Origin: Patescibacteria group bacterium
GTDB lineage: Bacteria; Patescibacteriota; Microgenomatia; Levybacterales; UBA12049
Assembly: GCA_038062115.1 (NCBI GenBank)
Contig: JBBTXS010000004.1
Location: forward strand, 69,009 to 133,008
DNA length: 64,000 nucleotides
Direction: 5' to 3'
Positions 1-64,000 of the stretch are shown in pieces. A program made the translations under genes and the position numbers. The notes under the pieces were generated by a model. The model worked only from the letters and a program-made list of their open reading frames with translations, was not told the DNA's origin and did not search any database. Within the stretch, counting starts at the first letter, position 1. Every line of letters begins with the position of its first letter.

Positions 1-171
1 TTTACCTAGCGTGCTAATTCCGCAGGCTACATCAAGTACCTTTTTGCCAGGATAAAATGAAATTGCAAGTTTAGATTTAACAATTTTTACCCACTCTTTG
101 TTTATGCGAGCTGTCGAGTCATCAATGTAAGATTTGGAATAATATTGCTGGTATGGATTTTTTGTGTTCAA
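1..171 (-). CDS. class I SAM-dependent methyltransferase, 5' part only (gene runs off window edge)
   Basis: Reverse-complement translation from TTG at 171-169 reads LNTKNPYQQYYSKSYIDDSTARINKEWVKIVKSKLAISFYPGKKVLDVACGISTLGK. VLDVACG matches SAM-binding motif I. It is absent from the ORF track because it is truncated. Confidence 0.5.
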   Translation of the reverse strand, partial: MNTKNPYQQYYSKSYIDDSTARINKEWVKIVKSKLAISFYPGKKVLDVACGISTLGK

Positions 172-271
172 GTGTTAAAAGCATACCATATCATTGATTG
201 TGCGTAAAGAAGTTCTCAAGCAAATTGCCTTTTATGCCGGCAAATGATAAACTAATTCCTACATTCATTAA

Positions 272-673
272 ATGGAATTATTAATTTCTTTCTACGACAA
301 CGCCCTAATTTATTATTCAAATATTTTTTTTGCCACATTATTCCTGATTGGAATCTTAGGAATTTTCTTAACAATGAAAGGAATAGTTTACTTAAATAGA
401 GAATTTAGGAAAATTTTCAGCGACATAAAAAACGGCATTAGCAAAATAAGAATTAACCAAATAGGAATAAAAAAAATAAAAATAGATAAAAATCTCTCTT
501 CAGCTAATGTTATAAAACAGTTCCTTATAGAAAAGTTTATTAAAAGTTTTAAAGATGTACTTAAAATCATAAAGATTATCTTTATTAGGATAAATGCTGG
601 GTTTGAGTATTTACAATTGAAGGTAGAAAAAATATTTAAAAAGATAGGAAAAGAAATTTTTATTGAGGAATAA
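272..673 (+). CDS. hypothetical small membrane protein
   Basis: 133-aa ORF with ATG start and one hydrophobic helix (IFFATLFLIGILGIFLTM) followed by a Lys/Ile-rich tail. No recognisable motif. Confidence 0.35.
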   Translation: MELLISFYDNALIYYSNIFFATLFLIGILGIFLTMKGIVYLNREFRKIFSDIKNGISKIRINQIGIKKIKIDKNLSSANVIKQFLIEKFIKSFKDVLKIIKIIFIRINAGFEYLQLKVEKIFKKIGKEIFIEE

Positions 674-678
674 TTTTT

Positions 679-1206
679 ATGATAAAAAAAGTTTTTATAG
701 TCATTATTATATTTTTTTTGCTGACCCCAAACTATGGCTTTGCAAAAACAGATTATACTCTTGCCTGGCCAGGTATTCTTCCAGACAATCCGCTTTATAA
801 ATTGAAAGTTTTAAGGAATAAGATTATTGGAAAAATAATTATAGATCCTGTTAAAAAAGTTGAATTTGATTTACTTATGGCAGATAAGACAATTTATGCC
901 AGTAAGTTATTGGTAGATAAAGGAGAAATTGTTTTGGCTAAAGATACTGCCTTAAAAGGCGAGAATTATTACAGCATTATTGTGCAGGATTATAATGGAG
1001 CTTTGTTGAAGGGTAAGAAAATACCATCCTCACTTGATCAAAAAATAACTTTGGCCGCAATAAAGCATCAAGAGATCTTTAAAAAGTTGGAGAGTGTGGT
1101 TTATGGGGAAGACAAAAAAACTTTTCGGATTGTAGATAATTTTTCTAAAATTAACTATCAATTTATTGTAGGATTAAGGATTCCTAAAAAAGAAAATGGA
1201 AAGTAA
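679..1206 (+). CDS. secreted or membrane-anchored hypothetical protein, DUF5667-like
   Basis: N-terminal signal/anchor VFIVIIIFFLLTPNYGFA. PGILPDNPLYKLK followed by a helical region resembles the DUF5667 N-terminus. GAGGA lies about 10 nt upstream of the ATG. Confidence 0.45.
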   Translation: MIKKVFIVIIIFFLLTPNYGFAKTDYTLAWPGILPDNPLYKLKVLRNKIIGKIIIDPVKKVEFDLLMADKTIYASKLLVDKGEIVLAKDTALKGENYYSIIVQDYNGALLKGKKIPSSLDQKITLAAIKHQEIFKKLESVVYGEDKKTFRIVDNFSKINYQFIVGLRIPKKENGK

Positions 1207-2467
1207 ATTTAAAAAAAGCAATATCATCAACAAAAATTCCTCTATTTTTATTGTATCATTTTCCCTTTATAAAAAGGGGAAACGATTACCCAAAAACGGG
1301 ATGATCGAGCCAATGATTTCATTTTTTGCGCCTAAGGTTAAAACGCTATTGTTAGTGGACCAGCCACATCCGCTCAGCGACACAATTAACCCGCTGATCG
1401 AGAAATACCAGAATGCCAAGCAGATTAAAAAATATTCCTTATCAGCATTTTTGTATTTTCCTATTTACCTTTATTGTTTGATGGAAAGAAAAGGGTTAAC
1501 GCGCATATCTTATAAGCTGAGAGATTTTTTCTCCGTAATCTTTATGGCTCTAACACAAAAAGGGAACTATGATTTGTTTATTGGGCTGGAAGCAATTAAT
1601 GCGCTTGCGGGTATAATTTTGAGGAAATTAGGTAAAGTTGAGATAGTTGTATATTATGTCTCTGATTATTCTCCTAATAGATTTAGCAAATTTGGGAAAA
1701 AACTATTTAATACATTATATTTGTGGCTTGATAGATTTTGTGTTTTACATGCAGATTTTACCTGGGATGTCTCTTCAGCAATGCAAGAAGGTAGGTTGAA
1801 AAATGGACTTAATTCTGAAAAGAAATATCGTGTGATTCATGTTCACAATGGATTATTCCCTTCACAAATTAGGTCTCTTCCAATATCTAAACGAACTCCC
1901 AATAGTCTTGTATATTTAGGAACTTTAGAACCGGATTTTGGTGTTGAATTAGCTATTAAAGCACTTAAAGAAGTAAAAAGGAAAAACCCAAAATCTATGC
2001 TATGGATTATCGGGGGAGGGAAAGAACTTCTAATTTTAAAAAGGTTAGTACAAAAGTTAAAGCTTGAGAAGTCAGTCATTTTTTATGGTTTTGTAGAAGA
2101 TAATAATGAAGTGGCAAGAATTGTTAGAACTTCTTATATCAGTCTTGCGCCATATAGAGCCTTTCCTGAGTCTCTTCGGTGGTATGGAGATGCAGGAAAA
2201 ATACGCCAGTATCTGGCCGCTGGTTTGCCAGTCGTAACAACTCAAGTTCCGCCGCTTGGTAGGCATATTGTAGAAAAAGGTGCTGGAATAATGACAAAAG
2301 ATACAGTAGAAAGTTTTTCTAATGGAATAATGCAATTATTGTCAAATCATACATTGTACGCTAAGCTTACAAATGCTGCAGAAAGAATAAGCAGAGATAA
2401 TACATGGGAAAATGTCTATACAAAAGCGTTTAATGATATGGAGGCAATAGATAATAGTCGGTTGTAG
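1196..2467 (+). CDS. glycosyltransferase, GT4/GT-B fold
   Basis: 423 aa. The C-terminal domain has the typical GT4 segment GDAGKIRQYLAAGLPVVTT and the LVYLGTLEP..G linker motif. Confidence 0.7.
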   Translation: MESKFKKSNIINKNSSIFIVSFSLYKKGKRLPKNGMIEPMISFFAPKVKTLLLVDQPHPLSDTINPLIEKYQNAKQIKKYSLSAFLYFPIYLYCLMERKGLTRISYKLRDFFSVIFMALTQKGNYDLFIGLEAINALAGIILRKLGKVEIVVYYVSDYSPNRFSKFGKKLFNTLYLWLDRFCVLHADFTWDVSSAMQEGRLKNGLNSEKKYRVIHVHNGLFPSQIRSLPISKRTPNSLVYLGTLEPDFGVELAIKALKEVKRKNPKSMLWIIGGGKELLILKRLVQKLKLEKSVIFYGFVEDNNEVARIVRTSYISLAPYRAFPESLRWYGDAGKIRQYLAAGLPVVTTQVPPLGRHIVEKGAGIMTKDTVESFSNGIMQLLSNHTLYAKLTNAAERISRDNTWENVYTKAFNDMEAIDNSRL

Positions 2468-2517
2468 TATTTATTTCTTGCCTGCAATTGTATATACTTA
2501 AGTCTACATAACAGCAT

Positions 2518-3483
2518 ATGGATTTCCTTCAATATTATAAAAATAAAAAAATTGTTGTACCCGGCGGAAACGGATTTGTTGGTAGTCATATAGTTGAGAT
2601 ATTGAAAAAAATTCCATGCGAAATATTTATTCCTAAAACATTGGAAGGAATTGATTTTCGAAAATACGAAGATTGTTTTTCCTATTTGGATAGTAAAAAA
2701 CCACAGATAGTTATTAATTGCGCAGCAATTCAGGGAGGAATTGCGTACCACAACGGTAAACAGGCTGATCTTTTTATCGACAACATGTTTATTGGAACTT
2801 TTCTTATGAAAGCTTCTCAAAAAGCAGGCGTTGATAAATTTATTAATGTGGTTGCGGGATGTTCATATCCGGGTTATTTGGAAATTTCGGAAATGAACGA
2901 GGAGGATTACTGGAGCGGAAAACTGCATGACAGTATTTTTAGTTATGGATTTGCGCGAAAAGCATCAACCGTATACGGTCTTGCGCTTAAAAAACAATAT
3001 AATTTTAATTCAATTCATTTAATTATGGCTAATATGTATGGTCCGGGTGAGCATTTTAATCCTGAGCAAAGCAAAGCACTTGCAGGATTGATAAAAAAGA
3101 TTTACGAGGCGAAGGAAAATAAGATTTTGGAGGCTGAAGTGTGGGGTACAGGTAAGCCAATAAGAGATTGGCTGTACGTTAAGGACGGAGCAGAGGGAAT
3201 TTTACGCGCAGGAGCTGTCTATAATGATATTGAGCCGATGAACATAGCAACAGGTGTTGGTATATCGGTAAAAAAATTGGCGGAAACAATAAAAGAGATA
3301 GTAGGATACACGGGAAATTTAACATATAACACTTCTAAGCCTGATGGAGCGCTTCGTAAAACTTTTGGAATTCATACAATGAAGAAGGAATTAAAGTGGA
3401 TACCTAAGACATCAATAGAAAAGGGCATTAAGGAAACTGTTGAATGGTTTTCGAAAAACTATAAAAAGGCAATTGTATATTAA
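2518..3483 (+). CDS. fcl: GDP-L-fucose synthase-like NAD(P)-dependent epimerase/reductase
   Basis: Collinear with Fcl: GGNGFVGS Rossmann motif, NCAAIQGGI, MYGPGEHFNPEQSKALAGLIKK, VWGTGKPIRDWLYVKD, SKPDGALRK. Confidence 0.65.
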   Translation: MDFLQYYKNKKIVVPGGNGFVGSHIVEILKKIPCEIFIPKTLEGIDFRKYEDCFSYLDSKKPQIVINCAAIQGGIAYHNGKQADLFIDNMFIGTFLMKASQKAGVDKFINVVAGCSYPGYLEISEMNEEDYWSGKLHDSIFSYGFARKASTVYGLALKKQYNFNSIHLIMANMYGPGEHFNPEQSKALAGLIKKIYEAKENKILEAEVWGTGKPIRDWLYVKDGAEGILRAGAVYNDIEPMNIATGVGISVKKLAETIKEIVGYTGNLTYNTSKPDGALRKTFGIHTMKKELKWIPKTSIEKGIKETVEWFSKNYKKAIVY

Positions 3484-3488
3484 CTTAT

Positions 3489-4256
3489 TTGAAAACACTT
3501 GTTGTTATTGGCGGAAATGGAATGTTAGGGTCGGATTTGGTCAGACACCTCTCAGCTACATTTCGTGTTACCGCTATCGATAGAAAAAATTACAGCACAT
3601 ATATTGGTAGTTCTTTTGATGTCCTCATTAATGCCAATGGCAATAGCAAACGTTTTTGGGCAAATACAAATATATTTGATGATTTTACTGCGTCTACAGT
3701 GTCTGTATACAAAAGCATATTTGATTTTAAATTTTCTACTTATGTATATATATCCTCAAGCGATGTATACGCGAATCATTCAGGTAGTCAATTTACTTCT
3801 GAAAATCAAGCGCAAGATTCAAGTAAATTATCAGCATATGGATTCCATAAATATCTAAGCGAAAGGATCGTAGAAAATAACTGCAGAAATTATATAATTT
3901 TAAGATCGTCTTTAATACTAGGAAGCAATCTAAAAAAAGGACCCTTATACGATATTCTTAATAGGAAACCTTTTTATATATCTGATTCTTCTCGTTTACA
4001 ACTGATTACTACAAAAGAAATATCTCGTATAATCAGTTTTTTGTTAAATAAAAAAATTACAAAAGAGATATTTAATATGGGAGGAAAAGGCATTGTTGAT
4101 TTTAAAAAAATACAAAAGTATTTTTCTGTTCCTGTCACATTTTCCAAAGATACAGAAATACAGATTTATGAAACTAACGTCTCAAAGCTTAATAATATAT
4201 TTCCTCTAAAAACTTCAGAACTTTATTTACAAGAATTTTTGAAAACTCTACAATAA
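3489..4256 (+). CDS. short-chain NAD-dependent epimerase/reductase (RmlD-like)
   Basis: A TTG start is needed to include the Rossmann motif VVIGGNGMLGS. SSSDVY and YGFHKY (YxxxK) are catalytic-type motifs. Confidence 0.55.
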   Translation: MKTLVVIGGNGMLGSDLVRHLSATFRVTAIDRKNYSTYIGSSFDVLINANGNSKRFWANTNIFDDFTASTVSVYKSIFDFKFSTYVYISSSDVYANHSGSQFTSENQAQDSSKLSAYGFHKYLSERIVENNCRNYIILRSSLILGSNLKKGPLYDILNRKPFYISDSSRLQLITTKEISRIISFLLNKKITKEIFNMGGKGIVDFKKIQKYFSVPVTFSKDTEIQIYETNVSKLNNIFPLKTSELYLQEFLKTLQ

Positions 4257-4265
4257 AATTTTAAT

Positions 4266-5141
4266 ATGGCAGACAAAGCGTTTGATTACGAAGAAATGTT
4301 TATGGGAGTTAGGAAAGAAAAGCCCAAAACATATTTTCGCTCTTTCAAGCAAGATTATAGACTAAGATCGTTAGTAAGGACAATTAAATTAAATAAGGGT
4401 AAATTGTTAGATATAGGCTGTGGGGGTGGAATGCTGACAGAAAGTCTTCCATATTATTTCCCAAAAGCCAGTATATTTGGTTGTGATATTAGCAAGAGTG
4501 CGATAAAATATGCCGCAAAGTTTGGAAGCGGAAAAGTAAAGTATAATCAAATACAGAATAATCGTTTTCCCTACAAAAATAATTTTTTCGATGTATGTAT
4601 TTGCTTGGATGTTTTTGAGCATATTCCTGATGCAGATTTTTTTCTAAGTGAAGTAAAAAGGGTGCTTAAAAAAAGCGGCAGTTTTTTCTTGATAGTTCCG
4701 TGTGAGGGTGAAAGATTTACTTATACTTGGTTTTTTCAAAAAACTCATTTAGGAGAAGACCTTACCTTTCGTTATCTTGGTCATATTCATCCTGAGTTTA
4801 CTCACAAAAGGGTTATCGCTCTTTTGCAAAAATACGGATTTTCAATTCAGGAAAAAGCATATAGCGAGCATATATTTTATCAGCTTATACAATTTATTGT
4901 TTTGTTCCTGCCTAAAATATTGTTAGAGATTTTCTTAGGGAAGAATAAGGCAAATGAATATACGAATAGCAGCTTGGTCAAAGCTCCAAAAAATAATAAT
5001 GATTATCTTTTGAAAGTGCGAAATCTTTGGTATAAAGTATGGGATTTTATGATGTTTTATCCCATGAACTGGGAAACGTTATTGTTAAGAAGAGTTCCTG
5101 TAACAGCATGGAAGCTACATGTTTTAAGTGAAAAAAAATAA
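4266..5141 (+). CDS. class I SAM-dependent methyltransferase
   Basis: LLDIGCGGG motif I, FDVCICLDVFEHI motif, LKKSGSFFLIVP. Confidence 0.8.
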   Translation: MADKAFDYEEMFMGVRKEKPKTYFRSFKQDYRLRSLVRTIKLNKGKLLDIGCGGGMLTESLPYYFPKASIFGCDISKSAIKYAAKFGSGKVKYNQIQNNRFPYKNNFFDVCICLDVFEHIPDADFFLSEVKRVLKKSGSFFLIVPCEGERFTYTWFFQKTHLGEDLTFRYLGHIHPEFTHKRVIALLQKYGFSIQEKAYSEHIFYQLIQFIVLFLPKILLEIFLGKNKANEYTNSSLVKAPKNNNDYLLKVRNLWYKVWDFMMFYPMNWETLLLRRVPVTAWKLHVLSEKK

Positions 5142-5164
5142 ATTCATAAATCAAATATAAAACT

Positions 5165-6130
5165 ATGAAAAAGAAATCTAAAGATAAAAATATTCTGATT
5201 ACTGGTGGTAGCGGTTTTATTGGATCTAATTTTTTAAGTTATGCTTTAGGACAAGACAATAGCAATAGCAAGAATGATTTAAACTTAAAAAAATTACAAT
5301 ACAGAATAATAGCTCCCAGTCATGGAGAATTAGACATTCTTAATATAAATCAACTAAGGAATATGTTTAAAGATCTCTCTCCGGAAATTGTAATCAATTT
5401 TGCAGCGCATAGGGATGCAAATTCCGCTGAGCTTCAAAGAGGTAATATAAATGGACCAGTTTGGAAAACTAATGTTAAAGGAGTTGGGAATATATCCAAA
5501 GTTTGCCAGGAATATGGTAGTTTTTTTATTCATATTTCGACAGATATGGTTTTTTCTGGTAATCGTGATAATCATGGTCCTTATGATGAAAAAACTAAGC
5601 CAGAGATGAGATTGGAAAATCTTTCATGGTACGGATGGACAAAAGCTGAAGGAGAACGTGTTCTCGCAAGTAATAAAAAAACTGCAATAATTAGGGTCGG
5701 AAACGTAACCAACATTCTTTATGATCCTAAGCTTGATTATGTAGGAAAAATATTGTTTTTATTTGACCACGGTAAACTGTATCCGTTATTCAATAATCAG
5801 TATCTCACGTTAACGTATATCCCTTCAATATTCGAAGTTATAGAAGTACTTATTGAGAGCAAAATAGATGGTATATTTCATGTAGCCAGCAAAAACGTCT
5901 TTACCCCTTATGGGCTGGGTGAATATTTGATTAAAAAAATACGAAATAAGACAGGTGTGATAAGAAGTATAAGTATAAATGACTATCTTAAAAAATCGCC
6001 TAATAGGTATCCCAAATATGGGGGTCTTTTGGCAGAAAAAACTGGGCAGCAATTACAAGTAAAATTATTTGATTGGGAGCAAATTGTTGATTTTTATGTA
6101 GATAAAATGGAATCATCTTTTCACGAGTGA
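5165..6130 (+). CDS. NAD(P)-dependent sugar-nucleotide reductase, dTDP-4-dehydrorhamnose reductase (RmlD)-like
   Basis: ILITGGSGFIGSN, INFAAHRD, HISTDMVFSG, WYGWTKAEGE (YxxxK). Confidence 0.6.
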   Translation: MKKKSKDKNILITGGSGFIGSNFLSYALGQDNSNSKNDLNLKKLQYRIIAPSHGELDILNINQLRNMFKDLSPEIVINFAAHRDANSAELQRGNINGPVWKTNVKGVGNISKVCQEYGSFFIHISTDMVFSGNRDNHGPYDEKTKPEMRLENLSWYGWTKAEGERVLASNKKTAIIRVGNVTNILYDPKLDYVGKILFLFDHGKLYPLFNNQYLTLTYIPSIFEVIEVLIESKIDGIFHVASKNVFTPYGLGEYLIKKIRNKTGVIRSISINDYLKKSPNRYPKYGGLLAEKTGQQLQVKLFDWEQIVDFYVDKMESSFHE

Positions 6131-6952
6131 ATAAAGAACTCCAAACACTCCAGCAATAGATTCAGCTGTTTTCATTATAATAAATAAAAAAGTGTCTTTT
6201 GGCCGCGATATGAATATTTTCCAATTCCTAATGTGCGATGCTCGAATGGGGAAATAGCCTTTTATACTTATTAGAGGTCTCTTGCGTATATATTTCAAAA
6301 CTTCCCTCTTATACATAAACTGTTTTTTTAATAAATGAATTAACGTCAACTTTCCTTCATTAGCCATTACTAAGCTCTTAATTCGTCCTACTTTATATCC
6401 TCTCTCAAGCGCCTTTTGATATAGATCCCGATCGTCTCCTCCCCCTGCTATATTTTCATCGTATCCTTTTAATGTATCCCATACTGTTTTTTTAAAAAAT
6501 CTTGGAGACTCAACTGTATCATCGTTCCAAAAAAATCTTCTTTCTAAATTTTTAGCACTTGCCCAAGGGCCTTCTCCAAATGAGTCTTCAGGAAGTATTA
6601 CTGCGTCAAATCCGTTATTGCATAATTCTATTGCTTCTTTGACAACGTTTCTGCTTAATTCCATATCTGCATCCATATGATAAATGAATTCACCCCTTGC
6701 TTTTGTAGCGGCATAATTCCTTTTTTTAGTAGCATCAAATAATCCCTTTTTTACATTTGGAATAAATATTAAAATCTTACAGCTATACTTTTTAGCAATT
6801 TCAATTGTCTTGTCCATGTCTTGAGACTTTCCATCTATAATTATAATTTCAATATCCTTATAGCTTTGAGATTTTATATGCGCCAAGCATTCATCAAGAT
6901 ATCTGGAGGAGTTTTTGGTTGGAATAATTATAGATACAAGCCCTTTTTTCAT
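6113..6952 (-). CDS. glycosyltransferase family 2
   Basis: VSIIIPTKNSSRYLDECL, IIDGKSQD, HMDADMEL (DxD-type). Overlaps the convergent 5165..6130 gene by 18 nt. Confidence 0.8.
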   Translation of the reverse strand: MKKGLVSIIIPTKNSSRYLDECLAHIKSQSYKDIEIIIIDGKSQDMDKTIEIAKKYSCKILIFIPNVKKGLFDATKKRNYAATKARGEFIYHMDADMELSRNVVKEAIELCNNGFDAVILPEDSFGEGPWASAKNLERRFFWNDDTVESPRFFKKTVWDTLKGYDENIAGGGDDRDLYQKALERGYKVGRIKSLVMANEGKLTLIHLLKKQFMYKREVLKYIRKRPLISIKGYFPIRASHIRNWKIFISRPKDTFLFIIMKTAESIAGVFGVLYSLVKR

Positions 6953-6954
6953 AT

Positions 6955-7788
6955 TTATTTTTTTTGACTAAGTATTGCTACACCGAGTCCATTTTTATTC
7001 TCTAAAAGAAAATCTAGTAATGTCAAAAGATAAAGAAAAGGGAAGATAATACCTGCAAGGACAAAGCTTTTTGAAAGAGTCAAATGGTTTAATTCCCATG
7101 ATAATTTTCCAAAGAAGCCAAAAGTGTCTTTAGATACAATTATTTTAAATCCTAATTTTTCAAGTGAATTCTCAAGGTCATGTCTCTCGATTCCTTCACG
7201 AATATGATCTTCGTGATGCCATTTCTTGAATGAGTTAAAGATACGTTTTTGATTTGGTTGGGGGGCATGAATATATAAATATCCACCGCTTTTTAAAAGA
7301 TGAGAAAAATTCTCAAGTACTGATTCATAACGATCTATATGCTCAAGCACATCAATACTTACAATAAAATCGTACGTTGTTCTCTTTTCTAACCTTGTTG
7401 CATCCATATAGATAAATTTAACATTCTTTAGCCCCAACTCTTTAGCCATTATTTGGCAGGATTTTAACTTATATTTATCTATATCTCCTCCTGTAACTTT
7501 TGCTTGAGGGTAAGTTTGCCCAAGTAAAAAAGTATATGCGCCAATTCCGCACCCTACATCAAGAATTTTTTTTAGATTTTTATTTAAAAGATTGGTAGCT
7601 AAAATTTTTTTAAAATACATACTGCGGATCTGGAATCCGCTTTCTGGTATTCCAAATAACATTATGTAGATTTTCTTAAAAAAAGAGATGCTTGAGTTAG
7701 CCTTTATTTTTTTTTGATAGTGGTTGTTAATTTCTCCGAATGACGCAATGAGAACATCAAGATGTTTCGCATATTCTTTCCCAAACAT
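6955..7788 (-). CDS. class I SAM-dependent methyltransferase with C-terminal membrane helices
   Basis: ILDVGCGIGAYT motif I, FIVSIDVLEHI, LKSGGYLYIH. Hydrophobic C-terminus. Confidence 0.8.
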   Translation of the reverse strand: MFGKEYAKHLDVLIASFGEINNHYQKKIKANSSISFFKKIYIMLFGIPESGFQIRSMYFKKILATNLLNKNLKKILDVGCGIGAYTFLLGQTYPQAKVTGGDIDKYKLKSCQIMAKELGLKNVKFIYMDATRLEKRTTYDFIVSIDVLEHIDRYESVLENFSHLLKSGGYLYIHAPQPNQKRIFNSFKKWHHEDHIREGIERHDLENSLEKLGFKIIVSKDTFGFFGKLSWELNHLTLSKSFVLAGIIFPFLYLLTLLDFLLENKNGLGVAILSQKK

Positions 7789-7789
7789 A

Positions 7790-8902
7790 TTAATGCTTTC
7801 TCCTTATTCTTTCGAGAATACTCAAGCTCTCTTTGGATGAACGATCCCAATTAAAGCCGTTTGTCCATAGTGTTGCATTTGCACTTAATCTTTCACGAAG
7901 GCTATTATTTTTCAAAATCTCACAAATTTTTTTAACAAAATCTTCTTCGTTTTGTGCAAGCAATCCCGTCTTTGTGTCCTGTATAGATTCTGTTAGTCCT
8001 GAAACATTAAACCCCACGGCTGGCGTGCCATATAGATTTGCCTCAATAACCGCTATGCTCCACCCTTCTCCTATTGATGGATTGACAAAAAGCCATGATT
8101 TGGAAAGTAATATTTTTTTATCTTTGTCGCTTACCGGACCGGCCAAGCTAATTTTTTTCCGTAACGGATTTTTCATTATTAAATCAGCGAGATTTGCCGC
8201 TTCTGTTCCCCATCCGGCAATAATCAAACGAGCTTTTGGTACTTTTTCAACTATCTTCTGAAACATGTTGACAAGCAAATCAACTCTTTTATATTTTTTA
8301 ATTCTTCCTAAATACAGAAGTGTAGGGTTTGAAAATTTCTTCATTGGAGTTTTTGATAATTGATTCAATTTACTCATTCCGCAATAAACAACAGTTATAT
8401 TATCTTTTTTAAAACCAATATCTATAAGTTGTTTTTTTGTAGTTTCTGATATAGCTATAATTGGTAAATGTCTATAGAGTAATGGAAAGATAAATTTTTC
8501 TATTGCAAATCCAATATGGCTCAGAGGGGCAGGGAATTCATAAAAGAATTGGTTGCCATGTATATGATAAACAAAGCTTATTTTGGGGGTTCTACAAAAT
8601 ATTGGAGTGAAGAATGGAATACCGTTTTCAACATCTATGACAACATCTGCTTTTCCTCTAAAGCGTGTAAGATAATACCATACTGCCCAAATGTAAAGAC
8701 TATATCTTCCTCCTTTTCTATATATTTTTATGCTATTTATTATTTCAAAAGACGGAAGATCTTTTTCTATATCTTGTCCACAGAAAACTGTAACTTCATG
8801 TCCCATTTTTACCCAGCGTACGGCTTGCTCAAAAACATAAATCTCGCCTCCACCAGCCCAACTATGCTTGAGATCTCTCCAGTTAAAGATAAGTATCCTC
8901 AT
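7790..8902 (-). CDS. glycosyltransferase family 4
   Basis: MRILIFNWRD..GGGE N-terminus, LLYLGRIKKYKR, PSIGEGWSIAVIEANLYGTPAVG (E-x7-E region). Confidence 0.85.
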   Translation of the reverse strand: MRILIFNWRDLKHSWAGGGEIYVFEQAVRWVKMGHEVTVFCGQDIEKDLPSFEIINSIKIYRKGGRYSLYIWAVWYYLTRFRGKADVVIDVENGIPFFTPIFCRTPKISFVYHIHGNQFFYEFPAPLSHIGFAIEKFIFPLLYRHLPIIAISETTKKQLIDIGFKKDNITVVYCGMSKLNQLSKTPMKKFSNPTLLYLGRIKKYKRVDLLVNMFQKIVEKVPKARLIIAGWGTEAANLADLIMKNPLRKKISLAGPVSDKDKKILLSKSWLFVNPSIGEGWSIAVIEANLYGTPAVGFNVSGLTESIQDTKTGLLAQNEEDFVKKICEILKNNSLRERLSANATLWTNGFNWDRSSKESLSILERIRRKH

Positions 8903-8931
8903 TTAATTTTAGAATATAACATTTTACCATA

Positions 8932-8959
8932 CTGACAGAATACTGTATATTATTAATAT
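8932..8959 (+). promoter_or_regulatory. candidate sigma70-type promoter, probably leaderless, for the 8966 operon
   Basis: CTGACA (8932-8937), 16-nt spacer, TAATAT (8954-8959). The ATG at 8966 is only 6 nt downstream and there is no SD. Confidence 0.25.
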
Positions 8960-8965
8960 ATCTAT

Positions 8966-10273
8966 ATGACAAAATTGCAAATATTTTTGGTAGTTTTTGT
9001 TCTTTTTATAGGGTTAGTTCTCAAACTGCATAATTACTCAATTTACCCTCAGCGAGGAGCAACTAGCGACGAATACTCCTATTCTTTTTTAGGAGTAAGT
9101 CTTTTGGCAAAACATGTTCCCATTTCATGGTCAGCAATTTCAGCATATAAACATAGGTCGGATTTAACTATTAAAAATTTGTATTTCCCAATAGTATATC
9201 CGTATTTTGACCACCCGCCTTTAAATGGATTAGTTGTTGGGGGTTGGGCTCTTCTTTTTGGGCAGGACACATTTTCAAAAATCGAATTAAAAACTATTCG
9301 GTTAGTCCCTATTTTTCTGTCAATGGTGTCATCTGTTATTGTTTTTATTTTAGGGTTTCGTCTATATAATTTTAAAACAGGCACATGGGCACTTTTGATT
9401 TATTCAACAACCGCAATTTTTGTTATGAATGGAAGAGTGGTGCTCGCTGAGAATTTATTAGCGCCCCTTTTGCTAGCATCAGTTTATCTATTTCATATTT
9501 TTAGAGCGAATATGAATTTAAAAAAAACAATAATTATAAGCATACTTTGTGGATTATCATTTTGGACAAAAGAATTGGGAATCGCTGTCTTGTTAAGTAT
9601 GATTTATCTTTTTATTGCGGAAAAAATTAAGATAAAATTTACATTAGGATTAATCGCAACTTCTTTGTTTTTCGTACTGCTTTACGCTCTCTATGGGGCG
9701 TATTATGATTGGGAAGTTTTTAAGGCTGTTGTGTCAATTCAATCAGACCGAGTGGTGGGGCCCGAAACACTATTATACGTAACATCCATTCCTATTATCA
9801 TCAATAAAATATATTATGACGGTTGGTATTTTCTAGGGTTTATTTCTTTTTTCCTAAGTTTTCTGGATTATAAGAAGCATAGGTTTATTCTCGTTCCCGC
9901 TTTTATATATTTTCTCCTAATGATTTTTTCTCTTACCGAAAGAGGAGAAATGGGATGGTATCTTATTCCTCTTTTTCCTTTTATGGCAATATTCACCGCA
10001 AATTTTCTGGTAGAGGGTTTAGAAAAGAAGAATTGGTCTATCTTTGCATTGCTAATATTTGTTGGACTATACGAAGTCCAATACTTATTTAAGAGTAATT
10101 TTGGTTTGACTTCTATGCAGTTTCGTATGATTCTTATCTTGATGTTTTGTCCTTTCCTTCTTGCCTACGCTTTTAAAAAAGAGCAGCTTTTCTCAAAATT
10201 AGGAAACGCAGCGTTTTATATACTTATTTTTGGCAATATTCTTCTAACCTATAATTACGTCCACCCGTCATAA
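8966..10273 (+). CDS. polytopic GT-C-type glycosyltransferase (ArnT/PMT family 39-like)
   Basis: 435 aa with about 11 predicted TM helices. The early loop GATSDEYSYSFLGVSLL and YFDHPPL are typical of the PMT_2/ArnT-like first periplasmic loop. Confidence 0.55.
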   Translation: MTKLQIFLVVFVLFIGLVLKLHNYSIYPQRGATSDEYSYSFLGVSLLAKHVPISWSAISAYKHRSDLTIKNLYFPIVYPYFDHPPLNGLVVGGWALLFGQDTFSKIELKTIRLVPIFLSMVSSVIVFILGFRLYNFKTGTWALLIYSTTAIFVMNGRVVLAENLLAPLLLASVYLFHIFRANMNLKKTIIISILCGLSFWTKELGIAVLLSMIYLFIAEKIKIKFTLGLIATSLFFVLLYALYGAYYDWEVFKAVVSIQSDRVVGPETLLYVTSIPIIINKIYYDGWYFLGFISFFLSFLDYKKHRFILVPAFIYFLLMIFSLTERGEMGWYLIPLFPFMAIFTANFLVEGLEKKNWSIFALLIFVGLYEVQYLFKSNFGLTSMQFRMILILMFCPFLLAYAFKKEQLFSKLGNAAFYILIFGNILLTYNYVHPS

Positions 10274-10293
10274 TGTGTTAAAATGCTTAGCAA

Positions 10294-12600
10294 ATGTTTT
10301 TATTACATTTCTTCAAGAAATATTGGGTAGTTCTTTTAATTAGTTTTTTCCTTTTCATAATTCCTTTTTTTTGGTTTAAGCCAGGAGAGGTAGATTTAGG
10401 CGGAGACGGAAATAGACTATATTTCTACGATCCGCTATCATTTATTAAAAATGTTAGCTTGTATGCTATAGATTCTGAGGGAAAGGGTAATGTTGAACAA
10501 AGACACGCTTATCTTGTATATGTTGGTTTATTAGCTTTAATAAAGCACTTTATTGACTCACCGCATCTGTTGATTAGCATATTTAACGGCATCAAACTTT
10601 CTGTTGGATTTTTATCTATATATTTTATAGTAAAAGAATTTATTCAGAGGGGTGAACAAAAAAACAAAAGAATTCTTGCAGTAGAGTTATCAGCGATTAT
10701 TGCCGGGATTTTTTATATAGTTGCTACGGGATCCGAAAAACTAATCTTTTTTTGGGTTAAAGCTCTTCATTCACATGATCAAGTATTTTTGAATCCACTT
10801 ATATTTCTTCTTTTAATGCGTTATTTTCTAACACAAAATAAGTGGTGGCTTTTGAGTTTTCTTTTTGTGAGTTTTGTATTTTCATCTAACTTTGCGCTTA
10901 TTTCCGCACCTCCACTTTTTGCATTCTATCCTATCGCAATAGTCTTTCTCTTGCTTTATGTTATTTTCATTAGAAAAAGAAAAATTTTGATTAAAGATGT
11001 AGCTATCGGAATAATACTTTTTTTGGGAATGCAATCGTTTCATCTTATAGCAGAAGCAGCAAGTCTGTTTGACTTGGGCAGTGCTGTTCATAGCGTTGTG
11101 TTTAAGGATGTAATAAATGGCGGGGTAAATTTTTTTGTTGCCGTTCACGGTGAGGGAAAGGCAAGTATTAGTTTTCTTATTCCATCACCGGAAGTCTCAC
11201 TTCGATGGACATCATTTATAGCGCCTCTTGTTATTATCCTTGGATATATGTTGCTGAAAAAAAAACAAAAAGCAATGTTGTTAACCAGTGTATTTTTCCT
11301 TCTTACATTTTTTCTCGTGACGGCAAACATAACAGATATAGGGTTAGAGTTTTATAAAAGACTTTTTTATATTCCAGGCTTTTCGACGTTTCGCCATTTT
11401 TTTGTTCAGTGGGCATTCATTTTTATATTTTTCTATGCAGTGCTATTTGGACTGTCTCTCTCTGTAATTTTTACAAGACTTAAGTCTTCTTATGTTAAAA
11501 TTTCTGCTTTTATTATTCTTCTATTTTTTATCATTGGCTTTTGGCAATTTTTAAATGGCAAACTTGTAGATGGGATTCAATGGGGATCCAATGGCGTTAA
11601 AACCGCAATGATTATGGACCCCCGTTATGAGAAGACTATTGATTTTATTAGAAAACTTCCAGATGAGGGAAAAATATTGATGCTTCCGCTTACCGATAAT
11701 TTTAATCAGGTACTTTATGGCATTAATAATGCGGCATATGTTGGACCTTCATCGATATCAATCTTGACACACAAAAAAAGCTTTGCTGGCTATCAAATTT
11801 TTGATAACTATCCTTATCTACTTTCTGAAGATATCTTGCGTCTATCTCGCGAGAAGAACTACGAAGCATTGTTGCAGATCTTTTCACTTTTTAATATACG
11901 CTATATATTTCACAACGCAGACCCTAAAGTGTATGAAGAAAAATTCCTGAACATTTTTCCATATGGTTATATGATGACTTCTCTTCCAAAAACGCAACAG
12001 GAATACAAAGAATTTGTCAAAAAATTTTCTGTACGCTTACTTTATAATAATGGCCCATTTAATCTCTTTGAGTTTGATAAGAAAGTATATCGACCAGAAG
12101 TATATATTCCTGACAGTATTTATCAAGATGATATGATACAGACTATAAGCAATCAGAAAGTATCTTACCAGTCGGCATTTATTGATAAAGATGTCTGCAA
12201 AAAAAACCGAAGTGTCTCTGATTTTTGTAAAGCAGAATATAAACCTCCCCATACAGAAATTACTGTAAAAAAAAATAATCCAGTTCAGTATGTAATTCAC
12301 GTAAAGCAATCTGGAGGCACATCTCCTTTTTTGTTAGTTTTTCAAAACAGTTATCATAAAGATTGGAAGTTATCACTTAATCAGAATTCTTCCTTAAGCG
12401 AAGAAAAGCACTTTTTAGTTAATAAATATGCGAACGCGTGGATTATTGCAGAAGATGATCGTAAAGGAAAAACTGATTATATTTTGACTCTCAATCTTGA
12501 AAAACAGAGGTACTTTCAGTACGGACTTCTTGTAACTGGTCTATCTTTATTTATTTTTTTTGGGCTTGTTGTAAAAACTATAGTAAAGAAAAAAAACTAA
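10294..12600 (+). CDS. GT-C-type membrane glycosyltransferase, AftD/DUF3367-like, paralog 1 of 4
   Basis: 768 aa. N-terminal FWFKPGEVDLGGDGNRLYFYDP, mid motif IPGFSTFRHFF, extracytoplasmic C-domain with YHKDWKL...NKYANAWII and a final TM anchor. Confidence 0.55.
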   Translation: MFLLHFFKKYWVVLLISFFLFIIPFFWFKPGEVDLGGDGNRLYFYDPLSFIKNVSLYAIDSEGKGNVEQRHAYLVYVGLLALIKHFIDSPHLLISIFNGIKLSVGFLSIYFIVKEFIQRGEQKNKRILAVELSAIIAGIFYIVATGSEKLIFFWVKALHSHDQVFLNPLIFLLLMRYFLTQNKWWLLSFLFVSFVFSSNFALISAPPLFAFYPIAIVFLLLYVIFIRKRKILIKDVAIGIILFLGMQSFHLIAEAASLFDLGSAVHSVVFKDVINGGVNFFVAVHGEGKASISFLIPSPEVSLRWTSFIAPLVIILGYMLLKKKQKAMLLTSVFFLLTFFLVTANITDIGLEFYKRLFYIPGFSTFRHFFVQWAFIFIFFYAVLFGLSLSVIFTRLKSSYVKISAFIILLFFIIGFWQFLNGKLVDGIQWGSNGVKTAMIMDPRYEKTIDFIRKLPDEGKILMLPLTDNFNQVLYGINNAAYVGPSSISILTHKKSFAGYQIFDNYPYLLSEDILRLSREKNYEALLQIFSLFNIRYIFHNADPKVYEEKFLNIFPYGYMMTSLPKTQQEYKEFVKKFSVRLLYNNGPFNLFEFDKKVYRPEVYIPDSIYQDDMIQTISNQKVSYQSAFIDKDVCKKNRSVSDFCKAEYKPPHTEITVKKNNPVQYVIHVKQSGGTSPFLLVFQNSYHKDWKLSLNQNSSLSEEKHFLVNKYANAWIIAEDDRKGKTDYILTLNLEKQRYFQYGLLVTGLSLFIFFGLVVKTIVKKKN

Positions 12601-15014
12601 TGATAAAATTTATTATTCCAACCAATTCAAAAATTCTTGTATACACTATTTGCATTATACTTTTTATTCTTCCGTTTTTTTGGCTTAAACCAGGAGAGGT
12701 AGAGTTAGGTGGAGATAGTAATCGGCTTTTTCTTTATGATCCCGGATCCTACCTGCAAGTTAATGGTTTATACAGTATTGAACCAGAAGGATTAGGAAAA
12801 TTAAGGCCAGACCAATTTATGCTTCCGTTCTTATTTGCCCTGAAACTTCTGTACGCTTTTTTTCATTCTCCCTATATTCTTATTTGCTTGTTAAATTCAC
12901 TAAAACTCGTTGGATCATTTATATTTATTTACCTTATCGTTGTTGAAATTTTAAAAAATCATACAGAAAAGAATAAATCTCTTTTTATTGATATAGCCGG
13001 TATGCTTGCCGGTCTTTTTTATACATTCTCTCCAAGCGTTGGTGAGAATATGCACGCTGCCCTTGTTACGCATAATCAAGTATTTTTAAATCCAATGATA
13101 TTCTATTTAATGTTGCGTTTTTTACTATCGCAGCAAAGTAAATATCTTTGGTTTATACTTTTGACAACATTGATTTTTTCGCCCAATTTTTCCTTGAAAG
13201 CGCCCCCTCCCCCTTTTTCTTTTTACCCTTTGGCATTTTTGTTTCTTGTCTTGTATGTAATGGTAGTCCTTAAAAAATCTTTGCCTTGGAAAAAGTTGTT
13301 TTGGGGATTAATTCTATTTTTAGGGATTCATGCTTTTCATATTATTCCCGTTTTGGCCAATATTTTTGATCCTGGTAGCGATTATAATGTGCGTGCGTTT
13401 GATGCCTATGTAAATAAAAATGAAGCCCTTGAATATTTTAATGCAACCTTAGGTCTCGGAAAAGTTAGTCATCAAGTACTCTACATATATTCTCTTCCCG
13501 AGCTACGGTGGACTACCTTTGCAGTACCGTTTGTTATCATTTTGGGAATTTTATTAAACAAGAAAAAACAAGGAGTATTGGTCCTCATAGCAGCTTTTTT
13601 CTTCATAACACTTTTTCTAGTATCTGCCAATATTACCCATATAGGTGTTGAGTTTTACAGAAAGTTGTTTTATGTTCCCGGATTTTCCATGTTTCGTGTT
13701 TTTTATGGACAATGGCAATGGGTATACACTTTTTTTTATTCGTTACTTTTTGGTTTTGCATTATTTATAGTTTTGTCAAGATTAAAACGAAGGTATGTAT
13801 ATGTTTTATCGGTTTTTCTAGCAGTCCTATTTACCTATAATAGCTGGACATTTATAAGTGGTCAGGTTTTGAAAACAATTCATTGGGGATCAAATAATAT
13901 GACTAATATTATAAAATTGAATCCAGACTACGAAAAGGCGCTAGCTTTTCTAAAAGCATTACCAGATGATGGTAAGGTTTTTAACTTTCCTTTTACAGAT
14001 TTCACTTATCAAGTTGTACCGGGAGTTAATAGAGGTGCATATATTGGTCCATCTCCTACAGCATATCTTACCGGAAGAAGAGACTTTTCCGGCTACCAAA
14101 CTATTCTTCCGTTTTCTGATATTTTCCTTAAACTAGTAAAAGAAAAAAACTATTCAGCTATAAAAAGATTATTTAGTATATTAGATGTGAAATACATCTT
14201 CTATATTGCAGATAAAAAGGCATATCAAGAATCTTTCCCTCAGTTTCCTTACTCATTATTCCTAGAGTCAATACCAAATTCTAAGTCTCTCACAAGCTTT
14301 GTTGGAAAGCTCTCTGATAGGAAAATATTTCAACAAGGAGATTACTTTATTTATCAGGTGAATAATGGAAATTATCTTCCGCATTTTTATGTTCCGACAA
14401 GTATCCTTCCGTATGATAATAAAGGTCAGAACGAGGAGGAAAATGTATCATTTTTTGTTGATAGTATCCAAGGTGACCCAAGGGTTGGATATATGGAGCG
14501 GAGTACTTGCGAGAAACTTTTTACACATTTAGATTGCAAGCAAAAGATTAAGAAGGAAAATATCCCATCAATTATTTATAAGCGAATTAATCCTATAAAA
14601 TATAGCGTAGAAGTGTCTGGCGCTAAAGTTCCATTTGTTCTAATATTTTCTGATCAATTTCATAAAGATTGGAAGGCTTATATTTCCAAAAAAGAACCTA
14701 AAAATATAGAAATTAAACAGAGTTATTTTAATGGAAGTATTCAAGAGTATAAGCATGAAGATGTTTTTTTTAACGACCGCACTTTTGAGACAAAAGACAT
14801 AAGAAGCATATCTGAAAAGCAGCATTTTACAATGAACGGATATGCAAATGTATGGTATATAATGCCAACTGACTTTTCAGGAAACGAAAATCATGAGATC
14901 ATTGTTGAAATGGTTGGGCAGAGAATATTTTATTACAGCTTAATAATATCATCGATAAGTTTATTAGTTTTTCTTTTATACGGGGCAAAACTCTTAATGA
15001 AGCAAAAGTTATGA
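12600..15014 (+). CDS. GT-C-type membrane glycosyltransferase, AftD/DUF3367-like, paralog 2 of 4
   Basis: 804 aa. FWLKPGEVELGGDSNRLFLYDP, VPGFSMFRVFYGQW, FHKDWKAY...NGYANVWYI. Its start overlaps the stop of paralog 1 by 1 nt. Confidence 0.55.
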   Translation: MIKFIIPTNSKILVYTICIILFILPFFWLKPGEVELGGDSNRLFLYDPGSYLQVNGLYSIEPEGLGKLRPDQFMLPFLFALKLLYAFFHSPYILICLLNSLKLVGSFIFIYLIVVEILKNHTEKNKSLFIDIAGMLAGLFYTFSPSVGENMHAALVTHNQVFLNPMIFYLMLRFLLSQQSKYLWFILLTTLIFSPNFSLKAPPPPFSFYPLAFLFLVLYVMVVLKKSLPWKKLFWGLILFLGIHAFHIIPVLANIFDPGSDYNVRAFDAYVNKNEALEYFNATLGLGKVSHQVLYIYSLPELRWTTFAVPFVIILGILLNKKKQGVLVLIAAFFFITLFLVSANITHIGVEFYRKLFYVPGFSMFRVFYGQWQWVYTFFYSLLFGFALFIVLSRLKRRYVYVLSVFLAVLFTYNSWTFISGQVLKTIHWGSNNMTNIIKLNPDYEKALAFLKALPDDGKVFNFPFTDFTYQVVPGVNRGAYIGPSPTAYLTGRRDFSGYQTILPFSDIFLKLVKEKNYSAIKRLFSILDVKYIFYIADKKAYQESFPQFPYSLFLESIPNSKSLTSFVGKLSDRKIFQQGDYFIYQVNNGNYLPHFYVPTSILPYDNKGQNEEENVSFFVDSIQGDPRVGYMERSTCEKLFTHLDCKQKIKKENIPSIIYKRINPIKYSVEVSGAKVPFVLIFSDQFHKDWKAYISKKEPKNIEIKQSYFNGSIQEYKHEDVFFNDRTFETKDIRSISEKQHFTMNGYANVWYIMPTDFSGNENHEIIVEMVGQRIFYYSLIISSISLLVFLLYGAKLLMKQKL

Positions 15015-15026
15015 TATAATTCATTC

Positions 15027-15398
15027 ATGAAGAAAATCCTAGCTAAAGCCCTCACATCTGAAAATATTGAAAAGATTGAGAAAATGATCTCTTTTTTAAA
15101 AGAAAATAAAAAAATAGTTTTAGCTCTTCTTGTTGTTTCCATATTTGTCGATATTTTTTTTGTAAAGACGAGTTCAGATATCGTGATTTTTAGCATCTTA
15201 TTTCTTTATGGAATTTTTATAAAAATTTTTCAAATAAAGGGCAGGCGGACTTTTTTGTTATGTCTTGCATTGCTGGTCGCTATGTTTATTAATTTTCTTT
15301 TTACCGGTCCTTCAATACCAACAGAAAAAGCAGCGGTATGGCTAGTTCTTTTTATGGCATTGGGAATTTTTCAACAATGGAGAGAATCTGCTAGATGA
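15027..15398 (+). CDS. small integral membrane protein
   Basis: 123 aa with 3 hydrophobic helices. ATGA overlap with the following gene suggests translational coupling. Confidence 0.4.
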   Translation: MKKILAKALTSENIEKIEKMISFLKENKKIVLALLVVSIFVDIFFVKTSSDIVIFSILFLYGIFIKIFQIKGRRTFLLCLALLVAMFINFLFTGPSIPTEKAAVWLVLFMALGIFQQWRESAR

Positions 15399-18300
15399 AA
15401 TATCGATTTATCCCCTCCTTTATAATTACGCTTTTTCTATTTCTTGCCCCGTTCTTCTGGTTTAAGGAAGGAAAGATGGATTTAGGAGGGGACAGTAGCA
15501 GGTTGTATTTCTATGATCCATTGCACTATCTTGCCAGTCAAGCACTCTATGCGATTTCTCACTCGGGGCTTGGAGGGGAGGGTCTAAGCTACTTTGGCAT
15601 ACCTTTTTTCTTATTTTTGGCTGGGCTTAAAAATATCCTTATCTCTCCAACACTTTTAATTGCTTTTGTTCATGGGTTTTCTTTAAGTATCGCATTCTTC
15701 TCCTGTTACCTTATTGTTAAACAGTTGCTTTTCCAAGACGAAGAAAAGAAAACAACACGCACTATCGTGATTACTGAAATCTGTGCTCTTATAGCAGGAT
15801 TGTACTATGTGTCTGCCCCGGTTTCTACCTTAATCTGGAGTCATATGCTGTTGACTGATAACCAGATATTCTTAAATCCCCTTATCTTCTTATTACTTCT
15901 TAGATATTTACTGACTCAGAATATGAGATACCTCTTTGTTGTTCTTGGGATTACATTTTTGTTCGCGGCAAACTTTAGTATTGTTGGAGCGCCGGCATTC
16001 TTTGCTTTTTATCCCCTGAGCCTTTTGTTTCTGGTTCTTTACACGATGTTTGTTGTACGCAAGCCGCTTCCGTTGAAAGGCATTGTCGTTGGAGTTATTC
16101 TGTTTTTTCTTTTACATGCGTTTCATCTTGCGCCCCAGATTGAGAGTCTTTTGACACCGGGAAGCCCTACTAACAATCTTGTGTTTTCTCAAGGAGCAAA
16201 GCTCGATAGCGGTCTTGGGTACTTTAATGCGCTTGTACCAGGTATTAAGCCGAGCATAAGTCTTTTGGGTTTACAGCAAATGGCGCCGCTCACTTTTTTC
16301 TCTTTTGTCTTTATTATCTTTCCCGTTGTGTTTGTTCTTGGACTCTTATGGAATAGCAGAAAATCAATGCTTTTAACCGGTATTTTTTTCCTCATTACCT
16401 TATTTTTTGTTACAGCAAATATTACAGCCATAGGACTCAAGTTTTATATGCTGCTCTTTCATATTCCCGGCTTTTCTATGTTTCGTGTTTTCTTCGGACA
16501 GTGGATGTGGGTTTTTCTGTTTTTTTATACACTGATTTTGGGTCAAGCGCTTTTAGTAGTCTTGGCTCGCATAAAAAAATGGCAGGGGATTTCACTTGTA
16601 TTATTCCTTATAGTGTTTTTAATAATTATCGCCTTGCCCTTCATTATAGGGAAAACCCTCCAGTATATCCATTGGCAAACGAAAGACGTAAGCGCAATTG
16701 TCGCTATGGATCCAAAATATGAAGAAGTCCTTTCATACCTTCGATCGCTCCCTATTGACGGAAAAATTCTTTCTCTTCCGCTTACAGATCCCGGCTATCA
16801 GGTGGTAAAAGGTGATAATGACGCAGCGTATGAAGGTCCTTCAATGATCACGTATCTTGCGGGAAGAAACGAGTTTATGGGTTTTGTCGAGTTTGAGTCC
16901 TTTGGCACAAGCTTTTTAAAAGCTGTAAAGGCAAGGGACTACGTTGCTATCCGTGACATCTTGGTTATGCTCAATATTAGGTACATTTACTACAACGAAG
17001 ATCCTTACATTTATGGAGATAACTTTCCAGGGCAACCCTATATTCATGTCAGCAATTTTCTTCCTGATACCCAAGCGGGTTACAAAGAGTTTATTAAAAA
17101 CTTAGGCGTCAAAGAGATAAAAACGATCGGAGATAAGTACCATATCTATGAAATCGATGATGCTTCTTATTTACCGCATATTTATGCGGCAGGGAAGATA
17201 GCGTACTGGAGTGATTATCTTGTAAATTTGCATACTCCACTCTCTTTTTATACACAAGACAAGCGAGTAGCTTTTTACGATGATAGTAAAATCTTAGAAA
17301 GACACCCAGAGATTTTTAATGACGTTCTTTTCAAAGCACAAAACAAAAGTTCTATTTTCGATTTTTTTAAGGTTAAGAAACTTCCCAGGTTTGTTTCTCC
17401 CACTGTGAAGCAAAAACTTTCTTCTGTACTGTATCCCTTCATTGTGCTGCGTGAAAAAATAGATCTTGCTCGATTTAAGGCTGTAAACGACCGCTATATA
17501 GATAGGAGCGTTTATTTTATAGAAAAACGTATTAATGAGTTGGCAAAGTGGGCAGGAGAAATACCAATATTCGGAAATGTTAAAAGTATAACTTATTTAA
17601 GCAATATTTGGCTAGAGCCAAAATTATGGGAGCTCCACAAGTATAAGGAATATAATTCATGGGAGGTTACGCTTGTTAGATACCAACAGTCAGTAGAAAA
17701 ACTTATTGATGCGTTAGAGAAAACAAAACAATCAAATTACTCAACTATTACAAATAAAGTTGAGCTGAAAAATGACCTCATAAAACATCAGAATAAGCTG
17801 CGACAAGCAATACGTGAAGATTCCGCAAAGTCAATATATGATAAAAAATATCTTCTGGATTTAGTTGACGGAATGTTTGCTGACATTCTTGATAAGCTAA
17901 ATCTTGATTTGCCGGATGATTGGATCATACCCTATGAGGTTAGAAATCCATTAGGGAATGGAATATATCAGGTTTATGTTAACAAAGATGATATAAAAAA
18001 TTTAGACATAACACTTAGTATTGATGGGAAGAGTATCTCGTCAAGACCCTTGGATACAGGTGAATGGATAAGGTTTGACGATATTCTTGTTAAGAATAAA
18101 CCTTTTTTGCGTGTTGCTATTAAGATAAATAAGATTCCAAATCTTGTTAGTGAGACAAAGTGGAAAACGGCCGAAGAAAGAAAAGGGGAGCTACTTACGC
18201 AAGCAAAAGTAGAGGGAGCTAAACAAAAAGACACTGGGGAAGGCGTAACAACTCTTACAATATCATACAGTTATTTAGGTAATACAAGCGGATTAATTCG

Positions 18301-19219
18301 CGATATCAGCAAATGGAGAGAAGATTCAATTTATGTTATTTCATTTGACTATCTCACTTATGATCAGAATTTTCTATTTACGCTATATGAGAGAGGAGGA
18401 ACAAAAAAGAACCGGTATGTGAATAATACACATAGTGAAATATTGCGTTCAAAAGAATGGAAGGAGTTTAGCGGGGTAATTCTTTCTAGGAACGATGCGC
18501 AATCTGCCTTTTTGCAAATTTCCAAAGATCAGGATGATATTCAAGGTCAAAATTACACGGAAGGCATAAAGAAAATTGATATAAGAAACTTATCGGTATT
18601 AAGAATTACCGATTCTCAGATTGCTGATCCTCGTATTGTCTTTAAAAAAGTAGTAAAAGCAAAAGAAAGATCGACTCCTCAAGTTATTTTTACAAAAATA
18701 AATCCGACCAAGTATAAAGTAACAATCCATGGCGCAAAAGATCCATACGCTCTTGTTTTGTCTGAAAGATTTAATCCAAAATGGAAGCTATTTCTTCCTA
18801 ATGGAGTCAATGAAGCAAAAACTCTAAAAGGCTTGATTTCAAGAACTTTAGGAGAGATTTTTTCATCTATTCTTCATGCGAATAATATTGTTATTTCATC
18901 AGAAGCAAGCAAAGAAATTTTGACCAGTTATTTTAATGACAATGTTATTGAAGGAATGCATAAAAATATTTTTTTGGATAGAAACACTTTTGAAACGTTT
19001 GGACAAGACCCGATTCTCGAGAAGACGCATTTGCCGGTAAATGGATACGCGAACGCTTGGTATATCAGTCCGGAAGATGTACAGAATAAGGAAGATTATA
19101 CGCTAATCATCGAAATGACTTCTCAAAAATTATTCTATGGAAGCTTGCTGATATCATTAGGGGGACTTTTGTTGCTGTTTTTTCTGTTTCTAAAATCGTT
19201 TATACAAATACGAAAGTGA
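15395..19219 (+). CDS. GT-C-type membrane glycosyltransferase, AftD/DUF3367-like, paralog 3 of 4, with a large extra extracytoplasmic region
   Basis: 1274 aa. FWFKEGKMDLGGDSSRLYFYDP, IPGFSMFRVFFGQW, FNPKWKLF...NGYANAWYI. It has about 430 more residues than paralog 2 between YLPHIY and INPTKY. Confidence 0.55.
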   Translation: MKYRFIPSFIITLFLFLAPFFWFKEGKMDLGGDSSRLYFYDPLHYLASQALYAISHSGLGGEGLSYFGIPFFLFLAGLKNILISPTLLIAFVHGFSLSIAFFSCYLIVKQLLFQDEEKKTTRTIVITEICALIAGLYYVSAPVSTLIWSHMLLTDNQIFLNPLIFLLLLRYLLTQNMRYLFVVLGITFLFAANFSIVGAPAFFAFYPLSLLFLVLYTMFVVRKPLPLKGIVVGVILFFLLHAFHLAPQIESLLTPGSPTNNLVFSQGAKLDSGLGYFNALVPGIKPSISLLGLQQMAPLTFFSFVFIIFPVVFVLGLLWNSRKSMLLTGIFFLITLFFVTANITAIGLKFYMLLFHIPGFSMFRVFFGQWMWVFLFFYTLILGQALLVVLARIKKWQGISLVLFLIVFLIIIALPFIIGKTLQYIHWQTKDVSAIVAMDPKYEEVLSYLRSLPIDGKILSLPLTDPGYQVVKGDNDAAYEGPSMITYLAGRNEFMGFVEFESFGTSFLKAVKARDYVAIRDILVMLNIRYIYYNEDPYIYGDNFPGQPYIHVSNFLPDTQAGYKEFIKNLGVKEIKTIGDKYHIYEIDDASYLPHIYAAGKIAYWSDYLVNLHTPLSFYTQDKRVAFYDDSKILERHPEIFNDVLFKAQNKSSIFDFFKVKKLPRFVSPTVKQKLSSVLYPFIVLREKIDLARFKAVNDRYIDRSVYFIEKRINELAKWAGEIPIFGNVKSITYLSNIWLEPKLWELHKYKEYNSWEVTLVRYQQSVEKLIDALEKTKQSNYSTITNKVELKNDLIKHQNKLRQAIREDSAKSIYDKKYLLDLVDGMFADILDKLNLDLPDDWIIPYEVRNPLGNGIYQVYVNKDDIKNLDITLSIDGKSISSRPLDTGEWIRFDDILVKNKPFLRVAIKINKIPNLVSETKWKTAEERKGELLTQAKVEGAKQKDTGEGVTTLTISYSYLGNTSGLIRDISKWREDSIYVISFDYLTYDQNFLFTLYERGGTKKNRYVNNTHSEILRSKEWKEFSGVILSRNDAQSAFLQISKDQDDIQGQNYTEGIKKIDIRNLSVLRITDSQIADPRIVFKKVVKAKERSTPQVIFTKINPTKYKVTIHGAKDPYALVLSERFNPKWKLFLPNGVNEAKTLKGLISRTLGEIFSSILHANNIVISSEASKEILTSYFNDNVIEGMHKNIFLDRNTFETFGQDPILEKTHLPVNGYANAWYISPEDVQNKEDYTLIIEMTSQKLFYGSLLISLGGLLLLFFLFLKSFIQIRK

Positions 19220-21291
19220 GAAAATCAAACATTTTTTATACTTTGCTTTTTTTTGGTTTTATTTTTTTTATATTTCGTAATTGGTTTCTTGCGCCTCAGA
19301 TTATTGGTGGAGACTGGCCATATCTTTTTCCTGAAATGCTGCGGGATCCTTCAATATATTTTTCTTCCTGGAATCCCGGACAAGGCAACGGTCTTGGTGG
19401 GATAAACCCTGTCTATTCTTTGAGCATGTTTTTCGGCTTCACTGTCTTTTTGGCGCACACATTTAACATTCCATGGGTATTTATTTATAAGTTTTTTTGG
19501 TTTGCTCTTCCGCTACTTTTTGGAATTTTCTCTAGTATTTATTTGGTAAAAACTATTCTCCCACAATCATCTCTATGGCAGAAATTGCTTTCTTCATCTA
19601 TTTTTATCACAAATACATATTTTCTTATGATTGTTGGAGGCGGACAAATGGGAGTTGCCTTATCTTATGCCATTGCGCCACTTGTTCTCGCTAAATTTAT
19701 AAAACTTATTGACAATCTCCTTTTAAATAAAAATTTCAAATTTCAAATTTCAAATGTCAAATACGCAATAATTAGCGGATTATTTTTGACATTACAGGTT
19801 ATGTTTGATCCAAGAATTGCTTACTTAACAATGATTGCCGTGAGCGTGTATTATGTATTTTGTATTAGGTATTACATATTGAAAAGAAATATACTTAATA
19901 CTTTATACTTAATACTTTATGCTCTTGTGATTCCTGTTAGTATTGCCTTGCTTCTTCATGCAGCATGGATACTTCCTATTTTATTTCTTCAATCAAGCCC
20001 TATCCCGCAAGGATTTACAAGTGTTGAGGGATTTCGCTTTTTTAGTTTTGCAGATGTTTCTCACGCTTTTTCTTTGCTGCATCCAAATTGGCCAGAAAAT
20101 ATTTTCGGCAAAATATATTTTATGAGAAGTGAGTTTATTTTAATACCGATATTAGCTTTTTCATCGCTGTTATTTTTAATCAATTCAACAATAAAGCAAG
20201 TCAACAATAAGGCAATATTATTCTTTGCTCTTCTTGGATTGATTGGAGTATTTTTAGCAAAGGGCGTAAGGGATCCTTTTGGGCAAGTGAATCAATGGCT
20301 CTTTATTTCTATTCCTGGAATGAGTTTTTTCCGAGATCCAACAAAATTCTACTTATTAATAATACTATCTTATTCAGTGCTCATCCCTTTCAGTTTATTA
20401 CAAATTTCAAGGAAAGTATCAAGTATCAAGTATCAAGTATTAGGCAAAAAAATAAATATGCATAATACATACTACATAATACTCGCTACTTTTTTGGTAT
20501 TCTGGTTATTTTTGATCCGCCCTGCTGTTTTTGGTGAACTTGGTGGTACATTTCAAAAACGTGAAGTACCAGAAGAATACGTAAAACTTAAAGATTTTCT
20601 ACATAGTCAGCCTGATTTTTTTAGAATTTTATGGATTCCCCGTCAGCACCGTTTTACTTACTATTCTTTAACGCATTTACCTGTTGAGGCTGAGCCGCTC
20701 TTTAAGAAAGCAAAAATTATAGATATCGTTAATCAGCTGCGGAAGCCCGGGACAAAGAAATATCTGTCAGAACTTAGTATAAAATATATCATTGTTCCAT
20801 ACGATCCAAATGGTGAAATTTTTGTAAAAGATAGAAAATACGATGAAGTTGCGTATCTTAAGGCAATCGAGCACCTAGAGGATATACCATGGCTAGTAAG
20901 ATCGAGACAATTTGAAAAAATTGCAGTGTTTGAAGCGAAGAGTTCCCCGAAAGCTCTTTTTTGGCTAGAAGAAAAAGGGAAAATTACTTATTCCACAGAC
21001 GACATTACGCATTATAATATTAATGTTGAAATCGATTCCCCGCAGAGGCTTATTTTCTCAGAAAATTTTCATCCAAAATGGCAGTTGGTACTTAGTAATA
21101 GAGTAATTCATGCACAGGAAACCGATGAAGGATTGAATAGTTTTTTATTGAGCAAGGGAAATTATCAGGGAAATATAGTATTTTCTGGAGATAAATACTA
21201 TGTGTATGGAAAAATTATATCTTTAAGTACGATGCTTTTAGTAGTTGTCTTTTTTTTTGTAATTCATAAGAAAAAAGTATACAATACATAA
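19216..21291 (+). CDS. GT-C-like polytopic membrane protein, distant paralog 4 of 4
   Basis: 691 aa, GTG start in a GTGA overlap. GGDWPYLFPE near the N-terminus, IPGMSFFRDPTKFY, FHPKWQLV C-domain motif, terminal TM. Carries two in-frame repeat arrays. Confidence 0.45.
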   Translation: MRKSNIFYTLLFFGFIFFIFRNWFLAPQIIGGDWPYLFPEMLRDPSIYFSSWNPGQGNGLGGINPVYSLSMFFGFTVFLAHTFNIPWVFIYKFFWFALPLLFGIFSSIYLVKTILPQSSLWQKLLSSSIFITNTYFLMIVGGGQMGVALSYAIAPLVLAKFIKLIDNLLLNKNFKFQISNVKYAIISGLFLTLQVMFDPRIAYLTMIAVSVYYVFCIRYYILKRNILNTLYLILYALVIPVSIALLLHAAWILPILFLQSSPIPQGFTSVEGFRFFSFADVSHAFSLLHPNWPENIFGKIYFMRSEFILIPILAFSSLLFLINSTIKQVNNKAILFFALLGLIGVFLAKGVRDPFGQVNQWLFISIPGMSFFRDPTKFYLLIILSYSVLIPFSLLQISRKVSSIKYQVLGKKINMHNTYYIILATFLVFWLFLIRPAVFGELGGTFQKREVPEEYVKLKDFLHSQPDFFRILWIPRQHRFTYYSLTHLPVEAEPLFKKAKIIDIVNQLRKPGTKKYLSELSIKYIIVPYDPNGEIFVKDRKYDEVAYLKAIEHLEDIPWLVRSRQFEKIAVFEAKSSPKALFWLEEKGKITYSTDDITHYNINVEIDSPQRLIFSENFHPKWQLVLSNRVIHAQETDEGLNSFLLSKGNYQGNIVFSGDKYYVYGKIISLSTMLLVVVFFFVIHKKKVYNT
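19732..19759. repeat. 7-nt tandem array AATTTCA x3 + AATGTCA, in-frame
   Basis: Read directly from the sequence. Translates as NFKFQISNVK inside 19216..21291. Confidence 0.85.
20416..20483. repeat. composite repeat: GTATCAA x3 + GTATTAG, A-rich spacer, TACAWAM heptamer array; in-frame
   Basis: Read directly. Translates as VSSIKYQVLGKKINMHNTYYIIL. Shares the 18-mer TACATACTACATAATACT and its overall layout with 51183..51265. Confidence 0.85.
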
Positions 21292-21297
21292 ATATTC

Positions 21298-22326
21298 ATG
21301 AAAATTATTGTTACCGGCGCTGCAGGTTTCATGGGGAGTCACTTAGTTGATTTTTTGGTAAAAAAGGGAGGACATGAGGTTTTCGCTGTTGATGACCTTT
21401 CTGGAGGATACATTGAAAATGTTAATCCAAAAGCCCATTTTACAAAACTTGACTTGAGAAATCGCGAAAAAGTGGAAAAGTATATTCAAAAAATTAAACC
21501 AGAACTTCTCTACTATTTAGCAGCAGATGCTTCGGAAGGGAGAAGTCAGTTTACTCCCCTAAGTTCTACGGAAAGAAATTATTTAGCCTATATGAACACT
21601 TTGGTTTCTTGTATTAAATATGGATTAAAAAAAGTTATAGTTACAAGCTCTATGAGCGTATATGGCGCGCAAAAGCCTCCATTTTCTGAAGATATGCCCA
21701 AAAAGCCGGAAGACATATATGGAATCGCGAAGGCCGCAATGGAAGATGCAACAGAAGTTTTAGCAAAAGTACATGGCTTTGAGTATGTAATTGTACGTCC
21801 TCATAATGTATATGGTCCAAAGCAGAATTTAGCAGATCCTTATAGAAATGTTATTGCAATTTTTATCAATTGTCTTTTAAGCAATAAGCATTTTTATATA
21901 TATGGAGAAGGAAAGCAAAAGCGAGCTTTCACCTATATTGATGATTTTACTCCATATTTTGAACAAAGCGGTTTTAGCGATAAATGCAATGGAGAAGTTC
22001 TTAATTTGGGACCTAAAGAAGAACATTCAATAAATGAGTTAGCAAATGTGGTTCTTAAGGTTTTCTTTCCAGATGGAGACATTCCAAAACTCTTATTGCC
22101 CAAGTATCTTCCCCTGCGTCCACAAGAAGTTATGGAAGCTTATTGCACTAATGATAAAGCAGCAAAATTGCTGGGTTACAAAACTACAGTAACTCTTGAA
22201 GAAGGAGTAAGGAAAATGATTGAGTGGGCAAAAACCAAGGGTCCGCAAAAATTTAAATATTTAAAAAATGGCGTAGAGTTAAAAACTAGAGACCTACCTA
22301 AGACATGGAGCGAAGAGCTAATCTGA
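21298..22326 (+). CDS. NAD-dependent sugar-nucleotide epimerase/dehydratase (extended SDR)
   Basis: IIVTGAAGFMGSHL, TSSMSVYG, YGIAKAAME (YxxxK), RPHNVYGP. Confidence 0.75.
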   Translation: MKIIVTGAAGFMGSHLVDFLVKKGGHEVFAVDDLSGGYIENVNPKAHFTKLDLRNREKVEKYIQKIKPELLYYLAADASEGRSQFTPLSSTERNYLAYMNTLVSCIKYGLKKVIVTSSMSVYGAQKPPFSEDMPKKPEDIYGIAKAAMEDATEVLAKVHGFEYVIVRPHNVYGPKQNLADPYRNVIAIFINCLLSNKHFYIYGEGKQKRAFTYIDDFTPYFEQSGFSDKCNGEVLNLGPKEEHSINELANVVLKVFFPDGDIPKLLLPKYLPLRPQEVMEAYCTNDKAAKLLGYKTTVTLEEGVRKMIEWAKTKGPQKFKYLKNGVELKTRDLPKTWSEELI

Positions 22327-22327
22327 T

Positions 22328-23356
22328 ATGCCTAAGAAGGTTTCAATAGTAGTCCTTAACTGGAATGGCAAGAAATTTCTTAAAAATTGTTTAGACTCTC
22401 TTACGCAATTAACTTATCCCCAGGTAGAGATTATAGTAGTTGACAATAATTCATCAGATGGCTCTTGCGAATTTATTAAGACAAATTATCAAAAGGTTAT
22501 CTTAATAGAAAATAAGGAAAACTACGGATTTGCAAAAGGCAATAATATTGGATTTAAGGCAGCAACAGGAAGTTATATTTTAATTCTTAATAACGATACT
22601 ATTGTTACTCCAAACCTTCTTGGGCCTCTCATAACTGATTTTGAAGATAACCCAAAAATAGCATGTTTACAGCCTCAGATCAGGCTATTTAAAAATAAAC
22701 AACTCCTTGATGGGGTTGGAGCATTCCTTACCCTTACGGGATTTTTGTACCATTTTGGTTATTTAAAAGACAGAATAGATCCAAAATATAACAAGAAAAT
22801 GAAAATATTCTCAGCAAAGGGAGCGTGCATGTTGCTTAGAAGAAAAGCAATAGAGAAGGTGGGCTTGTTCGATGAAGATTTTTTTATTTTTTTTGAGGAA
22901 ACAGACTTATGTTTTCGTCTTTGGCTTGCCGGGTATTCCGTGATGTATGAACCAGAATCTATCATATACCATTTGGGTGGAGGAGACACTACATCATCTA
23001 ATTCTTATCAGCATGAAAAAAGAGTATACATGTCATTTAGAAATATGCTTTGTTGCTACTTAAAAAATTTTGGGACATATAATCTCTTTATGGTTATGCC
23101 AATGTTTATTTTTACCCAGACAATTCTATGTTTATATTATTTAATAACCTTAAAAATAAATTTAGTAAAAGTAATTATTAAGGCATATTACTGGAATATT
23201 TGCAACTTATCTTCAACTATAAAAAAAAGAAATAATATACAACATAACATAAGAAGATTATCTGATTATAGAGTTAATGAGTATATTTTTCATAATCCGA
23301 AAGCGAACTACTATTACTATCTCTTAACTGGAAAATTAAAAGACTATCAAGATTAA
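22328..23356 (+). CDS. glycosyltransferase family 2 with C-terminal membrane helices
   Basis: VSIVVLNWNGKKFL, VVDNNSSDGS, YGFAKGNN, ILILNNDT, FFIFFEETDLCFR. Confidence 0.85.
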   Translation: MPKKVSIVVLNWNGKKFLKNCLDSLTQLTYPQVEIIVVDNNSSDGSCEFIKTNYQKVILIENKENYGFAKGNNIGFKAATGSYILILNNDTIVTPNLLGPLITDFEDNPKIACLQPQIRLFKNKQLLDGVGAFLTLTGFLYHFGYLKDRIDPKYNKKMKIFSAKGACMLLRRKAIEKVGLFDEDFFIFFEETDLCFRLWLAGYSVMYEPESIIYHLGGGDTTSSNSYQHEKRVYMSFRNMLCCYLKNFGTYNLFMVMPMFIFTQTILCLYYLITLKINLVKVIIKAYYWNICNLSSTIKKRNNIQHNIRRLSDYRVNEYIFHNPKANYYYYLLTGKLKDYQD

Positions 23357-23368
23357 CTGTCAGTGCAG

Positions 23369-24598
23369 ATGAAAAAAATAGCATTTATCACACCTAATTA
23401 TTATCCTTCAACACTTACCGGTTCCGGAATTGTTGTAATGAAGTTGGCAGAAGAATTTGCAAGATTAGGACATGATGTCTCGGTAATTACATCCAATGCA
23501 TTAACTTCGCGATACTGGTACGATCCTATATTTGGGAAAAAAATCGAGAAAAGATATGAAACGCATAATAAAGTAAAAATTTATAGACTGTCATGCTATC
23601 AATTATATTCAAGCATGTGTTTTATTTTACTAAAACTTTTTAGCAAATTTTTGCCCAAAAAATTTATTGACTATCTTAAAATAATATCAAATGGTCCTTA
23701 TCTTATTGGTCTTGATAGAATTCTTATTTACCATAATTATGATGTTATTCATTGTTCGCCTTCGCCGCTTGCTATAAACAAGCAAGTGATTGCTCTACTT
23801 AGTAAAATGAAAAAAAAACCAAAATTAATAATTACACCTTTTTTCCATTCTCAATTATCAGACTTTACTAATCCCGGATTAAAGAAAGTTTTTCAAAGAG
23901 CTGATATTGTTCATGTTATTACAAATACTGAGAAAAATGAAATTTCTGCCAGATTCTCAATAGATATAAAAAAAATTATTGTTATTCCATTATTCTTAGA
24001 TATATCTAATATGCAAACTATGGAGTATTTAAAAAAAGACATTCTGCTTTTTAAAGAAAAATACGACTTAACAGATAAAAAGATAATTCTATTTGCAGGT
24101 ATTAAAGGTGCTGCAAAAGGCGCAATTGATTTACTTTTAACAGTTGATATGCTATACAGAACTAACCCTGAATATATACTTGTGGCAATCGGAACGGATA
24201 CATTAGAATGGAGTCAAACAAAAAAAACAGTTGACAGAAAGTGTTTTTTAGATTTGGGATATAAAACAGGAAAAGAAAAAGAAATAATTTTTGGTGCTTG
24301 CGATATTTTCTGTATGCCATCAAAGAGCGAATCGTTTGGCTTAGTCTATCTTGAGGCATGGCATAAAAAAAAGCCTGTCATTGCAGCAAGCACAGAAGCA
24401 GTTAAGGAGTTTATATGCGATGATGGAGTTTTTGTGGAGTTTGGTAATACTCAGGACATAATAAAAGCAATTAAACTAATAATTAGTAATAAATCAGTTG
24501 CGAAAGAGTTAGGAGAAAAAGGGTTTAATAAGTTAATGAAAAGTTACACATTTTCAAAAGTTTTTCCTGAATACATTACTTTATTTACTGACAACTAA
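23369..24598 (+). CDS. glycosyltransferase family 4
   Basis: MKKIAFITPNYYPSTLTGSG, PSKSESFGLVYLEAWHKKKPVIA. The track ORF begins at GTG 23363; ATG 23369 is preferred. Confidence 0.8.
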   Translation: MKKIAFITPNYYPSTLTGSGIVVMKLAEEFARLGHDVSVITSNALTSRYWYDPIFGKKIEKRYETHNKVKIYRLSCYQLYSSMCFILLKLFSKFLPKKFIDYLKIISNGPYLIGLDRILIYHNYDVIHCSPSPLAINKQVIALLSKMKKKPKLIITPFFHSQLSDFTNPGLKKVFQRADIVHVITNTEKNEISARFSIDIKKIIVIPLFLDISNMQTMEYLKKDILLFKEKYDLTDKKIILFAGIKGAAKGAIDLLLTVDMLYRTNPEYILVAIGTDTLEWSQTKKTVDRKCFLDLGYKTGKEKEIIFGACDIFCMPSKSESFGLVYLEAWHKKKPVIAASTEAVKEFICDDGVFVEFGNTQDIIKAIKLIISNKSVAKELGEKGFNKLMKSYTFSKVFPEYITLFTDN

Positions 24599-24602
24599 TA
24601 TT

Positions 24603-25640
24603 ATGAAATATCTTATTACTGGAGGTGCAGGTTTTATAGGGTCAAACTTGGCTCGGTCATTGCTTGGGAGAGGTCATGAAGTTATTATCTTCGATAATTT
24701 CTCTCGGAATGGAAGTAAATCCAATAGTGAATGGCTAAAAAAAACTTACGGACATAAAGTGAAGATAGTTGTTGGTGAAGTTAGGAATGGATATAAAGAA
24801 CTTCTAGAAATAATAAAAAAAATTGACGTTGTCGTCCATTTATTAGCGCAGGTTGCTGTTACGACCTCTGTTTTGAATCCTCGAGAAGATTTTGAAACTA
24901 ATGCTGTGGGAACTTTTAATCTTCTCGAGGCAGTAAGAGTGTCTGGTAATAATCCGATCTTTATCTATAGCTCAACAAACAAGGTCTATGGAGAACTTGA
25001 TGATTTGAAGATTATTGAGACAAAGTGGCGCTATAAATTTGCTCACATGAAATGGGGTATATCAGAAAAAAGAAATTTAGATTTCCACTCACCGTATGGG
25101 TGCAGTAAGGGAGCTGCAGATCAATATGTGAGAGATTATGCGAGGATTTATGGATTAAAGACGATTGTTTTTAGGCAATCATGTATCTATGGTACTCGTC
25201 AATTTGGTATTGAAGATCAGGGATGGGTTGCATGGTTTATGATCGCACTTACTCTGGGAAAGAATATAACTGTTTATGGCAATGGTAAACAGGTAAGAGA
25301 CATTTTGTATATCGATGATCTTATTCATGCATATGATCTGGCTATTAAAAATATTAAAAAGACGAGAGGGCAAGTATATAATATTGGCGGAGGCAGTGAG
25401 AATACAATTTCTATTTGGTATGAATTTAAACCAATTCTCGAAGAACTTTTTAAAAGAAAAATTAACGCAAGTTTTTCTGATTTTCGTCCCGGTGATCAGC
25501 CAATTTTTGTATCGGATATAAGAAAAGCAAGCAATGATTTTGGGTGGAAGCCAAAGATTGGGGTGAAGCCGGGGATGGAAAAACTATTCCATTGGATACA
25601 AGATAATAAAGAGCTATTTAGTGATTCTTGGCCTAAATGA
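24603..25640 (+). CDS. CDP-paratose 2-epimerase (tyvelose epimerase)-like SDR
   Basis: Near-collinear with RfbE/tyvelose epimerase: ITGGAGFIGSNLA, SSTNKVYG, LDFHSPYGCSKGAADQY, EDQGWVAWF, GNGKQVRD. Confidence 0.75.
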   Translation: MKYLITGGAGFIGSNLARSLLGRGHEVIIFDNFSRNGSKSNSEWLKKTYGHKVKIVVGEVRNGYKELLEIIKKIDVVVHLLAQVAVTTSVLNPREDFETNAVGTFNLLEAVRVSGNNPIFIYSSTNKVYGELDDLKIIETKWRYKFAHMKWGISEKRNLDFHSPYGCSKGAADQYVRDYARIYGLKTIVFRQSCIYGTRQFGIEDQGWVAWFMIALTLGKNITVYGNGKQVRDILYIDDLIHAYDLAIKNIKKTRGQVYNIGGGSENTISIWYEFKPILEELFKRKINASFSDFRPGDQPIFVSDIRKASNDFGWKPKIGVKPGMEKLFHWIQDNKELFSDSWPK

Positions 25641-26371
25641 TTATGGAGAATAAAGTATACAATAATTACCTGACAACACATCCATTTTACTCATCCAACC
25701 CTCTCAATTTAGAAGGATCATTTCGTTTTTTTCATGCAAATTACTTAAAATTTTTACCCGTAGATAAAACCGCAAGAATATTAGACATTGGCTGTGGTAT
25801 AGGGCATTTTCTCGCATATGTTAAGAACAATAATTACAACAATTTTTTGGGAGTTGATATTGGAAAAGAGCAAATAGATCATTGTGGGAAACATATAACA
25901 AAGAATGTACGATTAATTAATAATCTCAATGCTTTTCTAAAAGAAAATAAAAACTCATTCGATTTTATTCTGATGAATGATGTAATTGAACATATAGAAA
26001 AGGAAGAAATTATAGATACACTTTCTTTTGTTCGCACGTCTCTAAAAAAAAATGGTGTGGTTGTCATTAGAACGGTAAATCTTAAAAATAGATGGGGAAT
26101 GGCTGTTCGATATATGGATTTTACACATACAGTTGGCTTTACAGAAGAGAGCATAAGACAAGTTATGCTTACCGCAGGATTTAAAAATGTATCATTAGTG
26201 TCAGAAATACACCCAATTTATGATACAAAAAGTTTTATTAGAATATTCTTAAAACGACTATTTGAGTTTATTTACCGCTTAGAATATATTGCAAGTTTTG
26301 GTGCATTTAATCCAATGTTGTCAAATATGTTAATTACGGTAGGTACAAAGAGCAATCATGATGAAAAGTGA
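25637..26371 (+). CDS. class I SAM-dependent methyltransferase
   Basis: ILDIGCGIGHF motif I, FILMNDVIEHI, LKKNGVVVIRT. ATGA overlap with the upstream gene. Confidence 0.8.
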   Translation: MIMENKVYNNYLTTHPFYSSNPLNLEGSFRFFHANYLKFLPVDKTARILDIGCGIGHFLAYVKNNNYNNFLGVDIGKEQIDHCGKHITKNVRLINNLNAFLKENKNSFDFILMNDVIEHIEKEEIIDTLSFVRTSLKKNGVVVIRTVNLKNRWGMAVRYMDFTHTVGFTEESIRQVMLTAGFKNVSLVSEIHPIYDTKSFIRIFLKRLFEFIYRLEYIASFGAFNPMLSNMLITVGTKSNHDEK

Positions 26372-26461
26372 GCCTTGTGCGTCTTTACTTCTATTTTTTC
26401 GTGTTCACTCGTCCATAGATACGGTACGGTTGAGGAATAGTTGTCGTGTATAATGTCAAAT

Positions 26462-27400
26462 ATGATTAGCATTGTAATACCCCTATATAACGAAGAAGAA
26501 AGTCTAGACGTCGTTTACAACGAAATAATTAAAGTAGTTAAAGATCATAAATATGAAATTATATTTATTGATGATGGGTCAACTGATGGATCTTTTGAAA
26601 TTTTGAAAGAACTGGAAGAGAAAAATAGTCATGTAAGGATTTTTTCGTTTCGTAAAAATCAGGGCAAGGCAGAGGCGTTAATGCTTGGGTTTCAGAAGTC
26701 AAAGGGGGACTATATTATAACCTTGGACGCAGATTTACAGGATAAACCCTCGGAAATTAGTAAATTATTAAATAAAATAAATGAGGGTTGGGAGCTGGTT
26801 TGCGGTTGGAGAAAGAATAGAAATGATAGTTTTTTCAAAATTGTATCATCAAAAATATTTAATTTTATGGCCTCTTTATTTTGGGATCTTAAATTACATG
26901 ATTATAATTGTGGATTAAAAGCCTATACTGCTGAAGCTGCAAAAAGTTTATCTTTGTACGGAGGATTGCATCGTTTTGTTCCTCTTTTGGCATATCAACA
27001 AGGTTTTAAAGTAACAGAAGTTTCTGTAGATCATGAAAAACGAAAATTTGGAAAATCAAAATATGGATTTTCAAAGCTTTGGAAAGATATGCCAGATATT
27101 TTTACCATGTTGTTTTTGAGTAGATATAGCAAAAGACCAATGCATTTCTTTGGAGTCGTTGGGTCAGTGTTATTTCTGATTGGTACTTTAATATTAGGCT
27201 ACTTAAGCGTACTACGTTTTCAGGGCGAGACCATTGGAAGAAGACCAGTTTTATTTTTGGGTATGCTTTTGGTTATTGCTGGATTACAAGTATTCTTTAC
27301 TGGATTTTTGGCAGACCTAATTATTAATATTTCTAAAGAATCAAAGAAGAGTGGTGTCTTATTAAAATACTCAAGTGAAAAAAATAATGATTCCTTTTAG
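26462..27400 (+). CDS. polyprenyl-phosphate sugar synthase, GT2 (GtrB/ArnC/DPM1-like) with two C-terminal TM helices
   Basis: MISIVIPLYNEEES, IFIDDGSTDGS, ITLDADLQD, RFVPLL, then TM helices. The track ORF starts at TTG 26441. ATG 26462 is preferred because TATAAT lies at 26449-26454. Confidence 0.75.
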   Translation: MISIVIPLYNEEESLDVVYNEIIKVVKDHKYEIIFIDDGSTDGSFEILKELEEKNSHVRIFSFRKNQGKAEALMLGFQKSKGDYIITLDADLQDKPSEISKLLNKINEGWELVCGWRKNRNDSFFKIVSSKIFNFMASLFWDLKLHDYNCGLKAYTAEAAKSLSLYGGLHRFVPLLAYQQGFKVTEVSVDHEKRKFGKSKYGFSKLWKDMPDIFTMLFLSRYSKRPMHFFGVVGSVLFLIGTLILGYLSVLRFQGETIGRRPVLFLGMLLVIAGLQVFFTGFLADLIINISKESKKSGVLLKYSSEKNNDSF

Positions 27401-27412
27401 TGAGACTTAACA

Positions 27413-28696
27413 TTATTTAATTTTTTTATTTAGGATTATACTTGCCACTTTTTTGCCTAAGTATGCACCTTGGTGAAGATTACGATCGTGCGGATACATT
27501 TGGTCAATATTTATCATGTAAATATTTGATAAAGGCGTTTTTATAGGTGGTATTTTTTTCAATGAGTTAGTTTTAAATATAGTTTGAGCGCGGGGCACCC
27601 GAGAAATATATGACTTTATTACCCATGAATCATTATAATCTTTATTTACGTTTTTTAAAAATCCAAGATATTGCTTTATAAGCTGATCGTCTGGAGTTTT
27701 GAATCTTTTATCGTTTCTATGAATATAATTTGCTAAATATACTACTGTATTTCCGTCATAATTGGATTTGTCAATCATATTTGTATGCTCGACCAAAACT
27801 AGAACAGGCGCTTTTTTGTCGCAAATATTTAGCCAATATTGAGATTGTAAAGGCTTTTTAAGTTCTACAATTAAGCAAACAGCACCTAGATGATCAATAG
27901 AGTTAAGACTTTTTTTGTATTGACTTGGGAGCTTATTTTTTATAATTTTAGTGGCAATAGAAGATACAGTTGTAATTATTACTTTATCAAAATCATGAAT
28001 ATTTTTTTCTTCTGAAACTAAAACTCCTTTTTTTGTAGATTTTATTTGTCTTATTGCCACATTAAGTTTTATTTTGCCTCCTGATTTTATAATAGACTCT
28101 GTTAGTTTATCGAACAGTATTTTTACACTTCCATCGAAATATCCGAGTTTTGGGCTTCGATCTCTGATTCTTCCCCACAACCACAGAGCAGATACATAAG
28201 AGAAGAAAGATGAAAATTTTCCTTCCAGGAGAGGCCCCCAAATTTTTTGATAAATATTTTTTCCTGCATATCTTAGAATCCATTTTTTTGCTGAGATATT
28301 GTCCAAAGAGTCAATTGCGAATGGGAGGAATTTTAGAAACCCAAAGACAATTCCACATCTAATTCTGTCAACTAACGATAGTGGTTTGAAAAATAGAAGA
28401 TTAAAGGCAGAGCTAAATTGGTAAATTCTTCCGTTTGTATAAATTCCTGTTTTTGCTTTATAATATTTTAATTTTTTGGAAATCCCTAGTTCTCGTGCAA
28501 GCTGAATAATTTCAGTATCAGTTTCAAAAAAATGATGGTAAAACCGTTCGATATAATTTCCCTTTATGCTTATATAAGTTCCAAGTCCACCTACTGTGTC
28601 TGATCTTTCAAATATAGTTACACTATGACCTTCTTTTGTTAGCTGGTAGGCAGCAGATAGACCAGAAATTCCCGCTCCAATTATTCCGATTTTCAT
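27413..28696 (-). CDS. FAD/NAD(P)-binding oxidoreductase (amine-oxidase / protoporphyrinogen-oxidase-like fold)
   Basis: MKIGIIGAGISGLSAAYQLTKEGHSVTIFERSDTVGGL dinucleotide-binding motif. ATG 28696 is preferred over 28720 because it forms an ATGA overlap with the upstream gene. Confidence 0.65.
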   Translation of the reverse strand: MKIGIIGAGISGLSAAYQLTKEGHSVTIFERSDTVGGLGTYISIKGNYIERFYHHFFETDTEIIQLARELGISKKLKYYKAKTGIYTNGRIYQFSSAFNLLFFKPLSLVDRIRCGIVFGFLKFLPFAIDSLDNISAKKWILRYAGKNIYQKIWGPLLEGKFSSFFSYVSALWLWGRIRDRSPKLGYFDGSVKILFDKLTESIIKSGGKIKLNVAIRQIKSTKKGVLVSEEKNIHDFDKVIITTVSSIATKIIKNKLPSQYKKSLNSIDHLGAVCLIVELKKPLQSQYWLNICDKKAPVLVLVEHTNMIDKSNYDGNTVVYLANYIHRNDKRFKTPDDQLIKQYLGFLKNVNKDYNDSWVIKSYISRVPRAQTIFKTNSLKKIPPIKTPLSNIYMINIDQMYPHDRNLHQGAYLGKKVASIILNKKIK

Positions 28697-29292
28697 ATTT
28701 CTCCTAAAACCATTATCCATGGAAAAGGAAATTTAACTGCTTTTATTTTTACACTATTTTTTTTAAGGAACTCTTTGAAGGAGAACAATGTCCAATGTTG
28801 GATATGTCCTGGATCATTTCCCCATCTTGAAAGATTTTTTCCTCTAAGTAAATTGCTAATCATAAAAAAAGGCTCATTTGGTACAGAAAAAATTACATAT
28901 TTTTTTGAGGTTCTTAAGACTTCTTTCAAAGCTTTAATTGGAGTATCTACATGTTCTAAAACCTCTGTGCAGACAACAAGATCAAATGAATTATCTTTAT
29001 ATGGAAGATTATAAACGCTTCCTACCCCTATTGATAGATTAGGAAAAAGTTTTTTTCCAAGAGAAATTGCATCTTTTGAATACTCTATGCCTTCAATTTT
29101 TTCCCCTATTCCGTTTTTCTTTAATCTGTCCATAGTGAAACCTTCACCGCATCCTGCATCAAGTATAGTTTTAGGATATAAAGGCTTAGCGAGGGAAATT
29201 AGAGATGAGTAAAAGTTGTTGATTAGAATTCGCTGTATAGGATTTTTGCTAGTGTGTTTTATAAAGTTTGTTGGAAGTTGAGTTTTTGTCAT
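28693..29292 (-). CDS. class I SAM-dependent methyltransferase
   Basis: ILDAGCGEGF motif I, FDLVVCTEVLEHV, SKKYVIFSVP. Confidence 0.8.
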   Translation of the reverse strand: MTKTQLPTNFIKHTSKNPIQRILINNFYSSLISLAKPLYPKTILDAGCGEGFTMDRLKKNGIGEKIEGIEYSKDAISLGKKLFPNLSIGVGSVYNLPYKDNSFDLVVCTEVLEHVDTPIKALKEVLRTSKKYVIFSVPNEPFFMISNLLRGKNLSRWGNDPGHIQHWTLFSFKEFLKKNSVKIKAVKFPFPWIMVLGEI

Positions 29293-29361
29293 CTATAAGC
29301 TATGATTTGAATGTCACAAAAGTTAATTATATAGAGGATTAAGATTAAAGTAAAGTGTGCT

Positions 29362-29574
29362 ATGAAAATACAAGACTTTATATTCTTAATTGTTTTCTTG
29401 TTTTTAGTTATCCATAAGAATCCAAAAATGATGGTTTGGGGAGGAATCACCTGTCTTGTTTTATCTATTCCACTTTTTTCTTTTTGGATTTTTTTTACTG
29501 CAGAGCGCCTCACATGGTACGCCGCAGCATTTTTTTTATTGGCAATTATTTTTTATTTATTAAAAACTAAATGA
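29362..29574 (+). CDS. small membrane protein (2 TM), hypothetical
   Basis: 70-aa ORF consisting of two hydrophobic helices. No motif. Confidence 0.3.
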   Translation: MKIQDFIFLIVFLFLVIHKNPKMMVWGGITCLVLSIPLFSFWIFFTAERLTWYAAAFFLLAIIFYLLKTK

Positions 29575-29602
29575 ACGATAAACAAAAGCTCAATATGATA
29601 AA

Positions 29603-30148
29603 ATGAGAAAGAGAATCAATAATTCAGAAACAATTATGAAAGGGAAAGGTCATTCCTTATGGCTAATGCCAACAGGCGAGGCATATGACAAGCTCTCAGG
29701 TCTTATTAAAAGACTTGTAGAAGAATATAATGCTCCATTCTTTGAGCCTCATGTAACCTTACTTGGTGAAGCTATGCAGTCAGAGGAGGATGTGTTAAAA
29801 AAAGCAGAACAGCTTGCTTCAGGACAAAAACCATTTCCAATTGTTCTCAACACGGTTGATTATCAAGATTTCTATTTCAGAGCACTTTTTGTAAGAGCAG
29901 AGAGAACAGATCCATTGCAAGCTTTGAATGATCGCGCTAAAGAGGTATTCGAGATGCAAGACATTCCTGATTATATGCCTCACTTAAGCCTTATGTACGG
30001 AAATTTCCCTCAAGCAGTTAAGGAATGTATTATAAAAGCTATTGGAAGGGACCAAGCCACAGAATTTACTGTTAATAGTTTGCATATATTCAAAACAGAT
30101 GGAGAGGTCAATGCCTGGTATAAAGTAAAAGAGTTTCCGCTTTCCTAA
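29603..30148 (+). CDS. 2H phosphoesterase superfamily protein (cyclic phosphodiesterase / LigT-like)
   Basis: Two H-x-T/S-x motifs spaced as in 2H enzymes: PHVTLLG and PHLSLMYG. Confidence 0.6.
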   Translation: MRKRINNSETIMKGKGHSLWLMPTGEAYDKLSGLIKRLVEEYNAPFFEPHVTLLGEAMQSEEDVLKKAEQLASGQKPFPIVLNTVDYQDFYFRALFVRAERTDPLQALNDRAKEVFEMQDIPDYMPHLSLMYGNFPQAVKECIIKAIGRDQATEFTVNSLHIFKTDGEVNAWYKVKEFPLS

Positions 30149-30360
30149 AATGCCGCATCTTAGCTTTTGTATTTGATCTGTGGAAGATAACCAAAATTTA
30201 ATACAATTGAGGGATGAAGATTGGTATAAATATATCTTAAAGTAATTTTGTTGTGGCAATTTATTTTACTCCATCACTATCTAGTGCTGGAGTATTGTAG
30301 GGATGCTTGTAGAATCTGGACTCAAGCTATACAATTGCTATAAATAAAATATGTATCAAT

Positions 30361-30909
30361 ATGAAAATAGGAATTGATATAAGTCAGCTTGCGTATGAGG
30401 GAACAGGGGTTTCCTCATTTGTTGCAAGATTGGTTGAGGATTTGTTGAAGATTGATAGTAAAAATGAATATATTTTGTTTTTTTCGTCCCTGCGGAAACA
30501 ATTTCTAATTTCTAATTTCAAATTTCTAAATAAATCCCAAATCCAAAACCCCAATTTAAAAATTAAGGAGTTTAGGTTTCCGCCGACCCTGCTTGATATT
30601 TTATGGAACAGACTTCATATTCTACCGATTGAGTGGTTGATTGGGGATGTTGATATTTTTATTACTTCCGATTGGACAGAGCCGCCGACAAGAAGCGCTA
30701 AGAAGGCGACGATTTTGTACGATTTAATTGTTTACAAATACCCAAACGAAACAGATAGAAAAATTGTTGAGACGCAAAAGAGAAAGCTTAAGTGGGTAAA
30801 AAAAGAAACAGATATTATATTTTGCATCTCAGAGGCAACAAAAAAAGATGCTATAGAAATATTAGGGATTGAAGAGAGTCGTTTAAAAGTTATTTATCCA
30901 GGAATTTAA
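30361..30909 (+). pseudogene. GT4 glycosyltransferase, N-terminal domain only (C-terminal catalytic half missing)
   Basis: MKIGIDISQLAYEGTGVSSF...VIYPGI then a stop. The full-length paralogs at 38270, 47727 and 59477 continue for about 200 aa after the equivalent (Y/S)(P/E/G)G(I/V) position. Its stop codon interlocks with the convergent enolase stop on TTAA. Confidence 0.6.
30500..30564. repeat. composite repeat: AATTTCT/AATTTCA heptamers + AAATAAATCCCAAATCC tail; in-frame
   Basis: Read directly. Translates as QFLISNFKFLNKSQIQNPNLKI. The 14-mer AAATAAATCCCAAA is shared with 48289-48302. Confidence 0.8.
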
Positions 30910-32171
30910 CTCATTTGGTCTAATTCTCTTTTGATCTTAAGTAAGCGATTATATTTTATTACTCTTTCCCTTGCAGGAGCCCCGAATTTCACAAAATCCG
31001 CACCAACACCAATTGCAAAATCTGCAATAAATTCATCCATAGATTCTCCGCTTCTGTGGGACACAATAATTTTTAGATTATTCAAATGCGATGTATTGAC
31101 AACATCCAAAGCCTCGCTAATTGTTCCTATTTGGTTTGGTTTTATTATTATGCTATTTATAACGTTTTTGCTTATTGCTTGTTTTAGTCTTTCTGGGTTT
31201 GTGACAGTTAGGTCATCTCCAACAATAAGCGAATTCTGAGATAATTTTTCAAAACCTTTTTGCCAAGAGCTCCAATCATCTTCCGAAAAAGCGTCTTCTA
31301 AGTAAACAATATTAAAGTCCAATATCAGTTTTTGATATAACTTAGTAAGCTCTTCTGGATTGTAAGGCGTCGCCTTGTCTTTTAGAAGATATTGTTTTTC
31401 TTTATAGAAAGACGTAGAGGCTGCATCTATTCCCAAAGAAACATCCAAAGATAACTTGTAGCCTGATTTATTAATTACATCTTTCATTAATCGTAATGCT
31501 TTCATGTTGTTAGAAAAATTGGGAGAAAAGCCTCCTTCAATGGAGGTAAGTGTTGATAAACCTAATTCCAAAAGCTTGTTTTCTAACAAGTGATAAATAT
31601 TAACGCCTATTTCAATTTTTTCTTCAAAAGTTTTTGACGAAGAGGGTATAAGAAGGATTTCCTGGAAATCTATAGAATTATCTGCATGTTTTCCTCCAGC
31701 CAGCATTACAAATAAAGGAGTTGGATTTTTGTTAACGGTTTTATTGTTAGAAGCTAATTTATTAATATAAAGATATAACGGGAGAGATGAATTTTTTGCA
31801 CCTGCTTTGGCTACTGCTTGGGAAACAGAAAGTATTGCATTAGCCCCGAGTTTGCTTTTGTCTTTTGTGCCATCAATCTCTATCATTAAATTATCTATTT
31901 TTTGCTGATCGCCAACATAAACACCTAAAAGCTTTGGAGATATTATTTTGTTTACATTTTCAACAGCCTTAAGTGTGCCATAACCCCCATAACGTTTACT
32001 TTCAGTATCTCTTATTTCGTGCGCTTCGTATTTTCCTTTTGAGGTGCCAGATGGAGAGGAAGAGGAGGCAATAATATCATTTGAAAGAATCACAGTTGTT
32101 TCTACCCCACCATAACCTTTTGAATTTAATACTTCTTCAGCGAAAATTTTTTTTATCGTAGCCATAATCAC
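30906..32171 (-). CDS. eno: enolase (phosphopyruvate hydratase)
   Basis: IKKIFAEEVLNSKGYGGVETTV, SGTSKGKYEAHEIRD, SHRSGESMDEFIADFAIG, KFGAPARERVIKYNRLL. The start is either GTG 32171 (GTGA overlap) or ATG 32165. Confidence 0.9.
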   Translation of the reverse strand: MIMATIKKIFAEEVLNSKGYGGVETTVILSNDIIASSSSPSGTSKGKYEAHEIRDTESKRYGGYGTLKAVENVNKIISPKLLGVYVGDQQKIDNLMIEIDGTKDKSKLGANAILSVSQAVAKAGAKNSSLPLYLYINKLASNNKTVNKNPTPLFVMLAGGKHADNSIDFQEILLIPSSSKTFEEKIEIGVNIYHLLENKLLELGLSTLTSIEGGFSPNFSNNMKALRLMKDVINKSGYKLSLDVSLGIDAASTSFYKEKQYLLKDKATPYNPEELTKLYQKLILDFNIVYLEDAFSEDDWSSWQKGFEKLSQNSLIVGDDLTVTNPERLKQAISKNVINSIIIKPNQIGTISEALDVVNTSHLNNLKIIVSHRSGESMDEFIADFAIGVGADFVKFGAPARERVIKYNRLLKIKRELDQMS

Positions 32172-34438
32172 CTCTTGCCCTGTTCGATATTATATATAAC
32201 CCTTCGGGTTTTATTGATCACATCCGGAGCAACAGATACACTATCAATACCCCAGCGTATCAGGTTTTTGACAAGCTCAGGATAATTTGACGGAGCTTGC
32301 CCGCATATAGAGCAAAGTATTTTATATTTGCTGCATGTTTTTACTATTTTCTCAATCGCTATTTGGACTGCTTTGTTCATTTCATTAAAAGACTCTGTTA
32401 GTTTGCTATTGTCTCTATCAACACCCAAAACCAGCATGGTTAAATCATTTGACCCAATAGACACGCCATCAATTCCTACTTTTATAAAATCTTCCAAGAT
32501 TATAAAATTCGATGGGATTTCTGCCATCATATACAATAATAAATCTTTGCCCCTTTTAAGCCCAGATGCGGCAATAATTTTTTTGACCTCAATGAGCTCA
32601 TCAACTGTTCTTACAAAGGGGAGCATGATGTTTAGATTGGTAAGTTTTTTTACGTTTCTAACGTACTTTATGGCCTCAAGCTCCAGCATGAATACATCTT
32701 TGTCATGAATATATCTTGATACGCCACGGTATCCAAGCATTGGATTTTCTTCTTGCTCTTCATATTTTTCTCCACCAATAAGACCCCTATATTCATTTGT
32801 TTTAAAATCAGTTGTCCTAAAGATTACTGGCCTTGGATAAAAAGCTCCACAAATAGTTGCTAGATCCTTTGCCAAACTATCAGTAAAAACTTTTCCCTTA
32901 CCCTCACTTATTAATTTTTTTGGATGAATTCCAATTCTTGCTACCATAAATTCTGCTCGAAGGAGTCCAATGCCATCAACATTGCCTTTTGCAACCTCAA
33001 CTGCTCTTTGGGGTTCTGCAATATTTACAAAAACTTTTGTTTTGGTTTTAAGTTTGGCTGCTTCTGTATCTTCTTTTTTCTCGCTTTTTATAGATATAGC
33101 GCCTTCATAAACTTTTCCTGTATCACCAACTACTGTAATCTTCATTCCGTCTTTTAATATAGATAAAGCATTTTGGGCACCAACTATTGCTGGAATTCCA
33201 AATTCTCTAGAAACAATTGCGGCATGGGATGTTCTTCCTCCTCTTTCTGTAACAATTGCGGATGATTTTTTCATAATAGGAACATAATCAGGATTTGTAT
33301 AAGGAGCAACAAGAATATCATGAAGCTTAACTTTATCAGCGTCTTTTATGCTTTTGACTATTTTAACCTTTCCTATTGCAACACCTGGACTTGCAGGATC
33401 GCCTGTCAGAATTGGTTCTGGAAGTTTTGATGTTGAGAGTGAAATATTGTTTTTTTGATTGTTAATTGTTAACTGTTTATTGTTAATTGTTGTCACAGGT
33501 CTTGTCTGGACGATATAGAGAGTTTTTCCTTCCTTCGCCCATTCAATATCTTGAGGATAATTGTAATGCTTTTCAATAAGTTTTCCTAAACTTGCAAGTA
33601 AAACTATATCTCCATCTTCTAGTTTTTGACGTGAACCTTTACGGCTAGTTAATCTTATATCTTTATTTTCTCCATTTTGAAGCCTTAACATATTTTTTTG
33701 CGGTTCTACTTTTTTTGCCACAATTTTTAAAGAATCCTTGTTTACTTCGTAGTGATCTGGTGTTACTTTTCCTCCAACTATATATTCGCCTAGCCCGTAA
33801 ATTGCTTCGATTGCTATAGTCTTCCTATCATGCGTTACTGGATCTATTGTAAACATTACGCCAGAAGATTTTGAATCAACCATTTTTTGGACAACTAAAG
33901 ATATAGCAACTTTATTATCGTTAAGTTTATTTTCGTGTCTGTAAAACATAGCCCGTGCCGTAAAAAGCGATGCCCAGCCACCCAAAATTGCTTTGGTTAA
34001 GTTTTGGTTGCCTGAAACGTTAAGAAATGTCGCTTGCTGGCCTGCAAACGATGCGGTTTTTGAATCCTCGGATGTTGCAGAAGATCTTACTGCCACATGC
34101 GCATTTTCTCCTAGTTTTTTATAATGCTGCAAAACTGCATCAAGTATTTTAGGACTAATTGTTCCTCTTACAATAACATCTTTAATTTTTTTTGAAGAGT
34201 TGCTTAAGGAGTTTGGATCTTTATAATCTGTAGATTTCATTATTTTTTGTATTTTTTGCTTGAGATTATTTTCTTTTATGAACGTTTGATAGGCAGTTGA
34301 TGTTATAACAAAGCCATTGGGGATTGGAAAATTTGCTCTTAGCATTTCGCCAAGATTAGCAGCTTTTCCTCCGACATATGGAGCGAGCCTTTTGTCTATT
34401 TTGGACAGCCACAAAACAAAATCTTTTTGAGCGTTCAT
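32168..34438 (-). CDS. ppsA: phosphoenolpyruvate synthase (pyruvate, water dikinase)
   Basis: 756 aa. N-terminal PEP/pyruvate-binding domain (VGGKAANLGEM), swivel domain GGRTSHAAIVSREFGIPAIVG, C-terminal TIM barrel (GIGLLRAEFM, SIGSNDLT). A repeat-derived insert sits in the linker. Confidence 0.85.
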   Translation of the reverse strand: MNAQKDFVLWLSKIDKRLAPYVGGKAANLGEMLRANFPIPNGFVITSTAYQTFIKENNLKQKIQKIMKSTDYKDPNSLSNSSKKIKDVIVRGTISPKILDAVLQHYKKLGENAHVAVRSSATSEDSKTASFAGQQATFLNVSGNQNLTKAILGGWASLFTARAMFYRHENKLNDNKVAISLVVQKMVDSKSSGVMFTIDPVTHDRKTIAIEAIYGLGEYIVGGKVTPDHYEVNKDSLKIVAKKVEPQKNMLRLQNGENKDIRLTSRKGSRQKLEDGDIVLLASLGKLIEKHYNYPQDIEWAKEGKTLYIVQTRPVTTINNKQLTINNQKNNISLSTSKLPEPILTGDPASPGVAIGKVKIVKSIKDADKVKLHDILVAPYTNPDYVPIMKKSSAIVTERGGRTSHAAIVSREFGIPAIVGAQNALSILKDGMKITVVGDTGKVYEGAISIKSEKKEDTEAAKLKTKTKVFVNIAEPQRAVEVAKGNVDGIGLLRAEFMVARIGIHPKKLISEGKGKVFTDSLAKDLATICGAFYPRPVIFRTTDFKTNEYRGLIGGEKYEEQEENPMLGYRGVSRYIHDKDVFMLELEAIKYVRNVKKLTNLNIMLPFVRTVDELIEVKKIIAASGLKRGKDLLLYMMAEIPSNFIILEDFIKVGIDGVSIGSNDLTMLVLGVDRDNSKLTESFNEMNKAVQIAIEKIVKTCSKYKILCSICGQAPSNYPELVKNLIRWGIDSVSVAPDVINKTRRVIYNIEQGKR
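33445..33491. repeat. 7-nt array (coding-strand AACAATT family, about 6 units), in-frame in the ppsA interdomain linker
   Basis: The plus strand reads TATTGTT..GATTGTT AATTGTT AACTGTT TATTGTT AATTGTT. Translates on the minus strand as TINNKQLTINNQKNN. Confidence 0.8.
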
Positions 34439-34596
34439 ATAGTATAGATTGATATAGTTTGAATAAGTCGAATTGTAGTGTATTTAACCATTAAATGCAA
34501 TGGCCAAAAACCTCTGCTTTATCAAATGCAGGCAATTTCATACCACTATAGCTTGCAGGATAATAGACTAGTTTGTCAATACAATTTTGTTTTTTT

Positions 34597-34605
34597 TGAT
34601 ATAAT
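34597..34605 (+). promoter_or_regulatory. extended -10 promoter element TGaTATAAT for the toxin-antitoxin operon
   Basis: TG at 34597-34598 and TATAAT at 34600-34605. The ATG at 34614 is 8 nt downstream with no SD, which suggests a leaderless transcript. Confidence 0.35.
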
Positions 34606-34613
34606 TTTGATTA

Positions 34614-34961
34614 ATGGAAGAGATTATCTGGAATATTGAAACTTATGAAAGTGGAAGTGGAGAAAAAATAGTTGATGAGTTCATTAAAAAACAGCAATCT
34701 CAAGCAAAAGCCAAAATCGTTCACACAGTCAAACTTCTAAGGCTTCACGGGAATAAATTAGGATTACCCCATTCAAAAGCATTAGGATCTAAGCTTTATG
34801 AACTTCGGATAAGAGGCAAAGAAGAACTTCGCATCATTTATTGTTTTTCAAAGCAAAGGACTATTTATCTTCTGCACGGTTTTAAAAAACAAACACAACA
34901 AATACCACAAAAAGAGTTAGCGATAGCTTTAAAACGCATGAAGACCTTGACAACGATATAA
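34614..34961 (+). CDS. type II toxin, RelE/HigB superfamily (Gp49/DUF891-like)
   Basis: LPHSKALGSKLYELRIRGKEELRIIYCFSKQRTIYLLHGFKKQTQQIPQKEL is the canonical Gp49/HigB-like core. The toxin-first gene order is typical of HigBA. Confidence 0.75.
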   Translation: MEEIIWNIETYESGSGEKIVDEFIKKQQSQAKAKIVHTVKLLRLHGNKLGLPHSKALGSKLYELRIRGKEELRIIYCFSKQRTIYLLHGFKKQTQQIPQKELAIALKRMKTLTTI

Positions 34962-34983
34962 CATTTATGTTATTATTTTTGCT

Positions 34984-35259
34984 ATGAGTAAATGGAAAGA
35001 TTTAGAAAAAGAATTGTTATCTGATCCTAAAGTTAAAAAGGAATATGACCGTTTAGCTCCCCGCTATGCAGTTATTTCTCAGCTTATATCTGCTAGATTA
35101 AAGAAACGTATGACGCAAAGAGATATTGCGGAAAAGTTGGGAACCAAACAGTCTGCAATTGCTCGTCTTGAATCAGGCAATGTAAACCCTTCGTTGGAGT
35201 TTTTGCAAAAAATAGCTCAAGTGATGGGATATAAACTCAGCATCCACCTATCAAAGTAA
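34984..35259 (+). CDS. XRE-family HTH antitoxin (HigA-like)
   Basis: MTQRDIAEKLGTKQSAIARLESGNVNPSLEFLQKIA helix-turn-helix. Lies directly downstream of the toxin. Confidence 0.75.
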   Translation: MSKWKDLEKELLSDPKVKKEYDRLAPRYAVISQLISARLKKRMTQRDIAEKLGTKQSAIARLESGNVNPSLEFLQKIAQVMGYKLSIHLSK

Positions 35260-35327
35260 CCATCGACGCTTTTTAGTCACGAATAAAGATACTTCTTTTC
35301 TATTAGTAACATATCGGAAGAGAAAAA

Positions 35328-35336
35328 TGCTATAAT
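35328..35336 (+). promoter_or_regulatory. extended -10 element TGcTATAAT
   Basis: TG at 35328-35329 and TATAAT at 35331-35336, 19 nt upstream of GTG 35356. Confidence 0.3.
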
Positions 35337-35355
35337 TCCTACACTGCCTATTGAC

Positions 35356-35991
35356 GTGAAAAATAGGTTTGAAGTTTTATTAATTTTATCTTTATTGCTT
35401 TATTTACTTATCGGTCCCCTTAATGTTTCTTATTATAATCTTAACGCCAATAATATTACTGCCTTTGGTACTCTTTCCGCTGTTGTAGTTGCTTTATTTG
35501 GCGACTGGATTAGAAGCAAACTTTTTCCTTCTAAAGTACGTTTGTTAGAAAAATGGCAAAATACTCAAAACAATCAAGGACACACAAGACTTTTGTTTAG
35601 AAATATTGGAAGTACTACCGCTTACGAAGTAGAAATCTATGTAAATAAAATTATTGATAATGGTCGGATGCGACAGGGCTTCTTACCTGTTCCCTTAATT
35701 TGGACTCATACAGTTGGTACAGAAACAAAACGCGATATTCATCCTAAACAGTTTGGTTATTATTTAGATATCTGCAGGATTGATGATATAACTAATTTTA
35801 GTATTGAACCAAAACTTCCTTTAATCTTTGGCGCAGGGGTTGCAAGATATGAAAACATTTATCACGGAAAAACCACACTAAAACTTCTTGTATCTCAAAA
35901 GTTTGGAGAACTAATCAACTATGATGTAGATTTAGAATGGATTAGAGGTAAAGATCAATTTGTACGTGTTTTAGATTTTAGGAAGAAATAG
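35356..35991 (+). CDS. hypothetical membrane-anchored protein (2 N-terminal TM helices + beta-rich domain)
   Basis: 211 aa with GTG start. No recognisable motif. Sits between two TA pairs. Confidence 0.4.
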   Translation: MKNRFEVLLILSLLLYLLIGPLNVSYYNLNANNITAFGTLSAVVVALFGDWIRSKLFPSKVRLLEKWQNTQNNQGHTRLLFRNIGSTTAYEVEIYVNKIIDNGRMRQGFLPVPLIWTHTVGTETKRDIHPKQFGYYLDICRIDDITNFSIEPKLPLIFGAGVARYENIYHGKTTLKLLVSQKFGELINYDVDLEWIRGKDQFVRVLDFRKK

Positions 35992-36058
35992 GATTATCAA
36001 ATTAATTTTTTGGGGAATATTAGCTAGCTGGGGTTGTGCTTAAAACTACTTTATCTCG

Positions 36059-36391
36059 CTAGTAAATTTGTAAACAACCTAAGATTATATCTTTTTCAAA
36101 CAATAAGATGTCCTGACTGTGTTTTTCCATCAGACGTTTGATGTTTTTTGTTGAAGTATTCCCTGTACGCAGCCAAATTACTTTGGGTGGGTATCCGTAC
36201 ACAAGGCTTCTTTCGTTAAAATCAGAGTCTTGAGTTACAATGGTAAAACCATTGTCGCGAGCATAACTCCAAACTTCTTCATCAGAAGCTTTGTGTAAAC
36301 CAAGAAGGTAAACGTGGTTTGATCCCGGAAATACATCTTCAAGTTCTTTAACCAGTTTGCGAGAGATGTTTTGATCCAAGAGTAATTTCAT
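36059..36391 (-). CDS. DUF5615-family PIN-like putative toxin
   Basis: MKLLLDQNISRKL...VTQDSDF is the typical DUF5615 pattern. Paired with an upstream DUF433 gene. Confidence 0.6.
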   Translation of the reverse strand: MKLLLDQNISRKLVKELEDVFPGSNHVYLLGLHKASDEEVWSYARDNGFTIVTQDSDFNERSLVYGYPPKVIWLRTGNTSTKNIKRLMEKHSQDILLFEKDIILGCLQIY

Positions 36392-36611
36392 GGCTTGCCG
36401 TAGTTAAGGAGTGTTCTCTTTCTGAAGCATAAGACAAAACTGCCTTAATATCTTTTTTGGTTAACTCAGGAAAATCATTTAAGATTTCTTTTTCGTTCAT
36501 TCCTGAAGCAAGCATCTTTAAAACATCATATACTGTTATACGCATGCCTCGAATGGTGGGTTGGCCGCCGCGTTTACCTGATTCAATGGTAATAATACCT
36601 TTATAATTCAT
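36348..36611 (-). CDS. DUF433-family putative antitoxin
   Basis: GKRGGQPTIRGMRITVYDVLKMLASGMNEKEILNDFPELTKKDIKAVLSYA is the canonical DUF433 core. It overlaps the DUF5615 gene by 44 nt. Confidence 0.65.
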   Translation of the reverse strand: MNYKGIITIESGKRGGQPTIRGMRITVYDVLKMLASGMNEKEILNDFPELTKKDIKAVLSYASEREHSLTTASHEITLGSKHLSQTG

Positions 36612-36660
36612 ACTTTCATTTTACTAAAAAGAAAAAAATAAAGCAATACACTTCGACTCT

Positions 36661-36799
36661 GACATTACCCCACTTTGTAGCTGTCATTGCGAGGAGACCC
36701 GCAAAGCGGGGCGACGTGGCAATCCCATTGTGAAAAAAGAGATTGCTTCGCTTCGCTCGCAATGACATGAGTAATTTGAAGCAAAACTGGGGTAGTGTC
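36661..36799. repeat. nested palindromic element: outer inverted repeat GACATTACCCCA / TGGGGTAGTGTC enclosing a GTCATTGCGAGG...CTCGCAATGAC unit (36683-36766)
   Basis: Read directly. The inner arms also contain the CCCGCaaaGCGGG hairpin. The track ORFs 36616..36861 and 36665..36973 are translations of this repeat. Confidence 0.8.
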
Positions 36800-36813
36800 A
36801 GCCCAGAAGGGTA

Positions 36814-36842
36814 TTGACATGGGGTTGTATTTATAATATAAG
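36814..36842 (+). promoter_or_regulatory. sigma70-type promoter for fbp, probably leaderless
   Basis: TTGACA (36814-36819), 17-nt spacer, TATAAG (36837-36842). The ATG at 36849 is 6 nt downstream with no SD. Confidence 0.45.
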
Positions 36843-36848
36843 TTGTAC

Positions 36849-37997
36849 ATGAAGGTAACACTATCCGTTCTTAAAGCTGATGTTGGTTCTATTGGCGGCC
36901 ACACAAAACCATCAATAAGGATGATAGATGTAGTAAAAAAAGAAGTTAAGGAGGCCATAAGGAAATCCCTCATTATTGATGCATTTGTATCTTATACAGG
37001 CGACGATATAGCCATTTTATGTTCCCATAAACGTGGTGTAAATAGTCCAGATATCCACATGTTTGCTTGGAATGCCTTTCTAAAGGCAACAGAGGTAGCT
37101 CGTAAATATGGTCTATATGCGGCAGGTCAAGACCTTTTGGTAGATGCCCCTTCGGGTAATATTAGGGGCGCAGGTCCTGGAGTAGCTGAGTTAGAATTTG
37201 ATCATAATCCAGTTAAAGGTAGCATAAGGCCAGCAGAGTCTTTCATGGTTTTAGCTTGTGACAAGTGTAGTGCTGGAGCTTTTAATCTACCTCTTTTCTT
37301 AGGCTTTGCTGATCCCATGTATTGCGCTGGGTTAATGTTACCAGCAATGATTCAGGGCTTTAGTTTCCGCGTCATAGATATGAGCGAGACTCAAGGCGAT
37401 AGCATATTAAAGTTAAATTCTCCAGAAGATTATTACAAGATTGCAGTCTTACTTCGCGATAATGAGCGCTTTGGTGTCGAAGCCATATTCTCTCGCAAAT
37501 TTGGAACCCAAGCCGTAGCAGCTTCCGCAACTAGACTTCATAATATAGCTGGAGTGTATACGGGTAAGGATGATCCAGTGACAATAATTAGAAATCAGGG
37601 CATCTTTCCAGCGCCCGAAGAACTTATCTCGCCTTTTTCTAAAGCCCATTATGTGGGTGGCGATGCCCGGGGGTCTCATGTAATGCCTCTTATGCCAATG
37701 CCCATAAATACCCCAGTAACAGGTATGTATTGTTTACCCTTGGTTTCTTGTGTTGGTTTCTCTATGGACAAAATGGGCAAATTTTCTGATTCTTATATTG
37801 ATTTCTTTGATAATCCCTCGTGGGATGAAATACGTCGCAAAGCACAGCAGAAAGCCTACCTAATTAGAGAACAGGGTTGGTCTGGTGCAGCCATGCTTCC
37901 ATATTCAGAACTTGAGTATAGTGGATTTAGAGAGACTATAACAGATCTTGTTAACAGGTTTTCTTTAAAGAGCGCTCGGTCTCACAAGAAAAAATAA
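36849..37997 (+). CDS. fbp: bifunctional fructose-1,6-bisphosphate aldolase/phosphatase (class V FBPase)
   Basis: MKVTLSVLKADVGSIGGHTKPS N-terminus plus length and collinearity with the archaeal/deep-branching bacterial FBP A/P family. The track ORF starts at TTG 36843; ATG 36849 is preferred. Confidence 0.85.
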   Translation: MKVTLSVLKADVGSIGGHTKPSIRMIDVVKKEVKEAIRKSLIIDAFVSYTGDDIAILCSHKRGVNSPDIHMFAWNAFLKATEVARKYGLYAAGQDLLVDAPSGNIRGAGPGVAELEFDHNPVKGSIRPAESFMVLACDKCSAGAFNLPLFLGFADPMYCAGLMLPAMIQGFSFRVIDMSETQGDSILKLNSPEDYYKIAVLLRDNERFGVEAIFSRKFGTQAVAASATRLHNIAGVYTGKDDPVTIIRNQGIFPAPEELISPFSKAHYVGGDARGSHVMPLMPMPINTPVTGMYCLPLVSCVGFSMDKMGKFSDSYIDFFDNPSWDEIRRKAQQKAYLIREQGWSGAAMLPYSELEYSGFRETITDLVNRFSLKSARSHKKK

Positions 37998-38007
37998 AAT
38001 AAAACAT

Positions 38008-38208
38008 GTGATTATTGGTGCTGTTAAAGAGATTAAAGTTGGAGAAAACCGCGTGGGGATTACTCCATATGGCGTAAAAGCGCTTGTTGATGCCAACCAC
38101 ACTCTTCTTGTTGTAAAAGGAGTAAATACTATAAATGGAAAATGTACATATAAGGCTGTCGTTGAAACATTTAAACTTCTTTATACTCCTTTGGAGAAAG
38201 CCTTGTAG
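38008..38208 (+). pseudogene. remnant of an alanine dehydrogenase (or related AlaDH/PNT-family) gene, N-terminal ~40 codons only
   Basis: MIIGAVKEIKVGENRVGITPYGVKALVDANHTLLVVKG matches the AlaDH N-terminus pattern MIIGVPKEIK..E.RV.LTP.GV..L...GH.V.VE. It then diverges and stops at codon 67. Confidence 0.55.
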
Positions 38209-38269
38209 CCCACATGTGGTATCATAATAGAGTAAGTCTGTCACCGATTTATATCGCAGGAAAGATTTT

Positions 38270-39472
38270 ATGTTGATTGGTATTGACGGCAACGAGGCTA
38301 ATGTAGAAAAAAGAGTTGGGGTTGGAGAATACTCCTTTGAACTACTTCGGCAGCTCAAAGAATCTAGAATTCAGAATCTAGAATTCAGAATCTATTTAAA
38401 AAGAAAACCTCAAGATGATTTTCCAAAAGAATCCACAAACTGGCAATATCGAATTATCGGACCGCGCAAACTGTGGACGCAGATAGGATTACCATTTGAT
38501 TTGTATTTCCATAAACCAAAACCCGATGTGTTTTTTACACCCACCCATTATGCTCCACGCTTTTCTCCTATTTCAACTGTAATTTCAGTAATGGATTTAT
38601 CCTACATCCATTTTCCTGAGATGTTTAAACCTTCAGATTTGTATCAGCTTAAGAATTGGACGGGATATTCAGTGAGAAATGCAAAAAAGATCTTAACTAT
38701 CAGCAGAGCCAGTAAAGATGATATAATCAAATTGCATCAAGTGTTAGAAGAGAAGGTGGTAGTTACTTATCCAGGAATAAAAGTCAAAAGTCAAATGTCT
38801 CCGCCAAAGGCGGATCAGCCTCTGGCTGAAAAATCCAAAATGCAAAGTTCAAAAGTGCTTAAAGAAAAATATAAGATTGAAGGGGATTATATTTTGTTTG
38901 TGGGGACGCTGCAGCCGAGGAAGAATATTGTGAGGCTTATTGAAGCATTCTCAAGGATTATACACCCCCGAGGTGTGCGTGCCGTCGCAAACCACCTCGG
39001 GGGTGGCCGAATGGACTCCCCCGAGGTGAACTATTTGGTCATTGTTGGTAAAAAGGGATGGTTATACGGGGAGATATTTGAGGCTCCTAAGAAGTTTGGA
39101 GTAGAAGATAGAGTTAAGTTTTTAGATTTTGTTCCCGATGAAGATCTTCCTCTTTTTTATCAAAATGCTCTTTGCTTTGTTTTGCCAAGTCTATATGAAG
39201 GGTTTGGTTTGCCGGTTTTGGAAGCAATGCAATACGGCTGCCCTGTAATTACAAGTAATGTCAGTAGTCTTCCCGAGGCAGGAGGAGATGCGGCACTTTA
39301 TGTAAATCCGCTGGATGTTGAGGACATTAAAAAAAATTTAGAATTCATAATTCAGAGTTCAGAATTACGTAAAAAGCTTATCGAAAAAGGATATAAACAA
39401 GTTAAAAAGTTTAGTTGGGAGAAAACAGCGAGAGAAACTTTGAGCGTATTGGAGGACGTGGCGAGAACTTGA
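38270..39472 (+). CDS. glycosyltransferase family 4 carrying four in-frame repeat-derived segments
   Basis: [42 protein letters not shown]. Paralog of 47727 and 59477. Confidence 0.85.
38363..38390. repeat. 7-nt array TCTAGAA TTCAGAA x2 (perfect 14-mer x2), in-frame
   Basis: Read directly. Translates as [10 protein letters not shown]. Only this reading frame of the array lacks stops. Confidence 0.85.
38780..38857. repeat. 78-nt composite: AAAGTCA heptamers, twin GC hairpins TCCGCCaaaGGCGGA + TCAGCCtctGGCTGA, then AAAATSC-type heptamers; in-frame (26 codons)
   Basis: Read directly. Translates as [26 protein letters not shown] in the interdomain linker. Confidence 0.8.
38963..39031. repeat. 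GC-rich 69-nt element, copy E1, in-frame (23 codons)
   Basis: CCCCCGAGGTG (38965-38975) and an identical copy (39018-39028) are both perfectly complementary to CACCTCGGGGG (38993-39003). Translates as [23 protein letters not shown]. Confidence 0.8.
39337..39364. repeat. 7-nt array TTTAGAA TTCATAA TTCAGAG TTCAGAA, in-frame
   Basis: Read directly. Translates as [11 protein letters not shown] near the C-terminus of the GT4. Confidence 0.75.
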
Positions 39473-39475
39473 ATT

Positions 39476-40042
39476 ATGAATAATGAATTAGAAATTAAGG
39501 TTAAAAACAGAATCAAGACAATTTTGCTGGAATTTGCAGTTATGAAATTGCATTTTGTTGGTTTTGTGCCTTCACATCATTTCCGTAGATTTTTCTATAG
39601 ATTAGCTGGAATAAAAATTGGTAAAGGATCAACACTCCATACAGGTACAAGATTTTATAATCCATCTAATATAGAAATTGGGCAAGATTCTATTATTGGT
39701 GAGGGAACTGTTTTAGATGGGAGAGATAAACTAATAATTGGCAATCATGTTGATATTGCCTCAGAAGTTATGATTTATAACTCCGAACACGATGTGCAAA
39801 GCGATGATTTTCGTGCAGTTACTGCACCGGTAATAATTGAAGACTATGTTTTTATCGGTCCTCGTGCAATCATTTTGCCAGGGGTTAAAATCGGTAAAGG
39901 AGCAGTAATTGGGGCTGGGGCTGTGGTTACAAAGGCTGTTAAGAGTTTCGCAATTGTTGGAGGTGTGCCTGCACAAAAGATTGGAGAAAGAAAGATTAAA
40001 GATCTTAAGTATAAATTAGGAAGAGCGGCGTGGTTTAGATAA
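39476..40042 (+). CDS. hexapeptide-repeat (LbH) sugar O-acetyltransferase, WcaF/maltose-acetyltransferase-like
   Basis: IGKGSTLHTGTRF..IGQDSIIGEGTVL..IGNHVDIASEV..IEDYVFIGPRAIILPGVKIGKGAVIGAGAVV hexapeptide repeats. Confidence 0.8.
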   Translation: MNNELEIKVKNRIKTILLEFAVMKLHFVGFVPSHHFRRFFYRLAGIKIGKGSTLHTGTRFYNPSNIEIGQDSIIGEGTVLDGRDKLIIGNHVDIASEVMIYNSEHDVQSDDFRAVTAPVIIEDYVFIGPRAIILPGVKIGKGAVIGAGAVVTKAVKSFAIVGGVPAQKIGERKIKDLKYKLGRAAWFR

Positions 40043-40046
40043 GGAT

Positions 40047-40141
40047 GATTGTTGGATTGCTCAATTGTTTCATTGTTACCTCACCCTAACCCTCTCCTAG
40101 AAGGAGAGGGAACAATTTAGCAATTTAACAATGTAGCAATT
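40047..40141. repeat. intergenic composite palindrome: 8-nt-periodic NATTGYTN arm, GC hairpin CCCTCTCCTagaAGGAGAGGG (40090-40110), inverted ARCAATKT arm
   Basis: Read directly. It fills the whole spacer between the acetyltransferase stop and the GT2 start codon. Confidence 0.8.
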
Positions 40142-41035
40142 ATGACATTTCTATCAATAGTTATTCTTTCCTATAACACAAAAGACTTAACGCTTTCTTG
40201 CTTGCAATCGTTGATAGAACAATACAGAAAGGAGTTAAAAAGTGGGACGGTTGAGATTATTGTTGTTGATAATGCGTCAACTGATGGCTCGGTAGAAAGT
40301 ATTAAGTATTATGTATTAAGTAGTAAGTATAAAGACGTTAGATTAAGGGTTATAGAAAATGACGAGAATTTGGGGTTTGCTAAGGGTTGTAATATAGGGG
40401 CAAAAAAATCAAAAGGGAAATATATTCTTTTTCTAAATTCGGATACACAAGTGCTAGACAAGGGTTTTTTGAAAATGATAGGGTTTTTAGATAGTAATCA
40501 AAAAGTTGGAATTTTGGGAGGAAGGCTTTTAAATCCAGACAATTCACCCCAACCATCTGCTGGAAAATTTTACAATCTTTTTAATTTATTTTTAATGCTT
40601 ATAGGTAGCGAAAGATTTGGATTACTCCGTAAAAGTCCCAAAAATATTGAAAGAGTTGATTGGGTAAGCGGAGCATGTTTGATGATAGGGAAAAGCGTAT
40701 TTGATCAACTAAAGGGATTTGATGAAAATTTCTTTATGTATATCGAAGATATGGAACTGTGCTTTAGAGCAAACAAACTTGGTTTTTTAACTTATTTTTA
40801 TCCAGATATCAAGATAATACATAAAGAACTTGGAAGTAGCAATCGGTCTTTTGCTATAATACACATCTATAAAGGGCTTTTGTATTTTTACTCCAAGCAC
40901 AAAGGTTACTTTCAATATATTATTGCCAAAGTAATGCTAGAAGTGAAAGCTAAAGTCGGAATTGTTGTCGGTTTCCTTATTGGCAATTCTTCCTTAAAGA
41001 AAACTTACATTGAGGCAATAAAATTTAAGATATGA
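40142..41035 (+). CDS. glycosyltransferase family 2
   Basis: LSIVILSYNTKDLT, VVDNASTDGS, LGFAKGCN, LFLNSDT, FFMYIEDMELCFR. Confidence 0.85.
   Translation: MTFLSIVILSYNTKDLTLSCLQSLIEQYRKELKSGTVEIIVVDNASTDGSVESIKYYVLSSKYKDVRLRVIENDENLGFAKGCNIGAKKSKGKYILFLNSDTQVLDKGFLKMIGFLDSNQKVGILGGRLLNPDNSPQPSAGKFYNLFNLFLMLIGSERFGLLRKSPKNIERVDWVSGACLMIGKSVFDQLKGFDENFFMYIEDMELCFRANKLGFLTYFYPDIKIIHKELGSSNRSFAIIHIYKGLLYFYSKHKGYFQYIIAKVMLEVKAKVGIVVGFLIGNSSLKKTYIEAIKFKI
40299..40333. repeat. 7-nt array GTATTAA GTATTAT GTATTAA GTAGTAA GTATAAA, in-frame
   Basis: Read directly. Translates as SIKYYVLSSKYK directly after the DNASTDGS motif. Confidence 0.85.
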
Positions 41036-44000
41036 AAATACTCAGATTTGTTTGGAACAACATTTTATTTTTTATCTCACTTTTTTTGCTTGTCTTTGTT
41101 CCTCTTTACCCAAAATTGCCAATTTTGGATGTACAAAATACGTGGGTTTATGTCCGAGTAGAAGACTTTATTATTACATTTGTAATTCTTATATGGATTG
41201 TTTTGTTTTTGTTTAAAAAAATAACGATCAATACTCCGTTAACCCTACCTATTCTATTATTTTGGATTACTGGCGGAGTATCTCTTCTTCATGCGGTTTT
41301 GGTTATTTTTCCGACCATTGCCAATGTGTTTCCTAATGTTGCATTTCTAAGTTTTTTGCGAAGAATAGAATATGTCTTTCTATTTTTTGTTGCATTTGCT
41401 GGAATGAGGGATAAACGACTCATATATTATATTATTTACGCACTGCCAATTATCCTTCTTGTTGTAGTTGGCTATGGTTTTGGTCAAAAATTCTTTGGAT
41501 TTCCAGCGTTTTTGACAATGAATGAAGAGTTTGCGAAAGGAGTACCAATTCAGCTTTCGCAGTTGTCCAGGGTTCCTTCTACGTTTGCCGGCCATTACGA
41601 TTTAGCAGCGTATTTGGTTTTACTGATTCCAATTCTTGTAAGTTTAGCATTTGGTTTTAAAAATTGGCTTATAAAGATTTTTTTGTTGGGAGTTTCTTCT
41701 TTAGGATTTGTTCTGCTTTTGGAGACGGTATCTCGAGTTTCATTCTCCGTTCTTTTACTTGCTTTGGTAATGCTGTTAATTTTTCAGAAAAAAAGATTGG
41801 TTATTATTTCTCTTTTTGTGCTGACAGTTATATTATTAATTTTATCTCCAAGTCTTTTGCAGCGTTTCGGAAGTACAGTTTCGGAAATTGATGTTTTGGT
41901 GGACGCAAAGACAGGAAGAGCAATAGGTCATGTTACAGAAGTTCCATCTTTGTACTTTGAGGATAAAATTGTTTTGAGAGATTTTGCTCAAAGTGAACAA
42001 AATCCAAAACTTGCCACATCCTCCGCAATTGTTCCAAAGCTTCTTATTCCATCGCCCGCTGTACTTGTTACAGAACCAAACGAGTCCACAGGCGAAAATC
42101 TGCCGCAAGGAACAAGCTATATAAATCTTCCGCTTTCTCCAGTTGTTAAAAAAGTTAATCAATATTTTTATCAAAAAGCAAAAGAAAACAATCCCGAGCA
42201 ATCAACAAAGATTTATATGCTGTATGGAGATTTTCTTATAAAAAAAGCCAAAGCTTACGATCTCTCTTTTACTACAAGATTTCAAGGAGAGTGGCCAAAA
42301 ACCATTACCGCGTTTATGAGAAATATTTTTTTAGGAAGTGGCTATGGGTCTGTTAGTCTTGCTGTTGACAATAATTATCTTAGAATTCTTGGAGAAACCG
42401 GGATTCTTGGGCTTGTTTCATTTCTTTCAATATTTATAGTTGCAGGAATATTCATTAAAAAAATATTACCAGTTGTTGCGTCCCCAGTTGTTAGAAGTTT
42501 TGTTTTAGGATTTGTTGCTGGAACATTTGGACTTTTTCTAAACGCCATCCTAATAGATGTTTTTGAGGCATCGAAGATCGCTTTTTCTTATTGGCTTTTG
42601 ATGGGGGTAACTCTTGGAATTCTAAACTTACACAAAAGTGTAAATGTAGATATTTATAAAGAATTTAAAAACTTGATAACTTCTACCTATGCGATTGTTA
42701 TTTATCTTTTTATTTTAACTATATCTTTATACTTCTCTCTCTCCAATTATTATTTTACAGGCGATGATTTTACATGGTTTAGATGGGTCTCTGATTGTTG
42801 TAATGGTCTTGCTAACAACGGAATTGTTGATTATTTTACCAACGCGAATGGATTTTTCTACAGGCCAGGTACAAAAGTGTATTTTTTTCTTATGCATTCG
42901 GCTTTTTGGCTTAACCAAACAATGTATCATTTGGTATCCCTAATTTTGCATTTTTCCGTTGCGGCTCTTTTGTTCTTGATCTTAAAAAGAATATTAAAGA
43001 ATTATTTTTTGTCTGCGGCAGCGGCTATTGTTTTTCTTATTTTAAGTGGGCATCATGAAGCAATTTTTTGGATTTCCGCAACAGGCTTTCTTTTTAATGC
43101 TTTTTTTGCCCTTTTGAGTCTTCTTTTCTTTATTTACTGGAAAGAGAATAAAAAAAATATATACCTTTTAATTGCTTTTGTTGCAGTTTTTTTAAGCCTG
43201 CTGTTTCACGAGCTGGGCGTTATAGCGCCTTTACTTATAATCCTTTATGATTCTGTTTTTGGGGAAAAATTCAGCCTAAGCAATTTATATAAAAAATCCT
43301 ATTATTATATTTTGATTTTTCCGATAATCCCTTATTTGATTTTACGCTTTATCGCAAAAAGCCATTGGTTTAGCGGAGATTATAGTTATAACATTTTTAA
43401 TCTTCCTTATAATTTTATTGGGAATACAATGGGTTATTTGGGACTTTCTGTTTTTGGGCCTTTGTTTTTAACAATATATAATAGCATCAGAAATTTTTCT
43501 AAAGGAAATTTAGGGATAGCATTATTAGCATCAATAGTAATAATTTTCGCAGCTTTCTTTCTATGGAAATGGCTTATGAAAGCTTTGACAAAGGATGATA
43601 GCAGGATTGTTGTTTTTGGAGTCCTGTTTTTTGCAATTTCCCTGTTACCGTTTTTGGGACTGGGAACAATAACTTCCCGCTATAGTTATCTTTCCTCGGT
43701 TGGACTTGCAATTCTTTTAGCATTTTTTATTAAAAAACTATATAAGTATTTGATATTGAGCAACGAGAAGTACATTGCTGTTTCGATAGTTACTATAATA
43801 GTAATAATATTTTTAGCTAATCAGGTTTTTCAATTACAAAAAATAAATTCAGATTGGAAAACAGCAGGCGAGAAATCTAAAAGATTTGTTGTATCTCTTG
43901 AAGAAATGTACGAAAGAGAATGGAAAAATGACTCTCTAAAATTTTATTTTGTTGATGTTCCCATACGCAATGGAGAAGCATGGATATTTCCAGTAGGGTT

Positions 44001-44187
44001 ACCAGATGCTGTGTGGCTGCTTTTTCGCAATAAAAATATTGATATTTACCAATTACGTTCGCTTAAAGAGGTGATAGGCTCTGTAAAAGATCCGCGGACA
44101 GAAAAGGTGTTTGAATTTGACGAACAGGGAGGGGTTGTTGAAAGAAAAAAAGCGCAAGATGGGAGTGTTATCCCCATAGATAAATGA
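41032..44187 (+). CDS. fusion protein: Wzy_C/O-antigen-ligase-like N-terminal half + GT-C (PMT/TMTC-like) C-terminal half
   Basis: 1051 aa. The N-half has VDNNYLRILGETGILGLVSF (Wzy_C signature region). The C-half has YFTGDDFTWFRW, HHEAIFWISA and FHELGVIAPLL, typical of PMT_2/DUF1736-type mannosyltransferase-like proteins. Confidence 0.55.
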   Translation: MKILRFVWNNILFFISLFLLVFVPLYPKLPILDVQNTWVYVRVEDFIITFVILIWIVLFLFKKITINTPLTLPILLFWITGGVSLLHAVLVIFPTIANVFPNVAFLSFLRRIEYVFLFFVAFAGMRDKRLIYYIIYALPIILLVVVGYGFGQKFFGFPAFLTMNEEFAKGVPIQLSQLSRVPSTFAGHYDLAAYLVLLIPILVSLAFGFKNWLIKIFLLGVSSLGFVLLLETVSRVSFSVLLLALVMLLIFQKKRLVIISLFVLTVILLILSPSLLQRFGSTVSEIDVLVDAKTGRAIGHVTEVPSLYFEDKIVLRDFAQSEQNPKLATSSAIVPKLLIPSPAVLVTEPNESTGENLPQGTSYINLPLSPVVKKVNQYFYQKAKENNPEQSTKIYMLYGDFLIKKAKAYDLSFTTRFQGEWPKTITAFMRNIFLGSGYGSVSLAVDNNYLRILGETGILGLVSFLSIFIVAGIFIKKILPVVASPVVRSFVLGFVAGTFGLFLNAILIDVFEASKIAFSYWLLMGVTLGILNLHKSVNVDIYKEFKNLITSTYAIVIYLFILTISLYFSLSNYYFTGDDFTWFRWVSDCCNGLANNGIVDYFTNANGFFYRPGTKVYFFLMHSAFWLNQTMYHLVSLILHFSVAALLFLILKRILKNYFLSAAAAIVFLILSGHHEAIFWISATGFLFNAFFALLSLLFFIYWKENKKNIYLLIAFVAVFLSLLFHELGVIAPLLIILYDSVFGEKFSLSNLYKKSYYYILIFPIIPYLILRFIAKSHWFSGDYSYNIFNLPYNFIGNTMGYLGLSVFGPLFLTIYNSIRNFSKGNLGIALLASIVIIFAAFFLWKWLMKALTKDDSRIVVFGVLFFAISLLPFLGLGTITSRYSYLSSVGLAILLAFFIKKLYKYLILSNEKYIAVSIVTIIVIIFLANQVFQLQKINSDWKTAGEKSKRFVVSLEEMYEREWKNDSLKFYFVDVPIRNGEAWIFPVGLPDAVWLLFRNKNIDIYQLRSLKEVIGSVKDPRTEKVFEFDEQGGVVERKKAQDGSVIPIDK

Positions 44188-45662
44188 AAAAGATTGAACT
44201 TTTGATATTATTGCTTATTTTAATTGGCGGTTTTTTGGTAAGGCTTTATAGATTTAATAATCCAATTGCAGATTGGCATTCTTGGCGACAGGCAGATACT
44301 TCGGCAGTTTCTAGAAATTTTGTTAAATTTGGGTACGATATCTTGTTTCCCCGCTTTGACGATCTGTCAAATGGCGTATCTCTTTTAGATAATCCTAAGG
44401 GGTATCGTTTTGTAGAGTTTCCTTTCTATAATATTTTGCAAGCTGGTTTTTATCAGATATTCAATCATTTTACAATAGAGCAATGGGGAAGGTTAGTCTC
44501 AATAATTTCTTCTTTAATTGCTGCTGTTTTTCTTTATTTATTGGTAAAAAAACATGTTTCAACACGTGCTGGTTTAATTGCAGCCTTTTTTTATACATTT
44601 GTTCCTTATAACATTTATTATGGAAGAGCCATTATTCCTGATTCATTAATGGTTATGAGTTTTCTTGCTGGTTTGTATTTTTTTGACCAATATCTTGATG
44701 AAAAGGTGAATATTAAGCAATACACTTATTACATCCTAGCAATATTTCTTGTTGCATTATCCCTTCTTATTAAGCCTTTTGTTTTGTTTTTCTTTTTAGC
44801 CTTTTTATATTTAGTATTTATGAAGTTTGGTTTGAAAGGCTTTAAGAAACCAGAGATATGGGTATTTTTTGTTCTAGCTTCTTTACCGTTTTTTCTCTGG
44901 AGAATGTGGATGGAAAACTTCCCAGAAGGAATTCCCAGAAATGATTGGTTATATAACTGGAACAGCATCCGTTTTAAAGGCTCATTTTACTGGTGGATTT
45001 TTGCCGAAAGAATTTCCAAGATGATTCTTGGGTATTGGGGTTTGCCTTTTGTTATTTTAGGAATACTTTTTAAACCAGGAAATCGCGAAAAGTTGCTATT
45101 CTTTACCTTTCTGATATCTTCGCTTATTTATGTTCACGTATTTGCAACCGGTAACGTTCAGCATGATTATTATCAAATTCTTATTACCCCAACTCTTGCT
45201 ATATTTTTTGCAAAAGGAGTTGATGGTGCATTAAAAGCTTCAGGAGAATATTTTAGCTTATGGACTACAAGAGCAGTTATAGTTATTAACATAGTCTTTA
45301 TGTTAATGTTTGGATGGTATGTGATTCGCGATTTTTACGGAGTTCAGCACCCCGCAATAATAGAAGCAGGCAAAGCAGTAGATGAGCTTACGCCAAAAAA
45401 TGCTAAAGTTATTGCGGTTTATAGCGGAGATACGACATTTTTATATCACACTAATCGTCAAGGATGGCCTGTGGTGGAAAGAAGTTTTAGGCAATTTGTA
45501 AATGTAGGGGCAACGCATATTGCATTTGCCAATCCAACAGAAGAAGAACTAAATCTTGCAACTTTATTCGAGCCATTAAAAATAACAGACACGTATGCTA
45601 TTTTTGACCTTAATAAGCCAACCGTCGAGGGCTTGAAGGAATTAAAGAAAAAAGAGAAATGA
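44184..45662 (+). CDS. GT-C glycosyltransferase, ArnT/family 39-like
   Basis: 492 aa, polytopic. The first-loop motif IADWHSWRQADTSAVSRNF is typical of ArnT-like enzymes. ATGA overlap with the upstream gene. Confidence 0.6.
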   Translation: MKKIELLILLLILIGGFLVRLYRFNNPIADWHSWRQADTSAVSRNFVKFGYDILFPRFDDLSNGVSLLDNPKGYRFVEFPFYNILQAGFYQIFNHFTIEQWGRLVSIISSLIAAVFLYLLVKKHVSTRAGLIAAFFYTFVPYNIYYGRAIIPDSLMVMSFLAGLYFFDQYLDEKVNIKQYTYYILAIFLVALSLLIKPFVLFFFLAFLYLVFMKFGLKGFKKPEIWVFFVLASLPFFLWRMWMENFPEGIPRNDWLYNWNSIRFKGSFYWWIFAERISKMILGYWGLPFVILGILFKPGNREKLLFFTFLISSLIYVHVFATGNVQHDYYQILITPTLAIFFAKGVDGALKASGEYFSLWTTRAVIVINIVFMLMFGWYVIRDFYGVQHPAIIEAGKAVDELTPKNAKVIAVYSGDTTFLYHTNRQGWPVVERSFRQFVNVGATHIAFANPTEEELNLATLFEPLKITDTYAIFDLNKPTVEGLKELKKKEK

Positions 45663-46831
45663 GAAAGATATTGTTTCTTACTTATGATTTTCCTTATCCC
45701 GCAAATACCGGGGGCAAGAACAGAGCGTTTAATCTCATAAAGCATGCTAACAAAAACGTAGAGATTCATTTGGCTTCTTTTGTAAGAGATGATTTTAGAA
45801 AAGAATATGAAAAAGAACTAAAAAAAGTAGGAGTTAAGACGATTACGATATTCAAAAGAAGAAAATTAAAAGACATTAGAAATATTAAATTTTTATTTTC
45901 TAAGTCTTCGATCTTTCGACTCCTGTATTATAGAAAAAGCGTTGAAGATTCTATTCTGGATATTGTGAGATCTTTGAAGATAAATGTTGTTCATTTTGAA
46001 TCCTACTACACTTCGTTTTACATTGGGAAAAAGATTAGAGATGTGGGGGCGAAGCAAATATTCGGCACAGAAAACATAGAGCATTTTTTATACAAAGACT
46101 ATGCAAAACACAGCAGTTGGTTGAAGCATTTTATTTTGGATCGCCAAATTAGAAAAATAGAAAATGAAGAGAAGGAATTCTTAAAACTTTCCGATAAAAA
46201 TATTGCTGTAACAGACGATGAGGCAAAGTTTATCCAAAGCATAACTGGTAAAAAATGTAGCATAATTCCAAATGGAGTTGATCTTGATGATTTTACATAT
46301 AATCATCCCTCCAAAAAACTCGCAAACACCCTTCTTTTTATAGGGAATTTTAGTTATTTTCCAAATATTGATGCGATAAATTATTTTTACAACAAAGTTT
46401 TCAAGAAATTGAATGAAAACATAAAACTTTTAATAATCGGAAAAAATGCAGAAAAACTGGATATGTCAAAAGACAGTAGAATTGAAACAATATCTTTTGT
46501 TGAAGACATCAAAGAAGCCTACAATAGAGCTGATATCATGGTGTTTCCAGTTAGGGTTGGAGGAGGAACTAATTTTAAGATACTTGAGGCAATGGCTTAT
46601 GGAATTCCAATAATTGCTGATCCTGCAAGAATCGATAGTTTTGGGGTTAAAGATGGACGCGAGATGTTTTTGGCGAAAACGCCTTTAGAATACGAACAAA
46701 AAATAGATTTACTGCTTAAGGATTTTAGCTTAAGAGAGAAGCTCTCAAAAAATGCTAGGAAACTTGTAGAAAAAGGTTATTCATGGAAACCAATTGGAGA
46801 CAACCTTAATGCTATATGGAAAAACATATGA
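45659..46831 (+). CDS. glycosyltransferase family 4
   Basis: ILFLTYDFPYPANTGGKNR, LFIGNFSYFPN, GGGTNFKILEAMAYGIPIIA. Confidence 0.8.
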   Translation: MRKILFLTYDFPYPANTGGKNRAFNLIKHANKNVEIHLASFVRDDFRKEYEKELKKVGVKTITIFKRRKLKDIRNIKFLFSKSSIFRLLYYRKSVEDSILDIVRSLKINVVHFESYYTSFYIGKKIRDVGAKQIFGTENIEHFLYKDYAKHSSWLKHFILDRQIRKIENEEKEFLKLSDKNIAVTDDEAKFIQSITGKKCSIIPNGVDLDDFTYNHPSKKLANTLLFIGNFSYFPNIDAINYFYNKVFKKLNENIKLLIIGKNAEKLDMSKDSRIETISFVEDIKEAYNRADIMVFPVRVGGGTNFKILEAMAYGIPIIADPARIDSFGVKDGREMFLAKTPLEYEQKIDLLLKDFSLREKLSKNARKLVEKGYSWKPIGDNLNAIWKNI

Positions 46832-47730
46832 ATAAAAAAATTGATGTATCAATTGTTGTAGTTACCTACAACTCGTTTGACACCATAAAAGAATGCATTG
46901 ATTCTATTGAAAAAACCGTTAAAAAAAACTCATTTGAAATTGTTGTTGTTGACAATAATTCATCGGATGGATCCGCAGAGGGTATTAAGTATTATGTATC
47001 AAGTATTAAGTATGAGAACGTTAGAATTATTCCAAATAAAAAAAACATAGGGTTTTCGAAGGCCAACAATCAGGGCGTCAAAATTTCACAAAAAAGCCGT
47101 TATGTTTTGTTTTTGAATCCCGATGCAATCGTTTATGAAAACACTATTGATGGGATGGTGGATTTTATGAACAAAACTCCCAACGCGGGAGCGGCAACGT
47201 GTTTTATAGAGCTTAAAAATGGCAGACTTGACGATTCCTGCCACAGAGGGTTTCCTACACCTTGGAGGTCTTTATGTTATTTTATGGGTTTATCAAAGTT
47301 TTTTCCAAAAAGTAAATTTTTTGCAGGGTATAACATGACCTATCTTGGTCTTAATAAAACTCACGAGATAGATGCTCTGGGAGGGTCTTTTATGCTGATA
47401 AGGCGCGAAATAGGCAAAAGATTGGGTTGGTGGGACGAAGACTTTTTCTTTTATGGAGAAGATATAGACTTTTGTTTTAGAATAAAAGAAATAGGGTATA
47501 AAATATATTTTGTACCCGAATATAAAGCGCTTCATTACAAAGGGGTTTCAAGCGGAATAAAAAAAGTTTCGGAGTCAATAAGCAAAGCAACAAAAGAAAC
47601 AAAACTTTTTGCAACAAAACATAGATTTAACGCGATGCGAATTTTCTACAAGAAACATTATGAAAAAAAGTATCCAAAAATTGTTACGTGGCTTGTTTAT
47701 GGGGCAATTTGGGCTAAAGAACATTTATGA
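46828..47730 (+). CDS. glycosyltransferase family 2
   Basis: VSIVVVTYNSFDT, VVDNNSSDGS, IGFSKANN, LFLNPDA, FFFYGEDIDFCFR. ATG 46828 (ATGA overlap) is preferred over the track start 46816. Confidence 0.85.
   Translation: MNKKIDVSIVVVTYNSFDTIKECIDSIEKTVKKNSFEIVVVDNNSSDGSAEGIKYYVSSIKYENVRIIPNKKNIGFSKANNQGVKISQKSRYVLFLNPDAIVYENTIDGMVDFMNKTPNAGAATCFIELKNGRLDDSCHRGFPTPWRSLCYFMGLSKFFPKSKFFAGYNMTYLGLNKTHEIDALGGSFMLIRREIGKRLGWWDEDFFFYGEDIDFCFRIKEIGYKIYFVPEYKALHYKGVSSGIKKVSESISKATKETKLFATKHRFNAMRIFYKKHYEKKYPKIVTWLVYGAIWAKEHL
46982..47016. repeat. 7-nt array GTATTAA GTATTAT GTATCAA GTATTAA GTATGAG, in-frame
   Basis: Read directly. Translates as GIKYYVSSIKYE. 37 of 42 nt are identical to 40299-40340 by my count. 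Confidence 0.85.
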
Positions 47731-48869
47731 AAATAGGAATTGATGCTAGGCTTTGGAATGAGTCGGGAGTTGGAAAATACACTAGGAATCTTGTTGAACA
47801 GCTTCAGATAATTGATCGCAAGAATGAGTACATGTTGTTTGTTTTAAGTCAAGATAGAAAAAAGATTCTGAATCAAGTTCAGAATGACAATTTTAGCATA
47901 GTAAATGCAGACATAAGGTGGCATACACTGGAAGAGCAGATGAAGTTTTCATCGATAATTAATAAAGAAGATTTGGATTTAATGCACTTTACTTATCCTT
48001 CGGTTCCTATTTTTTACAATAAGCCTTTTATTGTTACAATTCATGATTTAATTTTGCATCATTTTCCGACAGGAGAAGCCTCAACTTTGGCTTTGCCTTT
48101 ATATTATTTAAAGCACTTCGCATACAAATTAGTGATTTTGCAAGCAGCAAAAAAGGCAAAAAGAATTATTGCAGTATCAAAGGCTACAAAAAAGGAGATT
48201 ATTGACCATCTTAGAGTACCAGAAAAAAAAGTAGTGGTAATATATGAAGGGGTAAGTAACGAGATTACAAATCCAAAATCTCAAATTCCAAATAAATCCC
48301 AAAATCCTAAATACAAAATACTTAATACTAAATACTTTTTGTACGTTGGGAATGCATATCCGCACAAGAACCTAGAGCGAATGCTTATGGCATTCGCAAG
48401 TATTAAGTATAGAGTATTAAGTATAAAGTTGGTTTTTGTTGGCAGAGAGGATTATTTTTACAAAAGATTAAAAGAAAAGGTAAAAAATATGGGTTTAGGA
48501 AAATCAGTGAATTTTTTAGGAGAAGTTAGCGATGATGAATTGATCTGTCTTTATAGAGATGCGAGAGCATTAGTTATTCCATCCTTGATGGAAGGGTTTG
48601 GGCTTCCAGCGTTGGAAGCCATGGCAAATAAATGTTTAGTTTTAGCATCAGATATTCCTTCGTTGAAAGAGGTCTGCGGAAATGCGGCAATTTATTTTGA
48701 TCCTTATGGTATTGATGATATATCAAAAAAAATGATAGAGGTTTACTCTAATGACATAAATCATTATAGTAGCAATATCAACAAAGGTTTTGAAAAAACA
48801 AAAATATTTTCTTGGGAGAAAATGACAAGAGAAACTCTAAAGGTATACGAAAGCTGCGTTGGCGGCTGA
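47727..48869 (+). CDS. glycosyltransferase family 4 carrying at least three in-frame repeat-derived segments
   Basis: MKIGIDARLWNESGVGKYT, LYVGNAYPHKN, PSLMEGFGLPALEAMANKCLVLASDIPSLKE. Confidence 0.85.
   Translation: MKIGIDARLWNESGVGKYTRNLVEQLQIIDRKNEYMLFVLSQDRKKILNQVQNDNFSIVNADIRWHTLEEQMKFSSIINKEDLDLMHFTYPSVPIFYNKPFIVTIHDLILHHFPTGEASTLALPLYYLKHFAYKLVILQAAKKAKRIIAVSKATKKEIIDHLRVPEKKVVVIYEGVSNEITNPKSQIPNKSQNPKYKILNTKYFLYVGNAYPHKNLERMLMAFASIKYRVLSIKLVFVGREDYFYKRLKEKVKNMGLGKSVNFLGEVSDDELICLYRDARALVIPSLMEGFGLPALEAMANKCLVLASDIPSLKEVCGNAAIYFDPYGIDDISKKMIEVYSNDINHYSSNINKGFEKTKIFSWEKMTRETLKVYESCVGG
47875..47902. repeat. half-unit of the GTCATT/ATGACAATT palindromic family (hairpin ATTCTGAA-tcaag-TTCAGAAT + GACAATT end), in-frame
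   Basis: Read directly. Translates as ILNQVQNDNF. Confidence 0.7.
48267..48334. repeat. composite repeat: AAATCY heptamers + AAATAAATCCCAAAATCC + four reverse-orientation GTATTAA-family units (TAAATAC AAAATAC TTAATAC TAAATAC); in-frame
   Basis: Read directly. Translates as NPKSQIPNKSQNPKYKILNTKY in the interdomain linker. Confidence 0.8.
48400..48427. repeat. 7-nt array GTATTAA GTATAGA GTATTAA GTATAAA, in-frame
   Basis: Read directly. Translates as SIKYRVLSIK, at the same alignment position as the GC-rich element E1 in the 38270 paralog. Confidence 0.85.
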
Positions 48870-48874
48870 GCCGT

Positions 48875-48955
48875 ACCGCAGGTGTAATCGTATCTACACC
48901 TCGGATGGTGGCAGCCCTGAGCGAAGTCGAAGGGCATGACTCCTCCGAGGTGGAC
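48875..48955. repeat. GC-rich element, copy E2 (intergenic, chimeric)
   Basis: CCGCAGGTGTA..TACACCTCGG hairpin, then GGTGG, then AGCCCTGAGCGAAGTCGAAGGGC, then GACTCCTCCGAGGTGGAC. Starts 6 nt after the GT4 stop. Confidence 0.7.
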
Positions 48956-49183
48956 ATCAGATTGGGAATGCTATTGTGGTTTGGTAGTCGTACTTGGATT
49001 TAGTGTTTAGCGGACCGTATTTATATGTTTCAAAGACCAAGCCTCTAAGTTTTATCTTCTGGCTTTCTATATACGAAAACAGCTTTTGGTAAATGAGAAT
49101 TAAATATTTATATGGACCATTATAGTTAAATGCTAAGACTTTGGTTTTGGGGTAAGGTTTGAAATAAAAATCATTATGTTGGT

Positions 49184-49254
49184 ATTCACCTTGGAGGAGC
49201 CGAGGTCGTTGCCTCGTCACCTCCGAGGTGTTGCGGAGCGATTCTTCGAAGGTG
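49184..49254. repeat. GC-rich element, copy E3 (reverse orientation, about 71 nt, degenerate)
   Basis: The reverse complement aligns with 63288-63356 over its whole length (shared ...GAGGCARCGACCTCG.CTCCT.C.AGG.GAA). Confidence 0.7.
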
Positions 49255-49274
49255 GAGCTTAGTATAAAGGTTAT

Positions 49275-49383
49275 GGCTGGGTCATAAATACCCATTTGTC
49301 ATTCCGAGCGAGCGTGAGCGAGTCGAGGAATCTCGTTGAAGGAGATTTCTCGGCAAGCTCGAAATGACAATTGTGACCCAGTC
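49275..49383. mobile_element. MITE-like nested palindromic element flanked by an 11-bp direct repeat
   Basis: Outer inverted repeat GGCTGGGTCA / TGACCCAGTC. Inner GTCATTCCGAG...CTCGAAATGAC (49298-49368). ATAAAGGTTAT occurs at 49264-49274 and again at 49384-49394. Confidence 0.5.
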
Positions 49384-49598
49384 ATAAAGGTTATCTCAAG
49401 AGGCGTATTTTGGGATTATAGGCGTTGTTGAGATAAAAAGTTATCTCAGAGGGTTTACATTTTAGCTTTAATCTTTTTGCTTCTTGCCAAAGAGTTTTTA
49501 TATACTCAGTAATCTTTGCATATTCCCCGTGTCCTACTTTCATACAAAATAGATTGAATGGGCCAAAGTTTTTGGTTTGAAATATGTTCTTTATGCTC

Positions 49599-49636
49599 GT
49601 CATTCTGGCAAGCGAAGAATGAGCGCGTCCAGAATC
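49599..49636. repeat. half-unit of the GTCATT palindromic family (GTCATTCTGG..CCAGAATC)
   Basis: Read directly. Overlaps the putative start of the GyrI-like pseudogene. Confidence 0.55.
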
Positions 49637-49660
49637 TATATCGTTTTGGAAGAAAAATGA

Positions 49661-49885
49661 CTTAATATTTTTCAGGAACCTATAGTCGATAGAATTCAAA
49701 GAGATAACGCAATTTTTTCTATCGTATCTGTAGGTAGTCTAGATATTATTGATCCTAAAAAAGACGAAAACGGTAGATATTTCTGTGGTTACAATCAAGA
49801 AGAGTATCGTGGGCTTTTGAATAAATTAAAAGCGGATTTGCTTTTGACCATGTTTCTTCGCGGCGGCGCACCGATTGTGAAGTAG
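49661..49885 (+). pseudogene. orphan open frame without a start codon (3' remnant of an unidentified gene)
   Basis: 74 sense codons ending ...DENGRYFCGYNQEEYRGLLNKLKADLLLTMFLRGGAPIVK then TAG. There is no ATG/GTG/TTG until close to the end. Confidence 0.2.
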
Positions 49886-49889
49886 CTGT

Positions 49890-50300
49890 CTACATTTCCA
49901 ATATTGTAGTTTTGTCTTTCATGACTAAAGTTAGTAGCTCTAAACATTGCAGCCTTCCTAGTAATGCTGGAATATCATTCCTATTTAAAAATCCCACAGG
50001 AATTCTATTTTCAAAGCTTCCTATTTTCGTGCGGACACCTTTCTTGTATAGATAAATTGCCTCTTTCCCACCGACGCCATAAGTATTTTCTAAAAAACAT
50101 TCTTTTTCTAATTCGATTCCCAAAAGTTCAGCATACCTTTTTGGGAAAAGCGAATAGTCTGCTCCGGTATCAACAACCATTTCAACTGGAATCCATTCGT
50201 CAATCTGATCAGAAGTTATAAGAATTTGTAGATATGGACGGTAAATTTTACCCAAAATACCCTTCCCTCGAAAGCTAAAACGAGAAGATATTATTTTCAT
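49890..50300 (-). CDS. retropepsin-like (clan AA) aspartic protease
   Basis: VEMVVDTGADYSLFP (D-T-G active site) and a C-terminal ALLGRL motif. Single-domain size of 136 aa. Confidence 0.7.
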   Translation of the reverse strand: MKIISSRFSFRGKGILGKIYRPYLQILITSDQIDEWIPVEMVVDTGADYSLFPKRYAELLGIELEKECFLENTYGVGGKEAIYLYKKGVRTKIGSFENRIPVGFLNRNDIPALLGRLQCLELLTLVMKDKTTILEM

Positions 50301-50536
50301 TTAAAGATAAGAATGTAAGAAGTTCCAGGATGTGGGACAAATACTAGAACTGGCGACTTGCCATATTTTTCTTTTAATCTCTTGAATCTTTCAAGTGCCC
50401 TTTTGCCACGTGCTAAAGGAACAACTTCCTTATCTACTACAAATACCTGTTTTCCACCATACTTTTTAACCAGAGGATGTAAACCAGAAAGCAGTGCGTT
50501 TAATGTTTTTCCTGTTTTATCCTCTATTTTTTTCAT
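50297..50536 (-). CDS. small DUF5678-like protein, translationally coupled to the aspartic protease
   Basis: MKKIEDKTG...YGGKQVFVVDKEVVPLARGKRALERFKRLKEKYGKSPVLVFVP. ATGA overlap with the protease gene. The longer track ORF (to 50704) overlaps the divergent GT4 start region and was trimmed to Met57. Confidence 0.5.
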   Translation of the reverse strand: MKKIEDKTGKTLNALLSGLHPLVKKYGGKQVFVVDKEVVPLARGKRALERFKRLKEKYGKSPVLVFVPHPGTSYILIFK

Positions 50537-50632
50537 AACAACTTTATTGTAAACAAAATATTCAAAGATTGCAAGCGGTTGTGGGTTCGACGGGCTGCTT
50601 CTTATCATGATAAAATAGGCGGAGTATTTACA

Positions 50633-51778
50633 ATGAAAATTGCATTGGTGTATGATCGGGTAAATAAGTGGGGAGGGGCAGAGAGAGTGCTTTTGGCATT
50701 GCATGAATTATTTCCAGATGCACCTATTTACACTTCGGTTTACAATCCAATAACTGCATCTTGGGCTAAAACTTTCGATGTTAGAAGTTCATTCTTGCAG
50801 AAATTTCCTTTGGCATCTATAGCTCATGAGTTATATGCGGTCTTGATGCCCATTGCCTTTGAAAGTTTTTCTTTTGACCAATATGATCTTGTAATTTCAG
50901 TTACGAGTGAGGCTGCAAAAGGGATAATAACCAAACCAAAAACAAAGCATATTTGCTATTGTCTAACTCCAACCCGTTATCTTTGGAGTGCTTACGATGA
51001 TTACTTTAGAAATCCCTTATTGCGATTTCTATCAAAACCAGTAGTTTCGTATCTTAGGACTTGGGATAAAATTGCAGCGCAAAGGCCAGATGCGTACGTT
51101 GCAATTTCTCAAGAGGTCAAAAGAAGAATTAAAAAATATTATGGGAGAGAGTCAGTGGTTGTATACCCGCCAGTAGACATCAGTAGTATGTATCATGTAT
51201 CAAGTATTAAGTATAAAAAAAATGCAAATGAAATACATAATACAAACTACATACTACATAATACTGTCGATTACTTCCTCATCGTCTCTCGGCTTGTTCC
51301 ATACAAACGAATTGATATTGCGATTAGAGCATTTAATAAGCTTAGACTTCCATTAAAAATTATTGGCGTAGGGTCACAAGAAAAGTATCTTAAAAGCATC
51401 AGTAGCCCAACTATAGAATTCCTTGGCAACTTGACTGAAGATGAGTTAGTAAGCTATTATAAGGGATGTCGTGCTTTAATTTTTGTAGGTGTTGAAGATT
51501 TTGGTCTTACTGTTTTGGAGGCACAGAGTTTTGGAAAACCCGTGATTGCGTTTCGCGGAGGCGGTACACTGGAGACTATAAAAGAAGGAAAAACTGGTGA
51601 GTTTTTTAGTCAACAAAATCCAAAATCACTTACAGATGTGCTTAAAAGATTCGATGAAAGAAAATATAAAAGTACTGACTGCATAGAGAATGCTAAAAAG
51701 TTTTCGTTTGAAAGATTTAAAGAAAAGCTTATGGATGTCGTTGCGAGGAGTTTAGCGACGAAGCAATCTCAAATTTGA
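50633..51778 (+). CDS. glycosyltransferase family 4
   Basis: MKIALVYDRVNKWGGAERVL, FLIVSRLVPYKR, VGVEDFGLTVLEAQSFGKPVIA. Start trimmed from 50579 to ATG 50633. The last 14 codons and the stop lie inside a palindromic repeat. Confidence 0.85.
   Translation: MKIALVYDRVNKWGGAERVLLALHELFPDAPIYTSVYNPITASWAKTFDVRSSFLQKFPLASIAHELYAVLMPIAFESFSFDQYDLVISVTSEAAKGIITKPKTKHICYCLTPTRYLWSAYDDYFRNPLLRFLSKPVVSYLRTWDKIAAQRPDAYVAISQEVKRRIKKYYGRESVVVYPPVDISSMYHVSSIKYKKNANEIHNTNYILHNTVDYFLIVSRLVPYKRIDIAIRAFNKLRLPLKIIGVGSQEKYLKSISSPTIEFLGNLTEDELVSYYKGCRALIFVGVEDFGLTVLEAQSFGKPVIAFRGGGTLETIKEGKTGEFFSQQNPKSLTDVLKRFDERKYKSTDCIENAKKFSFERFKEKLMDVVARSLATKQSQI
51183..51265. repeat. composite repeat: five GTATYAA-family units, A-rich spacer, four TACAWAM units; in-frame
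   Basis: Read directly. Translates as SSMYHVSSIKYKKNANEIHNTNYILHNT. Same architecture and orientation as 20416..20483. Confidence 0.85.
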
Positions 51779-51822
51779 TGGGGATTGCTACGCCCTTCGA
51801 CAAGCTCAGGGCTCGCAATGAC
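51737..51822. repeat. GTCGTTGCGAGG...CTCGCAATGAC palindromic element spanning a gene junction
   Basis: Read directly. The left arm encodes VARSLATKQSQI. The TGA stop (51776-51778) lies in the central loop. The right arm ends 10 nt before the manC ATG. Confidence 0.8.
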
Positions 51823-51832
51823 AATTAGACGT

Positions 51833-52915
51833 ATGAAGATTGTAATCTTTGCTGGAGGGGTAGGGACAAGACTTTGGCCGCTGTCTAGGAGAAATAGTCC
51901 GAAGCAGTTTGAAAAAATACTCGGCGATAAATCTACTCTTCAGCTTGCAGTGGATCGTCTTCTTCCAGACTTTGCCTTTTCGGATATTTATATTGCAACA
52001 GGTAAAAGATATAAAGATATTGTAAGAGAGCAGCTTCCAAAAATTCCAGGCGAAAACTTTATCTTTGAGCCAGAAGTTAGAGATGTAGGACCAGCTGTTG
52101 GGATGGCGCTATCAATTATAGGTAAAGGCAATCCTAATTCTCCGATTGCGATAGTGTGGAGTGACCACTTTGTTAAGAAGGAAAGAAGATTTCGGGAAGT
52201 CCTGCATTTTGCACAAAAATTAGTTAGAAAAAACAATAATTCACTTGTTCTTATAGGACAAAGGGCTCGATTTGCCAACCAGAATTTAGGATGGATAGAG
52301 TTTGGCGATGAAACTTCTGATATAAGAGGAACAAAAGTTTTTCAATTTAAAAGATTGCTTTATAGACCAAGTCTTAAACTCGCAGAAGAATTTTTAAAAA
52401 ATGAAAATTATGCTTGGAATCCAGGATATTTTGTCACTACTCCTAGCTTTATACTGTCTCAATTTAAAAAATTTACACCTAACTTATGGAAAGGACTTAT
52501 GAAAATACAAAAATCTGTAGGGAGAAAGGAACTAAATAGAGTTATAGGAAGCGTATACCCCACATTAGAAAAGATAAGTTTTGATAATGCAATTTTGGAA
52601 AAAATAGACCCAAAACATGTGTTTGTTATAGCAGCAAATCTTGGGTGGAGCGATGTTGGAGCATGGGAGGCGTTAAAGGAAGCTCTTCAGGTATCTTCAA
52701 CAGAAAATATCACAAAAGGAAAAGTTCTTATAAACGACTCAGTTGACAATCTAGTTTTTAACTACACTGATCAGATGGTAGTTGGGATAGATTTAGGGAA
52801 AATGATTGTTATAAATACAGACGATGTTTTATTAGTTTGTCCTAAGACTTCTGCTCCAAAGATAAAAAAATTAGTCGAGAGTCTAGCTGGAACCCCAAAT
52901 GAGCATCTTACGTAG
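51833..52915 (+). CDS. manC: mannose-1-phosphate guanylyltransferase
   Basis: MKIVIFAGGVGTRLWPLSRRNSPKQF, EPEVRDVGPAV, GWSDVGAWEAL. Start trimmed from TTG 51785, which lies inside the repeat. Confidence 0.8.
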   Translation: MKIVIFAGGVGTRLWPLSRRNSPKQFEKILGDKSTLQLAVDRLLPDFAFSDIYIATGKRYKDIVREQLPKIPGENFIFEPEVRDVGPAVGMALSIIGKGNPNSPIAIVWSDHFVKKERRFREVLHFAQKLVRKNNNSLVLIGQRARFANQNLGWIEFGDETSDIRGTKVFQFKRLLYRPSLKLAEEFLKNENYAWNPGYFVTTPSFILSQFKKFTPNLWKGLMKIQKSVGRKELNRVIGSVYPTLEKISFDNAILEKIDPKHVFVIAANLGWSDVGAWEALKEALQVSSTENITKGKVLINDSVDNLVFNYTDQMVVGIDLGKMIVINTDDVLLVCPKTSAPKIKKLVESLAGTPNEHLT

Positions 52916-52918
52916 CCT

Positions 52919-53584
52919 ATGCAATATGCTAGAGTTAGAAAAAGTGAACTATATGAAGTTACAGAAAGGTTAATAGATATTGTTTTCTCTATTGCTTTAA
53001 CTATATTCTTCTTGCCAGTTATCGTAATTATAGCCATAGTAATAAAACTCGATTCAAAAGGACCCATTTTAGCAGATACACCACAACGAGTTGGAAAGAA
53101 AGGTAAGCTTTTTAAGATGTATAAATTTCGTTCTATGGTTGAGAATGCGCACGAAATGCTTCGCGAAGATCCAGAATATTCTAAATTATACGATGTTTAT
53201 AAAAAGGGCAGCTATAAATTAAAAAACGATCCTAGAATAACAAGAGTAGGACGATTTATAAGAAAGCATTCCTTAGACGAAATCCCCCAGTTTCTGAATA
53301 TTTTAAGAGGAGAAATGAGTGTGGTTGGACCAAGAGCTTACTATCCAGACGAGTTGCGACAACAGCAAAAAAAATATCCGCAAACTTTGGAATCTGTGAA
53401 AACTGTGCTTTCGGTTAAGCCGGGTTTAACAGGATATTGGCAAGTTAGCGGTAGAAGTGAAATAAACTTTGATAAGCGCATAGAAATGGACGCTCAATAC
53501 GTGGAAAAAAGTAATATATTGTATGATCTTTGGATTATAGCCAAAACTCCTTGGGCCATGATTGCTGGCAAGGGAGCGTTGTAG
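52919..53584 (+). CDS. small monotopic phosphoglycosyl transferase (bacterial sugar transferase, PglC/WecP-like initiating enzyme)
   Basis: KRLIDIVFSIALTIFFLPV, KFRSM, LDEIPQFLNILRGEMSVVGPR, KPGLTGYWQVSGRS. Confidence 0.85.
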   Translation: MQYARVRKSELYEVTERLIDIVFSIALTIFFLPVIVIIAIVIKLDSKGPILADTPQRVGKKGKLFKMYKFRSMVENAHEMLREDPEYSKLYDVYKKGSYKLKNDPRITRVGRFIRKHSLDEIPQFLNILRGEMSVVGPRAYYPDELRQQQKKYPQTLESVKTVLSVKPGLTGYWQVSGRSEINFDKRIEMDAQYVEKSNILYDLWIIAKTPWAMIAGKGAL

Positions 53585-55518
53585 TGATAAAAGCGTCTCG
53601 AATCTTAAAAGACATTGACCTTTTTGATGCTGGAATAGTTTTGTTGGTTATTGCCTTTCTAGCTCTTACTATTTTGGGAGAACTAAGCGATAACATACGA
53701 ACATATAGCGTTCTCCTTGCCGCTGTAAGCTTTTGCTCGTTAACTTTAATAATTGTAAAACACCGAGCACTTGTATTCCCCCCAATTCCTTCTATATGTT
53801 TACTCCTATTTATTGGCTGGATGTTGGCTGGTAGTTTTTTTTCGAGCTACATCGGAGAAACTATTTGGGAGATTCTAAGAATTGCTTCTTATTTTGCACT
53901 TTTTCTTACAATTTACAATTTGATAAGAAAAAATAAATTAACACAGTCTTTTCTTCTTACATGCTTCGTAATTAGTGGGAGCATTTTACTTGTGAAAGAT
54001 CTTTACAATTTCTTTTCCTGGGGCGGATTATCCAACGGTAGTTATTTAGTTGGATCTTTTTATTGGCATAATCAAATGGCCGGTTTCATAGTTGTCTTAA
54101 TTCCTCTTCTTCTAAGTTTCTTTTTAGCAAGTCGAAATCTGTATTTTAAGTTTGTTTTACTTTCAATAATTTTTCTTTCACTCGTTGCAATAGTTTTTAC
54201 ATATTCTCGGGGTGGATGGATAAGTTTAGTCGCTTCCTTAATGCTTTTTTCTGTGATCTCCTTTAAAAAAATAAAATCTCATATAAAGCCGCTTTTTATA
54301 ATATTTGGGATCTTTACGATTGCTACATTTATAGTTCTTAAACCAGCAAACGTTGGTAAGAAAGCACAAAGTATAAGAACTGAACTATCCAATCAAACAA
54401 GAAGTGTAAGTGGAAATTTGCGAACAACAGTTTGGCAAAATACTTTTAAGATGGTCAAAGATAATCCAATTTTTGGGGTAGGGCCCGGGGCTTTTGGTGC
54501 AGCTTACAATAGATATCAAACTGTGCCGTGGTTGTACGCAAAGCATGTACACAACCATTATTTAGAGTTGGCTGCAGAACTTGGAATAATTGGATTCTTT
54601 CTATTTGCCGTAATTATCTTGAGTGCGCTTTTTGGAGTTTTGGCAGAAATAAAAGGATTTGGCGATGAGACAAGATACCCTTTGCTTTTGGGAGTAATTG
54701 CAGCTCTGTTTGGTTCGGCTTTACATGCGTTTATTGATATTGATTGGTCGCGAATCTCGCTTTATTCAATATTTTGGATATTGTTGGCTATTCTTTTTGC
54801 AAACTTAACAAAAAAAGAAAAAACGATTGATGTAATTGGAATAAAAAAACTTATATATTTATTTCCATTTGTCTTACTAGTTATATCAGCCATGCTATTG
54901 ATAAGCAACAGGAATTATGATATGGCGCAAAAAAATTTAGGCGATAATAATATATCTAAAGCAGAAAAAAATATAGTAAAAGCAATTACCCTAAACCCCT
55001 ACGACTCGACTTTGTATCTTCTTTATGGGCAAATAAAAGAAATTCAAAAAAAGCAAAATGATGCAAAAGCAATGTACTATAAGGCAGCTTCTCTTGCTTC
55101 TTATAATAGCGAACCTTATTATAGATTGGGAAATATAGAATTTGTAAATAAAAACCACAAACAGGCAAAAAAATTGTTCCTAAAAGCAATTGCGCTTGCG
55201 CCCTTTATCCACCCAAAACTGTATATTGCACTTTCTGATACCTATAATGAACTTGGAGAATTTAAAGAGTCGGAAAGGATTATTAGAAATGCTATAGAAA
55301 ATAAATTTTCCCTAAACGAATCGTTTCGCGGTTTTTCGTATATATACGGATACACTGGATTCAACAAGCATCTAGCCAATCTCTATCTAAGGCTTATAGC
55401 TATAGATATCAAAAATAAGAAAACAAAGGAAGCAAAAAGATTGTTAAACGTTGTTGCAAAAGATCTTGATCCCAAAAACCCCATGATCCCTATTTTTAAG
55501 ACTCTTGTGGTACAATAG
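53584..55518 (+). CDS. O-antigen ligase/polymerase-like (Wzy_C) membrane protein with C-terminal TPR repeats
   Basis: YSRGGWISL, HVHNHYLELAAELGIIGFFLF (Wzy_C signature region). The C-terminal ~200 aa are TPR-like (AEKNIVKAITLNPYDS, YYKAASLASYNSEPYYRLGN). GTG 53584 is preferred over the track start 53530. Confidence 0.7.
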   Translation: MIKASRILKDIDLFDAGIVLLVIAFLALTILGELSDNIRTYSVLLAAVSFCSLTLIIVKHRALVFPPIPSICLLLFIGWMLAGSFFSSYIGETIWEILRIASYFALFLTIYNLIRKNKLTQSFLLTCFVISGSILLVKDLYNFFSWGGLSNGSYLVGSFYWHNQMAGFIVVLIPLLLSFFLASRNLYFKFVLLSIIFLSLVAIVFTYSRGGWISLVASLMLFSVISFKKIKSHIKPLFIIFGIFTIATFIVLKPANVGKKAQSIRTELSNQTRSVSGNLRTTVWQNTFKMVKDNPIFGVGPGAFGAAYNRYQTVPWLYAKHVHNHYLELAAELGIIGFFLFAVIILSALFGVLAEIKGFGDETRYPLLLGVIAALFGSALHAFIDIDWSRISLYSIFWILLAILFANLTKKEKTIDVIGIKKLIYLFPFVLLVISAMLLISNRNYDMAQKNLGDNNISKAEKNIVKAITLNPYDSTLYLLYGQIKEIQKKQNDAKAMYYKAASLASYNSEPYYRLGNIEFVNKNHKQAKKLFLKAIALAPFIHPKLYIALSDTYNELGEFKESERIIRNAIENKFSLNESFRGFSYIYGYTGFNKHLANLYLRLIAIDIKNKKTKEAKRLLNVVAKDLDPKNPMIPIFKTLVVQ

Positions 55519-55528
55519 GTTCTTGGTT

Positions 55529-56296
55529 ATGACAGCAAGGAAGGCAATTTATCTAAAAGACTTAACGGTTGCATTTGTAGTTAAAGAGTTAAAATCAAAA
55601 TACAAATCAGCAACACTTGGCTTCCTTTGGATTCTGATAAATCCGCTTCTGCAGATGATAGTTCTAACTATTGTGTTTTCTATTTTTTTAAAAGTACCTG
55701 TCAAAAATTATCCTCTTTTTGTCTTCTCAGGACTGCTGCCATGGATGTTTTTTTCCCTAAGTCTTCAAAATGGAACATCTTCTCTTATTGCCAATAGAGA
55801 CTTGATTAAAAAGGTTAACTTTCCTCGCGAACTTTTACCCATCTCGTCAGTTCTTGCCCATCTTTCTACTTTTATCTTGGCAATGGTGCTATTGGCATTA
55901 TTTGTTGCGATAGTTTTTGGAGTAACGTTTAGTTTTTTTCTTCTTATTCCTATTGTTGTTTTAATGACGCTTCTTGCTATTGGCATTACTCTTTTGTTAT
56001 CAAGTTTTGATATTTATTATAGAGATGTGTCTTTTATTCTTCAGTCGGCACTTTTAGTTTGGTTTTACATCACTCCAATTCTCTACCCAACCGCACTTGT
56101 TCCAGAAAGTTTTTTGTTTTTATATAATCTAAATCCAATGGTTGGTATAATAACTGCATTTCAGGCAATTTTTTTAAATACAAATATGCCTGCGTGGAAC
56201 GTATTAACTATTTCGGTTTTTGAGACTAGCATATTATTGCTCGTAGGTTTTTTTGTATTTGCAAAACGTTCAAAATATTTTGCGGATTGGGTGTAA
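55529..56296 (+). CDS. wzm: ABC-2 type polysaccharide exporter permease
   Basis: KELKSKYKSATLGFLWILINPLLQM is the typical Wzm/TagG N-terminus, followed by 6 TM helices. ATG 55529 is preferred over TTG 55505. Confidence 0.8.
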   Translation: MTARKAIYLKDLTVAFVVKELKSKYKSATLGFLWILINPLLQMIVLTIVFSIFLKVPVKNYPLFVFSGLLPWMFFSLSLQNGTSSLIANRDLIKKVNFPRELLPISSVLAHLSTFILAMVLLALFVAIVFGVTFSFFLLIPIVVLMTLLAIGITLLLSSFDIYYRDVSFILQSALLVWFYITPILYPTALVPESFLFLYNLNPMVGIITAFQAIFLNTNMPAWNVLTISVFETSILLLVGFFVFAKRSKYFADWV

Positions 56297-56299
56297 AAG

Positions 56300-56746
56300 A
56301 TGAAGAAAAGAATTGTCTATCAAATTGATCAATCAGGGAAAATTGAACAGACGAGTCTAAATACAATAATTGCTCTAGTGAATAATATACGGTATGCGGT
56401 CGTCCTACCTAAACAAGTGAAACGCCTTCTTCAAAAGATCTTCCGTAACCAACAAAGACCAAGAATGTTCATTTACGATACTTTTGCCGCCTTAATTGTC
56501 TTAGTGTTTATAAAAACCAAACCAGTAGGTAAAGTTGTGATTGATAAAGAGTATGGAAATGAAGATCTAGTTAAAGCAAGAATTCTAGAGTTTATCAAGA
56601 TGCATAAAATACATTATAATCCTGATATTGAATTTGCCTTAGTTGGGAAATCATCCCAAGCACATATACATGCAGCGAAAATAGCTAATAAGAAAATCCC
56701 ACCCAACCTAGTTCTTGCTTTAGAAGATATTAGCGCTCTTTTATGA
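56300..56746 (+). CDS. hypothetical protein intercalated between wzm and wzt
   Basis: 148 aa, starts 3 nt after the wzm stop. IDQSGKIEQT near the N-terminus and one central hydrophobic segment. No family recognised. Confidence 0.45.
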   Translation: MKKRIVYQIDQSGKIEQTSLNTIIALVNNIRYAVVLPKQVKRLLQKIFRNQQRPRMFIYDTFAALIVLVFIKTKPVGKVVIDKEYGNEDLVKARILEFIKMHKIHYNPDIEFALVGKSSQAHIHAAKIANKKIPPNLVLALEDISALL

Positions 56747-56893
56747 CCAATAAAAAAGACCGGGTATTCTGCTATTAACAGAACCGAGGGCAACTTAACT
56801 CAGGACTGGTTACCTGGAGGTCGGAAGCCATCCCAGCCTTCTATATTTAGAACATATCACGAAAGAACTAAAAAGTCAATAAGATAGGTAAAA

Positions 56894-57011
56894 ATGTAAC
56901 ATTTTACAACCCTTGACATAAACTGTCATTCTGAACTTAGTTCAGAATCTCATTAGATGCTAAAATGAATTCAGCATGACAATTTGCGTCAGTAACGGTG
57001 AAATGTTACGT
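56894..57011. repeat. nested palindromic element: outer ~31-nt imperfect inverted repeat enclosing GTCATTCTGAACttaGTTCAGAATCTC + GATGCT..AGCATGAC (56925-56980)
   Basis: Read directly. Ends 11 nt before the wzt ATG. The track ORF 56989..57228 (-) is an artefact. Confidence 0.75.
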
Positions 57012-57022
57012 AAAAATTTGCT

Positions 57023-58246
57023 ATGTCCAATTCTATTATTTTAAACGATATTTCCAAAAAATACACTCTTGTCAAAGAGCGGCCGGTGCTTTTGAAAAAT
57101 CTTTTTCTGCCCCCAAAAAAAGAAGAAGTTTGGGCGTTAAAAAATGTTTCCTTAACCATTAAAAAAGGGGAGACGATTGGAATTGTTGGCGATAATGGAT
57201 CAGGAAAATCAACGCTTCTTAAAATCATTGCAGGAATAACTACTCCTACACAAGGAAATGTAAAAGTGAACGGTCGAGTTTCATCACTAATCGAACTCGG
57301 AGCAGGCTTTCACCCAGATCTTACAGGAAAAGAAAATGTATATTTAAACGGACAACTTTTAGGTTTTACCAAAAAAGAACTCGATAAAAAATATAATGAG
57401 ATAGTCGAGTTTACAGATATTGGAGAATATATCAACCAACCGATACGAACGTATTCATCAGGAATGGTTGTCCGTCTCGGCTTCTCAGTCGCCGTTCACC
57501 TCGATCCAGAAATTCTTCTTATTGATGAAGTACTTACTGTTGGGGATGAGGAGTTTCAGAGGAAGTGTATTAGAAAAATTAATATTCTAAGAAAAAATGG
57601 CAAAACAATAATTATGGTGTCTCATGATTTGTCACTGATAAAAATTCTTTGTTCAAAGATTGTTTGGCTTGAACACGGAAAATTTCTTCTTGTTGGTAAT
57701 TCCGAGAAAGTAATCCATTCGTACTTAGATAGACTGACAGAAAAAGAAGAAATAATTTTTTTAGATGAGTCTGCCAAAAAAAACTTATATAGAGGACAAA
57801 ACGACATAGTGTCAGGCAAAATTAAATTTGAAAAAGTAGTTTTACTTAATCAAAAAGGCCTAGAAACAAATAGCTTTGAATCGAATGAGAAAATTGTTAT
57901 AAGAGCAGCATTGAAAACAAATATGCCTATTAATAATCCTATCTTTGGTTTAATAGTGTACAGCGAGAGTGGAGATTATTTAGGTGGTACTAACTCAATC
58001 GCAGACAAAATTCTTGAGCGAATAAACGGTATTAGAGAAGTCGACTATATAATAGAAAGAATCTCGTTATTACCAGGAAAATATTTTCTTGATTTGGTGA
58101 TTAACGATAAAACTGGTAAGAAAATATATAATCGATACGGCAAGATATTACCGCTTTTTGTAAAGGGCTTAAAAAATAAGGATGGCTATCCAGTCTACTC
58201 TGGCCATATTCAAATACCTTGTAAATGGAAATACTATGAATCTTAA
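57023..58246 (+). CDS. wzt: polysaccharide ABC exporter ATPase with C-terminal Wzt-type carbohydrate-binding domain
   Basis: Walker A GDNGSGKST, signature YSSGM, Walker B LLIDEVLTVGD. An extra ~160-aa beta-rich C-terminal domain is present, as in Wzt of capped O-antigen systems. Confidence 0.85.
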   Translation: MSNSIILNDISKKYTLVKERPVLLKNLFLPPKKEEVWALKNVSLTIKKGETIGIVGDNGSGKSTLLKIIAGITTPTQGNVKVNGRVSSLIELGAGFHPDLTGKENVYLNGQLLGFTKKELDKKYNEIVEFTDIGEYINQPIRTYSSGMVVRLGFSVAVHLDPEILLIDEVLTVGDEEFQRKCIRKINILRKNGKTIIMVSHDLSLIKILCSKIVWLEHGKFLLVGNSEKVIHSYLDRLTEKEEIIFLDESAKKNLYRGQNDIVSGKIKFEKVVLLNQKGLETNSFESNEKIVIRAALKTNMPINNPIFGLIVYSESGDYLGGTNSIADKILERINGIREVDYIIERISLLPGKYFLDLVINDKTGKKIYNRYGKILPLFVKGLKNKDGYPVYSGHIQIPCKWKYYES

Positions 58247-59480
58247 GCCTACAGGTGTAATCTGGGCCGGACCAGTTTACAATATTGGAGGATACGGAAA
58301 CGTTTCAAGAAACTATATAAAAGGCCTTGTTAGGATTGGCGTTTCTGTTCGTATATTCAACTTAGATCGCGTAGATTTGGAGATTGGAAAAGACAATATA
58401 AAATTCCTAGATTCTCTTTCCAATACTTATGTTGGCACAAGACCAGTCTTAATCGTCCATTCCCTTCCTCCCCATTTTGATATAGTCAAAATACCAAAAG
58501 TTTACAAAAGAATTGGCTGCACTATATTTGAAACCAACAGGATACCTAAAGTATGGGTAAAACCATGCAATAGAATGGATGAGATTTGGGTACCCTCTCA
58601 TTTTAATCTCAAAACATTTTCTGATTCTGGAGTTAAAAAAGAAAAAATAAAGGTTATCCCATACGCAGTTGATACAAATATTTTTAATCCAAAGATAAAA
58701 CCTCTTCCGTTGCTAAGTCTTAAAAAATTTAAATTTTTGTATGTCTTCAACTATTCTTATCGAAAAGCTCCGGAGATTCTTCTTGAGGCATATCTTAAAG
58801 AGTTTAAGAAAGACGAAGATGTATGCCTTATGCTAAAATCTATCAATACCGACTATCCAAACTTAAAGTTCAATAAAAATCATATAAAAAAGATTATTAC
58901 TAAAATAAGAGGTTCTGGAAACAATTTGCCACAAGTTCATCTTATCGACTCTCCTTCATCTATTGACGAGCTTGCGTCCCTTTATAAAGCAATTGATTGC
59001 TATATATCTGTTGATAGGGCGAATGGTTGGGGTATGCCATGTATGGAGGCTATGGCTGTAGGCAAACCAGCCGCAACTGTAAATTGGAGCGGAAGTACGG
59101 AATTTATGAAAAAGAATAACAGTTTTCTTATATCCCCTAAAAGGCTAGTTGCGGTTGATAAAAAAACTTCAAAAATGCTTCCAATTTATAGTGGCCAAAA
59201 ATGGGCAGACATTGATATAAACAGTCTTAGAAAACTACTAAGATATATTTACCAAAATAAAGATAAAAGGATAGAAATTGCTAGAAATGGCTACAATACG
59301 ATTGTAAACAATTTTTCTATTGAAGCCATCGCGCAAATTACTGCGAGTCAACTAGGTTTCTCGCGTATAAAAATTTATAATAAATTTCTATATTTTATGA
59401 ATAGTCTTTTCGATATCAAACACAAGGGATTGAAAAGATTATTTTTAAGATTATATCGCCAGGTGGAGATAAAGGTATGA
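58236..59480 (+). CDS. glycosyltransferase, GT-B fold (GT4-like)
   Basis: VDRANGWGMPCMEAMAVGKPAATVNWSGSTEF corresponds to the GT4 E-x7-E region. Start trimmed from 58182 to ATG 58236. Confidence 0.55.
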   Translation: MNLKPTGVIWAGPVYNIGGYGNVSRNYIKGLVRIGVSVRIFNLDRVDLEIGKDNIKFLDSLSNTYVGTRPVLIVHSLPPHFDIVKIPKVYKRIGCTIFETNRIPKVWVKPCNRMDEIWVPSHFNLKTFSDSGVKKEKIKVIPYAVDTNIFNPKIKPLPLLSLKKFKFLYVFNYSYRKAPEILLEAYLKEFKKDEDVCLMLKSINTDYPNLKFNKNHIKKIITKIRGSGNNLPQVHLIDSPSSIDELASLYKAIDCYISVDRANGWGMPCMEAMAVGKPAATVNWSGSTEFMKKNNSFLISPKRLVAVDKKTSKMLPIYSGQKWADIDINSLRKLLRYIYQNKDKRIEIARNGYNTIVNNFSIEAIAQITASQLGFSRIKIYNKFLYFMNSLFDIKHKGLKRLFLRLYRQVEIKV

Positions 59481-60625
59481 CTATTGGAATCGATATTAGT
59501 GCTTTAACAATAAAGCGAACTGGGGTTGGTAATTATTCATTATCTGTGCTTGAGTCCCTTCTTTCTTTAGACGAGAAGAATAAGTATGTTCTTTTTGCTT
59601 TTGTCTTTTCGGGAGAATCGCTTATTAAGGAAAGTTCTTTAGTTAAATTTCCAAATGTTACAGTTAAGATATATCGAATGCACAGGGGGCTTTTAAGAAG
59701 ATTGTGGCATTTTATTCCATTTATTTCTGCGGACTTTTTTTATAAAGGAATCGACTTCTTGCATCTTTCGGATATATTTTATTTACCAACCAGAAGAATT
59801 CCAACTTTAGCAACCATATACGATGTAACACCTTCTCTTTTTCCCCATTATCATTATGCTCGCAATATTGAATTCCATAAGAGAAGGAACAAGTTTGTTG
59901 CCCAAAACTCTAAGCTAGTTATCACGCTTTCTCAAAATAGCAAAAAAGATATAAACAATGTTCTTGGTATACCAACCAGTAAAATCCGCGTTATTTCTGG
60001 AGGAATAAGTGATAAGTACTATCCTATCGAAAATAGAACAATTGTTCAGAAGGTTCTTAAAAAATACGATCTTAAAGACGGTGAATATTTTCTTTTTATA
60101 GGTACTATTGAACCGCGCAAAAACATAGAAGGATTTTTGGAAGCCTATGCTAAAATTCGAAATCAATTAAAATCTCCATTTAAAGTTGTAATAATAGGAG
60201 AAAAAGCGTGGGGGTGGGAAAATATACAAAAAAATATAGCGAGACTGAATCTTAAAAAAGATGTACTTGTTACAGGCTACATTTCTGATGATGACCTTGT
60301 TGATATTATAAATGGAGCAAAGCTTTTTATATACCCTTCGTTTTATGAAGGATTTGGATTGCCTGTTTTAGAAGCAATGGCTTGCGGTATTCCAGTTATT
60401 GGCTCCAACACTTCTTCGCTTCCAGAACTTATTGGAGACAGTGGATTTATGGTTGACCCCAACGACCACAATAAATTAGCATCTTATATGTTGCAAATAA
60501 CGTATGATGCCAAACTTTATGCAAAGCTCTCTAAAAAATCCTTGGAACGCGCTAAGTTATTTAGCTGGAAAAGTTCGGCTCAAAAAACACTTAAGGTCTA
60601 CGAAGAAATGAAAAAGTTTATATGA
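59477..60625 (+). CDS. glycosyltransferase family 4 (repeat-free paralog of 38270 and 47727)
   Basis: [63 protein letters not shown]. Confidence 0.85.
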   Translation: MTIGIDISALTIKRTGVGNYSLSVLESLLSLDEKNKYVLFAFVFSGESLIKESSLVKFPNVTVKIYRMHRGLLRRLWHFIPFISADFFYKGIDFLHLSDIFYLPTRRIPTLATIYDVTPSLFPHYHYARNIEFHKRRNKFVAQNSKLVITLSQNSKKDINNVLGIPTSKIRVISGGISDKYYPIENRTIVQKVLKKYDLKDGEYFLFIGTIEPRKNIEGFLEAYAKIRNQLKSPFKVVIIGEKAWGWENIQKNIARLNLKKDVLVTGYISDDDLVDIINGAKLFIYPSFYEGFGLPVLEAMACGIPVIGSNTSSLPELIGDSGFMVDPNDHNKLASYMLQITYDAKLYAKLSKKSLERAKLFSWKSSAQKTLKVYEEMKKFI

Positions 60626-61728
60626 AGGTATTGTTACAAGGAAGAATAGATTTACTAGAGCGTTTTGGCGGAGATACGACTTTAATAACAGATATTAAAA
60701 ACGCTTTCTCTCAACAAGAGGTTGATGCGAACCTTAATACGGATAAAATTGCCGACTTTGACAAATACGATTTAATCCACTTTTTTGGCATTATGAGAAT
60801 TAACGATTTATACCCATATTTTCTACAGGCAAAAAAGCAACATAAGAAAATTGTCGTCACTCCAATTTATGAGGACTTAAGCTATCTTGATAATTTTGGA
60901 AGGACTGGATGGGAAAAAATGGCAAAGATACTTCCGGGCGATCTAAAAGAATTTGTAAAAGGGCTTATACGAGGCGTTAAAGATTCTTCCCAACTAAAAT
61001 TGGCAGTTTTACAGCTTGTGATTCCGTACTCAAGGCAACAAAAAAATCTTCTTAAGTATTCAAACCGAATAATCTCTACCTCCCGCGGGGAAAGTATTCT
61101 ACTCCAAAATAAATTCTCGTTGCCAAAATCAAAATTTGATGTTATTCTGATTGGTATTGATAAAGAAAGTACAAAAGTAGATAAAAATGATTTTATTAAC
61201 AAATACAATTTAAGAAATTTTATTCTTAGCGTTGGACGCATTGAACCTAAAAAAAACCAACTCGGCCTTTTAGAAGCTCTTAAAAACGAGACTATTCCAC
61301 TCGTATTTATCGGGAGTCTTAGCGAATACCACTCATCTTACGGAAAACAGTTTTTAAAAACAGTTAGAAAATATTCTCACGTGTACTACTTAGGACAGTT
61401 GAATAGACAAATGCTTTTGTCTGCCTACGGTGCTGCAAAAGTCCATGTCCTCCCAAGCTGGTTTGAGGTGATGGGGATTACTAGTATGGAAGCAGCTATC
61501 AATGGCTGCAATGTAGTAACAACAGATAAAGGCTATACAAGGGAATATTTTAAGGATCTTGCATGGTATTGTAATCCACAAGATTCAGAGTCCATAAGAA
61601 GATCAGTTATTGAAGCATATTACCAACCGGTGAAAAAAGGGCTTAAAGAGTTAGTGGAAGAAAAATATACCTGGGATAAAATTGTCCCAAAAATTCTGGA
61701 AGTCTATAAAGATGCGTTAAAAAAATGA
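60622..61728 (+). CDS. glycosyltransferase family 4
   Basis: LSVGRIEPKKN, PSWFEVMGITSMEAAINGCNVVTT. Confidence 0.7.
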   Translation: MKVLLQGRIDLLERFGGDTTLITDIKNAFSQQEVDANLNTDKIADFDKYDLIHFFGIMRINDLYPYFLQAKKQHKKIVVTPIYEDLSYLDNFGRTGWEKMAKILPGDLKEFVKGLIRGVKDSSQLKLAVLQLVIPYSRQQKNLLKYSNRIISTSRGESILLQNKFSLPKSKFDVILIGIDKESTKVDKNDFINKYNLRNFILSVGRIEPKKNQLGLLEALKNETIPLVFIGSLSEYHSSYGKQFLKTVRKYSHVYYLGQLNRQMLLSAYGAAKVHVLPSWFEVMGITSMEAAINGCNVVTTDKGYTREYFKDLAWYCNPQDSESIRRSVIEAYYQPVKKGLKELVEEKYTWDKIVPKILEVYKDALKK

Positions 61729-61790
61729 AAATTCTTTTTGTCACCCCTCCTCCATATCTGCATAACGAGCTGCAAAGGAGTAATGTATAA
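61725..61790 (+). pseudogene. 21-codon remnant duplicating the 5' end of the GT4 gene at 62672
   Basis: MKILFVTPPPYLHNELQRSNV then a stop, compared with MKILFVIPPPYLPNRLHRNRSF at 62672. 33 of the first 37 nt are identical. It keeps the ATGA overlap with the upstream GT4. Confidence 0.6.
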
Positions 61791-61802
61791 TCAAAATAGA
61801 TT

Positions 61803-61808
61803 TATAAT
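61803..61808 (+). promoter_or_regulatory. TATAAT box 5 nt upstream of the DUF3800 start codon (leaderless configuration)
   Basis: TATAAT at 61803-61808, ATG at 61814, no SD. Confidence 0.3.
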
Positions 61809-61813
61809 GCATT

Positions 61814-62482
61814 ATGTACATCTATCTTGATGAAAGTGGCGATTTAAGAAGAAGTGATACTAAATATTTTGTTGTTGGAACGTATACTGTAGGTGATCCT
61901 AAACGTATAGCAAAGGCTTTTCGAAAATGGCAAAAAAGTAAATTTCCCAAGAAGTTAAAAGGTCAAACTGAGGTGAAATTTAATGACTCACATATCACCG
62001 ATAAACTACGACTTAAAACGATAAAATATTTAGCAAAACAGGATATTAGAATCTTTTATACATTCCTTAAATTAACAAATATTCCTGAAAAATACCGCAA
62101 AGAAGGAAAAGTATATGAAACAGGTCTCCTTTATACTGAGATTGTTGGATATACTCTGGAGTTATATTTGCCTCTTGCCGATAAAGATTTTCGAGTGTAT
62201 AGAGATCCACGAAGTTTAAAGGGAATACGTGTAGAAAAGTTTAATAAAATGGTAAAAGCACACCTTCTCCCTTTACTTCCTATAGATGTTTTATTTGAAA
62301 TTCAAGCTCCTGATTCGACAATTACACCTCTTATTCAAGTTGCTGATTGGGTAAGCGGAGCATTAGCAAGATACCATGAGGGAAAACTTTTAGGACAAGA
62401 GTTATACAATGGACTTAAAAAGAATATTATTCAAGAGAAAGAGCTCTTCTCAGATTATTGGATAAAGAAGTGGGAAAAATAA
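61814..62482 (+). CDS. DUF3800 family protein
   Basis: MYIYLDESGDL N-terminal motif and C-terminal DSTITPLIQVADWVSGAL motif are both characteristic of DUF3800. Confidence 0.7.
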   Translation: MYIYLDESGDLRRSDTKYFVVGTYTVGDPKRIAKAFRKWQKSKFPKKLKGQTEVKFNDSHITDKLRLKTIKYLAKQDIRIFYTFLKLTNIPEKYRKEGKVYETGLLYTEIVGYTLELYLPLADKDFRVYRDPRSLKGIRVEKFNKMVKAHLLPLLPIDVLFEIQAPDSTITPLIQVADWVSGALARYHEGKLLGQELYNGLKKNIIQEKELFSDYWIKKWEK

Positions 62483-62483
62483 A

Positions 62484-62509
62484 AAGAGGTCTGCATCCGC
62501 AGTCCTCTT
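62484..62509. terminator. GC-rich hairpin AAGAGGtCTGCatccGCAGtCCTCTT immediately after the DUF3800 stop
   Basis: Read directly. An A-run lies upstream and only a weak T-run downstream, so it is a better intrinsic terminator for the minus strand than for the plus strand. Confidence 0.3.
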
Positions 62510-62671
62510 AAAATTTGGAGTGGCGGTGCTATCCGTGATTGTCCTAGACTCAGTAGCGAGTGTTCCACTCGGGAGCATCTAGGCACTAGATAGCTTATTA
62601 TTACCAACTCCGAATAAAACTATATCATTTCCTAGAGTGTTTTGCAATAGGCAAATTATTCATATTTTCAA

Positions 62672-63895
62672 ATGAAAATTCTTTTTGTCATCCCTCCGCC
62701 ATATTTACCCAATAGACTTCATAGAAATAGATCATTTGATTTAATCAAGATTCTATCAAAAAAGCATGAGGTGCATCTTTTTTGTCTGACAACCCAAAAA
62801 GAAACACCTAAAGAGTTTAGTCAAATAAAAAAAGTCTGTAAATCCATAAACATTATTTATCTAAACCCGCTAAGAGCTTTGTTAAGTTGCTCCCTTTTTC
62901 CATACCTACCAGCAGAAGTAGCATTTTGTCGATCAAATCTTGCAAAAAAAACAATCGCGAATATTATCAAAAATAAAAAAATTGATCTTATCTATGCAAA
63001 GCGGTTAAGAAGCGCCATATTTATTCCAGAATTAAATATCCCAATTATTTTGGATACCACAGATGCGATGAGTATGTTTTATAACCGATTGTACAAAGGT
63101 TCAAATTATCCAAAAAAAATAATTTATAAGTTGGAGGAAGTAAAGTATAGGATTTTTGAGAAGAAAACTATGGAAAAGTTTAGAGACTGGATAGTTTGTT
63201 CTCCTGTAGATCAAAAATACTTACAAAAATTTGGAAGGGATGTTAATATTCATCTAGTTCCGAATCCGGTAGATGCATATTACTTTTCACCTCCGAGGAG
63301 TCCTTCGGCCACCTCGAAGGTGGCGAGGCAGCGACCTCGACTCCTTCGAGGCGAACACTTTAATTCTTTGTTGTTTCGTGGGCTTATGGATAAACCAGTT
63401 AATATTGATGCCTGTTTATTTTTTGCAAAAGAAATTTTGCCAAAGATTAAAAAAGATATACACGACGTAAAACTTTTTATTGTTGGTCCCAAGCCCCACT
63501 CCTCAATAAAAAAATTAGCAAACGAAAAAGACATTTTTGTAACTGGTTTTGTAAAGGATGTAAGAGAATTTATTAGTAGAACAAGTATATCGATCTGTCC
63601 TGTTCGGATTGGATCGGGGACAAGATACAAAATATTACAAGCTTGGGCGATAGGGCAACCAGTTATTTCAACAACTCTTGGCGCCGAAGGACTTATGTAT
63701 AAAAAAGACAAAAATATTGCGATAGCAGACAGCCCCAAAGAATTTGCAGAACAAATAATCAATCTATTAAAAAATAAAGAACATTATGATACACTTGCAA
63801 AAAATGGACGCAAAACCATTGTTGCAGAATATAGCTTCAAAGTTATTGCCCAAAAACTTGAAACAGTAATTCAGAATGTCAAAATTGCTAAATAA
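62672..63895 (+). CDS. glycosyltransferase family 4 carrying a GC-rich in-frame element
   Basis: MKILFVIPPPYLPNR, GSGTRYKILQAWAIGQPVISTTLGAEG. Confidence 0.75.
   Translation: MKILFVIPPPYLPNRLHRNRSFDLIKILSKKHEVHLFCLTTQKETPKEFSQIKKVCKSINIIYLNPLRALLSCSLFPYLPAEVAFCRSNLAKKTIANIIKNKKIDLIYAKRLRSAIFIPELNIPIILDTTDAMSMFYNRLYKGSNYPKKIIYKLEEVKYRIFEKKTMEKFRDWIVCSPVDQKYLQKFGRDVNIHLVPNPVDAYYFSPPRSPSATSKVARQRPRLLRGEHFNSLLFRGLMDKPVNIDACLFFAKEILPKIKKDIHDVKLFIVGPKPHSSIKKLANEKDIFVTGFVKDVREFISRTSISICPVRIGSGTRYKILQAWAIGQPVISTTLGAEGLMYKKDKNIAIADSPKEFAEQIINLLKNKEHYDTLAKNGRKTIVAEYSFKVIAQKLETVIQNVKIAK
63288..63356. repeat. GC-rich 69-nt element, copy E4, in-frame
   Basis: CCTCCGAGG (63290-63298), CCTCGAAGG (63312-63320) and CCTTCGAGG (63343-63351), plus the CGAGGcagcgaCCTCG hairpin. 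Translates as (S)PPRSPSATSKVARQRPRLLRGEH. Confidence 0.8.
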
Positions 63896-64000
63896 TTTTT
63901 TAAATAGAAATAATATCTTAACTCTTACACTTCTTTTTTCGGATGCTTTTGCCGTAGTCTTAGCATTTTTAGCTTCTTATTTTTTGAGAAATAAAGGAAT
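63885..64000 (+). CDS. possible 5' end of a polyprenyl glycosylphosphotransferase-type membrane protein (runs off window)
   Basis: The open frame reads ..NNILTLTLLFSDAFAVVLAFLASYFLRNKG, resembling N-terminal TM regions of WbaP/CpsE-type sugar transferases. The start codon is uncertain (TTG 63885). Confidence 0.25.
   Translation, partial: MLNNFLNRNNILTLTLLFSDAFAVVLAFLASYFLRNKG

Follow-up and report, generated by a model that had tools for sequence, protein, structure and literature searches.

The disrupted regulator gene and the element within it

The stretch of patescibacterial DNA analyzed here (the window, 64,000 nt in full, with 34% GC and scattered GC-rich hairpin islands) carries on its minus strand the remnant of a gene with a GyrI-like domain. 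Two minus-strand ORF fragments, each corresponding to one half of this domain, flank a palindrome of 109 nt at 49275–49383. Pfam family PF06445 matches the C-terminal half (E=6.5e-5), and the N-terminal fragment is annotated at NCBI as a 102-aa hypothetical protein of "Patescibacteria group bacterium". The direct repeat ATAAAGGTTAT was placed by reading of the sequence and by pattern search at 49264–49274 and 49384–49394, exact in both copies and abutting both ends of the palindrome, in agreement with the position and sequence given in the first-pass annotation. A third exact copy occurs at 58647–58657 with no element near it. The features of the locus are as follows.

48957–49274, minus strand: C-terminal half of the GyrI-like domain, with E3 in frame, to the native stop (Pfam and tblastn)
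49184–49252, minus strand: E3, a GC-rich hairpin insert of the CACCTCCGAGGTG type, in frame; also at this position in L012 and L013; the hairpin of L014 is shorter
49264–49274, plus-strand coordinates: left direct repeat ATAAAGGTTAT; on the gene (minus) strand ATAACCTTTAT, encoding (E)ITFI(L)
49275–49383: 109-nt element, probably a miniature inverted-repeat transposable element (MITE), with short terminal inverted repeats and an interior made of an inverted dimer of a GC-rich hairpin module with a 7-nt loop between the units
49275–49284, plus strand: terminal inverted repeat at the long-arm end, GGCTGGGTCA; with the adjoining AT of the repeat, ATGGCTGGGTCAT
49298–49332, plus strand: hairpin module A, GTCATTCC...GGAATC, variable stem positions complementary
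49344–49368, minus strand: hairpin module B, inverted, GTCATTTC...GAAATC on the minus strand
49374–49383, minus strand: terminal inverted repeat at the short-arm end, TGACCCAGTC on the plus and GACTGGGTCA on the minus strand
49384–49394: right direct repeat ATAAAGGTTAT
49391–49705, minus strand: N-terminal half of the GyrI-like domain and the end of the linker helix (ortholog residues ~102–186)
49408–49411, minus strand: T4 run (A4 on the gene strand) with a 1-nt deletion relative to the A5 of three orthologs
49599–49636, minus strand: E5, a single hairpin module GTCATTCTGG...CCAGAATC in a 14-codon in-frame insert (IDSGRAHSSLARMT)

The terminal inverted repeats GGCTGGGTCA and TGACCCAGTC are complementary at 9 of 10 positions and the core is bracketed by GTCATT (49298) and AATGAC (to 49368), so that the termini and the GTCATT core described in the first-pass annotation were both recovered. 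The plus strand was predicted to fold into one long hairpin (−56.7 kcal/mol). The element is non-coding, every frame being closed or shorter than 37 codons, and it had no match in Rfam, either at gathering thresholds or at E≤10. Translations of the element in two frames had no candidate matches in a protein search; gene callers evidently do not read through it. A search of the window found no second member of this 109-nt family, which agrees with the earlier description of the locus as the sole copy.

Homologs from other metagenomes (P0001, 248 aa; P0007; P0004) have the intact architecture of a MerR helix-turn-helix (HTH) followed by the GyrI-like domain. In tblastn comparisons, ortholog residues ~102–186 mapped to 49705–49409 in one frame and residues ~187 to the end mapped to 49274–48960 in a different frame. 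No counterpart of the MerR HTH (ortholog residues 1–101) was detected upstream in the window by tblastn, and 49706–49889, considered as a possible HTH remnant, had no detectable similarity to it. The earlier description of the host as a broken GyrI-like gene can thus be refined to a MerR-HTH and GyrI-like regulator remnant without its HTH.

The two GyrI-like halves are put out of frame by the loss of 1 nt from an A-run that lies 14 nt upstream of the insertion; there the window has CCCAAAATAC versus CCCAAAAAYAC in all three orthologs. The sequence including this run was 100% identical in at least five independent assemblies, which excludes a random assembly error as the source of the deletion. 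In silico deletion of 49275–49394 alone left the halves in different frames, as the first-pass annotation had noted, and deletion of these 120 nt together with the addition of one A gave a single ORF (...FYLNNAYNPKNTPLEITFILSSTFEES...TTIAFPI-stop / ...NAYNPKNTPLEITFILSS...AFPI-stop). If retained, the insert, being 120 nt long and hence in frame, adds 40 codons with one TGA in the frame joining the halves; TGA terminates genes here under code 11 (for example at 48867–48869). The first-pass annotation had also assigned E3 a probable part in the disruption, and this has to be given up: E3 is in frame and shared with orthologs, one of which (P0004) has a similar insert in that position and reads straight through it, and the real lesion is the 1-nt deletion in the A-run. 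With its HTH gone and the A-run frameshifted, the gene is in this lineage a pseudogene with or without the element.

Each of the fetched orthologs was found to be disrupted in its own way, with a −1 change in an A-run of L014 (~1195–1215; GAAAAATAAAT), a stop or a shift of frame where L012 has its E3-like insert (~781), and a split into two ORFs in L013 (~520–545). The gene appears to be in decay throughout the clade, in two cases through loss of one A from an A-run, with low-coverage assembly error being possible in the Logan contigs. A 136-aa gene beside the ortholog in L014 proved unrelated to the aspartyl-protease gene of the window. Near the insertion, 49384–49403 and 49433–49452 resemble each other (ATAAAGGTTATCTCAAGAGG and ATAAAAAGTTATCTCAGAGG, encoding LEITFI and SEITFY on the gene strand), and at the target site the window (EITF, versus EIAL in the orthologs) is closer to this upstream strand than the orthologs are.

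The empty target site in orthologs

Ortholog DNA from three other metagenome contigs (L012, L013 and L014) was aligned to the gene strand of the window. All three were colinear with it on both sides and showed one gap of exactly 120 nt, corresponding to the element plus one copy of the 11-mer. Each ortholog has a single homologous 11-mer (ATAGCCCTCAT in L013, ATAGCTTTAAT in L012 and ATAGCGCTAAT in L014, versus ATAACCTTTAT in the window), with EIAL-I as its translation in the orthologs versus EITF-I in the window. A single 11-mer together with the 120-nt gap is what an empty target site should look like in such an alignment. The element was inserted at the AT-rich ATAACCTTTAT of the gene strand, within MerR/GyrI-like coding sequence, and the site now stands once on each side of it; after excision, the left direct repeat is read in the frame of the C-terminal half. 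An empty site would read ...GAGATAACCTTTAT / ACTAAGC... across the junction (marked by the slash), and the reconstructed site is identical under every assignment of the element termini. The comparison with an uninterrupted ortholog across the junction, proposed in the first-pass annotation, thus came out in favor of an insertion in all three cases. No presence/absence polymorphism was seen among the Hainich assemblies, where every same-strain contig covering the site carries the element; a contig of a related strain (L010, 91% identical) stops short of the site.

A dispersed family in groundwater metagenomes

Metagenome contigs were scanned with a pattern that fits both arms of the element (CTGGGTCAN{1,15}TTGTCATTNCGAGC), and 31 loci were returned. 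These included 16 further non-redundant full copies of 105–114 nt on different contigs, which align end to end with the window copy. Subfamilies differ by a few substitutions and by a 9-nt or 11-nt loop insertion, and many copies are identical within a subfamily; the interior of one copy (L146) is identical to that of the window copy. The termini are kept in all 17 copies. Members of the family lie on contigs of 32–41% GC and are mostly intergenic, the window copy being unusual in its position inside a former coding sequence. The genome of the window has a coverage of 24 in Hainich well H51, and five to six other copies are on H51 contigs with coverage of 20–22; given these similar values, those copies may be part of the same genome.

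A scan of a genome collection for the termini only (GGCTGGGTCAN{75,105}TGACCCAGYC) gave, among the at least 116 stretches listed, only GC-rich genomes or a chance match, the one Patescibacteria match among those listed (L083) being a chance match inside a gene. No match to the element was found in viral contigs, plasmid records or phage records. Neither the window, nor ~10 kb beyond its right end, nor 4 kb beyond its left end, nor any of the fetched loci contained an autonomous element or a transposase with these ends, and no second pair of element termini was found in the window or at any locus. Locus L148, which has one element end and a different interior, was considered as an autonomous partner and rejected; it encodes no transposase, only MreB-like and glycosyltransferase-like ORFs.

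Flanking repeats and the length of the duplication

Exact repeats of 10–12 nt abut the element in 11 of the 17 copies, all of different sequence (11 nt in five copies including that of the window, 12 nt in four and 10 nt in two). Two copies have near-exact repeats matching at 9 of 11 positions, one matches at 8 of 8 positions up to the contig end, and three of the 17 (L133, L134 and L139) have no flanking repeat. As a control, the left flank of each copy was compared with the right flank of another (256 mismatched pairs), and shared repeats did not exceed 7 nt. One further insertion is split over two Hainich contigs that break inside the palindrome (L144 for one side, L156 for the other); its repeat, ATAATTGGTTAT, is 12 nt long. 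The search for duplications at other copies, likewise suggested at the outset, therefore showed that these have their own 10–12-nt repeats, and as the repeats are unrelated in sequence from copy to copy, the repeat is not part of the element.

The first-pass annotation had argued from the repeat itself, an exact 11-mer pair being unlikely by chance, and this argument does not stand: exact direct repeats that are 11 nt or longer and spaced 20–200 nt apart number 18 in the window, versus 9.1 ± 2.8 in first-order Markov simulations. Three other observations lie far beyond chance, namely that the repeat abuts both ends of the palindrome, that the orthologs lack exactly 120 nt, and that 11 of 17 copies have repeats of their own against at most 7 nt in the control.

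Of 18 left flanks, 17 have TAT as the 3 nt adjoining the short-arm end. Right-hand copies of the repeat likewise end in (T/C)AT, with one in TAA, and TAT is thus a target preference. Both element ends, read outward, fit TGACCCAGNCAY. At the other end, in 11 other copies the repeat begins 4 nt past CCCAG (after GCAC or TCAC), with AT in the left flank just before the repeat. In the window and in L144/L156 it begins only 2 nt past CCCAG (after CC) and itself starts with AT, which means for the window copy either a shortened terminus or a true duplication of 9 nt. The right terminus of the other copies reads CCCAG-NCAY, and at each end as many as 2 nt may be element sequence. An "11 bp" duplication had been claimed for the locus; the 11-nt identity is an observation that holds, whereas homology with the other copies suggests that the duplication proper is uncertain in length, probably 9–11 nt, or 7 nt if the two AT dinucleotides are counted with the element. 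Across the family the repeat length is 10–12 nt, close to one turn of the DNA helix, or 9–12 or 7–10 nt under other assignments of the termini, a looser distribution than most DDE transposases give.

Interior modules and other hairpin families

The interior of the element consists of two copies of a hairpin module of the form GTCATT-NN-loop-N'N'-AATC. Across the window and the fetched loci, 41 distinct units were found in which both variable stem positions are complementary, in four pair combinations (GC/GC, CC/GG, CT/AG and TC/GA), and the module occurs also in GC-rich contigs of unrelated organisms. We know of no name for it. Module sites and sites of the E3-type hairpin family are as follows.

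GTCATT module: 36683, 47864–47888, 49298, 49344–49368, 49599–49636, 51783–51822, 56925 and others in the window; many loci
CACCTCCGAGGTG-type (E3) hairpins: 38954–39034, 48842–48961, 49184–49252 and 63283–63360 in the window; ~715–790 in L012; ~620–690 in L013

One GTCATT module lies inside a glycosyltransferase ORF (47727–48869) and is translated as ...KKILNQVQNDNFSIV... Within the regulator remnant, the 14-codon insert containing E5 is missing from the orthologs P0001 and P0007. The presence of E3 at the same site in orthologs indicates that E3 is old and vertically inherited; P0003 has a large internal deletion with an E3-like stretch at its junction.

A second MITE-like family of ~145 nt was also observed. 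Its copy in the window (36659–36803) has the terminal inverted repeat CTGACAYTACCCCA and an interior made of an inverted dimer of GTCATTGC...GCAATC modules, and it lies between divergent genes without a flanking repeat. A 92%-identical copy in the same genome, 1.3 kb past the right end of the window (L165, 12598–12750), is flanked by the 9-nt direct repeat GCTGATTGG. AT-rich repeats of the AGTATTAAGTAT type occur at 20415–20493, 40298–40338, 46981–47021, 48392–48432 and 51182–51236, in frame within several glycosyltransferase genes (...SIKY... or ...KYKILNTKY...). The only Rfam match in the window was a DUF3800-V RNA at 62516–62612 on the minus strand (49.3 bits; gathering score 37.4), adjoining a DUF3800 gene at 61814–62482.

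Origin of the insertion

The palindrome at 49275–49383 is very probably a copy of a multi-copy, non-coding MITE of groundwater Patescibacteria whose insertion duplicates ~11 bp at AT-rich targets with TAT at the end. The central claim of the first-pass annotation, a target-site duplication around an inserted palindromic element, is supported by both the empty site and the other copies. Mobilization is proposed to depend on a transposase acting in trans, most likely of the DDE type, which would bind the 10–13-bp terminal inverted repeats (outward ...TGACCCAGNCAY), cut the two strands of a target ending in TAT ~11 (±1–2) bp apart and join the element ends there. Gap repair would then duplicate the target, and the resulting 120-nt in-frame insert with one TGA would split the GyrI-like domain between its halves.

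The interior invites a different reading, in which an inverted doublet of REP-like hairpins was moved as single-stranded DNA by a RAYT or IS200/IS605-type Y1 transposase, the flanking repeats being a by-product. An inverted dimer of a short GC-rich hairpin is the architecture of REP sequences and REPINs, and the 41 units with complementary stem positions, as well as the occurrence of the module in GC-rich contigs of unrelated organisms, fit this idea. Y1 transposases, however, insert beside a short motif and do not duplicate the target, so that the exact 10–12-nt repeats of 11 of the 17 copies and the near-exact repeats of three more make a REPIN less than the best fit. In addition, the outer 10–13-bp inverted termini are specific to the family and distinct from the module, and no Y1 transposase gene appeared in the Pfam listings of genes called on L001–L014 and L162–L167; we consider this origin improbable. 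Somewhat less doubtful, though still unlikely, is a composite element other than a conventional IS-derived MITE, in which a pan-bacterial REP-like module, present as an inverted doublet within family-specific termini, would be moved by an unrecognized enzyme with A-Y cuts and a flexible stagger. At least two families in this genome would be of that kind, the 109-nt one with an 11-bp duplication and the 145-nt one (36659–36803), whose sister copy has a 9-bp duplication. If this were true, the in-frame colonization of coding sequence by these modules (E3 and E5) would give Patescibacteria a general source of inserted peptides and of decaying genes.

Insertion could also have proceeded with no transposase at all, by a switch of template at a hairpin while DNA is replicated or repaired, or by microhomology-mediated capture, either of which could leave a short duplication. 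The variable repeat length, the A-Y that every junction follows (AT preceding the repeat and closing it, CAY where the element ends) and the failure to find a transposase in the window, its flanks and the fetched loci are all consistent with such events. Set against them are termini that are sharp and identical over at least 17 insertions at unrelated sites, a duplication length narrowly spread around 11 nt, and near-identical copies indicative of a copying burst of one defined unit, which together leave this explanation very little probability. Two further readings have almost none. If the 11-mer were a coincidence or an extension of a palindrome native to the locus, one could point to the abundance of exact 11-mer repeats in this AT-rich window (18, against ~9 expected) and to the 8 of 11 self-complementary positions of the 11-mer itself (ATAA...TTAT); we count it as refuted by the three orthologs, which lack exactly the element and one repeat, and by the other copies, which are flanked by unrelated and again duplicated sequences. 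Nor is it credible that the 120 nt are a tolerated peptide insert like the Rickettsia palindromic elements (RPEs), by which a protein that still functions would gain 40 codons. The insert is divisible by 3 in length, and the GC-rich hairpin inserts E3 and E5 of the same gene are in frame and open, but the insert has a TGA in the frame that joins the halves, the host gene lacks its HTH domain and is frameshifted, and the other copies of the family are not multiples of 3 and are mostly intergenic.

Implications for Patescibacteria genomes

Patescibacteria (CPR) have tiny genomes that are generally held to be poor in mobile DNA. Under the MITE interpretation, the ortholog empty site, the at least 17 insertions and the 10–12-bp duplication would together make this a well-documented, recently active MITE family, and non-autonomous transposition would add to gene decay and to assembly breaks in these genomes. 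Contigs from independent assemblies (L003, L006, L007, L144 and L156) break in the middle of the palindrome, at positions equivalent to 49334 and 49359 of the window, which points to the element as a cause of assembly fragmentation in these metagenomes. As it splits ORF calls, the element also offers a recognizable signature for annotators to mask. Beyond the documentation of the family, the event at this locus is an ordinary insertion in a pseudogene.

Comparison with known mobile elements

REPINs are REP doublets that form hairpins and are mobilized by RAYT transposases. In them, as in the element, a short GC-rich imperfect hairpin with a conserved head (here GTC-ATT...) is arranged as an inverted doublet with a short spacer, and the module is also dispersed singly. 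The element has this doublet in the form of two inverted GTCATT...AATC modules with a 7-nt loop between them. It differs from REPINs in its additional outer inverted termini and its 10–12-bp target duplication, and no RAYT (PF01797-type) gene was found in the Pfam listings for the ~78 kb of the genome visible.

With the RPEs the element shares a palindrome of ~100 nt in protein-coding sequence of a reduced genome and an insert length that is a multiple of three, and the neighboring GC-rich hairpin inserts E3 and E5 are translated in frame, as RPEs are. In contrast to RPEs, the window copy contains an in-frame stop and its host is a pseudogene, most family members are intergenic, and the target duplication is clear; to our knowledge, target duplication is not a described feature of RPEs. 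RPEs have no sequence similarity to the element.

Among bacterial MITEs, MIC231 of the Bacillus cereus group is mobilized by IS231A, a member of the IS4 family, and the Correia elements are MITEs of Neisseria. The element resembles bacterial MITEs such as these in its size of ~100 nt, the lack of an ORF, terminal inverted repeats, target duplications, a long hairpin, and a high number of near-identical copies, and differs from them in its host phylum, Patescibacteria, and in being without a known autonomous partner. Within the IS4 family, duplications of 10–12 bp are tabulated for IS231 and of 10–13 bp for IS4 (Table 1, PMC2266710), the range of the IS231 subgroup being that of the element. 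The end signatures of these subgroups are CAT... for IS231/ISH8 and -AATR for IS4 (PMC2266710). The ends of the element (RTGNCTGGGTCAT) fit neither of them, whether taken as GACTGGGTCA and GGCTGGGTCA or, if extended, as (T)ATGACTGGG and GTGCCTGGG, and the target preference described for IS231 differs from the TAT at one end of the element's duplication. With end sequences that do not match and no transposase partner found in the window, its flanks or the fetched loci, the element is not placed in any IS family. Nothing relevant, and no report of a MITE for the phylum, came up when the searchable literature was queried for the core sequence and for CPR/Patescibacteria MITEs. The element is non-coding and shorter than ~600 bp, has terminal inverted repeats, a target duplication with an empty site, and dispersed similar copies; it seems to represent a new and so far undescribed family of a well-known kind of element, the MITE.

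Follow-up and report, generated by a model that had tools for sequence, protein, structure and literature searches.

Stand-alone retropepsin-like proteases are widespread in prokaryotes and their function is barely known; a conserved partner protein gives a concrete handle on it. The solved example, APRc of Rickettsia conorii, is anchored in the membrane and acts on surface proteins. Such enzymes have been described as prokaryotic single-domain clan AA peptidases (pSNCAPs; COG3577, COG5550, TIGR02281 and TIGR03698), of which little is known with regard to function (PMC2642776), and the literature searched describes no partner protein for these families. In the Sulfolobales, small retropepsin-domain proteins (Saci_1895) associate with type III-D CRISPR loci (PMC3973734), and the PDC systems, among them the phage-defence candidate PDC-M08, were defined in RefSeq genomes by their location within loci of BREX, DISARM and type I RM (Payne et al., bioRxiv 10.1101/2024.01.29.577857).

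The gene pair described here is located in a stretch of 64,000 nucleotides from a Patescibacteria group bacterium that was analysed as a whole and is termed the window. It consists of a small DUF5678-type gene followed by a gene for a retropepsin-like protease, a pairing of which no description was found in the literature. The protease is like pSNCAPs in that it is a single retropepsin domain of ~120–140 aa with the D-T/S-G-A, flap and LLG-R motifs, and its best structural match is APRc, but, unlike APRc, it has no membrane segment. PDC-M08 is likewise composed of two genes, of which the second encodes a retropepsin-like protein; its A component, however, is unmatched in the pair presented here, and the scan of immediate neighbours revealed no embedding in known defence systems among the 25 most frequent families. 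Like Saci_1895, the protease is small and stand-alone, consists of a prokaryotic retropepsin domain and may be linked to defence, whereas no CRISPR genes were seen beside the cassette loci examined, that is, among the 25 most frequent immediate-neighbour families of 75 loci. Ddi1 and retroviral Gag-Pro/p6* also combine a retropepsin with a small accessory polypeptide, N-terminal or upstream, but this is an analogy only, and the accessory part of the cassette is a separate gene product and not part of a frameshift fusion.

In its layout the pair is like type II toxin-antitoxin systems, such as VapBC (with a PIN toxin) or RelBE/YafQ-DinJ: two short, adjacent, co-oriented and overlapping genes, the smaller one first, are inherited together as a unit, are present or absent in variable contexts, occur in divergent copies and frequently decay, and the window copy sits at a junction that holds PIN and YafQ/ParE modules in relatives. 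Unlike in those systems, both proteins fall outside the known toxin and antitoxin families, the putative toxin would be an aspartic protease and not a nuclease or kinase, and the cassette has no plasmid match and one weak viral-contig match.

The two genes and their products

The preliminary description had reported ORFs of 79 and 136 aa that overlap by ATGA; both are present as described (Table 1), on the minus strand, which had been left unsaid. Their assignment to a DUF5678-type protein and a stand-alone retropepsin-like protease was borne out by Pfam, fold and homologues, with the small protein just below the Pfam threshold (PF18929; E 1.1e-4, 22.4 bits against a gathering score of 23.2).

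Table 1. Features of the gene pair and of its surroundings; positions are those of the window.
Feature	Position	Strand	Remarks
Inserted segment, ~1.75 kb	48870..50632		Flanked by two glycosyltransferase genes that lie side by side in relatives
Promoter-like TTGCAA-17-TACAAT	50546..50574	minus	Consensus scan; weak evidence, perhaps chance in AT-rich DNA
Imperfect AT-rich palindrome over the -10 box and the start codon	50525-50560		17-nt inverted repeat, 76% complementary; weak evidence, as AT-rich DNA may yield such repeats by chance
Small ORF	50536..50297	minus	ATG at 50536, stop 50299-50297; 79 aa
C-terminal tail of the small protein, residues 66-79 (FVPHPGTSYILIFK)	50300..50341	minus	Conservation and AF2 model
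ATGA stop/start overlap of the small gene and the protease gene	50297..50300	minus	Sequence
Protease ORF	49890..50300	minus	ATG at 50300, stop 49892-49890; 136 aa, single domain
Catalytic motif D44-T45-G46-A47	50160..50171	minus	Sequence
L113-L114-G115-R116, retropepsin hydrophobic-hydrophobic-Gly plus Arg motif	49953..49964	minus	Sequence

The protease scores above the gathering score of Pfam Asp_protease_2 (PF13650; 31.5 against 24.3 bits), and PF13650 or PF13975 is found in most of its 183 homologues; NCBI names the window protein (MEK7533890.1) a 'retropepsin-like aspartic protease'. The top Foldseek matches of its AF2 model (pLDDT 95) are Rickettsia APRc (5c9f; 1.3e-6) and the SIV, HIV and FIV proteases (probability 1.00 for all of these), and a profile comparison with PDB gave FIV protease (3.7e-4) and the retropepsin domain of Ddi1 (4e-3). 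A retropepsin-like (clan AA) fold with all catalytic motifs can thus be predicted with confidence. The DTGA motif, the glycine-rich flap (GxGG; G75-V-G-G78) and the LLGR motif, which aligns with LLGR of FIV protease, are each 96–100% conserved in 79 sequences. Within these 79 distinct proteases D44, G46 and A47 are invariant (100%), the catalytic residues overall reach 99–100%, and D[TS]GA is retained in 79 of 82 protease ORFs, the other three being broken pseudogenes. The scores against TIGR02281 (14.9 bits, cut-off 57.95) and TIGR03698 (14.4 bits, cut-off 57.35) are far under the cut-off, so that the protease belongs to a separate clade. Neither protein of the pair contains a signal peptide or a membrane segment, and no hydrophobic segment is present in the protease (maximum 19-residue Kyte-Doolittle mean 1.25), which is predicted to be cytoplasmic.

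The small protein was related to DUF5678 mainly through its homologues, since 20 of 25 diverse relatives match this family (E up to 0.01; best E 2.7e-11), and the family-level tie, as a branch of DUF5678, is sound. It is basic (pI 10.3, net charge +12), as are consistently its relatives (median pI 9.9), and this positive charge, the sole pointer to nucleic-acid binding, is a hint. No RHH, HTH, AbrB or Phd-type DNA-binding domain is recognisable in it, and the antitoxin domain that characterises type II toxin-antitoxin systems was not found: no antitoxin family of Pfam, NCBIfam or PADLOC was matched. Ubiquitin-like or Gag similarity was not detected, and a structural search of the PDB returned no solved relative. 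The mean column identity among 36 close homologues is 73%. The AF2 model is a confident one (pLDDT 87) and comprises helix, helix, strand, strand, helix and strand, followed by a tail, and after residue 66 the monomer model has neither helix nor strand. The tail follows the pattern [FY]-[VI]-P, about five residues, Y-I-L, and over 79 distinct pairs its identities reach 92% at P68, 92% at I75 and 97% at L76; from conservation and the model, it is proposed to be the protease-binding segment. Relatives of the small protein are labelled 'DUF5678 domain-containing protein' in the source databases. A PDB profile match to the N-terminal repeats of PeiP (pseudomurein endoisopeptidase; summed E 4e-6) was rejected as motif resemblance only, made up of several stretches with E above 1 each. 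A 135-aa long form of the small ORF (ATG 50704) was also set aside as an artefact, since all homologues are ~79 aa long and their alignment starts at M1; the extra residues are an antisense reading of the conserved 5′ end of the divergent glycosyltransferase gene.

The close junction of the two genes is not peculiar to the window. The stop codon of the small gene lies −4 to +23 nt from the predicted protease start in 74 of 75 loci (56 nt in the outlier) and an overlap of 1, 4, 7, 10, 13 or 16 nt occurs in 59 of 75, these exact distances being approximate, as the protease starts are predictions. No obvious Shine-Dalgarno sequence was seen, and the earlier term 'translationally coupled' agrees with the ATGA overlap together with this missing signal. 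Since stop and start codons overlap, a single short transcript very probably gives rise to both proteins, in a fixed proportion. The promoter-like site and the ATG of the small gene are 9 nt apart, which would leave a very short leader or none, and an Rfam scan of the region (E up to 1) gave no known RNA element. The protease lies in the −1 frame relative to the small ORF; a programmed −1 frameshift fusion in the style of gag-pro was considered and rejected for the window, because a TAA directly precedes the protease ATG in its own frame and makes such a fusion impossible there. The window's gene pair also contains no in-frame slippery heptamer.

Conservation and distribution of the pair

The genome scan was queried with the protease alignment alone and found at least 108 loci among 185,579 species genomes, a lower bound because the scan was pattern-limited; the small protein is represented by 44 cluster representatives among 1.84 billion proteins. 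In 75 of the 80 loci found by the protease alone, the small gene is located directly upstream on the same strand, and the remaining five are contig-edge or truncated copies; every testable locus (75 of 75) has the two genes side by side. Among the loci found, no intact protease lacked its small partner. A survey of co-occurrence had been proposed in the preliminary description, and both the pairing and the small ORF turned out to be conserved; judged on genome sequences, this pairing is far beyond chance. Between loci, the identity of one protein correlates with that of the other (Pearson 0.72, 3081 pairwise comparisons), with the small partner evolving faster (mean identity 35% vs 44% for the protease), and both genes are under strong purifying selection over ~80 lineages. 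Decayed copies are also found (P0159, P0192, P0172 and L034), in which the small protein is intact and the protease gene next to it is deleted or frameshifted: the protease is lost first.

Two divergent copies occur in each of five MAGs; the window holds no second copy. Distant pairs were found in Anaerolineae, at other loci and in one probable archaeon, the phylum spread beyond Patescibacteria and Chloroflexi being tentative, since labels such as 'uncultured Gammaproteobacteria' are unreliable. Two of the loci, L005 (protein named Roizmanbacteria by NCBI) and L013, belong to the same record, CAYSQE010000001.1. The pair of L012 scores identically to that of L010 (protein named Daviesbacteria).

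Insertion site and genomic neighbourhoods

That the module has nothing to do with the glycan genes around it is upheld by comparison with related genomes, where the ~1.75-kb segment is missing. Neither gene of the pair is present in any of the 80 orthologous glycan loci (80/80; glycosyltransferases 57–74% identical), and most of them have the orthologues of 47727-48869 and 50633-51778 directly side by side or overlapping. Besides the cassette, the insert contains remnants of a GyrI-like gene; both are opposite in strand to the glycan cluster, and a search for target-site duplications or terminal repeats around it gave nothing convincing. At the same junction between the glycosyltransferase genes, relatives carry either an IS200-like transposase or a gene for a PIN or a YafQ/ParE toxin, each of these toxin genes being preceded by a small ORF.

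Elsewhere the cassette is found in unrelated surroundings: one copy lies in a ribosomal-protein operon, where it separates secY from adk and runs on the opposite strand, one after dnaK-dnaJ, and one adjoins GIY-YIG and LAGLIDADG genes. The neighbour scan, which covered one gene on each side of 75 loci, yielded 136 genes that fall into 130 Pfam families; most of these are housekeeping families, and no third gene is conserved beside the pair. The 25 most frequent of the 130 families were viewed and include no defence-specific family (restriction-modification, BREX, Cas), so that the defence-island location to which the preliminary description had pointed does not hold for these neighbours. About 76% of upstream neighbours share the strand of the cassette, hence many copies may be transcribed by read-through from host operons. 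In Anaerolineae a conserved order (PGM/PMM, the pair, TatD, polyprenyl synthase and GT2) of co-directional, overlapping genes is maintained, which looks like a stably inherited cellular function and is a counter-example to the otherwise accessory and mobile character of the cassette; this conserved housekeeping operon leaves a purely mobile lifestyle unsupported. The same is true for a link to mobile replicons: plasmids, the phage genome collection and PHROGs gave no match to the cassette, and among 2.9 million viral contigs there was one match only, weak and partial.

Candidate roles of the cassette

The resemblance to toxin-antitoxin or defence modules that was noted earlier receives circumstantial support from the junction shared with PIN and YafQ/ParE modules, the varied contexts, the divergent copies and the decay, while an antitoxin or DNA-binding domain is missing. 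We tentatively favor, at somewhat less than even weight, the reading that the pair is a toxin-antitoxin-like cassette, in which the protease would be the effector and the DUF5678 protein its cognate inhibitor. Such a cassette of two genes would be autonomous and move horizontally, with the build of a type II toxin-antitoxin or addiction module. In this concept the protease would be soluble, cytoplasmic and active as a homodimer, and the tail of the small protein would bind it, either in the substrate cleft or at the strand-exchange dimer interface, so that the bound protease is kept inactive or narrowly targeted. Upon cassette loss, stress or infection the small protein might be degraded or no longer resupplied, and the freed protease would then cleave cellular proteins and cause growth arrest; the pay-off may be either selfish addiction or phage defence. 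Dependence of the protease on its partner would explain why an intact protease never occurs solo, why the two genes are inherited jointly and why decay begins with the protease. A hint toward defence comes from the match of the protease to component B of the candidate PDC-M08 (E 3.8e-8) and from the CRISPR association of small retropepsin-domain proteins in Sulfolobales. Against this reading stand the lack of a defence-specific family among the neighbours viewed, of any plasmid match and of a DNA-binding domain in the small protein, as well as the stable operon of Anaerolineae, the same-strand position of about 76% of upstream neighbours and the yield of one weak, partial match from the viral contigs. 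To our knowledge, no aspartic protease acts as the toxin of a characterised toxin-antitoxin system.

If the protease is a toxin, toxin-antitoxin and defence biology would gain a new catalytic class, and DUF5678 a function. That the pair stands for such a new toxin-antitoxin or abortive-infection class, with a cytoplasmic aspartic protease toxin, a new kind of tail-bearing small inhibitor and horizontal spread over Patescibacteria, Chloroflexi, other bacterial phyla and archaea, we consider rather unlikely; a further, speculative idea is that cassettes of a small protein and a retropepsin were the prokaryotic stock of retroelement proteases and Ddi1. If true, even tiny Patescibacteria genomes would still carry and exchange addiction-type cassettes, also within ribosomal-protein and glycan operons, and a naturally occurring protein that inhibits a retropepsin would be of interest to structural biologists. 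Both proteins are small and should be soluble and easy to express, which makes interaction, inhibition and toxicity readily testable.

A serious possibility, if a somewhat doubtful one, is that the protease is an ordinary cellular enzyme with a dedicated cofactor. The DUF5678 protein would then serve as adaptor, activator or assembly chaperone, on which the enzyme would depend to dimerise or to recognise its substrates in a non-selfish task such as quality control or the processing of particular proteins. Any obligate complex fits the strict co-occurrence and co-evolution, and such a role is in line with the mostly housekeeping neighbours, with membership of the Anaerolineae operon beside TatD, sugar-phosphate and polyprenyl genes, with the single weak and partial viral-contig match and no match to plasmids or phage genomes, and with the 63–85% identity of the small protein inside Microgenomates. 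It is less easily reconciled with the patchy distribution (44 representatives among 1.84 billion proteins; at least 108 loci in 185,579 genomes), with the window copy being an insertion that is missing in 80 orthologous loci and sits at a toxin-antitoxin-bearing junction, with unrelated contexts such as the opposite-strand insertion in the ribosomal-protein operon, with several divergent copies in tiny genomes, and with recurrent pseudogenisation.

It is improbable that the two genes form a precursor-processing pair, in which the small protein would be the substrate and its tail would be cut, or a peptide released, to mature or activate it. The tail is conserved, contains a proline and is unstructured beside a folded core, the gene order is that of an upstream polypeptide followed by a retropepsin, as in retroviruses, and the overlap implies stoichiometric co-expression. 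However, an export signal is lacking, as are genes for modification or transport in the vicinity, the conserved [FY]-[VI]-P is not the classic aromatic-Pro scissile motif, and a substrate confined to the neighbouring gene leaves mobility and protease-first decay unexplained.

Very unlikely, in turn, is membership of the cassette in the PADLOC candidate PDC-M08, although five models of PDC-M08B recognise the protease (best E 3.8e-8) and PDC-M08 is also a two-gene A>>B cassette (FAM_03167>>FAM_00414). The B match spans only the generic retropepsin core (residues 40–115), neither the window small protein nor its 25 relatives matched PDC-M08A (E up to 1), and PDC systems are defined by their embedding in defence loci, of which none is among the 25 commonest neighbour families.

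A gag-pro-like remnant of a retroelement or virus with no cellular role, to which the retropepsin fold and the −1 frame of the protease relative to a small ORF ahead of it might point, can practically be dismissed, given that no reverse transcriptase, integrase or LTR-like repeats lie near the loci, the pair is essentially missing from viral contigs and PHROGs, the stop before the protease ATG bars a fusion in the window, and both genes are under strong purifying selection.

Conservation of the overlapping gene pair

The two genes, encoding a DUF5678-type small protein and a retropepsin-like protease, are real overlapping ORFs at 49890-50536 of the window, as the preliminary description had proposed, and lie on the minus strand. 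The window belongs to a MAG of Patescibacteria obtained from Hainich groundwater, and NCBI names the products 'hypothetical protein AAB600_01000' and 'retropepsin-like aspartic protease', respectively. A 135-aa version of the small ORF (ATG 50704) was rejected as an artefact, because every homologue is ~79 aa long, with the alignment beginning at the first methionine, and the additional N-terminal residues come from reading the divergent glycosyltransferase gene antisense across its conserved 5′ end; the peptide so produced recurs, likewise antisense, in another locus (L113).

When one genome per species (185,579 species) was searched with the protease alone as query, 108 protease loci were obtained, of which the best 80 (37-73% identity) were kept and all their ORFs scanned with purpose-built profiles. 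In 75 of these best 80 loci the small gene immediately precedes the protease in the same orientation; in the other five the protease stands at a contig edge (three) or is truncated or fragmented (two). The small-gene stop is located -4 to +23 nt from the protease start in 74 of the 75 loci (56 nt in the one outlier), and overlaps of 1, 4, 7, 10, 13 or 16 nt occur in 59, all distances being approximate since protease starts are predicted. Starting from distant small proteins, a D-T/S-G-A protease was found that likewise overlaps the small-gene stop, in Anaerolineae and other Chloroflexi, in one unassigned metagenome lineage and in a likely archaeon, where the gene next to the pair ends in a PGF-CTERM-like tail. 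The pairing is thus strongly conserved, and neither a lack of co-occurrence nor a non-conserved small ORF can be held against the two-gene module, since those loci and the distant lineages agree. The two proteins also co-evolve, their pairwise identities being correlated (Pearson 0.72, 3081 comparisons), with faster divergence in the small protein (mean identity 35% vs. 44%).

Decay affects the protease first. In the homologous proteins P0159 and P0192 an intact small protein is fused to the protease C-terminus (last ~30-40 residues), through independent in-frame deletions in two lineages, while P0172 is a frameshifted copy. One of two further broken proteases (L034) lies next to an intact small gene, and an intact protease devoid of its small partner was not seen among the loci examined.

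Coordinates of the features in the window and in other loci
Feature	Sequence	Position	Strand	Remark
Small-protein ORF, 79 aa	window	ATG 50536, stop 50299-50297	minus	ORF reading
Protease ORF, 136 aa	window	ATG 50300, stop 49892-49890	minus	ORF reading
ATGA common to both ORFs	window	50297-50300	minus	stop/start overlap; sequence
Putative sigma-70-like site TTGCAA-17-TACAAT	window	50574-50546	minus	consensus match only; ends 9 nt before small-gene ATG
Inserted segment	window	~48870-50632		carries pair and remnants of GyrI-like gene
ORFs resembling halves of one GyrI-like gene	window	48957-49295 and 49391-49699	minus	
Broken protease	L034	3007-3408		frameshifted or fragmented
Broken protease	L085	339-584		frameshifted or fragmented
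Junction cargo	L107	3751-4409		
Junction cargo	L178	4392-4945	minus	
Junction cargo	L113, L114	4318-4953	minus	
Junction cargo	L118	4180-4908	minus	
Junction cargo	L132	4565-4942	minus	
Coiled-coil ORF, ~110 aa	L114	5053-5385	minus	
Coiled-coil ORF, ~110 aa	L140	4599-4934	minus	
Coiled-coil ORF, ~110 aa	L146	2810-3145	minus	
Coiled-coil ORF, ~110 aa	L149	4388-4717	minus	
Coiled-coil ORF, ~110 aa	L150	4556-4924	minus	
Coiled-coil ORF, ~110 aa	L158	4618-4962	minus	
Chloroflexi arrangement with pair	L092	4001-4701		
Chloroflexi arrangement with pair	L097-L099			also L032, L040, L065, L076

Insertion into the glycan cluster and sites in other genomes

The window copy of the pair lies within a cluster of glycan genes, interrupting it, and has the opposite orientation. 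Both genes are absent from all of 80 metagenome loci in which the downstream GT4 glycosyltransferase gene has an orthologue (57-74% identity), and since orthologues of the flanking genes (47727-48869 and 50633-51778) abut or overlap in most of these loci, the segment between them is an insertion. The junction is a variable hot spot, because other accessory cargo is present there in ~16 relatives: by Pfam, a PIN toxin and a YafQ/ParE toxin, each with an upstream small ORF, as well as an IS200-like Y1 transposase, an endonuclease/exonuclease/phosphatase (Exo_endo_phos) protein and a glyoxalase. The pair therefore occupies a position equivalent to that of classic type II toxin-antitoxin modules.

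Several minor features accompany this junction. A recurrent coiled-coil ORF, always antisense to the cluster, is found there in six relatives, with weak DUF7310 and FlaC-like matches. Within the inserted segment, a nested palindromic MITE/REP-like element (49264-49394) appears to split the halves of the GyrI-like gene, the 3′ half of which reaches 23.7 bits against Pfam GyrI-like (gathering score 26); this split gene is the region earlier described as decayed. An imperfect GC-rich palindrome (48886-48963; 20-nt arms, 80% complementary) lies directly 3′ of the upstream GT stop, and the 11-mer CCTCCGAGGTG, noted with it, recurs at 49220-49230. The upstream GT4 gene (plus strand) also matches Pfam 'GT4-conflict' (30.3 bits, threshold 26), which probably reflects family overlap and no link to conflict systems, since its Glycos_transf_1 match is far stronger (115.6 bits).

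The pair is mobile: in a Daviesbacteria MAG (L010 4771-6100; also L011, L012) it lies between secY and adk of the ribosomal-protein operon, oriented against the operon; in Roizmanbacteria it follows dnaK-dnaJ, and elsewhere it stands beside GIY-YIG and LAGLIDADG genes. Five MAGs each carry two divergent copies. The 136 immediate neighbours in the 75 loci represent 130 Pfam families (most commonly class II tRNA synthetase, 6; TatD, 4; PGM/PMM, 3; phage-type integrase, 3), with no conserved third gene. None of the 25 most frequent of these families is defence-specific, so that the suggested defence-island location was not borne out. No match to the pair was found in plasmids (72,556), phage genomes (50,697) or PHROGs, and 2.9 million viral contigs gave one weak, partial match. 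In Anaerolineae and other Chloroflexi the conserved order is PGM/PMM, DUF5678, protease, TatD, polyprenyl synthase and GT2, with co-directional, overlapping genes, and in Anaerolineae this embedding suggests a cellular role with stable inheritance.

Some remarks concern individual records. The secY-adk site additionally holds a 204-aa ORF that carries no annotation, and in L092 a fused nucleotidyltransferase-HEPN gene lies two genes upstream. Many binchicken MAG records titled 'uncultured Gammaproteobacteria' (among L012-L091) are clearly Patescibacteria, which makes the title names unreliable; L013 and L005 are one record (protein named Roizmanbacteria), and the pair scores of L012 are those of L010 (protein named Daviesbacteria).

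Properties of the two proteins

The protease belongs to clan AA and Pfam Asp_protease_2 (31.5 bits, threshold 24.3); its scores for the curated bacterial/archaeal subfamilies TIGR02281 and TIGR03698, of which it is not a member, lie far under the cut-offs. Its confident AF2 model (pLDDT 95) is structurally closest to the Rickettsia retropepsin-like protease APRc and to SIV, HIV and FIV proteases, and at sequence level the family profile also picks up FIV protease (E 3.7e-4) and the retropepsin domain of Ddi1 (E 4e-3), with the stretches DTGAD, GVGG and LLGR aligned. The catalytic apparatus is intact: over 79 distinct members D44, G46, A47, G75, G115 and R116 are invariant and D48, G77, G78 and L113 are 99% conserved. 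By homology, an active, homodimeric aspartic protease would be expected, and we infer a soluble, cytoplasmic enzyme; no signal peptide, membrane anchor or suitable hydrophobic segment was found in it.

Judged by profile matches, the small protein is a branch of DUF5678, since 20 of 25 diverse relatives match this family (E up to 0.01; best 2.7e-11) and public sources name its relatives 'DUF5678 domain-containing protein'; the window protein itself scores 22.4 bits, just below the threshold of 23.2. The branch is narrow, with just 44 relatives found when 1.84 billion cluster representatives were searched by profile, and strongly basic throughout (median pI 9.9, median net charge +8). In the confident AF2 model (pLDDT 87) a pair of helices precedes a hairpin, then come a long helix and a third strand, and the chain ends in a 13-residue tail that has no secondary structure yet contains several of the best-conserved positions (P68 92%, I75 92%, L76 97%); G28 and P62 are invariant. 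Neither a solved structure resembling the model nor a match to antitoxin, DNA-binding or defence families was found. Residues 38-71 (helix, G-x-x-P, strand) are weakly resembled by each N-terminal repeat of the pseudomurein endoisopeptidase PeiP (PDB 8z4f), with a summed profile E of 4e-6, yet each single stretch lies above E 1.

A possible toxin-antitoxin-like function

The likeness to toxin-antitoxin modules holds for the architecture and behaviour of the cassette, and we tentatively favour it as an explanation. Both proteins would be produced together, and the small basic protein would bind the protease and keep it inactive or restricted, its conserved unstructured tail probably occupying the substrate cleft or contacting the dimer interface; if the small protein were lost, the released protease might damage the cell. 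Evidence against this comes from the Anaerolineae operon, from the lack of matches in plasmids, phage genomes and PHROGs, with one weak, partial viral-contig match, and from the unsupported defence-island location. The main rival, to which we give slightly less weight, is a protease of the usual cellular kind that depends on the small protein as an adaptor, activator or chaperone. It would account just as well for the linkage and for the operon in Anaerolineae, but not for the polymorphic insertion, the variety of contexts, the occurrence of several copies or the protease-first decay.

Membership of PADLOC PDC-M08, a two-gene 'guilt-by-embedding' phage-defence candidate, is a lesser reading: the protease matches its B component, and membership is not established because the A component matches neither the small protein nor its 25 relatives. 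A precursor-processing pair and a retroelement remnant are likewise lesser readings.

A 2009 catalogue of the single-domain clan AA peptidases of prokaryotes remarked that little was known about them (PMC2642776). A literature search, with most subscription journals outside its scope, found no mention of DUF5678 in prokaryotes or of its pairing with a retropepsin-like protease. The cassette is rated as toxin-antitoxin-like, built of families that no characterised system is known to use, and it offers a clean, cheaply testable lead, based entirely on comparative genomics, into two uncharacterised protein families. In Sulfolobales, retropepsin-domain proteins adjoin type III-D CRISPR loci (PMC3973734), which also hints at a defence link for the retropepsin fold.
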